A DNA stretch of 61,786 nt, filler included, from Sphacelaria rigidula (taxonomy: Eukaryota), in NCBI GenBank assembly GCA_964200075.2. It is 10 parts of 10 records of this genome, joined end to end, with 100 filler letters (N's around TTAATTAATTAA, not from the genome) between each part and the next. Parts side by side here need not be neighbours in the genome. Positions count along the whole stretch, not along the records: positions 18,568 to 24,656 come from CAXNAA020022311.1; 9 more parts are not named here. One strand, given 5' to 3'. Shown one piece after another: positions 1-61,786 of the stretch. The notes below the pieces were generated by a model. That model did not search any database. It was not told where the DNA came from and saw only the letters and a list, made by a program, of their open reading frames with translations. The first letter of the stretch is position 1. Every line of letters begins with the position of its first letter. A program made the translations under genes and the position numbers.

Positions 1-75
1 GTGGAGAAAGTACTGTTTTGGGCTCAAACCTCATTTCATTGGTGAACCTTATTTTATAGAATCCTCTGTTCATTA

Positions 76-263
76 GAGTTGACCTTAGCACACGAGTTTT
101 CGATCGAAATAGTGCGGTGGAAAACAAGAATCATGATCTGATAGGCCGTGATTTCAACCATCTTCAAAATTAACGGCGATGGTTAAAATTACGACTTATC
201 AGATCGGGATATTTGCGTTCCCCGCACAATTTCGATCGAAAACTAAGGTGCCAAGACACGGCC
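76..263. mobile_element. Palindromic MITE, PIF/Harbinger (Tourist)-like
   Basis: Arms are inverted copies (GTTTTCGATCGAAA..TTTCGATCGAAAAC; GATCTGATA..TATCAGATC); ends AAGACACGGCC; flanks TTA/TCA; related to 2534-2844. Confidence 0.6.
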
Positions 264-287
264 TCAACCGGGAGCGAGGGCTTATTA

Positions 288-338
288 TGAATCGGCATCA
301 TTTTCACTTGAAAACGACTGAAAATGATGCCGATTCAC
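288..338. repeat. Short palindrome TGAATCGGCATCATTTTCA...TGAAAATGATGCCGATTCA
   Basis: 19-bp perfect inverted arms; same hairpin near 2672-2722; half-motif recurs near 520-548, 3013-3050, 24283-24320 and 36817-36850. Confidence 0.7.
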
Positions 339-1212
339 AAGCAAACCCTGCGTACAGATCAGCTCCTCACCCCCCAGGTTAGTGAGAGGGGGTCCGGTCC
401 TAAAAAGGTAAATCATGGCTGGACTGTAGGCGAACGGGACGTGATTTTTTCTTCTTGGTTCATTGGCCGTTATTAGACCGCAAGGGGAGTTCGTCTGGAC
501 CATGCATTACGTCTTTCAAGTTAAATTGATGCCGATTCGACAGATGACCTGCTGTCGTTGTCTAACAAGTGTCGATTAAAACGCTTCCACACCAGAAAAA
601 AAAAAGTAGGGTATTTCCAAAGGTCCACCCAACTGTATCTGTTGTGTTTGACGTATGCGACTCATCATAGGCACTGTTCGAAAGCTCGACAAAGCACGGC
701 AACGCTCTGGCTAAAAGCCAATATGGCTAGAACGGCCTTCTCCCTATATACAAGTCGATACCAAGAACGCTGTTTGAATTTTCGGTGGAGCATGACTTTG
801 CGTGACCTGGGTTCCCTCTTCTGAGGTGTGCATCCAAACGATGCCCGCGATGCCGGCACAGGAGTCAAGGCTGTAACCGTCCGTACAGCTACCAAACGCT
901 TCCTCACCGACCATGCCCCATATCTAGGGCGTCCACGCGAGTCGAGTTTAATGATTTTGGCCTGACAGCACCTGAATATCTTCGAAAAAGAAAATACGAG
1001 TCTTTGAATTTTTCCATGACTGAACTGATTAATCGAAATTGAGGAAACCATCTCGAGGTGGTGAGAGACGAGAAACATACAAGCGGATTTATGCGAATAT
1101 GAAATATTCATGTGCGTACAAGGGGGAGGATATTCAAAGTTCTTGTGATTCCATGGGTTCTAGATTTTAAAGCCATCTCGTATCCTCGTGTAAGTGCGCT
1201 TGCGACTAATGC

Positions 1213-1470
1213 TACGGTAGCCCCCCCCCCTCCTCCCCCCCCCAAAAAAAGTGGCTGGTTATCTATCTACACGTAAATCGAAATGAAAACGGCCGAGCTC
1301 AACGAGCAGCTGGAAATTCCCACGCTTCGGATCGTTTTCGCAAATGTCGCCCATATGAGACGCTTCATGCAGCCTGAAACCAAACATCATGCGCCATACG
1401 ACCATTTTCTTCGTGAAAATTTCGGACTAGTTTTTTTTTTTTTTTTGGGGGGGGGAAGAAACTATCGTAG
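1213..1470 (-). mobile_element. Degenerate copy of the Sola-like MITE family
   Basis: Reverse-orientation match to 10702-10949 (CGCTTCATGCAGCC, GCCGAGC.CAACGAG), C-run and G-run ends, CTATCGTAG terminus. Confidence 0.65.
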
Positions 1471-2533
1471 GATAGGTCATGCGTACTTGCTATGCGGTGT
1501 CTGCCGTGTGTCTACATTTCGACATGATTTTGTTAACGATTTCCGTGCGCAACTGAGAGCCCGAATAGTGCAGCACCACTATTTCTGCCGCATCCATCAC
1601 GTTCACCATGGAACGTGTGGGAGGCAGGGCAGAATCTACCGGAGGAAAATAGATCGTGAGGGAGAGACGGACAGAACACCGATGGCGAACTAGCTTCATG
1701 GACAGTAGTTTAGTTGAGTTTTGTGAACATGATGCAACAATCTACGTAAGTATCGTGCACGTAGTGCACACAAGTAGCTTTAAACTGGGGCAGGCACTAA
1801 AAAATCATGCAGCAACGCAACAAGTCGGGGGAGAAACATTCGCTTGTGTGGAACAGAGTACGAGGGCACCGTTCTGTTGTTCCGTGGTGCGGCCGGTGCT
1901 CCGTGCTTGTTGCCATCGCTCTAGTGATGGAAACATGGAGCGTCGCCGCGTGCATGGACCCCGGATCAATGCTACAGCCGTGCTGCAGACATCGGCTGCG
2001 GCTATTTCAGCGTCCTGCTGCCACGCTTTGGGGAGTTACCGTAGAGTGGCGTGTTTCAAGTTCGGAAAGGTCCTCGGCTTTATAAATACAACATTTTGTA
2101 AGTCACGAGGCAGAGGCAGAGGCAGCCACAAGTAGTACTGCTGGTAGGTATACTGTCTGTACTGCAGAGTGTAGGGAACACCCCACCCCGCGTACTACAT
2201 GTATTCTTACTGCATGACACGTGGACGTCTCATGCCAGCCCCTCCGTGCGATCTACGGCAGAGGTGAAACCCGGCAGCACGATCGGACAAATATGACGTC
2301 TAGACGTATGTATATCAAATTGCATTGCCTCGAAGCGCAAGATGTCTGATATCTACCCTTGCCCACATGAAATCGGGTACAACGCCGGACTGTATTTTAT
2401 ATTGAGTTCAAGATAGTCCAAGAACGATCCGAATATCCCGATCAAGATCCGCCTCCCAGTTCGAGTTACTCCGCCGGATTTTCAGCCGCAGAATAGTCCG
2501 AAAGGAGATCTCGCGCAACTACGCTTGGATTGA

Positions 2534-2844
2534 GGGCGTGCCTTCGTATAGTATTCTTCGATCGAAAACGTGGGGCGGGAAAGATATATTCCGATCCGGT
2601 ACGTTGTCATTTCAACATAAGTGAATCGGACATCAACACCCTTTGGGAACCCACTGATGATTCTTGTTTTTGTGAATCCGCATCATTTTGACTTGAAGAT
2701 GGCTGAAAATGATGCCGATTCACAAAAACAGAAATCGTCAATTGGTTCCAACAGGGAAATAATAATAATGGCGACCTATCAGATCGGATCTTTGCCTTTC
2801 CGCCGCACTTTTTGGATCGAAAAATAATTTGTCAAGACACGGCC
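2534..2844. mobile_element. Harbinger/Tourist-like palindromic MITE with a central nested hairpin
   Basis: Termini GGGCGTGCCTT...AAGACACGGCC; 3-bp TSD TGA (2531-2533, 2845-2847); arms homologous to 76-263. Confidence 0.65.
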
Positions 2845-4987
2845 TGACCCCGTGACATGAAATGCACTGTAATACGATACACGAAAATCGCAGGCCGACG
2901 TCACCGTAAGATAGCCAGTTGACATCGGGATTTAAAATACGTGAACGACACGCCAGAACAATGATATTCAACTCTTTCTTCAAATGTTAGGTCGCAACAC
3001 TTCTGGGGGAGTCCATCTGTTGAATAGGCATAAAATTTCACGCGAAAAATGACTTGAAAGACATGGACACCCGCCCTGGTGTTTATTCACAAAGGAGTTG
3101 ACTTCTTTGCGGCTGTTGTTGTTTGCGCCACATATACTACACAATACCATGTGTACATTTACATCACATGCTTCCTTTTACTGTAAGCGACCGGCAGTGG
3201 TGACTAGCAGACAGACGTAGTCCTCGCGCACTCACCAAGGCCATGGCTCACGTACAACAGGCAATGTTAGCAATGGAGGTATCTCCGAAAAACAATACTC
3301 TAGCTGGGCAGTGTATAAATATAATCCCGGTGGTGGGGAACTTATTAACAGCGCTTCATTGAAAGACCTCGATAATGGTAGGATTTCGAAGAAATCTGAG
3401 GTTTGTGTTGGCGGATGACGAATCATGGGATCAGGATCGTGGGATGGCGGATGACGATATAACAGGATGGTAGGGGTCACTGTGAGGAACAAAAGCGCAA
3501 CCCCACCACTCAGTCATTTTCAGTTCCCAAGCCCAAAATCATCCCACGCTCGCCAATGCTGACAAGGGCAACGAGCATTTACGTGTGAAAGACAGTCAAG
3601 CACGGTACGAGTGGTGGTTCTCGAACGTGTCCGAATCATTTCGCCCGCCCGCCGCCCTGTTACTCGAAAGAGAGTGGAACCCGGGTAGAACGGATGCTAA
3701 ATATCTTCCCCTTTTTATTTTTTATCTTCTTCATTTCCTTTTGTGGGGGTGGGGGGGGGAGGGGAGCGCTGACCAGCCCCGAAAAAAAGGGGGCGGATCA
3801 ACAACCAAGAACCGGAAGTCACCGGTTAGCCCGATAGCTAGCGTACCTACTGATGGTCGCGCTGGGCGGTGTTTGTCTGTTTTTTTCTTTTCTTGTTTTT
3901 TGTTCTTGACTAGTTTCGGTTTATTGGGTTGTGCTCTACGATTTTTCCAAGTCTTCGTCACATCTTAAAAAAATCCAAGATTCTCGAGCTCCAGTATAAA
4001 CAACCACTCGATAATTCCGATAACAACAAACAAGACGAGAGGCACAACTTTCAACTTGTGACCGACTTCCGAAAGTGTGGCCGCCGACGGTTTTGATAAA
4101 CTCAAGGTTGAACATTTCCAAGAGAAATCGCTCTCGCGAGAGAGAAGGGATTCCTGTCCTCTATGACACGATTATCTCCACCCTGGTCCGTTTCTGCTGC
4201 TCGCATACATAGCCCTTGTCCCGTGAAAAAGGGATGGGGCGTAGGGGGTGTTATGTTATAAAACACCATCATACAAGAGTATTTATGACAGGGGTGATGT
4301 TGTAGAGCGAATACGCTGGGGTGGAGTAACGGCTCGAGTACGACTTTCCATCAGAATTACGACTTGTGAAATACGAAATTTGACAACGAGTCTGATGACT
4401 GATGTCAGGAAAAGCACCATTCCGCACTTCGGGGCGCCTGGACGTGTGCATACCACCCGCCACGACGTGACCAAACTGGACTGACTTCAAAGGAATCTCA
4501 AGTGCTTTCTGTAAGACTGCTGCACTGACTGTTGTACTGGTGCACTGCCTCTACCGCGCTTCGTAGCTCTGGGAGAAAGCCACTGCAGTACATAATTGTA
4601 TTTGACTGAGATATAACAGGGGGGCCGTTCTTTTGGCCAAGCTAGATACACTCAGTACCAAGCATCGAGAGCCATTTTTGTGCGCCCACGGTAAATAGTA
4701 GGTCTACCCTGGACTTCGCTGATGCTGACACAACTGCCGTAGCGTCCGTAGCGTACATGAACGTCAGACTGAAGCTGAAAGCAATCTCCGCGACCGTAGC
4801 AGACGCTTAGTGAGTGAACCTGTAGTATTTGTCACCTACTGTTGTAATTCAGTGTACTTACTTTACTCTACACGTCCTTGAAGGCCCTCGTACCCTTGAC
4901 AAAACTCCTAACGACCAAAATCTCCCTCACGGCTAACTGCACCATGCCTCCACACCAACACACACCGCCAAACCAAAACGTACTCAC

Positions 4988-5520
4988 CCGTGATACCCTC
5001 CCATTGTAGCCAGAATCACCCTCCGCACAGCCTCATCATATATTTCCTCGGTGTCACTGACAGGGTCAAACAGATGGTCGAAGGTGAACACCCCCCCAGT
5101 ACCCCGATTCCTCTGGTTCGTTACCGCAACCTGCGCTATCGTGTTGTCTTTCCACGACCAAGCAGGCACGCCGCTGTGCCTCTCTTCCCGATCATTAGGC
5201 GGCCGTATACGCACGCAGACTTGCAAGTTGTCACCCCCCACCGCCCCCCTTCCACTACCACCGCCATCATTACCACCAAAAGAAGCTCTCGCTTGGCCGG
5301 CAGCCCGTGTCCGCGGTTGCTGCTGTACCGAGTGCTCTAGTATGGTGCTAGTTCGGCGCGCGGCCGAATTTGAACTGCTAACATTATTACTTCTCGATGT
5401 TTTGGCGGCGACGGCCGCATTTCTGGCGGCCAGGGCTGCGGCAACGGAGGTTGACGGTCGAGCAAGCCCAGTGGTTGAAGCCGAGGAAGAGACAGAACCC
5501 GGCGGGGGTATTCTTGGCAT
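4988..5520 (-). CDS. Kinesin motor protein exon 1 (kinesin-7/CENP-E-like), partial
   Basis: ATG at 5520; Ser/Ala/Gly-rich extension then LQVCVRIRP, WSWKDNTI, FTFDHLFDP, EEIYD, GYHG, ending just before the P-loop at a GTGAGT donor (4987-4982). No P-loop exon seen in the remaining ~5 kb. Subfamily is inferred. Confidence 0.9.
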
Positions 5521-6089
5521 CGTGGTGTGAGCTGGTTGCCGTTGACCGGTCGCGTGTTCTGGGTGTAGCCTATTGTGTGTAATGGGTTTTACAGTATTGT
5601 ACCATAATGTACTGACTGGAGACTACTCAACGGACTCCTCTTGAGGGCACAGATTTCTCCGACCTGCGGTCGAATGTCATCCGATCCGTGCTACTACTTT
5701 CGTTGTTTGTCCATCGTCGTTTACTTCAGACGGCCACGTGTCCATCTATCGATTAAGGCTCGTCCATAATAACTTGATGAATAGGCATCAAATATAAAGT
5801 TGATTTACTACACCTTCGGTCAACTCGAGGGAAGTTTTTTCCCTCTTCTCTGATTGTATGTTTTGTTTTGTTTTGGAGTGTGAGAAGAATTCCTCTGCTT
5901 GATTACATTGTGCAGGGTATTTTTTTTTCGGAGGTCTGATCTGTTGGTTTTGCGGTTTTACCACACCTCCGACCACCTCGGGGGGCGGGGGCGGGGGCTC
6001 GGGGGGGGGGGGGGGGGTCCTCCTTTTTTTTTTCTTTACGGGTTTTTCCTTTTGGTTTGTTTTGGTGTGAGTGTTATAAGAAGTTGCCC

Positions 6090-6189
6090 NNNNNNNNNNN
6101 NNNNNNNNNNNNNNNNNNNNNNNNNNNNNNNNNTTAATTAATTAANNNNNNNNNNNNNNNNNNNNNNNNNNNNNNNNNNNNNNNNNNNN
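6090..6189. other. Artificial contig spacer
   Basis: 44N-TTAATTAATTAA-44N. Confidence 0.99.
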
Positions 6190-6372
6190 CCAAAGGGATG
6201 CGTGGGCGTGGTCGCATGACCCAGCCAAGCAACAAATGAGTACCCCCCCCCCCCCCCCACGTCCCTGCCCATTCCTCTTTTCCAGCCGCCACCGCGCCGC
6301 CCCTGTTCCCGCGCCCACTCCCGCTCCCGTTTCAATGGCCAAAAAACTAAGGCAAGCAACAAATAAGTGCGC
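6190..6372 (+). repeat. Two partial copies of the 65-bp structured mini-element around a poly-C tract
   Basis: AAAGGGATGCGTGG..CAAGCAACAAATGAGTAC (6190-6243) and TCAATGG..ACTAAGGCAAGCAACAAAT (6332-6372). Confidence 0.7.
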
Positions 6373-6945
6373 CCTGGTGCAGCATCTTGCACCTTGCGCA
6401 TAAGCATGACTCTCCGTCGCCTCCCCCCCCCCTTGCCGCCGTTTCTATCGCGATCGCCCCTGACACCACCTCCGCCGACCAAACCGTCTGATCGACTAGC
6501 ACGCCCTCCGTGCCCCCGACCCCGACCCCCCTACGCTGTAAGCAGCGGTATGTCTGGTTCGGCGTTTTGCCCCATCCTGCGATGCAGTAGTCCCGCGTAA
6601 AGCGCCCCGAAAGACTCGTGTTGGTCCACAACAACAAAATCTAATTGTAAGCAATAGGATGGTCTGGTAGAAGGCGCAGAGTCGTATTGTGCAGAACGTA
6701 CCGCCGGAGGATGGGCGCTGCCGCCCGGGTGTTGAGTGTTGACCGAACAAAAGCCCGGTCGGAGCCATTCCGTCCGGTTCCTCGACAACAGGCCCGCCTC
6801 CTCGACGGAGGACGGAGTTACCGCTACCGCTGCGTTTATTTCCAGCCAGAACGGTATGATTCCCGCCACTACACAACAGGCAATTATTCTATAAAATGAG
6901 GTTGTACGATGAAATGAGGGTCAGGCCCGAAACAGTGATTCCCCC

Positions 6946-7172
6946 CCGATCTGGTCAGATATCAGATCGTACCCCCAACACCGGTTGTATCGTAAGCTTT
7001 ACTTGAATTGCTACGACACTCCATCCGCATCCCTCGGCGATGCGGCGAGCGATGAGCTCCCCTTGGCGGATTGCGGACCCCTAATCCGATCTGGTCAGAT
7101 ATCAGATCGTAGCCCTCCTCACCGTGGCGGACTTAGATCCCTCAATCCGATCTGGTCAGATATCAGATCGTA
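6946..7172. repeat. Three identical 26-bp self-complementary repeats CCGATCTGGTCAGATATCAGATCGTA
   Basis: Copies at 6946-6971, 7086-7111, 7147-7172. Confidence 0.9.
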
Positions 7173-7563
7173 GCCCCCCCCCCCCTCCCTTTTGCTGCAT
7201 TGTAGCTCCTCACAGGTTTTGGTATCGTGTTTCTTTATGCTGAGTTCGCCTCATTGGTGACTGCGTTTCTAGTACCGTAGTCACATTTCTTGTCGCTGTC
7301 GCATCTCTGGCCGTGTCCCCTAAGCATCTAGTAGTGTTATTTATTTATGTATTTTTTGTCTTCGAGGTTCCATTACGCGATGAGAGGACTGTAGATTTAG
7401 TCCAGCCTCCTACATGTTTGGAATTTTGATGGCTTTCTCTGGATGTGTTTGTTGTTGTCACTGCTAAACCCCCCGCCGCCAGCCAAGAGAGCTCGCCGCA
7501 CGGGAGTATTCCCTTATATCGTCTTGTTGCACGGGTCCTTGGGTACACCGTGTACTGCTAATG

Positions 7564-7795
7564 ATACCGCCCTTGTTGTAGGCCGTATTGATGCCCGACG
7601 ACTGTTTCAGGTTGAAGTGAGTTACTGTATCTCGACAAATCATGTGGATGTGTTCGCTTGTTCGTTCTACCCCTATCCCGTGGCGCAGCCTGGTCAGCTG
7701 GCGACACGGGTGTGTCCTCTTGTGTCGTTCCGTTGCTCGTGGTCCAGTGTTCCCCCGGGAGTGACCAATCATACCGCCCTTGTTGTAGGCCGTAT
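7564..7795 (+). repeat. 25-bp direct repeat, period 207
   Basis: ATACCGCCCTTGTTGTAGGCCGTAT at 7564-7588 and 7771-7795. Confidence 0.85.
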
Positions 7796-9339
7796 CTCCA
7801 CCGCACGATTGCTTTGAGTTGGGTGTTGCGTCCTGACGAATTAATATGTTTTCATTTGACATCAAGTTTTGCTCATAACACGCGATAGTTGATCCGCCGG
7901 GCTGAACGAAACGTTCTCACCAATGACTCTTGGCTTTTTACCCTGAGTGTCGTCTTGGATAGGCTCGTGCCCACTCCCGCAGGATTTTGAATTTCGCACT
8001 TCGGGCACATCATACCTGAACTTCAACTGCATCCCCGCTTTTATCTCCCTGTTGCTGCGTACGTTCCCCCCCCATCGCATTGTACTTCACGCTGCACGCC
8101 TTTTTCAAGGCAGATTTGATACTTCAAACGCACTGCTACGGAAACGAGCGGGGTGCCACTCTCGCTCTACGCGACGGATGTGTCGGGACGGAGTCGAACA
8201 AAGACTTGGAGCTCACTTGAATCTGCGTCCGACCGGAGCAGTTGCCGCGATGCTATACCGCAACTGCGTTTTCCCTCCCCTCTTCCCGGATTGTCTGGCA
8301 TTCCATCCTTGTTCCGTTGGTAGATGAAGTCTACGCGTGCGTACCATTTAGTGCTTTACTTTGTAGATGGGCTTGCATGTGTGTCGTCTTGTTCGACATA
8401 GGTGCGTGAGTGTCAGGTAGATACAACGTTTTTGTGGATTGAACGTTTGATGCTGTGTCGGATTGCAGCGATGCTCGCCTTTTAGAGGTGTGGGAGAGTG
8501 ATTATATGCTTCTTCACTCCATGCTTTTGTGCGAGTGTAGTATAGAAGAGTCCTTTCTCGTCGAATTTTGAAGTTCCTCGACGCAATTACATTGTGCCGA
8601 GGTGATCATGATTCAACTGCATAAGGACTCGTCTAGGATGGGATAGTGTGATGAAGCTCGGAGGCGTTGCAAGATAGACGCTGTGCGGGTCTGCTCGCAG
8701 ACCCTGGATTCCGTGACGCATTGTCATCACGTTTGCTAGTGCCATTAGTTGTGATTGTTCTGGCCTCGCCACAGGGCATTGACCCATCTCAATCAGTTAC
8801 CGGCTTGCCTTGGTCTCTACCCTGGGCCATCACTACGCTCTGCTCCTATGGCTGCGCCCCGGCTATACTGAGTGAGAGAGGCTTGCAGATATAACATGAC
8901 GCTGTGAAACACGTGAGTTCCTAATCAAGAGTCTGCACATGGATGAACCTCCTATGTGTGGTTGTTCTTGGTGGATAGCTATAGGTCCTACGTTGTGCCC
9001 ACGTGGGAGCTTGGGTTAGCTGGACCCAATGGTATCTCCTGGTACTCGAACTGACAGGCCTCAGCCAGTGCATTAGCTATATCCTCATTATGACATCAAA
9101 GCGTTCAAGCATAGGAATTTCGATTTTAAGCAGGGAAAGATGTACTGCGATACCCCTGAATACTATCATACATGTTTCATTCCGAGCGATGTTCCCCAAA
9201 TACCCCCCCATTTGATGAAATCGCTTGGGAATCCCGAGCCTTTTGGACGAAACAAATGAAGTTTCGATGGTCAGCTGAACCTCACCCGAATGTTGGATCT
9301 CAATAACGATTCCAGGCTGTTGTTATACGTCCTGTACAG

Positions 9340-9968
9340 TCAATGTTTTTGTTCCGAAAAACCTGTTCTGAAATGCTCCGTCGCCAATACCTCACGGAAG
9401 AAATGGAGAAGAAAAAGCAAGAGGAAGGAAGGGATAGTCGCACATACGTCCGGTACATCGTGTCAAAATTGCATCGAAACCAACCAAGATAGAGCCCGGA
9501 GATCGCGTCAATATCTCGAAATTGACTTGTCCTCTTCTACTCTCGGCTCGAAGGTCTTCACAAACTGCTCGTCGGTTCGCACACTACTGCCAGACGCCTT
9601 GGCACGCTGGGGGCCTCGTCTGCGTGCATTCTTCGAGACGGTGCACGTAGTACGACACGTGATGCTGTACACTCGCAGCTTGTGCGGCACCACGCGGCAC
9701 AGCCGCCCGTAACCTAAAAATTAATTTCGACCGTTTTTTTTGCTAATTCCGCCGCATATCGTACCACCCTCGACTCTCTACATCTCGACACTTGGCTACA
9801 GTTTGGTATTTCGTTTGATGAAAGCTCATCGGCTCGCACGGCCCCGTGAATTTGAAGACGCGTGTTGATTTGCCGATCACCACGATTCGTCATAGTAGTC
9901 ACAACTCGTGGTACGTCGTCTGTTAGAACGGGCTGAAGGAAAGTGGGCTTCGTAGGCGGCCCAGCCTG
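9340..9968 (+). mobile_element. Right part of a Tc1/mariner-like non-autonomous element
   Basis: Ends AGGCGGCCCAGCCTG+TA; homologous to the right portion of 14899-15995; left boundary approximate. Confidence 0.7.
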
Positions 9969-10701
9969 TATTAAAAATAATGAGGCAAAACGAGCTTGAA
10001 AATTTCAGCTGCGAAGTCCCCAATATCTGTCGCGCCCTGTACACCTTGACAACATCGGCAGCAGAACTATCAGAATAGCACCGTGAATGAAAACTACGCA
10101 GTCCAGAGTACTGGCAGGCCGACAGGTTGTTGACCTCGGGGGTAGCCCCCCCTTCGCCGGCTAAGAGGGCGGTTGTAGCAGACCCGCGGCGCTTTTGCCT
10201 TTAGCAAGCGCTCAAGGTGTCACACTGGCATAGCATTCTCTGACACTTGGACACTGGACGATTGGCCGCTGGTCAGTGCCGTCGTACATCAGTTTTTGAT
10301 ACGCCCAAGAGGGGAAGACGAGAAAATCCAAGGTATGATGTAAATAGCTCCACACTACCCAGCACGCGACGTCACGTACCCCAACCCGCGAGCCACATAT
10401 GTGGCTTTCTCCTTCAACGCGGTCGCCGAACGTCCCCACCAGACGTGACTCGTAGCCGTAGACGGATTAGGAGTGCCATGGAGCTTTCATCGAAACATTA
10501 AAATACTGACGATACCGGATACGGTACGATATTTCGCATATCTTGGTTCGATACCCGACACCACTTCACACGTCCCAGTTGCAATCACGCACGACACCGT
10601 GTACAAAATATCACCCGTCCTCATGGTCATGTTTCCCGCGCAGATTAGCCCGATTTTCCGGGCTCGTCGTCACAGAAGTACGCTCGTCTCTTCCAATACC
10701 G

Positions 10702-10949
10702 GACACTTTCTACGATAGCCCCCCCCCAAAACCAGCTAAAAATGTCGCGAAACAAATGACCATACAAGGCCTGCTGTTCGGGTTCGGGCTGCATGAAGCG
10801 CCTCATATTGGCGGTATTGGCTACAACGAACCCAAGCGTGGGAATCCCCAGCTTCTCGTTGTGCTCGGCTTTCCCCCTTTCGATTCACGTGAAGATTTCG
10901 CCTCACGAAATCATGCACTTTCGGGGGGGGGGCTATCGTAGAAAGTGTC
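10702..10949 (+). mobile_element. Sola-like MITE, 248 bp
   Basis: TIR GACACTTTCTACGATAGCCCCCCC; 4-bp TSD ACCG (10698-10701, 10950-10953). Confidence 0.85.
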
Positions 10950-12013
10950 ACCGATCCTGCTGTTCCTTGCAAAATGTATGGTTGTCGTCGTTTTTCCCGA
11001 GACTCCAGAAAACAAAAACAAAAACGGACAATGAGACACGAGAAAAGACAGGAACAGAAAAATAGTAGCTTCCCCCCACCGTACCAGGGTAAGGAAAAAA
11101 CAAAACCCTCAGATCCGCCACTAGCGTTTACAGTAGAGAGAGGGAGAAAAAGAAGAGACAAGAGACAAGAGACAAGAGACAAGATACAAGAAGGATCAGA
11201 ATGACCACCAAGCGATGTTCAAGTTAACAACATCATGCACCCGCAGAGAGAGGCAAACGCCGAAGCTACTCTGAAACCGAAACTACTCCAACAAATACGA
11301 GGGCCAATCTTCATTTCATCACCACCCTGAAGAGGTTCCTCAGCAAAAACATTACCATCTCTCCCCTGGACATACTGCCACCATCCACTTCGAACGGGAA
11401 CTGAACCAGTATCACCTAATAATGCACAGCACGCCAAAATCACCGGAGGAAATTTATCCAACAATGTGTACACAATTTTCTTCACTCTTGATTACGTTGT
11501 CGCGGACGAGTAACTGGCGACGACAACAGTGATGTTCGTGTTACCCCGGCACAGGTCAATCGATATAAAAACATGTGGAATCACGGTAATGTACACCCTC
11601 CCGAACCATGCACCCTACGTCCGGAAACTAGCCGCTCTAGAGGCAGCGCGACGGGAGCAGGTATGGTTTGCGACAAATCCGTGATCTTTGCCAACGTTCA
11701 ACTTTCTCATCGAGCTCACGACCAGCGTGCTAGTCAAGCTCACTTCCCCGGCGATTGACGCGGAAGGCGCGTTCCAAAGTATGTCGTAATACATTAGCAG
11801 CCCGAGTCGGATATGCTCGGTGACAATAGATACCATTACATCTCGGACGGGAGATCTCAATGCGCGAGGCCGTGACGAAACACTTCAGGGTGTACAGCAT
11901 AAAGTGTGGCTTCTCATTGATGGTATGGGGGCGTCGCATGCCTGCGGTGAGCTGGCTTGTGACGGCAGTTGAGCCCCTCGGAGATCATTGAGTGACACCC
12001 CTCGATTAAGGGT

Positions 12014-12175
12014 GTAATGAGTGGGAGGACCGTGTGCTGAGGGGATCGCATAATGGTTCCAAACGCCCTAAGATCGACGTTTCTCGGAACTAATCGAGCC
12101 AGTCCCTGCAGGGACCACGCCCCTGACCCTAACCTCAACCCTGACCCTGACCCTGACCCTGACCCCGAACATAAG
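12014..12175 (+). mobile_element. Truncated MITE with CCCTGA/CCCTAA hexamers
   Basis: Matches the left half of 41486-41685; CCCTGA run at 12120-12165. Confidence 0.7.
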
Positions 12176-12180
12176 GCTGT

Positions 12181-12278
12181 TCAAGTCATTGGCGCTGGGG
12201 TCGGTGCCGGCGTTGGCGCCGGGGTCGGTGCCGGCGTTGGCGCAGGGGTCGATGCCGGCATTGGCGCAGGGGTTGGTG
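12181..12278 (-). CDS. C-terminus of a Pro-Thr-Pro-Ala repeat protein, partial
   Basis: Minus frame reads PTPAPMPASTPAPTPAPTPAPTPAPTPAPMT-TGA with mostly third-position variation; cut by contig end. Confidence 0.55.
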
Positions 12279-12378
12279 NNNNNNNNNNNNNNNNNNNNNN
12301 NNNNNNNNNNNNNNNNNNNNNNTTAATTAATTAANNNNNNNNNNNNNNNNNNNNNNNNNNNNNNNNNNNNNNNNNNNN
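12279..12378. other. Artificial contig spacer
   Basis: 44N-TTAATTAATTAA-44N. Confidence 0.99.
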
Positions 12379-13132
12379 CCGTCGGTAGCTGTCCGGAAAC
12401 GCGTCGTTTGGTATTGGCACCCTCGTTGTCATGGAGTAGTCGAGCTTTGAAATTCGATCCAGGGGGTGTGCGATGACTCGCACAATTACGGGTAATCGTG
12501 TGTTTGGTGTTTAGGCTACCGACACATCCATTTGGCGCACGTAACTTGCGGTACTACTCTATCACAGTCTTGGGGTTGCTGCGCAGTGAGTCCGCACCAA
12601 CACCGGACTCAGTCTATGCCATTTCTTTCTGCAAGAGTGGGTCGACGTTCATGTGACCGGTTTCGCGCCTGATCGAGTGTCACGCTTGCATACCACCTCT
12701 CAAGTAAGACATGGTGAAGTCAGTAGAAACGACGAAGCATGAAACAACAACGATATTGGCCTTAAGCTTGATCCCATGTCCATGGCTACTTCCCCCAACA
12801 ACTCGTGCTCAATTCTACCACGGCAGGGGACGAACTGAAGACAGATATTTTACAAAAACTGGTACGACAAATGCTCATTTATGTTCAAGCGCAACGGTCA
12901 TAATCCATTCTGAAATCCGAAATGACATTAGATCAACCCTGTGCTTTCTGACACATGGTGCTATCTACTTCGGATGCGAGTAGGGCATGCTGAAACGTAT
13001 CGTTCGAGACAAGGAATGCGCCAATAGCTTGACAAAATTACTTCGAGACGTATTGCTCCTTTTTCCGTCCCCCCCCATGGCTTTCTCGTTTCCGGCAATT
13101 GTGTATGAGGATCACGCTAGTGCTCGGTGTAC

Positions 13133-13240
13133 GTGTGTCGGTGTTGCCGTCTAATCTGTTCTGGACGCCAGTCTACACTTTCGGTGTATTTGTGCGCATC
13201 AGCCGGAGTCACATAGGAGGAACGTCTGCACAGGAGCTTT
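13133..13240 (-). mobile_element. Probable SINE 3' fragment
   Basis: GTGTTGCCGTCTAATCTGTTCTGGACGCCAGTCTA matches 61750-61786 and 25083-25106. Confidence 0.5.
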
Positions 13241-14898
13241 CAACTTTGATCTGGTAGTCCACCTACTTTCTGGGGTGCTTCTCTTCTTTTTTATCACAAG
13301 GAGGGTTCGACTGTCCCTTTCACGCTTTGAATAATAGATGCAACAAGGTTCCGCTCCTCCAACAAAAGACGCGAGGGGAAAAAACATGTCGATATATTTC
13401 GTCCAACAAAACATATGGTGAAACATGTTTATTGATTAGAAGACAAGAGATGTTGCGATCGATGGTCCTCTGCAACTGTCATAGATCAAGATCACTGACC
13501 ATTGATGGGTATTATATACCGCATTAGATCCTGGGATGTAGCTATAGACAGCAATTACCGTCACCACAGTATTTGGTGAGCCATTTATCGATAGCCAATA
13601 CGGCCAACAAAAAGGTTGGAAGCATATGTTTATATAAATGTGTAGATATTGTCGACCGCAGGTTTTCGTCGGCATCAACGGCAGTACACCAAATGCTAAC
13701 TGTCCTCACACAACTACCCGAGGCCATAGGGGTTGTAGCTTTTGTGGAAGTTGGATCCATCCACCGCAAACTGATAGACGACTTGGCCAGTCCACTGTCG
13801 CGGCAACGGTGGGTTCTGTCCCTTGTTCCAGTTCTATTGTTACCAAGTTCCATCGATAGAAAGTGATGACAGTCGACTGTGGCTGACAACGGACACCGAT
13901 AGGCATACAGTCTGTTGATTAGGGAATAAGCACATCTCATCCACGCGCGTGGGTCCTGCAAGCGGTATTGTCCGTCATAGGGAGAACCATGGGTACCAAC
14001 ACCACAACAACAAGAAAAACCATAAACATCTGTCCACACATGTTGCAGACTCCTACAACATACAACTCTTCCGAACCTTGAGAATAGTGATCACATTTTT
14101 CACAAGTGTTCATAGTATCATCGTATACCCAGCTCATTTTCAGCCGCGGCCTCTCTAGCGTACTTCAATCAAGTGTATGCTCTATAGACAGTATATTGCA
14201 TATCCGGTGTGGCTGTAGATGACAGAGGATATCTATCGATAGGCAGTGTGTACTACGGTAGATTGGTATGTATCAACTGGTGGTCATTGCCATCAATGGC
14301 TCTGGCACACAATCAATCAAAAGCCCTCCACGTGGTCAATGCACCTGATGCACACACTATCGATGGCCATTGCCGCCATTAATAGATCTGGGAAGCTATC
14401 CGTCGATATATTTGGTCGACTTGGACAGCTTTCGCTGTAGGGTCACAAGGGACTACTGTCCGGGCGATGGAGTGGAGAAGGAGTTATTCGAAACCCACCA
14501 CCAATGACAACGGACAGAGAAACTCGTCGATCGATTTCCATTACTGACGACAATATTGGCGACTATTTTAGCAGATCGTATTGCTATTGCAGCATTTATT
14601 ATCTATCGTCCAGGGTGTGGTCGCTTTCCCTCGTTCACCGTGGAGTCGAACTTGTGTACCCACCACGAGGTCGCTCTCCGCTGTTGGGCAAGATGTGAGG
14701 AAGATAATCCCAGATCGTTTGACTTTGGCGAGATTTGAACCAGATGACTCAAATGTCAGAAGGTTTCGCTGTCATCAACTGATCCACCAGGCGGCCGACT
14801 ATGCGCCTGGTACACTGATTTCCATGTCTTCTCTATACATTACAAGTAGAGTTGTTTCATCACGTCTGTGGTGTGGGAGAGGGAACATAAACTCTGTA

Positions 14899-15995
14899 CA
14901 GGCTGGGCCGCCTAAGACGCGGACAGAGATGTGAACACGCGATTTAGCAGCTGAATTTCGAGTCGTTTTTTATGAAATTTTGACACCATGTGCAGGATGT
15001 ATGTGCAAAGATGCCACCTTTTCCTCCCTACATTTTTTCTCTTTCTTCTTGGCGTTATTCACGTTTTTTGTTCCGAAAAACTGTTTTGAAACGTTTGGCC
15101 GCCGATTACTCACGGAAAAAACAAACAAAAATTTAGAGTGGAAAAGGTGGCGCCTCTGCACATACATCCTGTACATCGTGTCAAACTTTCATAGAAAACG
15201 ACCTGAAATTAGGTTGCCGAATCGCGTGTTCGTGTTCGAGACGGGTTCCTATGTGGAGATGGACCAGCCACGAAAAAATGAAACGTGGTTAGGCTGTTCA
15301 ATTTTTCAAGTACTTTTTCACGAAATTTTGACACGATGCGCATGTGGTATGTTGTGAAGTCCCTATTGTCCCCCATTGACATTTTTGTTTTTTTCAATAA
15401 TGAGCTGTCGACGTTTTTGTACCCGGAAAAACTGCTCCGAAATTTAGATCACCAATAAATCACGAGAGGAAAATAAAATAAAAGAGGGGGGCGGGGGGCG
15501 GTAGGGGCTTGACATATACGTAATGTATATCGTGTCAAACTTTCATGGAGAACGACTTGAAATTGAGCAGTGAAACCGCGTTTTTCTGTCGGGAACAGGT
15601 TCACTTGCTTCTGGAGTACACAACCTCAGCCCGAGCTTTGACGTTTTCTACAAGCCCGACGCCTTGGGGCGCTGGAGGTCTCGTCTGCGTGCCACCTCGG
15701 ACCCTGCACCATCACTTTGCGGCCGCGGCACAACCGACTGTAACCGTAAATGCGATTTCAGCCGTTTTTTTCCCTAATTCCGCCGCACATGCCAATCTCA
15801 ACTCTCTACACTTCGCACCTGACTGCAGTTTGGTATTTCGTTTGATGGAAGCTTGTCAGATCGCAGTGCTACCTGAAGCAAAAGACGCGCGTTGATTTGC
15901 AGATTACCACGATGTGTCATAGCAGGCACAACTCGCGATAGATAGTCAGTTAGACCCGGCTGAAAGAAAGTCCGCTTCTTAGGCGGCCCAGCCTG
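14899..15995 (+). mobile_element. Tc1/mariner-like non-autonomous transposon, 1.1 kb
   Basis: 19-bp TIR CAGGCTGGGCCGCCTAAGA; TA at left (AA at right; TA in sister copies); internal inverted sub-repeats. Confidence 0.75.
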
Positions 15996-17408
15996 AACCC
16001 GGTGTTTGAGCATGGAAGATGTGACCAAACCGATCGCTGACCACAATATCGTACTTCGAAGTACTAGCAACAGCGGTTTCGTCGTATGGTGCTTGTGCCG
16101 ACGACTGCAAGCCCGCTGAGCCTCACTCTCCTCTTACCGTGTACATTTTCACGTGCATGTTGCATCTAGCCAGATACATTATCACGTCATTCGTGCACTT
16201 GTGGAGAGTTCATGTCTTCCAGCCTCATTCGTGTTTGCAAGCTAGCACAACACAGCACAGTTGGTGATCGTTGCAGCGTGGCGTAGTCTGCCCTGGAGAA
16301 TAAGGTGTAGAGTGTGCAACGTACGCCCCGAAAACTGGCGATACTTGTCATCATCTACGATTGTGCGGAACTTCGAAAGTATATGAAGGAACGGAAATGA
16401 CGGCCGGCATGACACTGGTGAACGGTGACTATGTCTTGACCGGTCTCAAAAGTCACTTGGGCATCTTTCAACTGGATGGCAACAGTAAAAATGTCACGTG
16501 ACCAGCATAGAACGGGCCCCAGTCGAGGAACATGGGCACGTCAGTGGACACGCTTCGATTCCACAAACATGAAATGCCGACCATACGTGAAATCGAACGA
16601 GTCTTGGTATGTTCGTGGCAATAACGTGCGAAGTATACCAGCTCCGAATGTGTGCGTAGTCTTACTCCACAGGGCGTGGATGATGACGATACAAGGGGGA
16701 AAGTCAGAGTATTCATTTCCCTGCGTAAGCGGCAAACACACATTTTGTTACAAACAGGGGAGACACGCATAAACACCTTCGACGATGTATGTTGCTGTAG
16801 CGACGGGCGTAAAAATACAAGGACGTCGATGGATAGCCATTTACGTAGTCTGCGAGCTGCGGCGCTCGTAGCCTGTCGATGGCAGGGAGGTTTTACGGTG
16901 ACCGTCCGACCGACAACCTATTTTTTGGCCGGATGATTGAAGCACTTGCGCGCAATCGTTGGTTGACCTTCACGGCTGTGTCGAACGGGAAAAGAGATTT
17001 TTGTAACGACTCCTCGAGCAGTTACTGTTGTCGGAAATGTTGTAGACAACATATCGCTCCCGGGCCGAGGTCATCATCGTCTCTCTTTCTGCTATGTGCG
17101 AGCGCACGCTGTATGTGAGGCATCTGATGGATACCAGATGTCCCGGGGGCGTTGTTATTCCTCTTTATACGATTCGGTTTTGTTCTGGCTCGTGTTCCGG
17201 ACAAGGTGCGGGGTTGATCGAACAACAGCTGTAAAGCAGTATCTGATGACCAACAGTGACATCCGTGATAACTTAGGCAGCAGATCCACCTCCCTGCTCC
17301 AGCATAGACAGAGTGCAATGACGTGGTACCGGTGGCACACGTCTCAAGGACGGTCCGAAGCTGATTTGGCCTAACGTGAGTGAAGAGGATCAATCAAGTG
17401 TCTATTAA

Positions 17409-18420
17409 GCCTTTTGGGACCGGTCTTCCATAGCGACCAATGAGGGTGGTAAGAAATGACGTGTCTGGCGTCTGTACGAAACAGTGGCTTCATATTGCTG
17501 AATACCCACGTGTGTAACCGCAGGGTTAGGTGGAAGACGGAAAGTTTCATCCAACGTATTTTCAGGTGCAGGTACAAACTGTTATTTGGGTGGGATGCGC
17601 ATTAGGTAATGTACAGAAATCATTTTTTGTCGTGAGATTGAGAAGCGGCCAATCAGTGAATGAATCGTTTCAGTTCCGAAATGCCCCTTCACGAGCCCCA
17701 ATCTGCTTTCTGTGGTAGCTTGCCACTGAGGCCCTTGATATCCCTGAGTGGGATTTCGACGTGTAGCTGTAAGCACACGCCAGTGATGGAGGCAATGAAA
17801 AATTCGGAATAGAAAATTGGTTGAGGTGAAGAGAACGATCAAAGCCACTCCCAATCAGCGCTCTACTCTCAATTTCACGAAAACGTTATTTGATGTAACA
17901 AGCAGTGTGGGTCGCCCTAGAGAGCTTTCAAGAGGAGGTGACGACCGGCGGGCTGCCCGCCACTCGTGGCTTTGGATGATGTTATTGTCCCAATCGCCTT
18001 GCTACACAGCCCTTTGTGATCAGGGTGGGCAGCGATTTCCCTCTTTGTTGCAAGCGGTAAATTCTCTTCGAAGGGCATGAGCGTTGTGGCACACATACAG
18101 TACAGTACGCCTCTCCGACTGCAGTAGCAGCTGCCGCTGCATACTCCCTCACACGTTCTGGGAAGTTCCCAGCTACAGAAATCAGCTGCAAATACACAGC
18201 TTGTTCCCCCCTTACTTGCTCCGTCTCGAAAGGGATGCGTGGTCAATGGTCAGACGACTAAGGCAAGCAACACATGAGAACGCCCCCATGTTTACTGCAC
18301 ACTGCAAAGCATCGGCAGAGGGATGGGCGGAACTCATGACTGGAGCTCCTTCTCTCGTTCCATGGCCCAGCTGGGTTTAGTGGCCTCGTGAAAATGACCA
18401 CATTGTAGCATGTACGCTTT
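17409..18420 (+). mobile_element. piggyBac-like element, left part
   Basis: TTAA+GCCTTTTGGGACCGG; colinear blocks shared with 32575-33790. Confidence 0.7.
18217..18281 (+). repeat. 65-bp structured mini-element
   Basis: Near-identical to 20657-20720 and 60730-60794; absent from the homologous site near 33625-33655. Confidence 0.85.
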
Positions 18421-18467
18421 TCCACGCCCCCCCCCCCCCCCCCCCCCCCCCCCCGCCCCCCCCCCCG

Positions 18468-18567
18468 NNNNNNNNNNNNNNNNNNNNNNNNNNNNNNNNN
18501 NNNNNNNNNNNTTAATTAATTAANNNNNNNNNNNNNNNNNNNNNNNNNNNNNNNNNNNNNNNNNNNN
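18468..18567. other. Artificial contig spacer
   Basis: 44N-TTAATTAATTAA-44N. Confidence 0.99.
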
Positions 18568-19746
18568 CACACCCGGACAAAACCCCCCCCCCCCCCCGAA
18601 AGGGGGGGACAAACAGTTTCCCCCCCCCCCGCGGGTTGTCCCATTTCCCCCCCCCCCCCCCCCACTCCTGTGTCCGGAGCAGATGATGCTGGTTCTTGAA
18701 AGGGCGTTGGGCCTGTGTTGCGCTCGGTGGTGGGAAGGATGTACCCACGAGTTTCCCGTACTTTGTGCTTCTTGTGGATGGGTGGAGCAATCATGACACG
18801 AGTGATGGGCAGTGTGACCAAGTATCCTTGGCCATACATACACCGTACCGTTTGCATCTTATTATTTTTTTCGTTATATCGGGTGCGGGGGGGGTGTTGG
18901 GGGGTGAACGAGCCTCGGGTGATTTTCTTTCTCGACAGTGAATCACGGAGGTATTCACGAAGCTAAACGTATATCCCTGTCGAACATGTGTCGTGTGCCG
19001 GGAATACCTGTCTATTCTGACGTGGGAGGGCAAAAATAGCCGCTTGTCTCGTGAGAGGATATTTACGTCCGAGCTCGTTTCTCAGTAGGTGGTACGACAG
19101 ATGTCTCCGATGAAAACGATACGTTTGTCCTCTGTCAGCCATTCGCTGCGTAGAGAAAATACCTCGGAGACCGACACGGGCTACAGTAGTTTTCGACGGT
19201 GAAGCAGTACCGATATTGGTCAGGTTGACTGGGGTTAATCACGGGAAAGGCGACGGGTGCGAAGCTGCCCATCGCTGTCGCTAATGCCTAAGGCGCCACT
19301 TGGTTCAGTTGTGCCTATATCCATGGCTGGGCATGCGTTTTGCTGGGCATCATCCTGCGAGATACTATTAATCACGAGCGGTGTACAATACCAGTGATCA
19401 AGTGATGGTAAATTGTGCTTGATTTTTCTCCGGCGAGTCCGCCGATTCTCGGGAAAATAACGGTTCAGCGTCACCATCTTTCCAGCGACACGGTTCCATG
19501 TTAACGCCATCACGCTTATAAATATATGATTTGCTGTAGATATACTGTGTTGTTCACACTTACGAAAAGCAGCTGCGGTCGCTGTCGCTACCTTTATTCG
19601 GACGAAAAGGCGAAAGCACATCGTATGTCCGAGCGTCGACCAGAACCAAACACGAGTAGAAAGCAGACTAACACACAAAACCTCTTCTACAAACAAGCCA
19701 TAGAGCTTGCATACAAAAGTCGTCTTTCCCCTAGGCCCTCACAAAT

Positions 19747-19971
19747 TCACGCCACAACATCGGTTCGCTGTCGAGCGGACGCCACGGCGTCCGTCAGCAC
19801 TTGACCAACGGACTGCTGCAAGGCGTATAAGCTTTGCACATGGGCCAGTTGCAAAGTGGAAAGCCTCTCCTCAGCGCGCTTCGCTCGCTCCTCTACCGCT
19901 GCACAATCCTTTCGTGTTTCCGTCTGCCGTCTTTCCGCTTCCTTCAGCTCTGCTTCGTGTTGAAGCTGCAC
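19747..19971 (-). CDS. Coiled-coil protein, terminal exon (5 of 5 visible)
   Basis: TAG acceptor; VQLQHEAELKEAERRQ...RTDVVA-TGA. Confidence 0.8.
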   Translation of the reverse strand: MQLQHEAELKEAERRQTETRKDCAAVEERAKRAEERLSTLQLAHVQSLYALQQSVGQVLTDAVASARQRTDVVA

Positions 19972-20310
19972 CTACAGATATACGTCGCGGGTGGTCGACA
20001 CGGACACCGAACGAGGGGCGCGTCAAGCTATTTGCGGTTATCGTCGATCGTGCAGTGGGGTTGTATATGTCAGTTCCATGGAGACGTGAACCGTTTCGGG
20101 CGCAGGTTGCGTAGCGGCGCTGTTGACAAGATCAGGACCTCCGGCGTTGACGGCGTATATCATGTCACGCACTCCTTTGACATGGCTTTGAGTACAGACA
20201 GGCGGGAACGAGCGTAGAAATAGCTAACCAACTTCATGCACTTGCAACCGTCGATGAATCGGGTACGTGGCGGCGAATGAAGTTTTTCTGCCCACGTACG
20301 TGCCGCGTAC

Positions 20311-20421
20311 CTTGCCTGTGTTGCTGGAGTGCACTTCATTTGCAAGGTGCTTATCTCTCTCCGCCTCCTCCACCCTCTGCTGCAATCCTTCAACGGTCCT
20401 TTGGAGCACGTTTACCTCAAT
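20311..20421 (-). CDS. Coiled-coil protein exon (4 of 5 visible)
   Basis: AG/GT bounded, 111 bp, IEVNVLQRTVEGLQQRVEEAERDK...TGK. Confidence 0.75.
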
Positions 20422-20656
20422 CTACTGGATTTCACGAGAAGTGGCGACGTCAGTACTGCTGGTATTGTGCGAGTTGCCTGTCACGTAGCAATGACCCATG
20501 CGATACGCTGAACGGCGGATGCATACATGTCGAGGCGAACACGTTCGGTGACCATCGCAAAGCGTGTACGACAGACTGAAGCAAAATATATTCCAAGACA
20601 AAATGTTCGCACAAGCACGTTCCAAATGAGGACCATAACACCCCTCCCCCCCTCCA

Positions 20657-20720
20657 TGCTCCGTCTCGAAAGGGATGCGTGGTCAATGGTCAAACGACTA
20701 AGGCAAGCAACAAATGAGTC
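20657..20720 (+). repeat. 65-bp structured mini-element within a C-rich tract
   Basis: TGCTCCGTCTCGAAAGGGATGCGTGGTCAATGGTCAAACGACTAAGGCAAGCAACAAATGAGT with C-runs on both sides. Confidence 0.85.
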
Positions 20721-20924
20721 CCCCCCCCCCTCCCCCTTCCTCTCACGTTCCATTTGCCTTCCAAGTCCCCCCCGCGTGCTCTGAAATCGTCGCGCCCCTC
20801 CGCGCCGCGTTCATCATATTTCATATTTTCAGTGACCCTGAGCTTTCTTGAAATTCCCATCATCTGCGACTTGAAGGCTTTACTCTTTCGTTTCATGGCA
20901 CAATTTGACTGTCACCAACAGTAC

Positions 20925-21101
20925 CTGCAATTTGGAAGCCCTGCCATCGTGGCCACGAGCAGCCTCCCTAGCTTTCTCCAGCTCTTCTCCGTTCGCCGCG
21001 AGCTCCCGACCGAACTCCCGCAACTCGGCCGTGGAACGCAGACGGAGTTCTTCCAGCGACACCAGATGCTCGCGCGCCTGTGCCTCTTTCGCGTCTCTCA
21101 C
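20925..21101 (-). CDS. Coiled-coil protein exon (3 of 5 visible)
   Basis: CAG/GT bounded, 177 bp, VRDAKEAQAREHLVSLEELR...SKLQ. Confidence 0.8.
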
Positions 21102-21357
21102 CTGTCGATGAGTGAGTGGGTACAACCATTTTCTCGTCCGATCAGTCAAAACACGAAGATTTTCATAAAAAAAATCTTGTCCATCCCTTCCCCCCCTGCC
21201 CCCCGTGGTGTAAAGGCTTTCCCTGACCTCAGGAAGCGTGGCATGAGTTTTTGTTAAGGGAGCTCGGGTTGTGCGGTGAAGCTGGTCCTACGCTTTCCGT
21301 TTTCCCACCCAGCTCGCATCCCCGCGCAGCACCTGAAACACGTCTTTATACGGGTAC

Positions 21358-21471
21358 CTTGTGCACGGCGTCGATTCTCTCCCGGAGCTCGGCAAGTTCG
21401 AGGTCGAACTGTTTCTGAGCCTCCGCGAGCACCCGCTTCTCGGTCTGAGATATTCGCTCCTCCATCAAAAC
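21358..21471 (-). CDS. Coiled-coil protein exon (2 of 5 visible)
   Basis: CAG/GT bounded, 114 bp, VLMEERISQTEKRVLAEAQKQFDLELAELRERIDAVHK. Confidence 0.8.
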
Positions 21472-22499
21472 CTGTGCGTGGTATTTGTGCAGATTCGAAA
21501 ATTTGGAGCCGTGCTTTGAGATTTCAACATGTCTAGCCATCCATCCAGAAGGCAGTATTTTATTGTTACATATTTTGCCGCTATCTCAGAAAACTTGAAC
21601 ACGTCTGCAAAAATGCCTCACAATCAGGTTTTTGGTATCCGTGTTGCAACCCAAGTCCTCTCCGCATGCCGAGCGTTTTGGTCACCCTGATGTACGTGAA
21701 TATTCGCAAGTCCTCACCTATGGGTTACAACTCGTGAAGGGATTGATGAGTGCGAATCGTATTGATGTAAAAATGATTGCAAGGCGCTCTCACTCAAGGA
21801 CGCATCATCTCCACAAGTATGCAGCGCGCCAAGTTGAGATAGCATGCATGGACTTTGGCACCTGCTAGACCCAACACAGCTCTCTGTAGCATGCTCCACC
21901 TCTACGCGTCCTCTGAACACCCTGCAGTCACGATTATAGGGTGAACAAGCCACGCGAGGGCTTTTGGATGCAACGTCTGTGACATCCAAATTTGAGGTTG
22001 CAGCCATCCCAGTGGACACCCGTGTAATAATAACTGCAGGTCATACTCATAATTCTCACGTCTTTCTTTTGTTTGTCGCCCTTTGAACCCCACCCCTTCC
22101 TCGGGACGAGGCGGTGGTCCCAAGGGACCAACCCTTCTCTCCCCCGCTACACGCGTTGCATCTTGGTCTCGCGGGGTGGGTGAGCACTCCCGCAGCGCGT
22201 CAACTCACCTCAAACAATCTCGATTGACTACTTTGTGTACTCACCTTCTCACGCTTTCCACGGTGGAAATCAGACATTGCGAAGGAGAAAACCAACGCAT
22301 CGGGGACCGAACCCTCGTTTTCTCCACCCTACTGGCGACAGGCGGATCATTACAACACCGGGGAGCGGCACGTGTGCTTATCACACGATGAGCAGTTTTT
22401 CCCGCGCTTATCGCATGAAGGGCAATTCAAGTGTTGGGCATCATCCCGTGAAGTACACAATAGTAGCGTATACAGCCGTCGTCGAATCTCGTCGAGTAG

Positions 22500-22571
22500 T
22501 TCCTCATAGTCCAACGGTTAGGATATATGACTCTAATTCATAAGACCCGGGTTCGACTCCTGGTGAGGAAG
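22500..22571 (+). tRNA. tRNA or tRNA-derived gene with Glu-type body and CUA (amber) anticodon
   Basis: Acceptor TTCCTCA/TGAGGAA, D GTCC/GGAT, anticodon stem TATGA/TCATA with loop CT-CTA-AT, 4-nt variable loop, T stem CCGGG/CCTGG with TTCGACT, G73, T5 run at 22576-22580. Confidence 0.85.
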
Positions 22572-22634
22572 TAACTTTTTACCGTCGAACCCCGACTGTC
22601 AAACTGGTACATCATCAGGGAGTATAACGGCGGA

Positions 22635-22980
22635 GTTGTGAGTTCTTTTCCCGGCAGCCATGAAACCCTATACTTGTATTCCTAGCGGAAAGCGGAAGAG
22701 ATACGAGTAGACAAGACATCGTCGCAAGAAGTTGTGACTTTACAGCCCGATAAGCATGAAACCCTTTCCTGGTATTCCTCGGGGAAAGCGGAAGAGACAA
22801 GAGTTCATAAGACTTCATCGCAAGCCGAGCAGCGGAAATGCTCATCCGGTTGTGAGTTTAAAGCCCGATAGGCACGAAACTCTTTACTGGTATTCCTGGC
22901 GGAAAGCGAAAGAGACGAGAGTTTAGAAGACTTCATCGCAAGCCGACGAGCAGCGGGAATGCTCATCCGATGCTCATCAA
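22635..22980 (+). repeat. Three diverged tandem units of ~96-120 bp
   Basis: Units start GTTGTGA at 22635, 22731, 22849; shared core GTATTCCT..GGAAAGCG.AAGAGA..AAGAC..TCGCAAG. Confidence 0.85.
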
Positions 22981-23164
22981 CAATCTGTCAGGGGGTCACT
23001 GGGGAAGAAATGACTTCATCCCTGGAGACCGCGGACTCGTTTCTAGAATCGCGAAGGATACGGCGAAGACAAATACAAGAAAGATCACCGTGAAATAGAT
23101 TAGACAATACTTACGATGGTGGACTGACATAATACGTGGCAGTCGTACTTTTTTAGGGACATTA

Positions 23165-23412
23165 GACACTTTCTACGATAGCCCCCCCCCAAAACCAGCC
23201 AAAAGTGTCACGAAAAAAATGAGCATACAGCGCCTGATGCTTGGGTTCAGGCTGCGTGAAGCGCCTTATATTGGCAATACTGGCTAGAACGAACCCAGTC
23301 GTGAGAATTCCCAGCGACTCGTTGTGCTCGGCTTTTCCCATTTCGATTTACGTGAAGATTTCGCCTCCCAAAACCATGCACTTTTTTTGGGGGGGGTATC
23401 GTAGAAAGTGTC
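23165..23412 (+). mobile_element. Sola-like MITE, 248 bp, intronic
   Basis: TIR GACACTTTCTACGATA; TSD ATTA (23161-23164, 23413-23416). Confidence 0.85.
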
Positions 23413-23505
23413 ATTACCGGGAGTGGTGTTGTGCAGGTCATTGTCTTCAATGCAACACAGGACTGTACCGGTAAGGTAGTTGCACAATGACCAGTATACC
23501 AGCAC

Positions 23506-23838
23506 CTGCAAGCGCGCCAGCTCCTTGTGCGCCGCCTGCCGCGACATCTCCGCGCGCTGCCGCTCATGCTCTATCGCACGAGACCTCTCCTCCGCTACCC
23601 GTACGCGTGCATCGCTCTCCAACTTGACCGCCTCGGTTCGCTCCTCGTACATGCGCCTTGTTTCCTCCAAAGTCGTAGCACCGTCGCGTGCCGCGCGCGC
23701 CATGCCAGCGGTGGCCTCGTCTGCGCGCTCCGCTGTTAGACGCACCTCAGCCCGAGCTGTTTCTAGCAGAGCTGCTGCTTGCTCGGCTTCTGCAGTTGCT
23801 CGCGTTGATGCTCGTTTTGTCGCCTCGACGGCGGCGTT
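23506..23838 (-). CDS. Coiled-coil protein exon (1 of 5 visible; gene 5'-truncated)
   Basis: CAG/GT bounded, 333 bp, Ala/Glu/Arg-rich NAAVEATKRA...HKELARLQ. Confidence 0.85.
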
Positions 23839-24656
23839 CTGGGTGTAAAGCAAATATTTTTATTGAAACGTACAATAAACTGTTGCATCATTCTATTTAC
23901 TCATTTTCTGCGAAGTGTGCAGTCACTATTCAGCAGTGAGTCCATGCTTGTCAATGTAAACGTGAGTGACTTGGTTTTAATGTACAAATCTCCCTGCAGT
24001 GAAATTTCCCAAAACATTCCCAAAGAATCATATGCATTTCTCAGGGTGGGTAATGTCGGCGTCCTACATTCATTTTTGAAGGGAATATGACGTCGATCCG
24101 ACGCATGACCTATCCTAACGGTCAAAGCGTTGTCTGTTTGACCGCGAAGCAGTTCATTTGAATCCGTTTACGTCCAATGTAGCACTTTGCGTATTTGTAG
24201 TTGTTTGTGTTTGCTCCTATAGCCGTTATCCTAAAACCTTCGTGGTCGAAGAGTCAAGCCTTCGAGCGTCGGGGGTGATAATCATCTGCTGAATCGGCAC
24301 CGATCTCACCTGAAAAATGACTTCTGGACCCAAATAAACACACCTCTTGCGCTTCAAGGGTTGACTCGTTCACCACGAAGCATTCCATTTGGTTTTTCGC
24401 GTATGCCAACGCACTACTTGAATCAGTTCGCGTATCGAGTTTTTGTGAAAGACTGCTCGTGTGCAGGCAAGATCCCGAACGCGCTTCGTCGTCAAGAGTT
24501 TAACCTTGTTTTACTGCACCTGTGTATGTACGGATATATATATATATATATTACTATATATATATCCTCACCCTGTGAACCCCTCCCCTTTCTCGGGATG
24601 AGCCCGTGGTCTCAAGAGATCAACCCATCTCTCCCCCGGTACACGCCTTTCATTTT

Positions 24657-24756
24657 NNNNNNNNNNNNNNNNNNNNNNNNNNNNNNNNNNNNNNNNNNNN
24701 TTAATTAATTAANNNNNNNNNNNNNNNNNNNNNNNNNNNNNNNNNNNNNNNNNNNN
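24657..24756. other. Artificial contig spacer
   Basis: 44N-TTAATTAATTAA-44N. Confidence 0.99.
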
Positions 24757-24930
24757 TTTGTGCTGCAGTACAGTGAAACAAGACATGTTTCATGTTTTTG
24801 TTCTTCGGCTGATTTTAAACGGGCCCTCAGTCTGTGCAGGGTGCCGATCTTGAACGCTCGGACATGATCGCGCTTCGCGCAAACAATTTAATTTGCTACA
24901 AAAGTATCCCCATGTATGGGTGCTGTGCCT
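24757..24930 (-). mobile_element. End fragment of the MITE family at 33947-34840
   Basis: Reverse complement of ~33950-34125. Confidence 0.75.
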
Positions 24931-25082
24931 TACTCTCGGTCCGATATGCAACCCTGGTATTGACCCTCCGACCCTGCAGACAGAGCCAAATGTCCACCTG
25001 TGTACAGAAAACCCTACCTTACAGAAGACAACCTCGGAATTTTGTGTACGCACGACATATCTGCTCTCCACTATTGGGCATG

Positions 25083-25180
25083 GTGTGTGTTGTCGTCCCA
25101 TCTATTGTGAGAAAAAATCCCACATCGCTCCGAGAATTGAACCCACGACCCAACCGTCAGAAGGTTTCGAGGTTACCAAC
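25083..25180 (-). mobile_element. Internally deleted tRNA-derived SINE-like element
   Basis: Minus strand GTTGGT..AACC-TTCTGAC-GGTT..GGTTCAATTC (CTG anticodon-like arm, B box) joined to a (CA)n tail shared with 13133-13240 and 61744-61786. Confidence 0.55.
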
Positions 25181-27049
25181 CAACAGATGACTTGAGTCTA
25201 TCAGATGCGGCTACGCAGTATTACCGTACAGGTACAGGTACTGACTGTATGTATTACATCATCGTATTATACTGCACTGTATAGTAGTCGTGACGGAGTT
25301 TTCAATTTTTGAGGCAATCAGCTGCGCCGCCAGACATGGATGCAAACGATCGTGCCGTTCTCGGGTTCTTCGGAACACTGAGATGCTTCTTTTTCACGCG
25401 AATTGCACACTCCATATACTACGCCCTAGGCGTGGTGATGCGCTGGAACGCGAAGCGTGGTCGCCACCTACGTACCAAGCAATACCATGCACACCGCCGA
25501 ACGCGGGATATATTGACCTTCTAAGTCTGCAACTTGTGCCGACGATCCAGCCTTGAACATAGATTTTAAGATACGCCCCGTGTTGGGCCGTAGGTCCTTC
25601 GTCTGGGGCACCTCGCTCGTGTGAACGACACCTACTTTGCGGATGATCCCAGCTGATAATTTATATGATGACTTTTGTACGCGAGAATCGGTGCAGATTT
25701 GAAAAAAAAAAATGCGCCCCAACCCCCTGCTACATCTTGTGTAACATCAACGGGTCGAGCCACCGCTAGGCCGAAACGTAAGGAAACGGGTAGAGGCTGT
25801 AGGGGGGAGGAAATCCGATACAAGCGTGACAACTATTGTGAAGTAAGGAAGATTCACGTCATCATCTCATCTGAACTCGCAACAGAGGTGAGGCCGATTG
25901 AAGTTCCTTGTGTGGTGGTGTAGCGGGCGGCGGGTATTATCAGGTGCATATGGTAACTTGCTCGGTCCCTGTCGACTCGAAACCTGCGATGGCTAGGTCC
26001 GCGAGATACTGGGAAAGGAAGAGATTTCGTTGAGTTTGTTCGATAATACAGAGGCGTAGAATAATATAGGGCCTGCCTTCACGAGAAAAACGAGGCAAGA
26101 AAGCCCATCACCGATGAAGGGGGTGATATACCCCGTCATTTGTTGTCACGGGACCATGTAGCTACTGACTGGCAGGCACAGTGCAGAACGGGGCAATACC
26201 GTCTGTCGAGAAAGTGGCCGATGTCGCCTGATACCATAAGAGACAATAACTTCGCTCCAACTCTGCTTCATGGGCGGCATCATTGTTCATGAAACGACCG
26301 TGGTCCGTACCTGGCATGTGGCACACTCCACAACACGCTGTAGTGTGAAGCTCTTTTACCACCAGCATTTCCCCGTCGATCGATGAAATTCTTGGTTTCA
26401 GTTTTTCGGCCTCACGGTCCCGCTCCTGCCGGCGTTTCTGGCCGTTGTCACGGCCTGGAGTGAACAGGAGAGTGGTGTGTACTTGCTGCAGGCTACAGCG
26501 TACATGTACACCATAGCAAAGAAAGGTCTTCAGGCAACACCACACGTTGTTGATGTAGTTTCTGGGTAAAGTGGTCCAGTGTCATGGAAGAAGCGGCCGA
26601 TTTTTCGAAGGTATTGCAAGGGTATATGCCAGATACAGGGCGGTTGCGATTTTGTGTGCCCGTTCTCTTGGGGGCCAGGAGAGGGAGTGATGCCCTCGCT
26701 GGATTATGAATTATGACTCGCGCGGTGGATCGCAATAGCATTGGCATGTTGCGCTTTAGCGTTTTGCCGCCAGAGCCCTCAGCTACACTTTAGATGGACA
26801 CCATAACAAAGTGTAAGAAACGGCGGTTTTGCCCCTGTTTAAAACCCCACATTACGCGAGTGAGGGATTCGGAACGCCAGGATTCTGTAGAAGGGCCTTC
26901 TGTCGGGAGTAAGTGGGCGATATGGAAGTAACCTCGAGCCAAGATAATCACAAAATAACATTTCACCTGCTCTATGCATACGGCGTCCTCGCAATCCTGC
27001 AAACGGGAATCGAATGCAGGCTGGTTCAGACTCATCACCCAAAAAACAC

Positions 27050-27801
27050 TCATGGGAAAAATCTCACGCCGTTTTGAGGAATTACACCCTGAGATTTTGC
27101 ACAGATGTTTCATGGGGCATTAGACCACTTTGTATGGCAACCAATCCGTGTTTGTACAAATAGGAGGATTTCAGCCCGTTTAATCCGATTTCCTCCCGTG
27201 GATTTATTTTTCGGACCCCAGTCCGTTCGGCAATGTTTTTCGCCTAGCTCTGAGGGAACTAGATCATTTCTCCGATTCTCCGGGCGCTGACTTTTGGTTC
27301 ATCACCGGTCTGCTCAGATCGGGAGACTCCCGCATCTCCCCGATTTGGGCCCCAGATTCGGGGGAGATGCGGGAGTCTCCCGATCTGAGCAGAGAGGTGA
27401 TGAGCCAAAAGTCAGCGTCCAGAGAATCGGAGAATTGATCTAGTTCCCTCAGAGCTAGGCGAAAAACATTGCCGAACGGACTGGGGTCCAAAAACTCAAT
27501 CCACGGGAGAAAATCGGATTTGACCGGCCTGAAATCCTCACATTTGTACAAATACGGATTGGTTGTCATAAAAACTTTCGAAGGTCGGGGTTTTTCGACT
27601 TTGTGACTCGTTTCACCTTTTTTCGGGGGTCCCAGTTTTTCCCGGGAAACATCGATCCAATCGGACCCCCGTGAAACGGTAAAAGACAAGAAAAATCAAG
27701 TAATATCGTTTGTTCATCGACAGTTGCGTAATGACCCATAACACAGCTGTGCAAAATTTCAGGGTTCATCTCCTTACAACGGCGTGAGGTTTTTCGCGAT
27801 G
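27050..27801. repeat. Large foldback palindrome
   Basis: Inner arms ~27129-27343 and ~27358-27574; outer arms ~27050-27122 and ~27729-27801. Confidence 0.9.
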
Positions 27802-29237
27802 AAGTTTGACCTGCCGCCGTGAAACCGCAAAGTACTTGATTTTAGTTCGAAAACGACGTTTTTAAGCCTATTTTGACGTGAACATGAAAATTCGAGCGTC
27901 AGTTGTTCGTGTTTTGCGACGAAATTTGCTGAGGCCCTTCCTTGGGTCATGCGGCAACAGCTCGTTCACGAAAAAGTGAAAAATATCGTATTTCCGGTTT
28001 TCCGGGGTCCCAGAATGGAGACTACTTCGAGAAACGACTTGGATCCCGTCGGGCCCCCCAAAAATGGTGAAAAACTGAAGAAGACAAAATATCGTCCCAA
28101 TGAAAGTTGCGTAATAATATACAGCATATTTTTACAGAGTTTCAAGATGTAACTCCTGATAACAGCGTGAAAGTTTGAGGGCGATCTGAGCTTGCCTACA
28201 ACAGATAAAGAGGACACTGTCACGAGGCTCCCTGGGTTTTTCGTACGTATCATTAGTGGAAATTAGACGACGCCAACACCCGACATCACCGAAACCGTGA
28301 TGTTTCGGGTATAACTCGATCCCCGTAGTAACCGTTTTGAAATATGTTTTTTTTGTTAAATTCCCGAGCTGATTACAGCTACTACGATTTGAAGCATGTG
28401 GAGATCGTGTGAAAACTGGGTGAGAATTCGTAATTTCGATCTCGGAACAATTTGACGGGCGCTGATTGGACGATATACCTTTTCGCCCTCAGTGCTACCA
28501 TTATGGCCTTACACATAAATCCGGCTATTTCACGCTCTTCAGCTGTCCATGGCGGTCAGTATGATATCATGTATGCGACTATTAGGTAGGTATTGCGGAA
28601 GACATTTGCTGATGGCACAATTTTGGGTGATACACGTGAACCAGCCTGTACAGATTCGTAACGTACGTTCTGCACCACCTTTGCCCAACTCCCCGAGGGT
28701 GATGGCATTACAGCCGCGGGCTTGTTCGCGAGTGCTTCAGACAGTCCCTAGTGCAACGTGGGGTAGATGAAAGCGATGGCGGACCAAACCTGGCAGTTTC
28801 TTCCCCTGCATTCCGCGTAGGCGACACTCAGTGGTTCACTGTCGACGCTTCGTCCCGCAGCGCATCGCCCGAGTAACACATAGGCAAGCAATGACGACTG
28901 GCCAGCGGTGTTGGGATCGATATCACTCATCATCTCCCTTGCGCCGCCGCATTCGTCGCAGTGCAAGTTCCTTTCGTCGGCAGACCGCTGTACCACTGAC
29001 TATATGCAAACTGCTCGTCACACCCTGTGCACGCAATACAGCACCGCACTTATACCTGTACTGCAAGGTGTTCAAGTCTGTAAGACATGATTGCACACAT
29101 CCCGCGGGACACGGCTAAAACATTGTATCCAAACGAAGCCCTCTGCTCAAAGGGTTAATGGTACATCCTGCTGTACGTCACGTGCCTGAATGCACCACGG
29201 ATGTGCCAATGCCCAAATGTAGTCGCCAGTAATACTA

Positions 29238-29545
29238 CAAGCTGGGCCGCCCAACACGCGGACAGCGATGCCGACACGCGATTGAGCAGCTCAATTTTGG
29301 GTCGTTTTGTATGAAATTTTGACACAATGTACAGGACGTATGTATAAAGACTCCCTTCTCGGCCCTCTACATTTTTGTTACGAGTTATGCACGATTATGT
29401 TTTCCGAAATAAACTGTTCTGAAATGTTTGATCGCCGATCACTCACGGAGAACAAAAAAATGTACAGGGCAGAGGGTGGCATCTTCGCACATGCATCCTG
29501 TACATCGTGTCAAAATTTCATAAAAAATGACCCGAAATTAACCAG
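29238..29545 (+). mobile_element. Left part of the Tc1/mariner-like element
   Basis: TA+CAAGCTGGGCCGCC, homologous to 14899-15212. Confidence 0.7.
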
Positions 29546-30845
29546 TGGTCTACGCATTACACGTTCATGTTCACGTTATGGTCATCACGTAAAGAGTCTT
29601 GAACGTTCACGTTACGTTACGTATGTCACGTTGACCGATCGTCACGGATCATCTTTCGGTCTGCTTCTGCGGGAGGATCGAGAAGAGTGGCAGTTTTCTC
29701 CTCTTCAGGCCGAGCGTCTAGTGTAAAATATTATCCCGAAAAACATAATTTTTGGCTCAGATAAGGAATGAAAAAACCGGACATGAATGTACTGATCTAT
29801 GTGTGGAACGGAGAGACATTTACGCTATGAATGAATAGGACTAATGATATAAAAACTAGAGGTAAGCCACGGCTGACGCGCGTGGCAGCAGTGCCGAACG
29901 TATCAGCGCCACGGGTCTTGCACGAGTGGAGGTTTGGACGTGATCGCGAAAAATAAAAAAGGAATCCGACATTAACCGTAATTGATGAGGATAGGTAGAT
30001 GAGGACTTTCAACCGCACGGCTAACCGTAACCACTATAAAGAGAAAAGAAAGCCTCGCCGTTAGGGACGCCAATAATGGGGTGGGGGGGGTGTTAGACTC
30101 CGAAATGTGTCCAAGCTGTCCGACGACACTTTACCAACCATAGATCACTGTTATTCGTTTCCTTGGATACACTTGACCAAAGAATATACGTCCTCATTAT
30201 GGAGAAATCGTAAGTTTTAACGATGCTCTCCCCATTCAGACGCTGCATACACCTCCACGCCGCTGATACATGACGGGGTTGGAATTGTTTTCAAATGCTT
30301 TCCAAGCTCGCCCTCGAAATCTGCAAAAAAACATGAGTGATTTTCAGAGTTTTGTGCTGAGCGCGGGATGTGCTCTGAAAACGTGACGAACCGATGCATC
30401 CAGATCGTAGCACAGATCGCGAAAGAGAGCGCTTCGATCGCACACGTTGCGAGAGAGGACTGGGATGTTGAACTCGGCCCCTCACAGTAGTCCCCCGATC
30501 AACCCACCTTACTCAACATAAGCAATTGAGAAATAAGCACAGGCAGGGGACCAAGATGGACATTGGCTCCCGCCGGGTCGCCAGGTTCATTGATTCGGAA
30601 GTTACCGGTGACAGTTGCGTTCGGACAGGATAGGCACCATGTCATGGGGGTTTATAAAGCTGGGCCGTCAGAGTCAAGATGCGTTGCTTATTCAGGCTTT
30701 AGTTCCGTATGCGCGCATAAAGTTGATATTGATTCCTTTTTTTTTAGCTTAAGCAGGGGACAGCGTAAAAAACAAATCTGGACATCTAGGCCCCAACACC
30801 GAAAATTCGATTTTTTTTTTTTTTTTTGGGGGGGGTCGGGAAAGC

Positions 30846-30945
30846 NNNNNNNNNNNNNNNNNNNNNNNNNNNNNNNNNNNNNNNNNNNNTTAATTAATTA
30901 ANNNNNNNNNNNNNNNNNNNNNNNNNNNNNNNNNNNNNNNNNNNN
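30846..30945. other. Artificial contig spacer
   Basis: 44N-TTAATTAATTAA-44N. Confidence 0.99.
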
Positions 30946-30997
30946 GGGGATCATTTTGTTGACTTGATCCCAGTATCGAGCGGGACATCATTTTGGC

Positions 30998-31140
30998 TAT
31001 TAATAATATTGATAATTATTATTATTACTATTATTATTATTATTATTATTATATATTATAAATTACATATTATTATATGTTATTATATATTATTATATAT
31101 ATTGTGATCATCATCATTATATATTATTATCATCATTATT
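30998..31140. repeat. (ATT)n AT-rich microsatellite
   Basis: Direct reading. Confidence 0.9.
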
Positions 31141-31556
31141 GAGTCAACGGATCTCACTGAACTTGTTCCAATTTTCAAACTGGTTGTTGTCTCAGGTTAT
31201 TCCAGATTCGGCATTAGATTTCTGTCACAGAACACACTCATTTTTTTCGGAATACTTTTGAAAAAACAAACAGAACTTTGAAAAAAACTGCTCAAAACAT
31301 GAACCCATTATATGGAGTACAGGGTACCACACTGAACACAAGACAACTCTGCAGTGGTATATGGAGTACAGAGTACTAGACTGAACAAAAGACAACACAG
31401 CAGTTCTGCAGTGTTTTTTTTTTTCAAACCTGAAGACGGGCTGAATACAGTATGCATCAGCTTCTCTTGTTGCAAAATTAATAATAGTGTCCAGCTGCTG
31501 CTGCTGCTGTACTACTACGACAACACAGCAATACTTTTTTCAGAATATGTAGTCAT

Positions 31557-31695
31557 ACGAACAAGGCGCTTCCCACACCCATAATTTCCATGCTTTAGCT
31601 GTCGCTGTGCTGTTGTGCATTTGAACACTCTACGACGAACATGGTGTGATGTGCGCTCGAGAGTGCCTGAACAGTTGTAGTGCTGCACGCGGTAT
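31557..31695 (+). repeat. Dispersed repeat shared with 40590-40727
   Basis: ACGAACAAGGCGCTTCCCA...GAGTGCCTGAACAGTTGTA in both contigs. Confidence 0.8.
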
Positions 31696-31713
31696 TCCGG
31701 TAAGCACAGAAGT

Positions 31714-31937
31714 GGGGTGAGCGCTCATGGACAGTAGAGGCGCTGCAAAACTGCTCGTCGTTCAAATCTGCTGCGTGGGCTCCAGATTTCAACAAACGAC
31801 GCAGCGTCGGTCAAAATAACAGGTTGGGGTGAGCGCTCATGGACAGTAGAGGCGCTGCAAAACTGCTCGTCGTTCAAATCTGCTGCGTGGGCTCCAGATT
31901 TTAAAAAATGACGCAGCGTCGGTCATAATAACGGGTT
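31714..31937 (+). repeat. Tandem duplication of a 112-bp unit
   Basis: GGGGTGAGCGCTCATGGACAGTAG... at 31714 and 31826. Confidence 0.9.
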
Positions 31938-32574
31938 GGGGTGGATCCTTCTTTCCACCGTTGGCGCGGGCAAATATTTGTGTACCCCTACCATAGCATC
32001 CCTCGGCTAACCCTTGCAAATCTACACACAACAGTCTTTGTTTGACAGCAAATCGAGCCGTAGCTGCTCATCAGCTGTGCACGTTACACCGACCTTTCTC
32101 ACATCTGTTCAGAATTTATTGAGAAACGATGATTTGTGTGAGACGCGCGCGCAGCACACGCTTACAGAACGGTCAGCAACGACACGTTTTCGGTTGTTTT
32201 TTATACGCATGCAGCCGCCATTCGTCCATTACAGAACGGATTTGTGTCAAACAAATAAGACTGCCGTGTGTAAATTAGCAATGGCCAGCAGTGAAACTAA
32301 TGCGCGTGAGTGGTGGGTGTCTGTGCGTGTTTTTTCGGGGCTGGGTGTGTAGGTGTTGTGTTGCCTTGTTGCGTGATGTCTGCAGCATTACACGGACCTT
32401 GGACCTGCCTGGACTCACGACCACTTCCAGACCCGCCGCATTTCTCAACCTGGGTGCAGATCTGGGTTCTAATCTGTACGAAACTGCTTGTCGATAGGAC
32501 TCGGGACTGGTCGTTATGGGGCCAATCCCCTGTTAAAAGGGGATTGTGAACACGGGGATTATCCCTTTCATTAA

Positions 32575-35060
32575 CCCTTTTGGGACCGGGCCTCCAGAAC
32601 GACCAATGAGGCTGGTTAGGAATGACGTGTCTGGCGTCTGCACGAGACAGACAGTGGCGTGTGGATTTGCTTTGGGCTCAAGAATTATGGATTATTCAGG
32701 ATGTAGAGAAGACGGGAAACTGACACAAACAAAACTGCTAGACCAAAAACCCGTTCTCGCAGTTGGGAAACTATCGGGCTAACCCGAGACTACTGCACTT
32801 ACTATTGGCCCGCCCTCGCGGTAGGTCACTCTTACCCCCCCCTCCCCCGCCCTCCTTTTACTTCATTCATATAATCCGCACCCTGGTGCCTTCCTCGATT
32901 GAGCGATAGGGTGGTGGGCGAGCAAAATCGATCAAGTGACAGGGACTACTGTACTACTGAGACTGCTGGCGTGTCGCTGTCTGGTCAACTGGTCTCGAGT
33001 GATACTATCTGCTTCTTCGGTGCTCTTGGACCAGACCAGTCTCGCTCGCTTGAACCAACTCTGCGACGTTTGCGCCTTGGACACGCGATCCCTTATATCT
33101 TATTTCAAGTTCGGCATACACCAGAGTACATCCCTTATAATTTGCCATCCGCCAACACAAACCTCGTATTCTTACTGGATACACCCAAATGCGCGTGTGT
33201 AACCGCAGGGTTATGACGGAGACTGAAAGTTTCATTCAATCTATTTTCATGTGCAGGGTGCGCATTAGGTAGTGTACATCTGATGTAGCAAGCAGTATGG
33301 GTCGCGGTAGAGCGCTTCCAACAGGATACGGCGACCGGCGGGCCGCCCGCCACGTAAACTTGTGGCTTTGAATGATATTATTGTCCCCATCACCTTGCCA
33401 CACAGCCCTTTGTGGTCGGGGTGGACCGCCGTTTCCCTCTTTGTTGCATGCGGCAAATTCTCTTCGAAGGGTATATCAGCTTTGCGGCGCGCATACATAC
33501 AGTATAGTACAGTACAGTACGGTGCAGTACGCTTCCCCGACTGCAGCAGCAGCTGCCGTTACATACTCCCTTGCACGTTCAGGGCAATTCTCAGTCACCG
33601 AGATCAACTGCCTATATATCACTTCTTCATCCCCGCCTACCACCTATACTCCGTACATGTTAACTGCACACTGCAAGTCATCGGCATAGATAGGGATAAG
33701 CAAAATTCATGACGGTAGCTCATTTTGTCTTTCAACGGCCCACTTGGGTTTAGTGCCTCGTGAAAATGACTACATTGTAGCATGTACACTCCTTCCCGTT
33801 TTTTTCCGGTCCACCCTGTGTTAGTACTAATTACTACGTTTCAGTATAGAATTGGGACCCAAAAAACACTCCGGAAAAACTTGAGAGCGCTATACTGAGT
33901 GCAAGTAATACCATGAAAACAAGCTGCGACCACCCTGCACTTAAAAACTGGCACAGGACCCATCCATGGGGAAAATTTTGTAGTAAATTAAATTATTCGC
34001 GCGAAGGGCGATTATGTCCGAGCGTTCAAGATCGGCACCCTGCAAACACTGAGAACCCGTTTGAAATCAGCCGAAGAACTAAAGCATGGGACATGTCTTG
34101 TCTCACTGTACTGCAGTACAAACACACTCACTTCCGCTCTCATGTGCTGTAGTTATCACTGTTCTATGGTGTGTTTCGACTTTGCGAAGACGGTTTGGTG
34201 TCCGCTGAGATTGTTTGATGTGCTGTATTGTTGAGATCGTCTCTCTGCAACGTATAGTATCAGTCGGAACGCAGTGCTGTCTACGCACTTGACTGTTGAA
34301 AATTTCATGTTACACGGACCCATCCAAGTGATACCAAACACGGCTGGGTAAAGGCACACAACCAGCACCAGTATACACCGCTCGACCGGCTGGGCCAGAC
34401 CCCATGCTCCAATGAAAGGAGCAACGCACAGCACAGTGCGGATATACTGCACCGCCAAGGTACTGCTTACACCCGTCAGTATGACGGCTGCTGCCGTTGG
34501 CGTCGGCGCCAGCGTTCGCGGCCACGGCAAGACACAACCAGCCATACTAAGATGGGGATATACTGATACACGAGGATCGCCATGACCCACTGCGGCGGCA
34601 ATGTACCACTCGCTGTCTGCTTGTCTGCTTGAAGCTCCGGTTCTCTGCCGCTATTCTATCCATCTCGGCGTACACTCCAGCAGGTGTGACTCGAGCCTGC
34701 GAGCTAATCACAAGCAGTTTTCACTACATAATTCACTACGGAGGTCGCATTTCATTGGTGCTCGATTCCGCCTATTCCTCACTGAAGGGCCTCACATTTC
34801 ACTACATCAGTTTATCCCCATGTATGGGCGTTGTGCCACTTAGAAACCTGGGGAGGCTTATCTGGGCCAGGGATAGGGCTCCCACGCGATCTTTACAGTG
34901 GCATCACACTCGACAACAATCCCCGCGCTGGCCGTTCGGGTCTGGTCGACAAATTTCGCCTCGCCGTGATAAGGCAGGTCGCTCGGGGACTTGTGTTTTA
35001 TTATTCCACTAACACAGGGTCAATCAACCCTGTGTTAGTACGGGTCCGGTCCCAAAGGGG
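32575..35060 (+). mobile_element. piggyBac-like non-autonomous transposon, 2.5 kb
   Basis: TTAA at 32571-32574 and 35061-35064; TIR CCCTTTTGGGACCGGGCC / GGTCCGGTCCCAAAGGGG; no transposase ORF seen. Confidence 0.75.
33947..34840 (+). mobile_element. TIR element nested in the piggyBac-like element
   Basis: Imperfect TIR ACTGGCACAGGACCCATCCATGGGG / CCCCATGTATGGGCGTTGTGCCACT; relatives at 24757-24930 and 39290-39540. Confidence 0.6.
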
Positions 35061-35961
35061 TTAAGAAGGGCCCTAACCCCAACCAAAGTGAGGCGTTGGC
35101 AGACCGAAAAAAGGCGCCACAGGCGCCGTTATTGACGAAAACGCGTTCTGCGCACGCGAGGGGTATTGGCGGCTGTCAGCCCCGCTAAAGATTAGATCCG
35201 AATATCGGTGTCTACACTCAAATCAAGGAATAAAATTCCAAGGAGGTTCTAATCGACCAAGTGGCAAACAGACAAGACCTAGAGTTTTAATCGTACATCT
35301 ATGGTTGATTTTTTTTTACAAACTAACAATAACGCTAACCCTAACCCTGACCCAAGGCGTACGAGAACCTCGGACAAGGGGGGTACATACGTTCCCCTAG
35401 GCATGGTGTGTGTTGGTAGACCTGAAATCGACGCCGCAGGCGCCGATTTCGATAAAAACACGTTATGGACGAGCTGGGTCCACCGCTCACCTGTCCCAAA
35501 CCATAAATTTTCTCAGAACTTTCTTGAGTCTAAAATTAAGTAGTCATGTTGTCAACCATAGGTATACGACCAAAGCTCTAGTTACGCCCACGATTGACGC
35601 ATTGATTGGTTAAGTGATTGATTGTCGTACATTGACTGATCCCCAAGGGACCCAGCCGAGATTGGTGATTATCCGCAAGATGAATGTACCCCCAGGCAAA
35701 CAAATCGGAAACGTTCCACATCCTGGACGATATGTCGTCAACGGTTGCAATAGAATATATATATATATATATATTGATGCGCCTGTTGCAACTATTGTCA
35801 GACTTTCTCGTATTACAACTATTGACCATATATTTTCCAGGATGTGAAACGCTCGCCAAAATAAAAATAAAAAATGGGAGAAGAAAATATCTATTATATA
35901 GAATAAACAAGAGGAGTAAGGCCGCTCGCTGCGTATAACAGGCAACAATAAAAATGTGGAA

Positions 35962-36352
35962 GAGTGCTTACTGGAAGCGTCTGCGTCATTTTACGCCCTA
36001 AAAGAGACCTAGGCGGAGTGTGACACCTTGGAATGACTTGCCCTACTAGTTGAGGCGGCTCCAGAATATCTTCGCGTCTTCCGGTAACGGCAGTTTTCAT
36101 TTTGACCGAACAAGAATTTTTGTCCAAGAACGGTCAAGCCCAGAGAAAAATGGGGATTTTTCTAGATTTGACTGTTCTTGCCCGTTCTTGGACAAAAAAT
36201 ATTGTTTGGCCAAAATAAAAACTGCGGCCACCGGATAGCGGAAAGATGTCCTGGAGCCGCCTCAACGAGTGGACCAAGTCATTTTAAGGTGTCAGGCTCC
36301 GCCTAGCTCTCTTCTAGGGCGTAAAACGGCGTAGAAGCTCCCAAAAAGCACC
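35962..36352. mobile_element. Foldback MITE, ~390 bp
   Basis: ~175-bp imperfect inverted arms (TTTTACGCCCTA/TAGGGCGTAAAA; TTGAGGCGGCTCCAG/CTGGAGCCGCCTCAA; TTTTTGTCCAAGAACGG/CCGTTCTTGGACAAAAA). Confidence 0.8.
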
Positions 36353-37034
36353 TCTGCAGATCTTATTTTTGTGCTGTTATAAGCAACAGCCTAAAATACC
36401 AAAAAACAAAAAACAACACAAACAATATCGAGGCAGTTGGAGCAAAGCATGCTTGTCACTATGGAACCCTTCGTCCTCACATCGCAGCACAACAGCAGCA
36501 ACCACAGCAACAACAACGAACGCAACGGCAGCAACTACAGCGACACCAATGACGAGAATTCGTTGCTGACAAAACAAATTACCTCAACGACGCCCCTGGG
36601 AAACCTCTCCTGTAGCTCCGAGACACGATCGCAGAATTGAAGCTTTCGGTACAACTGCCAAAAACAGGACAAAAAAACAGAGGTGAACAACAGGACAGCA
36701 GAGCCCCACAGACAATATTAAAAAAAGGGTGTATAACACGCTATAATAGCTAGTATGATAGGAGCTCACGCGTATTGGCCGCCAAATCCATGGTACCCCT
36801 CAAGATAGCGAGAGTGGGTCTTCATTGAATCGGCATCAATTTCACTTTAAAAAAGTATGCGTGCATGATCCAGAGGAACTACCCTCGCCGTCTAACGGTT
36901 AAACAAATAATTGGCTTCGGTGTGGACTAACCGTCACAATCGGATTTATTTATTTGGGGGGGGGGGGGGGGGGGGACCCCGTTTTTTGCTGTTGTGTTGG
37001 TTTGTTCCACTATCCACCCCCTCATTGCGGGAAC

Positions 37035-37134
37035 NNNNNNNNNNNNNNNNNNNNNNNNNNNNNNNNNNNNNNNNNNNNTTAATTAATTAANNNNNNNNNN
37101 NNNNNNNNNNNNNNNNNNNNNNNNNNNNNNNNNN
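37035..37134. other. Artificial contig spacer
   Basis: 44N-TTAATTAATTAA-44N. Confidence 0.99.
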
Positions 37135-37298
37135 GCTAGCGCTGCGGGCCGCGCGGTGTGGGGGGCGGGAGTGGGGTGCGGGGGGAGGGGAGGGGGGGGG
37201 GGGGGGGGGTCTGCGCGGAGTATCGGAGAAGCTCACGGAGTCAACCGTGTGTGTTTGGAAGTTTCTCGCGGAAAATTATGAGCCGCACACGAGACTCG

Positions 37299-37893
37299 AG
37301 AGGCGCGAGATGACCATTCCGACCAATCACGGTCGTCAAAATGAGCTCCACACCTCCATCTGGTATAAAACGTCATGGCGCAACACGCAAGCGGCGGCCA
37401 CGAGTATCCTACGCACGTAGATGTAGACGAGTACTTCGATAGTGAGGCGACCGCCATGGCCGAGCAATTGCTGTACGGTAGTTGGAGGCGTTCGCGGCGG
37501 TGGTCATGGTGCGATATCCAAACGCACGCTGCGTACACTCGGCACGTTCAAACTGTAAGATCCAGTACGCTGCAGACCTCACGTGCAGCCGCGGCACGAT
37601 ACACTACAGACTGCACGGCAAAAAGATGAGGCGTAATAACCAGGTGGTCGACAACCACACCACCGTCTGTGTTATGACGCAACTATGTGCCTCTTATGCA
37701 GTCCCGGTCCCTTCCGCCGTAGAGTAGGCGTTTTGAGTTGTGACAAAGGAATATTCACTGATTCTAAACCCCAAACGTGTAGTGTCTACCTCAGTCCACC
37801 AGCGGGGGGGGCGCTGTCTAAGGGTTAAAAGCCGGGCACGAGGCCCGAGAGGCGCGGAATTCCCATTCTAACCAATCACGGTCGTCAAAATGA
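37299..37893 (+). repeat. ~45-bp direct repeats ~550 bp apart
   Basis: GAGGCGCG..CCATTC..ACCAATCACGGTCGTCAAAATGA at ~37299-37343 and ~37848-37893. Confidence 0.75.
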
Positions 37894-39289
37894 TAACATT
37901 TGTTCCGGTTCGGGTGGACTAAATTGGACTAGTTAACTCTCTATCCCCACGACTTATTTTGGTCATGGGGGATCCACCATAGATTACATGGGTACAAATT
38001 ACTTGTTCTGCATTCTGTTGCCTACCCCGCCTGCCTGATCCCCCATGTGCTGCCAGCTTGGCTTCACATTGCCTGCAGTGTTGTTGTTGAGCACTAGGCA
38101 GAGGCACCAGCAGCATGCAGTAAATTGTGTTCAGTGGAAAGCGATGGCACACTTCAGTCTTGCGCCAGAACAAAAAATGCAACTCAAATGCCAAAATGCC
38201 CGCATACAAGATTCAAGAATCATACGAACCTCATGTATTTTTCGACGGTTGAGTACACTGTTTTCAGTAGAAGTCAAGCGTTACTTCGTTCGTGGATTTC
38301 TCCACCGCGTCCGAACGAACCAGGCTAAAACTTGGCACAGAGGTAGATCACAACACAGACAGCATATTTCCCCGGATCGGCGCCACGTTTTAGGTGGTGC
38401 GCCAGACGCACGAAGCGAAAACGGATTTTGGGCAATGCCATCGATACGCCCTCAAAACAGAGTCCCCTCGGCCCAGACTGCGTGGGACGTCAGTGGATGC
38501 ATAGATTGATACGCAGATGCGCTCACCTCCACGTCATGACCTGCTGGGTGGCTCCTGCCCCGGCAAACAAACATCGATCTATATTGAGTACACTCTGGAT
38601 GATGTCATTCAACGCGATACGTACCTTTGGTATCACCTGTAGAGGTGCTCAGTTCAGGAGGCACGTCTGTGCAAGCGCTGTCAGTGCTTTCACGCGCTGA
38701 AATTTCGACCACATATCATGTAGACAACAGACAACAACCTCATCTCGCTGAATCTGGGGTTGCGCGCAGGGTGAGCGTGCGTATTGGGGCGAAAATATGC
38801 CAGATTCTGTTCCGATTTTTTTCTTTTGGAGTAAGACTGACTCATACTGTCTCTTGCCGCTATATTGAGTGAAGGAATACAGCACACATACATACCGACT
38901 CTGCACGCGGTTGACTGCAGGGTCAAAACTGGTCAAGGGTTCTACGGGACTATTTCTATATAGATGACAAATATCCACATGAATGTTCATAAAACATGCG
39001 TTTTGTGCACAGTGGCGAGAAAAGAGCAGTTCTGAACCTCAAATGGGGCATAGTTCAAATCAGTCCACCTGCGGGGGTGTCGCTGTGTAAGGGTTCAGCT
39101 TCCATCGCATTGATCATGCTAGCACGGTTTATTAAAAAATCGTTCATGTTGAAAATAATTGTGGTTCACATGCACACAGTACCCGTGCTAGCATTATAAG
39201 GAACATCTCAAACAGGTTCGGACAAAAACTCGCACCTCAATCGCACCATAATACATGTGGTCACCTGCTCCCACAGACGGAGGTAACTC

Positions 39290-39540
39290 AAAGTGAATTA
39301 AAATATTTTCGCGCGACGCGCACGATTATGGCCGAGTGTTCGAAAATCGCCACTCGGCAAAAAATCGAGGACCCACTTGAAATCAGGGGAAGAACTTAAC
39401 ATCGCATGGGACATGTCCTGTATCACTGTGCTACAGCACAAACACCCTCGTGCTCCGCCTCGTGTGCTGTATTGTAGCTGTCCCTGCGCTGTGGTGTCTT
39501 CAGGCCTTTGTGGAGACGTTTTGATCAACGCTGAGACTAC
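39290..39540 (+). mobile_element. Diverged copy of the 33947-34840 family
   Basis: CGATTATG.CCGAG.GTTC, TTGAAATCAG, GCATGGGACATGTC shared. Confidence 0.6.
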
Positions 39541-40755
39541 CTGAGTTGATTTACAGAGCGCGACAGATGTCGAGAAACTTTTATTTGAAGCGAGGCTCGT
39601 CGTCTTATTTTCTCTTCGATCTCAGCAGAAACGCTTGAATTCAAATTCTTATTCGAAGAGGTGCAAAACGCGAAATGGTTGATTTTGAATTTATTTCGCA
39701 CATATGAGTGGGGGGCATCCAAGGTATCCCGTACTCTTATCCTCTGCCAGAAGGGACTGCAGGTACAACAGTACTGTACCGTGCGCCAGCAGTGAGCAGC
39801 AGTACGTGAACGAGTCTTGACGCTTTCGTGAGATTGCGAGTAGAGCATTGATCGAGAGTGGGTTCCATCATGCGCTTTGACTTGACCAGTTTTTCACTCT
39901 GTGTGTGCTTTTCTTTGATTGCAACACTAACGTGTGGTTACAGCTTCAGCTCCACATCCTACTCAGGGATGAATATCAAGGGTTTCTGTGGCAAGCTACT
40001 ACAGGAAGCGTATCGGGCCTCGTGGAGGGTCATTTAGGAACTGAAACGATTTATTAATGAATTGACCGCTCATCACTATCAATAGTAACTCTACTCTCAC
40101 TCTCACGACAACACTGTTCCTTGTTCCGAAAGGGAAAAATCGGAACAAAATATAGCACAGTACTGTACGAGTTTTGTACAGATTGTCATTATTCATGGGG
40201 TGTCCCAGTAGAGATCAATGTTTATCAGTTTAAGAGAAAAGGCAGCTTGCTTCGGGACCTGATGTAGCCGTGGTGGGTGTGGAGGCAGTTTCTCATCATC
40301 CTGAGGTGCAGTGCATTTTCGTGCAGATTCTCACCTGCCGATCCCCTCGCAGTTTCTGATTTCTAGTTCTTATTTTCCCCTTGAGTTCTGCACAACTATC
40401 TTACCCGCAAATTATTTAATAATACAAGAAGAAACCGAGCGTGAGATTCTTGATTACGAAATTATTAACCTATCTCGCGCTCTGTATTGCCATTGCATTC
40501 GACTCGAAAAATACTTTTGTCGACACACAGTGCTGTCACACCGTCGAAACCTTCATGATGCGTTGGCTGTTTCGTCTTGAGTGAGTCAAACGAACAAGGC
40601 GCTTCCCAATCCCATCAGTTCTATGCTGCAGCTGTCGCTGTGCTGTTGTGCATTCAAACACTCTACGATGAACACGGTGGGAGGTGCGCTGAAGAGTGCC
40701 TGAACAGTTGTACTACTGCATGCCGGGTTTCGTTCTGCACATAATTAGGGCGGGT

Positions 40756-40957
40756 GTAATGCTTGACCGCGTGCTTCGTTGGCCACGTTGGAGTTCAAAA
40801 CACCCGGGGACCGATATTTTTCAAGATCGCCCGGGCCAGTCCCTGCAGGGACCGCGCCCCTGATCCTAACCCCAGAGTCACACTAACTCTAAATATAACC
40901 ATAGGGATGTTTAAATTTCGATGCGGTTCCCTAAGCACGCGATCGTCGCATGCATAT
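40756..40957 (+). mobile_element. Diverged copy of the hexamer-containing MITE
   Basis: Homologous to 41486-41685. Confidence 0.7.
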
Positions 40958-41402
40958 CAGTGGGATCAAAGTAAGTGCTGTTCAAACAGAGGTTGAAACA
41001 ATCACTTGACGGCTGTGCAGCTGTCTGTCGCGTCTTCTCTGGTACCTCAGTTATTACAGTCGGGTGCTGTGATCGGGGAAGACACGCAAGACGGGTGTCC
41101 AAAAACGGGGGAGTGCAGTGCAGAAAATATCGGCACATCACCAACACGTGTCGGTATTTTCTCACGTCGTGATGAGACGTCGGCTTCTGCTCACAGGTAG
41201 CCTCAGGGGCACCCGCGGCTTATGTCTCTTCATCGCTGGTTGGGTTCATGATGCCCTCTGCTGCGAACCCCCCTTGCCGCAGATCGGCAGCGGCGCTGTC
41301 GGCGGTTTTCAAGCTCTTCACCCCTGGTGATTCGACCTTTTTAGCCACAGGAATCGTCTTCGACTTAGGTCCAACCTTTGTGATGGCTGTCATGAGAAAG
41401 GT

Positions 41403-41868
41403 GAGTTATGCCGCGATAGCCCCCACCCCCCCAAAAAAATGAAAAAAATAAGTGACTTGTTCGAGGAGGCAATACCTACATACGTGTAATGCGTGGGAGG
41501 ACCGCGTGCTGAGGGGACCGCATCGTAGTTCAAAACACCTGAGGATCAACGCTTTTCAAAACCAATCGGGCCAGTTCCTGCAGGGACCACGCACCTGGCC
41601 TTAACCCTAGCCCTCCTAATCCCAACCATAGGGATGTTTGAATTTCGATGCGGTCCCCTAAGCACGCGGTCCTCCTACGCATTACCATGCGAATCCAACT
41701 GACAAAGGCTGAGCACACCGAGAAGCTGGAAACTCGCACGTTTGGGATAATTTTTGCTAATGTCGCCCACATGAGGCGCTTCATGTAGTCTGAACCCAGC
41801 GATCATGCACCGTATTACCATTTTCTTCGTGATAGTTTTTGGGGGCGGGAGTTATCGCGGTATCACTC
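41403..41868 (-). mobile_element. Sola-like MITE subfamily with GAG...CTC termini
   Basis: TIR GAGTTATGCCGCGATA / TATCGCGGTATCACTC; TSD AGGT (41399-41402, 41869-41872); internal homology to 10702-10949. Confidence 0.75.
41486..41685 (+). mobile_element. MITE with 40-bp TIR and telomere-like hexamers
   Basis: GTAATGCGTGGGAGGACCGCGTGCTGAGGGGACCGCATCG and its near-perfect inverse; internal CCTTAACCCTAGCC. Confidence 0.8.
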
Positions 41869-43222
41869 AGGTCTCGCACTTAACCGATGATCTTCACCTC
41901 CGCGACTCATTTGATGAACCTTTCAAGGTTTCTCATGGCCGAAACTTCAAGAGTAATGAAGTACTTGAGACCTCGCCCGAGCGAAGTAAAGAAACATTGC
42001 CATGTCGTACCAGTGGGTGTGGGTCAAAAGGCCTTTGCCGTAACTCGGCATCGCAAGCCGACTCGCGACGCCCTGCGCAAATGCTCCGCAAGCATCGACT
42101 GCAACCTTTGAAGCTGGGTATGGGCGGCAGTCAGGCGGATCCTCGTCTTCTCCTGCCCGAGGGCCTGCATTTGTATCACGTACAGTCAGCATCCCGGCTC
42201 GAGGACGGAGGTCGTGTGAAGAACGAGTCGTTGAAGCCCACCCTGCGCAGTTGAATTTTGGGTGGTGTTTATGCAGATGACGACTTTTTTTCACCATGTT
42301 GACGATAGTGTACATGTCCTTCACCTCACAACACAACGACAAATAGGCGAACACCCGGGAATTGAGTGACCCTTGAACGAGACAGCTTCGATGTCGCTAC
42401 AAACGAAGCAAGAGTGGGAAGGGATATAGCGTTCGTAACCACGGATGGGGGTGGGGATGGGGAGCTATTCTGAGTATCACTCATGACACCAGGTGTGTTT
42501 TTGTCAACATGCAGCGGCTAGCGTATACTACGTAGTACAAACATACCGGTTCTACTTTGACTTCCAAAACCAGGCAGAACAAGCGAGCAGGACACAGCTA
42601 AGAACCACCCTGGTGGTGAAAAAAATTACGTCTAGCTGTTCACGTGAAACAGTGTAGTAGACAACCTCGCCCCCGCCGCCGATACGACAAGCCATCGTCG
42701 TGCCCATGCTACCAATGGCAATTTGACGTTTAACAACACGTCACCGAAAATACACGACAGCTTCAGCAAAATGAACGACTCCATGCATTGCAACACCCTC
42801 TGTGTTTGGCTCGCGAGGCGAACCGAAATACTTTTAAGTTCCATGAGCAAACATCTTCTCTGGCGCGTCGGGCATCCCCGAGGCGATGCTTACGTAGCAA
42901 ATATGTTGTTTCCCCCATTCTGAGTGGGCATGTGATCCCTCAATTCATCTCCTCCCGGTTGAAAAAGTACTAGACAGGGCGGAAGTTAATCACAACTGTC
43001 TGAACGGCTTTTCATGCTTCTGTCATTCGGATCAACACGGAATGTCACGCAGTTACCGTGTTGAGGCCAGAACGGTGTTCCAAGTCAATATACAACTACT
43101 ACAGCAAGCAGCAAGTGATCAGTTGAAGGAATTCCGCGAACTTTCCATACGTCGGACGAGCACGAGTGTCACTCGTGGCACTCGTGCTCGTTGGGCTGAA
43201 AAAAAAAAAAAAAATCAATAGG

Positions 43223-43322
43223 NNNNNNNNNNNNNNNNNNNNNNNNNNNNNNNNNNNNNNNNNNNNTTAATTAATTAANNNNNNNNNNNNNNNNNNNNNN
43301 NNNNNNNNNNNNNNNNNNNNNN
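43223..43322. other. Artificial contig spacer
   Basis: 44N-TTAATTAATTAA-44N. Confidence 0.99.
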
Positions 43323-43394
43323 GGTTCAAGGTTGTGTCTCTCCCACTTAGGGGGGTGGGGCCAAAAAAAAAAACACAAAGGCAAACAACAACTG

Positions 43395-43426
<32 letters not shown>

Positions 43427-43587
43427 ACCCGTCGAAAACTACCCCCCCCCTGGGCACTGGAAACCCCCGAATGTCTCCGGACTGTCAGCCTGTGAAACTG
43501 TTCCAAGGCGACGCTCGCTGTCCAAGGGTTAGAATGCATTCCCACATGACACACCGTTCGTCGGGACGTTTACACACGTTCATGAAC

Positions 43588-43633
<46 letters not shown>

Positions 43634-43650
43634 ATATATATAAATGTGTG
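43588..43650. repeat. (GT)n(AT)n microsatellite
   Basis: Direct reading. Confidence 0.9.
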
Positions 43651-43925
43651 TAGAGCTATGTAAATAGAATATCCATCTACGTACACGTGTGCAGGCGGAC
43701 TGCGCTTGGCATGTATCTATGTTCTTCATGTGAACCACAAATTCCGTCGAAGTTGTTCTGCGCGGAATATTATAATTCATGATTCAATGGCATGATTCAC
43801 CGTGTTCAATCACACCAAAACCAGGCACAACTTTCATGACGAGCTTATTTTCGATCTTATAAGCTGATACCATGCCGCTGCGTTGGCCGCGTTTGTTGCC
43901 GTCGTGTCCATTTATTTGTCGTATC

Positions 43926-44166
43926 CTCTGTGTGTCTGTCTGTGTTCATCTGTCTGTCTGTCTCTGTCTCTCCGTCTCTGCCTCCGTCTCTGTCTCTGTC
44001 TCTGCCTCTCACTCTCTCCCTCTCTCCCTGCCTTCCTGTTTCTGTTTCTGTCTCTGTCTCTGTCTCTGTCTCTGCCTCTCACTCTCCCCCTGTCTGCCTC
44101 TGCCTTCCTGTCTCTGTCTCTGCCTCTGCCTCTGCCTCTGCCTCTGCCTCTGTCTGTCTATCTCTG
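43926..44166. repeat. (TCTGTC/TCTGCC)n compound microsatellite
   Basis: Direct reading. Confidence 0.9.
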
Positions 44167-44729
44167 GCTTCTTTGTTCATGGCGTCGCAACGGCCTGTGC
44201 GTTTCTGACGGAAACTGGTTGCAGATGGCCGACCCTAGCATTCCGTTAACTGTCTGCGAGTGGGAGGTGCGGACAAAACGTTCATGTATATATGTATAGA
44301 TGTATATATGTATGTTTATATATGTGTGGATTTTGTTTCGTTGTCCCTTGGTTTTGCTCGTGTTTATCTGTTTCTCTTTTTCATCGTTTATGTTCTGTCA
44401 TGCTTTCCTTTTTCTTTTCTTTTCTTTTCTTTTTCACTCCTTTTCCATGTCTAATTTTTGGGGGTATCCAACTGAGTACGTTGTCCTTATTCCAAGCACC
44501 ACTTTTTTTTTGAACGCGCGCGGGCTTTGTGTACTTACTGTATCCGTCTCATTATTTTTTCTTTAACTGGTTCCATCTTCCTCCCCTCGCCCCGTTCCTG
44601 TTATTTTTTTTTTCCACGGGGTCGATTTTCTGTGGGGACTCTGTCTTGGCTGTGATTCACGTACGGGTCGGGGCGGGTGATGTGTATCCCTTAACATCGA
44701 TTGATTTGGTCATGGCCGACAATCTGCAT

Positions 44730-45510
44730 CGCAAAACCGGCCTGCTGTAAAAAATCACGTTATGTCAGAGAAAAAAATAACTCAAGCTGAAAATTTTCGA
44801 GTGAAGGTTCACCAACGGAAGGGCATCTACTATAATTCAGCGACGAAGTAGGTCGCATAACCGGCCTACTGTCAAAAATCACGTTACGTCAGAGAAAAAA
44901 TCGGGCTGAAAAGTTTCGAGTAAAGTTTACTGTAGGGCCTACAGCGAGCATGCAGGTCGCAGAACAGGTCTGCTGTGAAAACTTACAGTTGGTGAGAAGA
45001 AAAATCAACGTGAAAATTCGGGAGGAAAGTCAACCGGAAGGGCTACGGGGAAAAAGTAGGTGGCAGATCCGGCCTGCTGAAAAATCACGTTTTTCGTTTG
45101 AAAACTCAAGCCGAAAAGTTTCGAGACAATTTCTACGATACCCCCCCCCCAAAATAAAATAAAATAAAATAAAAATCCAACGTGTCACAAAAAAATGATC
45201 ATACAGCGCCTGATGCGTGGGTTCAGGCCGTGCATGAAGCGCCTCACATGGGCGATATTGGCGGGATCGAACCCAAAAAAGCGTGGGACTTCCCAGCTGC
45301 TCGCTGTGCTCGGCTTTTCTCATTTCGATTTACGTGAACATTTTGCCTCCCCAAACCAGCCACTTTTTTTGGGGGGGGGTGCTATCGTAGAAAGTGTCTC
45401 GACTGAAGTCAACAGTAGGACTTGCAGCGAAGTGGTGTGTCGCAGGATCGGCCTGCTGTAAAAATTCACGTTTTCTGCAAGAAAAGTCAGGCTGAGCTTC
45501 TTCGAGTGAA
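44730..45510 (+). repeat. Diverged ~100-125 bp tandem array, about five units
   Basis: GGCCTGCTGT-AAAAATCACGTT..TTTCGAGT core near 44738, 44862, 44967, 45070, 45449. Confidence 0.7.
45125..45398 (+). mobile_element. Sola-like MITE, 274 bp
   Basis: TIR GACA.TTTCTACGATA; TSD TCGA (45121-45124, 45399-45402). Confidence 0.85.
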
Positions 45511-46014
45511 GTTATTAGTAGGGTCTGAGGTGAGAAAGTAGGCTTCATCATCTCTTGGCCCTCCGCTAATCCCCATGAGGTTGTTTTATATAATTTGTTC
45601 TCACGTCATCATTTCGGGTGAGCGCTCAGAAATAAGAACTCGAGCCAAGATCCAAGAAGCAGCGTTGCCTTTTCTCGCGGACCGGTTCTGTACCGCACGA
45701 GAGAGAAATCAGTCAAAACATATTCACCTGTTTTGTTCCGATTTTTTTTCATTATTATTATTTATTATTATTTATTATTATTATTTTATTGCTTTATCGT
45801 TAATTTTTTATCATCATTATTATTTTACTTTTTGTTTTTATATATATTTTTTTCCGGTTTGATGCGAAGCGTGGTGGAAAGGGTGTAGCGGTCGATCCAA
45901 ACGCAGTCTAGCACATCTCCACAGACCGTACGGTGAGGTCAATCGAAACTCCAAGCTGCGACATCGCACATACGTTAAACCCATTCGCCATGAGGTCGCC
46001 CTGCGAGTGTTTCG

Positions 46015-46315
46015 GTGCTCCGTCTCGAAAGGGATAGATGGTCAATGATGTGGGACGTGAACGAAGGTGGCACGAGATCGTTTGATGCATCAAACAGTAG
46101 CGAGAGAAGGATTGTTATACTAGGAGATATATGGTGGCCAGAGACGGCGAAACAGGACGGGGATAAGATATGTGAAAGGTTTTGTGTGATATATGGAAGA
46201 AACGTAGTGATCACGTCAATGTCGGAGGTATCTATCAGGAGTGGGAACGGTGCTCCGTCTCGAAAGGGATGCGCGGTCAATGGTCGAACAACTACGGCAG
46301 GTAAGAAATGAGTAC
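46015..46315 (+). repeat. Partial (46015-46047) and full (46250-46315) copies of the 65-bp mini-element
   Basis: GTGCTCCGTCTCGAAAGGGAT in both; full copy followed by a C-tract. Confidence 0.8.
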
Positions 46316-46520
46316 GCCCCCTCCCCCCCCAGTTTCCCATCTATTTACTACGCTTTTAGTATCGCCTGTCAAATTTGTGACCACCGGCTGGAGTTTGTGT
46401 CGGATCGGATGATTCCCGACGACAATCAAGCAATTCCTCGACCATTTCCACCACCATGCACTATCCATAGTATGACGTTTTCCTCTGTGTGTGTTTTGTC
46501 GTGGTTTCCAATGACACTAG

Positions 46521-46643
46521 GAGTGGGGCAACCCGAACGAGGCCAAGTTTTTCGACTACATGCTGTCCTACTCGCCCTACGACAACGTGCGTCGGCAGCC
46601 CTACCCGGCCATGCTCGTCACCGGAGGCCTCAACGACCCTAGG
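46521..46643 (+). CDS. ptrB: Oligopeptidase B (protease II, S9A) exon with the catalytic Asp
   Basis: AG/GTGAG bounded, 123 bp: EWGNPNEAKFFDYMLSYSPYDNVRRQPYPAMLVTGGLNDPR; missed by the ORF track. Confidence 0.93.
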
Positions 46644-48691
46644 GTGAGCGAACCAGGCCAACGAGTATGTGTGTAATGTCTGTGCTGTGTGTGGTGGTGT
46701 GTTATTTTGCTTGTGTACGTGCCCTTTGCGCTGGCGTCCTGTGAACGTTATTCAGTGTTGAGATAAAACTGTATCACAGCGTTTTCATCGCGGCTCAATG
46801 CTTAACGCAAGCGATTCGACACAACAGTGCAGGTATATGACGCATCCATGGCACACACAAACCCTTTGCCGCCATAGACTAGTACAAGTATACTGTTTAT
46901 TTGTTTATTATACGGAGCAAACCACCTGGCGGCGCACCTGGGGGCGAAAAGAAACCCGAAATCGATTTTCTCTCGAATTGCGGCGGTCACGCCGCCGATG
47001 TGGGATTTTCCGTCGCAGTGCGGGGCCTTGTTTTGTAGCGGAAATCGATGTTGGCTCATGTTATCGTTCGGTTGGTTGCGGTAACGACCTAATTGTGATG
47101 GATTTGGCAGGGGGTGTGAAGGAACGGGAGGGGGGAGGGAGAGAGGGGAGGGGAGGGGGTGGCTCAATAGTTGACCTTTCATTCGATGCGCCCTCTGAGC
47201 GCTTGGGTGCGTATGACCCTTCGGCCGCCAGGGTTGGGCCATCTGATTTCTACGTTCAATCTCCAAATGAAAGTGATGCCAATTTGAGCAGGCAATTTTC
47301 CTTGGCAGTCGAAGTGCTCAAGCTTTGATTTGTTCGTTTTAAGCGTTTCTTTCACGCCGTGGACAAAAGAATACACAGCCAAAAAGTGTACTGCGGACAG
47401 TATCGACTATTGCGGCTATTGCAATGGACAATTGGTTCCATACTGTACGCAGTACCTTTTTTTTTACAAGAGAATCTATTGTCCAGGGTGTGGTTTCTTT
47501 AGCGCCTGCGGCCTGCTGCGGCGCACCTGACGATCTCTTGGGCGACAGCGATATTATGGACGAGGAAAACCACAGCAGGACGCTCAGGCGCTAAAAAGAT
47601 TCCGTGCGTTATCTTCCTTAACCGAAACGATCGCAGCGGCCTAACATGGTTGAGCAGTCCAGTTGCGGGGTTTTGTTGCCGTCTAGCTTATTTTCGTGCA
47701 AATATTACGGGACAACAGCGAACAGGATGGCTGCGTCCCGTATACCGTCGTAACCCGGTAGCGTTGCCGTTGATGCTTACAACACAGCGCACCCTGGTGA
47801 TTTAATGGTCTGACTGCCACCTGATACGTCTAGTTTTGGCGTTTCCCCTAAGAAGTATCTGATTTACGTCCTTGAAAGCACGATGGCGTACGTAAGTAGC
47901 AAAACAAAAGAGTTTGTTGGGCTGAGTTTGTTGGACGACGGTCCACGCGATGCGGGAGTGTTGGGTCATGATTCAGTCCGTGGCAGGGAGAGATGGGATT
48001 GATGGATACCTTGAGACGATAAGACCACGGACTCGTCACGAGGAAGAGGAGCAGTTTGACGCAAGAACCGAAAAAAAGAAAAAAAAAACGTGAATGGCTT
48101 TGCTTTGCAGTGGGTGTCAATCATAGATTCGAGCAGTGCCGCGGTTCATCATAATACCATGGAGTTGGTGTACTCATTACTTCTTGAGGTGCGCACACAC
48201 ACCAGCGTGGCAGGCCGGGGAGTGTGGCATATTCTGCTCTCGCTGAAATCGTTTGTGTCAAGGTGACGCAATTGGCGATCGTTACGCATAGTATTTTTTC
48301 CATGTGCTCTTGATTTTGTCTAGTAGTTGGAGTGCTGCCTCCCGTCGTGTACCCCGGGAGATGTCGATGTCAATTCTGTTGTACAGAACGAGATTTGTCC
48401 GTGATTCCCGCTGCTTGTGAGCATGCTTGCTCCACATGAGCTAGCGAGTGGTCGCAGTGACTATCGCACGGCCAGTCGGTCGGCACTGTACCGGTTTTTT
48501 ACTGATTCACAAACACGCTATCATTTTTCATGCTCATACCATTACGCATTATTTTACTGTATTACGCACACACTACTTACTTCTGTACCTCTTTTCAGAA
48601 ATGAGGAAACTTTGTGCGTTATGTTCCATCGCCTCCCTCCCTCCCTCCGCTCTTGTGTTTTTTTTTGTTCTCTCATCTTTGTTTCCCGCAG

Positions 48692-48773
48692 GTGGCGTAC
48701 TGGGAGCCATGTAAATGGGTACAGAAGATCCGCGACATGGCCACCACCGACAACGAGCTGTACCTCAAGCTAG
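48692..48773 (+). CDS. ptrB: Oligopeptidase B next exon
   Basis: Polypyrimidine-CAG acceptor, in phase with the previous exon: VAYWEPCKWVQKIRDMATTDNELYLKL; catalytic His exon not seen in this contig. Confidence 0.93.
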
Positions 48774-49123
48774 GTGAAGAACGGCGAATGTGTAGTTCAT
48801 CATGCATGACGATCTCATTGAAGAAAGCAGAAAGACTCTGGTCACGGAGTGTAATGTCTGAGAAGAGGATACGAGTAAAAAGAAGAGACAGAAAACTCGA
48901 ATTATTTTCAAGATACAAAAGCTCTCCCTGCACCGGTACAACGTGCAGATCACTTTTTTCATTGGAATATTAGGGTGGTTCCTGAAGGGAGACGAGTACT
49001 CCTGGAGGCGTGGAATGATTCTGTTCAGTGGGCATTTGTCGTTGGCAAGAAGCTGTCTCCTTTCCTCCCCCTCTATACTGTAAATGAATGTTGGCTTCTC
49101 ACACAAGCAGTCTGACTGACTGG

Positions 49124-49410
49124 TTCACGGTTCGAACGAATGATTGCCATTTGGAATCACCAACCCCACGATTTTTCAAGCCTGAATGCCCGAAAGAGAG
49201 AAAAAGTTGAACGCTGGTCGAGAAGGTCTCCACGCAATTTTTGCGCCATTCCACGCGCCTGGGCCGCGCGTACCTGGGTTGCAACGCTGAAAACAAAGCC
49301 TAAGGATTGATTCCACGGTTAGGACGAATCCTCACGACCAAGAATCACTAAGTCCACGATTTCTTCGGCCTGATTGCCCGAAAAGGGAGAAAAAAGTTGA
49401 CCGCTGGTCC
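49124..49410 (+). repeat. ~190-bp period repeat at contig end
   Basis: GAATCAC..CCACGATTT..GCCTGA.TGCCCGAAA..AAAAAGTTGA.CGCTGGTC twice. Confidence 0.75.
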
Positions 49411-49510
49411 NNNNNNNNNNNNNNNNNNNNNNNNNNNNNNNNNNNNNNNNNNNNTTAATTAATTAANNNNNNNNNNNNNNNNNNNNNNNNNNNNNNNNNN
49501 NNNNNNNNNN
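49411..49510. other. Artificial contig spacer
   Basis: 44N-TTAATTAATTAA-44N. Confidence 0.99.
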
Positions 49511-52089
49511 GGGTATAAACCGTTTTCCAGTCTGTAGGGCCCCTTGACAGAGTGCATATAAATTAGGTTCTAAACCGCATACCCATGAAATCATGCGGGA
49601 CATATATCAAACACAATCGAAGACGAGGGACCCCACTGCTGTGGAACAAGCAATCTCAACATCCATGATAGCCATTCCTTTCATGCACAATATTATATCC
49701 GCCAAATAATGGGCGTGATCGTGCTGCCTTAGAAACTGTGTATTGGTCCCACATCCACAGACACAACACAGAAAGATCGCGAAGTCTCATGTTGTACTTC
49801 GCATATGCAACACTCGAAGGGATACACCGCTGAGTGTCGGACATGTCAAACTCTCATCCATACCATGACCCTTGGAAGCGAACAGGTATAGTACCCCATG
49901 CCAAGATATTTTCAGCTCGGCCGCATAACAAGGAGGAAAAGATGAAACGACAAATCAATCACGACGACCTCACGTCAAGTGTTGACGTTCGACCGCATCG
50001 TGATTTTCACGACGTCAGTGCGATATACCTTGAAGTAAAAAGCAGCGTTTCACCAAGCCACCCAACGGCACTCACTGTCTGGACCGTCTGGCTTACACGA
50101 TTCAGCTGTTGTACCACATGATACATCCTTGCAGTACATCTCTCGGGACCAAGAACCAAACCGACTCGTGAGAGTTGGAGCAGGTTCACGCAGTGAACCA
50201 GCGGTAGTGGCCATAACATTCTTCATACGTAACTCCCCGCACGGGGACGCGCGCGAGCGTTTCGGGAACGGCGACCCCGTGAAGCCTTGAAACGTAGATT
50301 TTCGGGCCAGCATCATACAGCCAAGGCGGGGGGGGGATCATTCGTGACCATTTTATGGTAAGTGTAACCTATACTTTGCGTACTGTCTGTAGTGTACGTG
50401 CAGTTACTGCAGGACAAGAGAGGACGATGCCACGGAATATCTAGGGTTGCTGGTGTGTACCTATTCATCTCGAATCGAAAAAGCAGCGGTGAAGCTTATC
50501 AGTACCGTTTGTGTGCGCTTGCTGTCCGTGATATACTTCCACAGTCGTACACGATCTTCAGAGGAACGCCGTTTGTGTGTGATCGTGTGCGGTGTGGGGG
50601 TCTGAGTACAAATATCGATACAGCCCTCAGTGAACGGAAGTACCTCACGGGTAAATCGAACGGGGGTTGGGGAAGGGGGGGGGGGGGCAGCAGACTGCAC
50701 ATCAATGCGAATGGGCAGACGGTGCGGTTCGCTGACACGTCCTACACAAGGTCGCCAGTAGCAGCAAGTCCCGACCACAAAAGAACAGAAAAACAAAGGC
50801 CGGTGAGCACATGGCAGGCGGGTACTGCCTCTAGTGGGTGGGCCGGATGTAGCTGTAGATATCCGGACGAATCGAACGATCAAGTACCCCAATGTACCTC
50901 GTGACAGCGGGCAATTATGCTGCTTCTGCATGAGACATTGAGATGGTATTCCATCATGGAGCCCGTGCTACGCAAGGAAATAGTGACCGAAATACATACG
51001 CACATATCGTTCGCGACAGACCTCGAGGAGATACATGGCCGATTGTGTTGGGGTACTTGAGCATATATTCTACAGCTCCTCATGGGGTCATTTTCGTTCC
51101 TTCCGGGCGCAGCCTAAGACAGCGACTGCTGGCAAATCCATCTGGGGTAGTGCTGTTTGCACAAAACGTTACAGCATCGGCTATTGGTGTTGATCCCGCG
51201 GTATCTACTGGGATCATGCATCTTGCTGTCTGCACCAGTGCCTGTGCGCATGGTAAACGGGGGGTTGCTCGATATGGGCCCCACAGCACAAGGATGGCAG
51301 ATGGACAGCGTTCTTCGCGCAATTCTCATCCGATGCGAGTTGTGAGAACAAGTTTACATATACAGAACTCACACTTCGCCGACCATGTTTTTCATCTTGT
51401 CCAGCGATAGCTTGTCCAGCGACAGCTGCCCGAATGTGTCCATGGTTCTCCCTCAATTTCCTTCTGCAGCAGCTCGTCAAACTAGTGGTCTGGACTGGAG
51501 CGTCCAGCCGTTCTCTTTCCCGGTCACGCCTAATAAAAGCCCTCCGCCCAAGCTATTCCGCCCCCACTGTTTCGACTGTCTCTACTCTCTGCACACTTAT
51601 GTACTGATAGGACGGAGTTCCCTCGCACCGCAAGGACACAAAAGTTCTGATAGGTCTTTCGAGAAAAGACCAGGCGGTAGCAATATGATCACGCCAACAA
51701 CTCGGGTTCGTCGATGTAGAGTTGCCGCTCTTTCTTCGCCTCAAGTCTCGACGCGTGTGCGCGCGTTCCACAGTTTGCACGTAGTGCTTGCGACGAACGT
51801 TCAGCAATGCCACATGCAAACGCAAATCACCGTGAAAAAGTGGCGGAATATAACATTCTCCAAAATTCTGCGTACGTCCACAAATAATGACTTTACGAAG
51901 TATCGAGGGGTAGACGATGCTATTTGCATACTTTCGTTTTTGAGTTTTTTTTTGTTTTTCACGAAGGACACGACCACATCGGAGACCACCGCCAACAAAA
52001 AACACCGACACCACCACCATCACAGCTACATATCTTTCTGAACCCCTCGAACAAGGCTACACTTATCGCAGCACTGTGGTCTGTTGCAG

Positions 52090-52322
52090 CAGAGTATGTC
52101 GTCTTCCCCAAAAGAAGATGAGTCGCTGGTGCCCAACACACGCTACGGCAGCGTAATGAGTACGCCGAACATAAATCAGCTTGGTCTCGATGTAGCTCAC
52201 GACGTACTGCAGCAGGCCAAGTTTAACCGCAGCTCGTCTGTGGGACCGGGCATGACCGCCAGCACTCTCAATCCTCGGCAACGCAACCGCCGCGCGTTGT
52301 ACGTCAATCTGCCTTTCTTCAG
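52090..52322 (+). CDS. Probable N-terminal coding exon of an unknown protein
   Basis: TTGCAG acceptor, ATG at 52096, MSSSPKEDESLVPNTRYGS...ALYVNLPFF, CAG|GTAAC donor followed by an AT-richer stretch. Confidence 0.6.
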
Positions 52323-54435
52323 GTAACGGTCAAGCAAATGTATTTCATGAATTGTATTGACAGTATCATTCGTTGAGGGTTTTTGTCGTTGTCGGTGTAG
52401 AGTGCACGGAATGAAGAGTATCGATTTTATTTTCTCAAATATAAGCTATATTTACTCTTGGAACCTGTAGAATATATGTGTCTTATATTTACGACAAATT
52501 GTCGTCCAATCTTTCATGTTTTCCAAGTCTGACGACTCATACATGCAGGCTAGCAGCCCCCCTATGCAGAGCCAGTCCGTCACACAAGACACATTTTGTA
52601 TTTGCGTTTTAGTCGAGCCGACATGCTGTAGCAGCTGCTTTCAAGTCCTGCCTGTCTCCTCATGGTTGTTGGAGGGAGGGGCTGGGAAGTGGATTGGGAA
52701 GAAGGCAGGGCTACGTGTGCACGCGCGCGCATGCGTGTTCATGATACATGTTACGGATGGCTCGCTCCGATGACGGGCTCGACTACTAGCGGCAGTACGT
52801 TCGAACTGAATTGTACCGTCAGCCGAGAACAGTCGAACATTCTTGCCCTGCCTCATGGTTCGGCTTCGCTCGTAACCTTTCTAAGCCTCTCACTAAGACA
52901 GACAACACAGCACAGAATACCAGCAGATTATATGTTTCAGTGGAGCAATCTCGATGGTGAATCATTCATGTGCGATGTTGTCTCTGGCGTGGTGGTCTCC
53001 AGCATGTCTAATGATACAAGGATATGCCGGTGTTTTCCACCGCGAACTCGCGTTGTTTCGGAGGGCCTGCTTGCTGCACTGGTTGGGTAATGGTGAGCGC
53101 TCTCAATTGTTTTTCCGCATCACGTACTACGGCCGGCCAGTCGTGCCGTGTGCGCGGTGACTAATGGCCGATCACAACAATGCCGAAAGTGCTGGGGATT
53201 TCCAAACTGGTACCGCGGGACTGCCAGCTATTTGAGCTACACAGGCTGAGTCGGAGGGATACATTGAAAGAGGCGCTTCGCCAAGAACCAGGGGTAAAAG
53301 TTCACCTGATAGTTTCTTGTCTGGATTACTGTGCACAGGGCAAGCAAGGAACAAAACTATCAGTACAGTGACAGTGGAGCTCTCACGAATTTTGTCTGTA
53401 CCGACTCGTCTCTCGTCTCATGTCTGCACAAGTCTCTGAAATCAAGAGCGACCCACCCGCCCCACCAACCTGCGCCCGTGGGGCTTATCCTGTATCTGTC
53501 CGTTGTCCTGAATAACTATCTCGCTGATTCAGTATTGATGAGCATCCCACGGTGCGACGGGAAGTTTCCTTCCCGCCTCGCGCAGCACACATCACAACAG
53601 CATGGCACAAGATTACAATCATCACTGTGCTGCTGTGACGATTGCTTCGCAGGCATTACGTGGACCTAAACAGGGAGTTATGGTGTAGCACGCTTCGTTG
53701 AGGAACATTTTGTCAAAATGCCGGAAAGTCGGTCGATCGCCTTTTCCTTGACAAGCCGGTTTTGCTGCACCAGATGCCAGATGGGCCACATCAACCATGA
53801 CATGTTCCGAGACCGACGCGTCATCAGTTCCTCTGAAAAGTATAGGCAGAGATAGTGTCCACGTGCAAAAATCAAGGCCACGCACTCGTACGTGGGCTGG
53901 TCTCTTTAACACTCGCAGATCGACTCCCTTGCACCAGAGTGGTCAGTCAACACAGCAGAGCTTTGCAAGACAAGTATTGCATTGCATTGTATGTTGGCGG
54001 GCATCTCATCGTTGGTGTGGCCTTACTTTTGTTCTCTCCTGTTGTGATTAGATAATCGCGAAACCGTTACATAGTAAAAGTTGACACGTTTTCATACTGC
54101 GCATACACCTGCGAGAGCCCATGAATGGTTCGCGAGGAACCCACCCTGTACTAATATCCTGTGCATAGCCTTTCCATTCTTATCTACTCTACACCGACAG
54201 TACAACAATGGTGCCTCGACGCTGCTGATGTACTGTCGCCGTACTGTGTTGTCTTGTCACGACAAGCGTTGTAGGGTCGCGAGGCTCTGTGGACGTAGAC
54301 TTGGCAAGTGCAACACGCTTGTGCTCTACTACAGACTCCACGAATACTCCCTCGGGGTGAGAGGTCGCTTTGGGGCCGGTGAACCCTCCGCTCTCAACAA
54401 CAGACATGGCATATCGTACGGTGCACGTGCATCCA

Positions 54436-54627
54436 GGCCGTGTCTTATCAAATTGTTTCCGACTCGAAAACGTATGGTGGAATCGAATTCGCTCGTATTG
54501 GATACGTCCACACGGCATTCATGTTCTCATCCACCTGAGAAAATAAATAGCGTGGACGAATCAGAAACGAGCGAATTCGATTCGACCGCACGTTTTAGAC
54601 ACAAAAACAAGTTGATAAGACACGGTC
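54436..54627. mobile_element. Palindromic Harbinger/Tourist-like MITE
   Basis: GGCCGTGTCTTATCAA...TTGATAAGACACGGTC; GAATCGAATTCGCTCGT/ACGAGCGAATTCGATTC. Confidence 0.7.
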
Positions 54628-55598
54628 TCGAGACACATGATACGAGTAAAAATATACTAAAAATGTCAGTGTTGGTGATAGCGGACTGTCTGTACTGTAC
54701 TCACTGACTGTTTCTCGTTTTGACCGCTCGTCCATCTGCTTTTTTCAGCTTTTATTCCAGTGTGCGTGTCGACGTTATTATGCAGTGTTGTTCCTTTTCA
54801 ACGTTATGGAGGCATTGTACTGAAATTATAATTCATCATCCGCGGCGTCAATCGAAGGCGGTCATACTCTAAGGCCTAAAACATGCTGAGACTAAAGAGG
54901 GCAGACGTCCTTGGAAGAGAGGTCTCCACACCGGCACAGATATCTGGCGCTACAGACCAGCTTTCGCGCGTTTGACAGCCGGATGGGAAAGGATGCCTAT
55001 CACTACGAATGCAGAAAGCGTTCATTGCACGATATGTGTCCGCGCAATTGTAAGTTGACACTGTGTGTTCCCAGTGCCAGTACAACGAGTACTGTAGAAC
55101 TGACTGTACGATGCGAGCCACGCCTCGACAGGGCTAGAATCCCCGCGATCCATTCGTGAAAAAAATCAAATTGCACTCGCCCTCTGTTCTATTATGGAAC
55201 CAAGTGAAAAACTCTGCACAAGGGTGATCACGCGCCTGCCAGAGAAATGTAAATATCTTCACGTGGGAGCACACCACGGAAGAATATCTCATTGATTCTG
55301 ATGAAAGAAAACTACAGCAACTGCTCCTGTCATTTTCAGACCGTCGTGGTAACGCCCAAGCCAGGTCTGGCACTGTGAGGGAGGAGATGTTGCCCCCTGC
55401 CCGAGCAGGTCCGTAGTAGTCCTTGACAGAAGACACTCATTTCCTTGGCTGCGTTATGGGGCCGCGTCTTGCTCGGCACGGCGTATAGAACTCAGGGGCA
55501 TCTGCCCCTAACATATGGAGAACCTAAACTAGCGTTTTTTTCCGGCCTTGGTGCCAGCCTCGACCAACAGGGGGGCAATGTAAACAACAAGGATGGCA

Positions 55599-55698
55599 NN
55601 NNNNNNNNNNNNNNNNNNNNNNNNNNNNNNNNNNNNNNNNNNTTAATTAATTAANNNNNNNNNNNNNNNNNNNNNNNNNNNNNNNNNNNNNNNNNNNN
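55599..55698. other. Artificial contig spacer
   Basis: 44N-TTAATTAATTAA-44N. Confidence 0.99.
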
Positions 55699-55719
55699 CT
55701 GGTCCAGCGAAAACCCGGC

Positions 55720-55791
55720 GTGCTCCGTCCCGGCATTGTAGGGATGCGTGGTCAATGGTCTTATGACTATGGCATGCATGATCATGAGTAC
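55720..55791 (+). repeat. Divergent copy of the 65-bp mini-element
   Basis: Stems retained, loops replaced (GGCATTGTA for GAAA, TTAT for AAAC). Confidence 0.7.
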
Positions 55792-56914
55792 ACATGATTT
55801 GGAGAATCTATCTCAGCGTGAGAAAATCTGCGTAGCCGTTTTTTCCTTCTTGTCCCTCGAACCATCGGAGGGGCCCATAGCGGTTTCATGAGACGTTCAG
55901 TCGAATGAATGCTTAGACTGATCGATTGATTGCTGGATATTCACCGATCCTTGGGGGATTCCAGCTGTGATTTCCCCAGGGGAATAGTACTCAAACATTC
56001 GCCACAAAGTGAAACTCGAGACAGGGAAAATATGGAAGAACGAACAGGGGATACTGAACAAGAACGAGTGACGAAAAAAAACAGGGAAATATAAATAAAG
56101 GGGAAGGGGGGAAGAAAACGACAAACTGACCGGAATCAAACTCATGACAAAAGTTGAACACGAAACAAAAAATGGTCGGCCCCTACAGCATGACTTCGGG
56201 CAAGGAAGCCGTGCGAACCCCCTTGGACTAGACTAGGCCATACTTTTTTTCTAGCCATGCTATTTGGGCAGCAACTCTTATCCACGAATTCTGTGGGGGC
56301 AAGACACAAGCGCACCACTACAGTATACAAACCTACAAAAAAAATAGAAATGAAAGGTGTTGGACCCTTGTATGAACTCCGAATAGATAATACATGAGCA
56401 CAACAGAAGGTCTTACCTTACCTTTTCCAATGTCAGGAATATTTTTGAATAAGTTTTCCACCGCGGAAAAAATATATCGAAAAGCTGATGAATCTTTGCA
56501 TAACAAATGGTCGTTTTGAAAAATAAAATAAAATAGGGAAATGCGATGGTATATCCATCTCCCTCGGCACAACACCGGAACAAGTGCACCTCAAGGACCA
56601 CTGAAGGTATGTGCAGAACAGCTGCTGTGATTGCACAGCATTACACGCGCGGTATGTCACCATTGGAGGTGATTCTCGAAGGGGGAGAGGAGCTGCTCAG
56701 CTGTAACATCGAGGGTGACCGCGTTGAAGGTCAACCCGGCAGTATTGTTCCGAAAGGCAAGACCGCACCCGAGGGGCTATATTTATACTGGTGGCCAGCA
56801 CTGCGGCCGTCGACATGAGTAATTTTTTTGAAAACGTTTCTGTGCTCTTTCTCGGTGAAGTATGTCCGTCTTCACCGTTTGTTTTCCTCCCACCCCCTTT
56901 TTTCGGCCTCTAAG

Positions 56915-56981
56915 GATGTCATCGATTCCGCGAGGGCCAAGACAAGGGAAGCGGTGGAACGACTGACACAGGCCACCTGCG
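56915..56981 (+). CDS. Exon, probably the same gene as 61081-61618
   Basis: Polypyrimidine-AG and GTGAGC donor; DVIDSARAKTREAVERLTQATC (frame ambiguous). Confidence 0.55.
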
Positions 56982-58436
56982 GTGAGCAGACAAGTGGGGG
57001 AGACTCGACCGGGAACAGCAGGTGCACTGCGATGTAGTATCTCAGATATACGTACGGCACAACAGAACATAATCGCCTTTCACACTCACTTCAAACTCAA
57101 TAGTAGTGTATGTGATGTATACCACAATGTGCAGAGCATTATGCTCCGTGTGCACACGCACACACACACACACACACACACACCTACTGCCGTTCATTTG
57201 ATCTGTACCGGACAGAGTATGCAACTTATACGGCGCCTTTTCTTGTGCACACGACCGAATCCCCCGGGGTTAAGTTGATGTGCGACAATCGATCAAGTAA
57301 CCAATCGATCAGCCAACTCATCACTAAGGACCGGGGTACCAGATATAACGCCGATTTTCTCCCGACTATTTACTTTGGGTACGTCTATTTTGTGTCCAAG
57401 ACTGAATTCATGGCGGATCACTTGATGTCAGTGTTCGCGTGCGATACTCGAAACAATCAGTCAACAGCTCGATTAATGGCTGATTGTGTTGCTCTGTCGT
57501 GCATACGCATCATCTGTTTATTCCAACCTTTTGGAACCAATGCCATTAGCGATACCAGTCTTCCGGAGCATGTTGGTCCTATTTTCCATTTTCGGAACAG
57601 CATCCCACTATCTAACTTTCAACACCGGTAAACTGGCTTCTATAGCTGAGTTTTCACAAGCATCACCCCCGATGACGAATGCAAATTTGTATTTCGTGGT
57701 ACTTATCCAACGACTCGACGAACTGGTTTTGACCAATGCTGCTGTTTGCCGCATTTTTCCGGAGGTCCACGGAGCGTCCACACAAGGGGGGTGTGGTGCC
57801 CAACGTGTGGAATAAACCCTCTCGTTCTTCTGTGTTATTTGTTTATAATTTTCAAGTTTCCCTTTGTTGTCATTTTCCCACTCGCTGAGTTTGGTTCAAC
57901 GGAGTGAGTGGTTCTCTAAACTTTGTTTTCAGCATGGGTATGTAGCGTCCGTCGATCACTGTGCTGGGCTCGTGGCATGTCAATTGGTGAGACACAGTTG
58001 ATTAAATCGAACAAACAGCACTAACCTTCTTGGTGGGAGGCTGCGGTGTTCTGGCGGTGTGATTCACTGTTTAAAGTAGTGCATACAACGTGCGTGCGAT
58101 CTGTGTCCAGGGGGCGAGGCTCTGTAGTCCGGTTCTTGATCCCCGAAGGTTTTCGTTCGTATTGCTGACTGCTACAGCCTTTTTGAAGGTCGTGACGAGC
58201 GCTCCCGCGTTCGCTTCATGGTGATATAAACTTACGGTTGCGTGTGATGTTTTCAAGTGGAAGGAAAGCCCTATTGGTTGATTCGCGACTCTAAGGTCTT
58301 TCATATGTTTTGCTCAGCTACCTGTGCCTCGTGCAAGCGTGAGAAGCTTGCCTTTGTTTTACTTCGCTGTTCCCAAGAACATTTATATTTCTATCTGCTG
58401 CTGCGCTTTTACATTATATATATATATATATATATA

Positions 58437-58474
58437 CAAGCCGCACGGGACCCGGGGCTGCGCCCCGGTCCCGT
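58437..58474 (-). mobile_element. Helitron-like 3' terminus beside a (TA)n tract
   Basis: GC-rich hairpin 58445-58474, then GCGG-CTTG|TATATA on the minus strand. Confidence 0.45.
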
Positions 58475-60729
58475 CCTTTTTTTTTCGAGGCTGTCGGTAT
58501 TCTTGCCTTGCCAAGCCCTCGCGAAAATAAATCCTCTCTCGAAGTGTTCATGTCCGCCGGAAACATTGCAGGACCACCGCGATCGCGTGTTAGTTCGAAC
58601 GGTGGCGAACGCATGTGTATTCCCGCACAAAGTGAAGCACGAATCCGCTATCCGGACCCCTAGCATTGGCATTGGCCCGAACAGTCATCTCCCGGGGCGG
58701 GTGCGGAGGAACTTGCACACTAAAATCAGCAATAAATCTCGTGGACGCCTCGTTACACAGTATGCTTCACGCTCGTGAGTTCGAAATATTCTATACATAC
58801 TATTTCTATCTGCAGTAGTTGACACCGAGTTTCAAGAATATATGTAGCCGTCCAAAGAGCGGCAAATGAGTAATAAATGGCACAACACCCTCAATTCCAC
58901 CTGAGTCCAGATTGGGGAGGGGGAGGGGAGTCCATTTACACTGATAATTTGGGATGCGATCGTCAATAGACCACTGACGGGGGAGGGGGGCGCTACTTCG
59001 AATTCATGTAAATTAGGATGCCAGACGTGGTCAGAGCCCTGAAGCTGAGGTTGGCACATGTGTTGAGAGTACGTCACGGGACTCGAAGCAAGGATGTACA
59101 CTGTTATCGAGAGACCGGTTCATGTCGATCGCGAGTCAGGAACATCGACCTGATGTGGTAGATGTCAAAACGAGTGAGGCGACTGAGTTCCGGAGTACAC
59201 GTGTCTCTGACAAGAACCCATGTTCGGGCTGGCACCTGTCTTTGAATTCGTTTCATATCATGTGTAAGTACATCTTCAATAGGGGTCTACGGATTGATCA
59301 CGTAAGCTAACGAAAGAGGAGTCTCTTCGGTTTCTCCTGCTTAAGGCTGCTATCGTAGCTCATTTCCCGAGGGTGCTCCAGAGTGAGGCATGTTGCCTCT
59401 CCCCTTACATAGGGTAAGGCTTTGGCCGTGAGCCTGGTGGTGAGCAGTTTCACGCGCTCATGCCTTGAGCATGGCGGCGCTTTTCATCTCGAGCACTTGT
59501 ATCATTCCCTACCGGTATCCCAGGAAAGGGATGACTCCGTCTATGATTGATTGATCGATTGATTGTCGCACTTTGACTGACCCCCCGGGGTCCACCCGTG
59601 GTCTCATGATAGACGTACCCAAGAAAAACGAAATTCAAACACGCTCTAAGGAAAAAAAGAAGAAGGAACAGAAAAAGGAAATAAAGAGAGTGGTCGACCA
59701 GAACGACATATCAGACCAAGTCGTGACAAAAAATAAAAATAAAAAGTCAACACAAGCAAAGCACAGAAAGAAATGGCCAACCTAAAGCAAGAAAAAGGAA
59801 AACAAGAGGAGAGTACCAAGCAAATAAAATAAAATGAAATAAAAAACAATGAAACGATGGGGGGAAAAAAAAAAGGGGCCTGAGGGATTCATGGCAACAG
59901 AGTAGTCTATATACAGGTGTAAGTGCTTACAGGCTCTTCGCGCATGTTACCCGAGGAACACTTTCAGTTTTCAGGGTCCCGCACGTCTATTCCTGGTTTT
60001 CATGTGTATGCAAGTGTAATCTTCGTGCATGCATAGTGATGTCCTCTACAGTAGATGACCCGCCTCCTTGTGCGCCAGGAGTCTCTCTATCCGTGGGGTT
60101 GAGGCTATATTTCGGGGCATCAGGTCCTCTCGGATTGTTTCGCCTCGAACATGCGGTGGTCGGCCCTGCCTCGAAAGCAGCAGTTTGTCGACCTTCCCGT
60201 GCGGCGCTAACCGAGCCCCTGCCGTCCGGCGTTGCTTGAACGGCTTCAGCACAAAAACGGGAGCTTTCCCTTAGATATTGTACTTCCAGCGAATACGAAT
60301 CAGTGGTATCATGGTTATCGAATATCAATTCTGCGTTGACACAAGCTAGACCTGGCAGTCGACTGACGAGTATGTCGAAGGCATCGTCTTTATCTTTTCA
60401 GGTCCCGGGAACGCGAGTTCGTATTCCCCCGCCTCACATCCGCAGCTCCACTAGCTTAGCTTCCGTACGCCACTCTCTGTGACATTCCGTTAAGAGGACA
60501 ATAAACGCGCCTAGAGCTGTCCCTCTACACATTACATGCTTGTTTTAACGACCTTTGTCTACTGCTGAAGTGGGTTTTCTAGTTTATTATTATTATTATT
60601 GTTTCCGCACATTAGTCTAGTAACGGAGGTTTATTATTCCAACACTCGACCGGTACTCTCGCATGGTCGTCAGGATTTTCTCCCTTGCAAGTCCTTGTAA
60701 CTTCATGTTTGCTCTTAGCCCCCCCCCCT

Positions 60730-60794
60730 TGCTCCGTCTCGAAAGGGATGCGTGGTCAATGGTCAAATGACTAAGGCAAGCAACAAATGAGTAC
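60730..60794 (+). repeat. 65-bp structured mini-element after poly-C
   Basis: Near-identical to 20657-20720. Confidence 0.85.
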
Positions 60795-61080
60795 GCCCGC
60801 TTTTTTGAATATGACCTTGGGTCACATCGTGTGTTCATGTATCTCTTCTTCACTCCCTCTGGGGCTTTGGTCTCTACTACGCATATACGATATACATTCG
60901 GGAGCCTTTTCTCAAAACGATGATCGGAATTCTGTATTTGGGTTCGTTGCTTCTGCATGAACATGATGTACCCCTCGACCAACCGAACCGAAGTGGTGAT
61001 TATTGCTGTGTTGAAGGTCCTTATTCAACCACTCGCCCCCCTCCCCCCCCTTCCCTCCCTCCGTCGAATCTTCTGACCAG

Positions 61081-61195
61081 CTGTTCATCGTTCAGGGCGG
61101 CGATGGTTGCTGCAGACAAGGCTTGCCTAGAGGTCAGACGCGCCGAGAGTGTTCTGACCAAGGCCGTCTCTCTGCAGAGGGCACTCGCAGGGCAG
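61081..61195 (+). CDS. Exon of a helical protein, possibly Rab3GAP catalytic subunit C-terminal region
   Basis: AAMVAADKACLEVRRAESVLTKAVSLQRALAGQ, CAG|GTACGT donor; alternative acceptor near 61096; family call is recalled resemblance only. Confidence 0.65.
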
Positions 61196-61466
61196 GTACG
61201 TACAAGCCTAAAGTATGACTCTAAAGTGCGTGGTACATGCCCGGTAATACTGGAGTCGGATGTTGTGTAGTAGGATAGTGCACTTGATTTCCACCGTAGA
61301 ATATGACACAAACACGATCTACATATTTCCTAACCCACTTTTGTGCCCCGTTCCTGTCGTGCTGTTATTCTTTTCGATATTTCACGTGACATTTTTTTCT
61401 TTTTTTTCCTGATATTTTTTTACATCTTTATTTCATGTCGCTTGCTTGCAATCTGCTTCTCGTTAG

Positions 61467-61618
61467 GACGAGCTGGTGAACATGATGATCGCTAGCGAGG
61501 CAGAGGGCGATCAAGAGACCTACATCGAGAGCAACGCCCACAAGGCATTCTTCCGCGATTTGTTGCGCGACCAGCTTCGAACCAAAACGCCCACATCAGT
61601 AGACGAGCTTCTCGCAAG
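61467..61618 (+). CDS. Next exon of the same gene
   Basis: TTAG acceptor in phase 0: DELVNMMIASEAEGDQETYIESNAHKAFFRDLLRDQLRTKTPTSVDELLA; AAG|GT donor; missed by the ORF track. Confidence 0.75.
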
Positions 61619-61743
61619 GTACAGTGAGCCCACTTTTTTGTCTGACGCATTGGTCAGTGATCGACTATACCTTTTTGGGCCGAGTGATGATCGACTACAC
61701 CTTTCTAGCGATGTGCAGTCTTCTGTTCGGCCGATGTACCTAT

Positions 61744-61786
61744 GTGTGTGTGTGTTGTCGTCCCATTTATTCTGGGCACCAGTCTA
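61744..61786 (-). mobile_element. SINE-like (CA)n tail at contig end
   Basis: Matches 13133-13175 and 25083-25106. Confidence 0.5.

Follow-up and report, generated by a model that had tools for sequence, protein, structure and literature searches.

A tRNA-Glu-derived gene with a CUA anticodon in the brown alga Sphacelaria rigidula, which keeps UAG as a stop codon

Introduction

Can a nuclear tRNA gene whose anticodon matches a stop codon be kept in working order by an organism that still ends its genes with that codon? A tRNA gene with the anticodon CTA, cognate to UAG, raises this question in Sphacelaria rigidula (assembly GCA_964200075.2). To our knowledge, cognate stop-reading tRNAs of eukaryotic nuclei come mainly from lineages that are already recoded. 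If the gene is maintained, a multicellular alga with the standard code would provide a natural instance of the intermediate state predicted by models of codon reassignment. Should it turn out silent or of recent origin, it is no more than an anticodon accident of an ordinary kind. The system is readily testable, since it involves a single gene and a known codon, relatives have been sequenced, and the genome itself offers a candidate UAG junction.

The locus and its host gene

The window, the whole 61,786-nt stretch of DNA that was analysed, consists of ten unrelated contigs of ~6.09 kb with N spacers between them (the first at 6090-6189, then one every ~6.19 kb). Because it is a concatenation, genes flanking a spacer are not to be taken as neighbours. 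The true neighbourhood of the tRNA gene is positions 18568-24656 only (CAXNAA020022311.1). On another contig of the window, 4984-5622 on the minus strand is presumably, by motif, the first exon of a kinesin-like gene. The assembly comprises 244 Mb in 27,214 contigs, and genome-wide counts are lower bounds. The gene surrounding the tRNA has the following parts.

21472 to 23505, minus strand: host intron, GT-AG, phase 0, 2,034 nt, with the tRNA gene antisense inside it (exon matches)
23506 to 23838, minus strand: host LRR/coiled-coil gene, upstream exon, corresponding roughly to residues 364-472 of Ectocarpus P0006 (protein matches)
21358 to 21471, minus strand: downstream exon of the host gene (gene model)
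19747 to 21101, minus strand: final three exons of the host gene, with the stop codon TGA at 19747-19749 (gene model)

The initial annotation had placed the tRNA antisense in an intron, and the exon matches agree. The exon beside the tRNA matched an LRR/coiled-coil protein of ~680 aa; the named hits, from Undaria, Scytosiphon, Pylaiella and Ectocarpus, are 70-78% identical. Since this protein is brown-algal, the host of the tRNA is a brown alga. The assembly contains two mitogenomes. Contig C13 has an apparently short nad11 of the brown-algal type, and contig C5 has a tRNA with a TCA anticodon and an apparently full-length nad11; C5 is likely derived from an epiphyte, for example a diatom. Despite the foreign-looking C5 in the assembly, the contig of the tRNA carries a brown-algal gene. 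The intron that holds the tRNA also contains, shortly after it, three diverged tandem copies of ~110-120 nt (22670-22960).

An intact tRNA gene with a CUA anticodon

A single tRNA was called by ARAGORN in the window, at 22500-22571 on the plus strand, with the anticodon CTA. Its elements are as follows.

22500 to 22571, plus strand: tRNA gene with a Glu-derived body and CUA anticodon, 72 nt, G73 discriminator, without intron or encoded CCA (ARAGORN, Rfam, alignment, folding)
22507 to 22518, plus strand: A box of the internal Pol III promoter; U8, A14, G18 and G19 retained (sequence; invariant positions checked)
22533 to 22535, plus strand: anticodon CTA in the loop CT-CTA-AT, with U33, A37 and U38 (sequence, alignment, contigs of other runs)
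22550 to 22560, plus strand: B box, GGTTCGACTCC (sequence, alignment)
22576 to 22580, plus strand: T5 run, likely the Pol III terminator, after a 4-nt spacer (sequence)

The intact cloverleaf around CTA that had been proposed for this locus was confirmed. Rfam RF00005 matched over its full length with 61.5 bits (gathering cut-off 29, E 1.2e-12) and its alignment contains no non-standard pairs. The cloverleaf is also the minimum-energy fold (-19.6 kcal/mol), with an energy that is ordinary relative to shuffled sequences (z -1.19). U33 (22532), A37 (22536), G73 (22571), both promoter boxes and the T5 run four nucleotides past the gene, all named in the initial annotation, are present, and U1:A72, G10:U25 and the 4-nt variable loop can be read directly from the sequence. 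The anticodon loop has canonical geometry (C32, U33, A37, 7 nt) and carries U at position 38, where the Glu paralogs in the alignment have C. T runs also follow the Glu paralogs at their 3' ends. With a full cloverleaf, invariant residues, A and B boxes and 3' oligo-T, the gene has the makeup of a nuclear tRNA gene of Pol III type 2.

The anticodon in other sequencing runs

The anticodon CTA is not an assembly error. It is unchanged in contigs of four runs (X3, X4, X6 and X7) from three studies, as the initial annotation had read it. Contigs of X3 (22345-23086) and X7 (22503-22653) show no differences over the part that they cover; X3 possibly comes from the source study of the assembly and may be non-independent. 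Run X4, from a separate study, spans 22440-22640 in one piece with three differences, all upstream of the tRNA. It is ~1.5% divergent around the locus and identical inside the tRNA, but with ~1.1 differences expected in 72 nt this identity is uninformative on conservation. The single difference in X6, T22561C at a depth of 2.1, lies outside the anticodon. The 151-nt contigs of X6 and X7, which are possibly RNA runs, extend beyond the terminator and were not counted toward mature tRNA. No contig of runs X8 or X9 matched the locus, which does not prove its absence from them.

Another X4 contig, of 385 nt, matches the first 41 nt of the tRNA (22501-22541) with two differences, fewer than the Glu genes would give, and beyond that point enters a high-copy repeat. 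Possibly this is a second, truncated copy of the suppressor; no such copy was found in the S. rigidula assembly.

Descent from tRNA-Glu

A Glu-type body had been recognized from the start, and the nearest relatives in the genome are indeed tRNA-Glu genes. Searching the assembly with the tRNA returned the gene itself and five Glu genes. A Glu-type pattern with a free anticodon matched seven times, four with CTC, two with TTC and one with CTA; this sole Glu-type body with CTA is the gene at 22500-22571. It shares 60-62/72 positions with the host Glu genes (83-86% identity) and keeps the Glu body traits U1:A72, G73, U11:A24 and the absence of base 47. It does not have the YUC anticodon with C36 by which Glu isoacceptors are recognized, and is therefore Glu-derived rather than a Glu isoacceptor. 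An origin from tRNA-Gln was rejected, because in the alignment the D-arm of the host tRNA-Gln(CTG) differs and its first pair is G1:C72.

The initial annotation had derived CUA from CUC by one substitution. The divergence is greater than this: the gene differs from Glu(CUC) copies at 11 and 12 positions and from Glu(UUC) copies at 10 and 12, and it shares the UUC type of anticodon stem. Only 1-6 differences separate the four distinct Glu sequences from one another, so the CTA gene has long been evolving separately. Relative to the nearest Glu(UUC) copy (standard numbering), the changes in paired regions are C2:G71 to U2:A71, which is compensatory, G43A, which turns U27:G43 into U27:A43, and C63U, which turns G51:C63 into G51:U63. 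The remaining changes are U16C, U34C, C36A, C38U, A57G and U59C. Three of the ten (34, 36 and 38) fall in the anticodon loop. No pair is broken, and all 15 invariant positions checked are retained.

Chance would seldom leave a tRNA in this condition. When 8-10 random substitutions were simulated (200,000 per setting, four transition biases), equal intactness arose with a probability of 0.0002-0.008, a figure that is biased since the gene was noticed for being intact. The structure-preserving changes may also predate the anticodon switch, having accumulated while the gene was still a Glu tRNA. A decayed Glu(CTC) copy (L051, C9699:7687-7709 plus flanks) served as a control. It has six changes from its Glu copy (L003) and, despite so few, has lost U33, T54 and two pairs.

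A mutated copy of a tRNA-Glu-derived repeat had been considered equally plausible in the initial annotation. A dead pseudogene or SINE-like copy with a random anticodon is now largely refuted and very improbable, even though the genome does hold a decayed Glu copy and tRNA-like repeat heads with CTA or CTG. The 5' and 3' flanks of the gene each match the genome once, at their own locus, so the family of copies with shared flanks and mostly CTC anticodons that this explanation foresaw is not seen. The substitutions preserve structure, unlike those of the decayed copy, and the simulated chance of such intactness is below 1%. Repeat heads, unlike the CTA gene, are called as tRNA by neither default ARAGORN nor Rfam, and they bear no resemblance to it. 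A generic CTA-loop pattern matched 36 times, and the gene at 22500-22571 is the only tRNA found among these matches. The other 35 are mostly repeat heads; 30 of them were scanned, and no tRNA was called in these 30 by default ARAGORN, nor by Rfam in the 9 of them submitted to it. Membership of the SINE or pseudogene class was rejected on the unique flanks and the absence of broken pairs. Given the 10-12 differences, the preserved structure and the unique flanks, the gene is not a one-step mutant and not a copy of a repeat.

Two abundant repeat families, likely SINEs, carry tRNA-like heads that include B boxes and show CTA or CTG where an anticodon would lie. One repeat-head pattern matched 266 times, mostly to one family among the 100 matches listed. 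No tRNA was found in 24 stretches scanned from large contigs. At C20961:1793-1865 (L032) a tRNA-Lys(CTT) body carries the Glu anticodon CTC. It differs by two changes from its relative L027, does not have the T-rich 3' flank of L027, and is possibly a missense-type variant or a young pseudogene.

The main rival to a maintained suppressor is a divergent Glu isodecoder that had remained a conserved Glu tRNA until a recent switch to CUA. The altered tRNA would then be neutral or weakly harmful, and poorly expressed or charged. We consider this a real, if smaller, possibility. Anticodon-switched copies do arise in this genome, as the Lys body with CTC illustrates, C36 has been lost, and the within-species test of conservation is powerless. 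Against a recent switch, two anticodon changes are needed from UUC, or one from CUC together with a UUC-type stem pair, and C38 must additionally become U. The other Glu genes of the assembly are far less divergent (1-6 differences), and the anticodon is common to contigs of three studies.

UAG remains a stop codon

The S. rigidula genome is not recoded. TAG is the terminal stop in 11/38 histone and light-harvesting genes with shared C-termini (light-harvesting 2/8, H3 2/10, H2B 7/10, H2A 0/10), and where paralogs share the same C-terminus it interchanges with TAA and TGA. Twelve further light-harvesting matches with unshared or intron-interrupted ends were excluded. Nine of 228 Pfam matches (56 light-harvesting, 39 histone, 133 kinase) contain TAG. 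Eight of these were inspected, the ninth (C23324) being outside the inspected set, and on our reading all eight are intronic: in six the TAG supplies the AG of the 3' splice site, and in two it follows a donor.

The eRF1 exons found retain GTS, TATNIKS and Ser70. A pattern search of the assembly for the exon with YxCxxxF gave no match, and matches to PF03463 were rejected as eRF1, being Pelota-like exons. The TATNIKS motif (C4329) stands where human eRF1 has TASNIKS (PMC12153298, motif comparison). In this fragmentary assembly no tRNA with a UUA anticodon was found among 8 TTA-loop matches or among the 7 Glu-type matches.

Partial or full reassignment of UAG to Glu in nuclear genes, as in Blastocrithidia, would account for the existence of a cognate Glu-type CUA tRNA gene. 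It is contradicted for this sample by the exchange of TAG with TAA and TGA at paralog ends and by the intronic position of every in-match TAG inspected, and is the least probable of the readings considered; the motifs kept in the eRF1 pieces found also weigh against it. The caution against full reassignment in the initial annotation was therefore justified. Since UAG is still a stop, suppression, if it occurs, has to be weak or limited. A strong suppressor would come at a cost, because TAG ends 7/10 H2B genes and in 8/11 TAG-ending genes no second stop follows within 24 codons.

Relation to known stop-reading tRNAs

ARAGORN labels the tRNA 'Pyl', a label that follows the anticodon alone; the CUA anticodon is what it shares with tRNA-Pyl. 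That tRNA has no D-loop GG or T-loop TTC, a 6-bp anticodon stem and a 3-nt variable loop. The identification was rejected, since the S. rigidula tRNA has D-loop GG, T-loop TTC, a 5-bp anticodon stem, a 4-nt variable loop and a Glu-like body.

Blastocrithidia has a Glu-derived CUA tRNA that decodes UAG as Glu, and both tRNAs are nuclear tRNA-Glu duplicates with CUA cognate to UAG (PMC12153298). By the same account, UAG and UAA are sense codons throughout the Blastocrithidia genome, a tRNA-Glu(UUA) partner is present and eRF1 is altered, whereas in S. rigidula TAG is an ordinary stop, a UUA tRNA was not found in the assembly and the eRF1 motifs seen are ordinary. The S. rigidula gene is thus of the Blastocrithidia kind but lacks its defining property, sense use of UAG. 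Reassignments of UAG alone are described in an account of the rhizarian exLh (Leu) and Iotanema spirale (Gln) (PMC5304391). There a CUA tRNA reads UAG and not UAA, as the S. rigidula tRNA would; in both of those organisms UAG is a sense codon (Leu or Gln), whereas in S. rigidula it is a stop and the body is of the Glu type.

A genome survey lists CUA, and not UUA, among the 116 tRNAs of Ectocarpus siliculosus (PMC7678280), the same combination as in S. rigidula. This report speaks against a recent switch. The Ectocarpus entry is a survey row that gives no body type, locus or function, and may be unrelated; in the supplements searched, 'Ectocarpus' occurs only in a tRNA-Sec tree. If the Ectocarpus tRNA is orthologous, the suppressor is old.

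In public collections, a strict CUA/UUA pattern returned nothing from metagenomes, and a D-arm pattern returned 15 stretches, none with a Glu or CTA tRNA at the match. Viral and GTDB scans gave no matches. These collections yielded no brown-algal nuclear tRNA-Glu that could serve as a positive control, so the blanks say nothing on orthologs. No analysis of a brown-algal nuclear suppressor tRNA was found in the literature searched, which covered few subscription papers. The portion of the PlantRNA description concerned mentions suppressor genes, leaving the species unnamed (PMC3531208), and PMC4824035, as far as its accessible text goes, concerns a mitochondrial case.

A weak amber suppressor as the preferred reading

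We favor the explanation that the gene is a weak amber suppressor kept by selection and probably loaded with Glu, in a genome where UAG is still a stop, and give it a probability of about 0.5. Pol III would transcribe the tRNA from the strand opposite the host gene, independently of it, and the transcript would be processed and gain CCA. Cytosolic GluRS could then charge it through the kept acceptor (U1:A72, G73) and the D-arm; mischarging with Gln or Lys is possible. Only a minor fraction of UAG codons would be read, chiefly where the context is leaky. The share is expected to be small because one tRNA gene competes with an apparently ordinary eRF1, and the readthrough should be UAG-specific because CUA reads UAG and not UAA (PMC5304391, same account).

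Charging is the weakest step of the suppressor model. C36 and U34 are strong Glu identity elements in E. coli, and Glu identity in eukaryotes is poorly documented (PMC9976931), which makes charging with Glu uncertain, although the Glu-derived CUA tRNA of Blastocrithidia provides a precedent (PMC12153298). If the tRNA does suppress UAG, some brown-algal proteins carry unannotated C-terminal extensions, and the gene offers a natural eukaryotic Glu-type suppressor scaffold.

Candidate substrates for readthrough

No host gene that requires UAG readthrough was found among the genes and TAG matches inspected, a result that favors a recent switch of the anticodon. Mitochondrial import of the tRNA to read an organellar UAG was rejected, since TAG terminates none of the 38 ORFs of 90 codons or more that are listed for the brown-algal mitogenome (C13).

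Retroelements were sampled as 76 stretches from 150 listed reverse-transcriptase matches, selected for long frames, RT type or upstream room. In several element groups a single in-frame stop, which is conserved, separates an upstream ORF from pol. This stop is TGA in at least six groups (16/16 copies in the largest, 3/3 in another), and TAG in one LTR family (L313, L342-L351), where all ten junction copies, 88-100% identical, carry it. Examples of the TGA type are the following.

L309:1664, L316:1655, L310:2594, L312, L328, L353, L369 and L382: elements with a TGA junction, Ty3/Gypsy-type

In the TAG family, the ORF before the stop matches Retrotrans_gag weakly (E 0.0026, which does not reach the curated cut-off), and the in-frame ORF after it encodes RT and RNase H. 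In one copy (L313) the first Met past the stop is codon 219. A 10-bp stem starts 5 nt past the stop, fully paired in 5/10 copies and with one mismatch in the other 5/10, and folding z-scores at the junction range from -4.2 to +0.2. The gag-UAG-pol junction is a candidate leaky context for the preferred suppressor, and a candidate substrate only. Because at least six groups use TGA at the same place, bypass of the junction would not need a cognate tRNA.

Gammaretroviruses read through UAG at gag-pol by means of near-cognate tRNAs, not a cognate suppressor. In the Candida element Tca2, with gag-UGA-pol, the junction alone did not direct readthrough (PMC2194720). The S. rigidula elements resemble the junctions of gammaretroviruses and of Tca2 in having one in-frame gag-pol stop followed by 3' RNA structure.

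A more far-reaching version of the suppressor model, which we consider less probable, is that brown algae share an old, dedicated, Glu-inserting amber suppressor under the standard code, and that it decodes programmed UAG sites including gag-UAG-pol. If so, the tRNA would set the ratio of Gag to Gag-Pol, serving or restraining the elements, and a multicellular eukaryote would have stayed for long in the 'ambiguous intermediate' state of codon reassignment.

The tRNA could also have a non-decoding role, as a source of tRNA fragments, a Pol III boundary element or a retroelement primer, with an anticodon free to drift. Structure and promoter boxes that are kept while a protein target is not evident would fit such a role. 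The canonical anticodon loop geometry argues against it, as do primer-binding-site matches at chance level, and we regard it as unlikely. The primer role was rejected on those matches to the 3' end (6 versus 8 in the control, and 2 versus 1). The sole 18-nt match, at C2336:11249-11266 on the minus strand (L402), is complementary to the CCA-tailed 3' end in its C63 form. It has the length of a primer-binding site, but is single, lies outside any LTR context and is probably due to chance.

The junctions as a whole suggest widespread stop bypass in brown-algal retrotransposons. The six-base context past the stop is similar in most of the Ty3/Gypsy groups.
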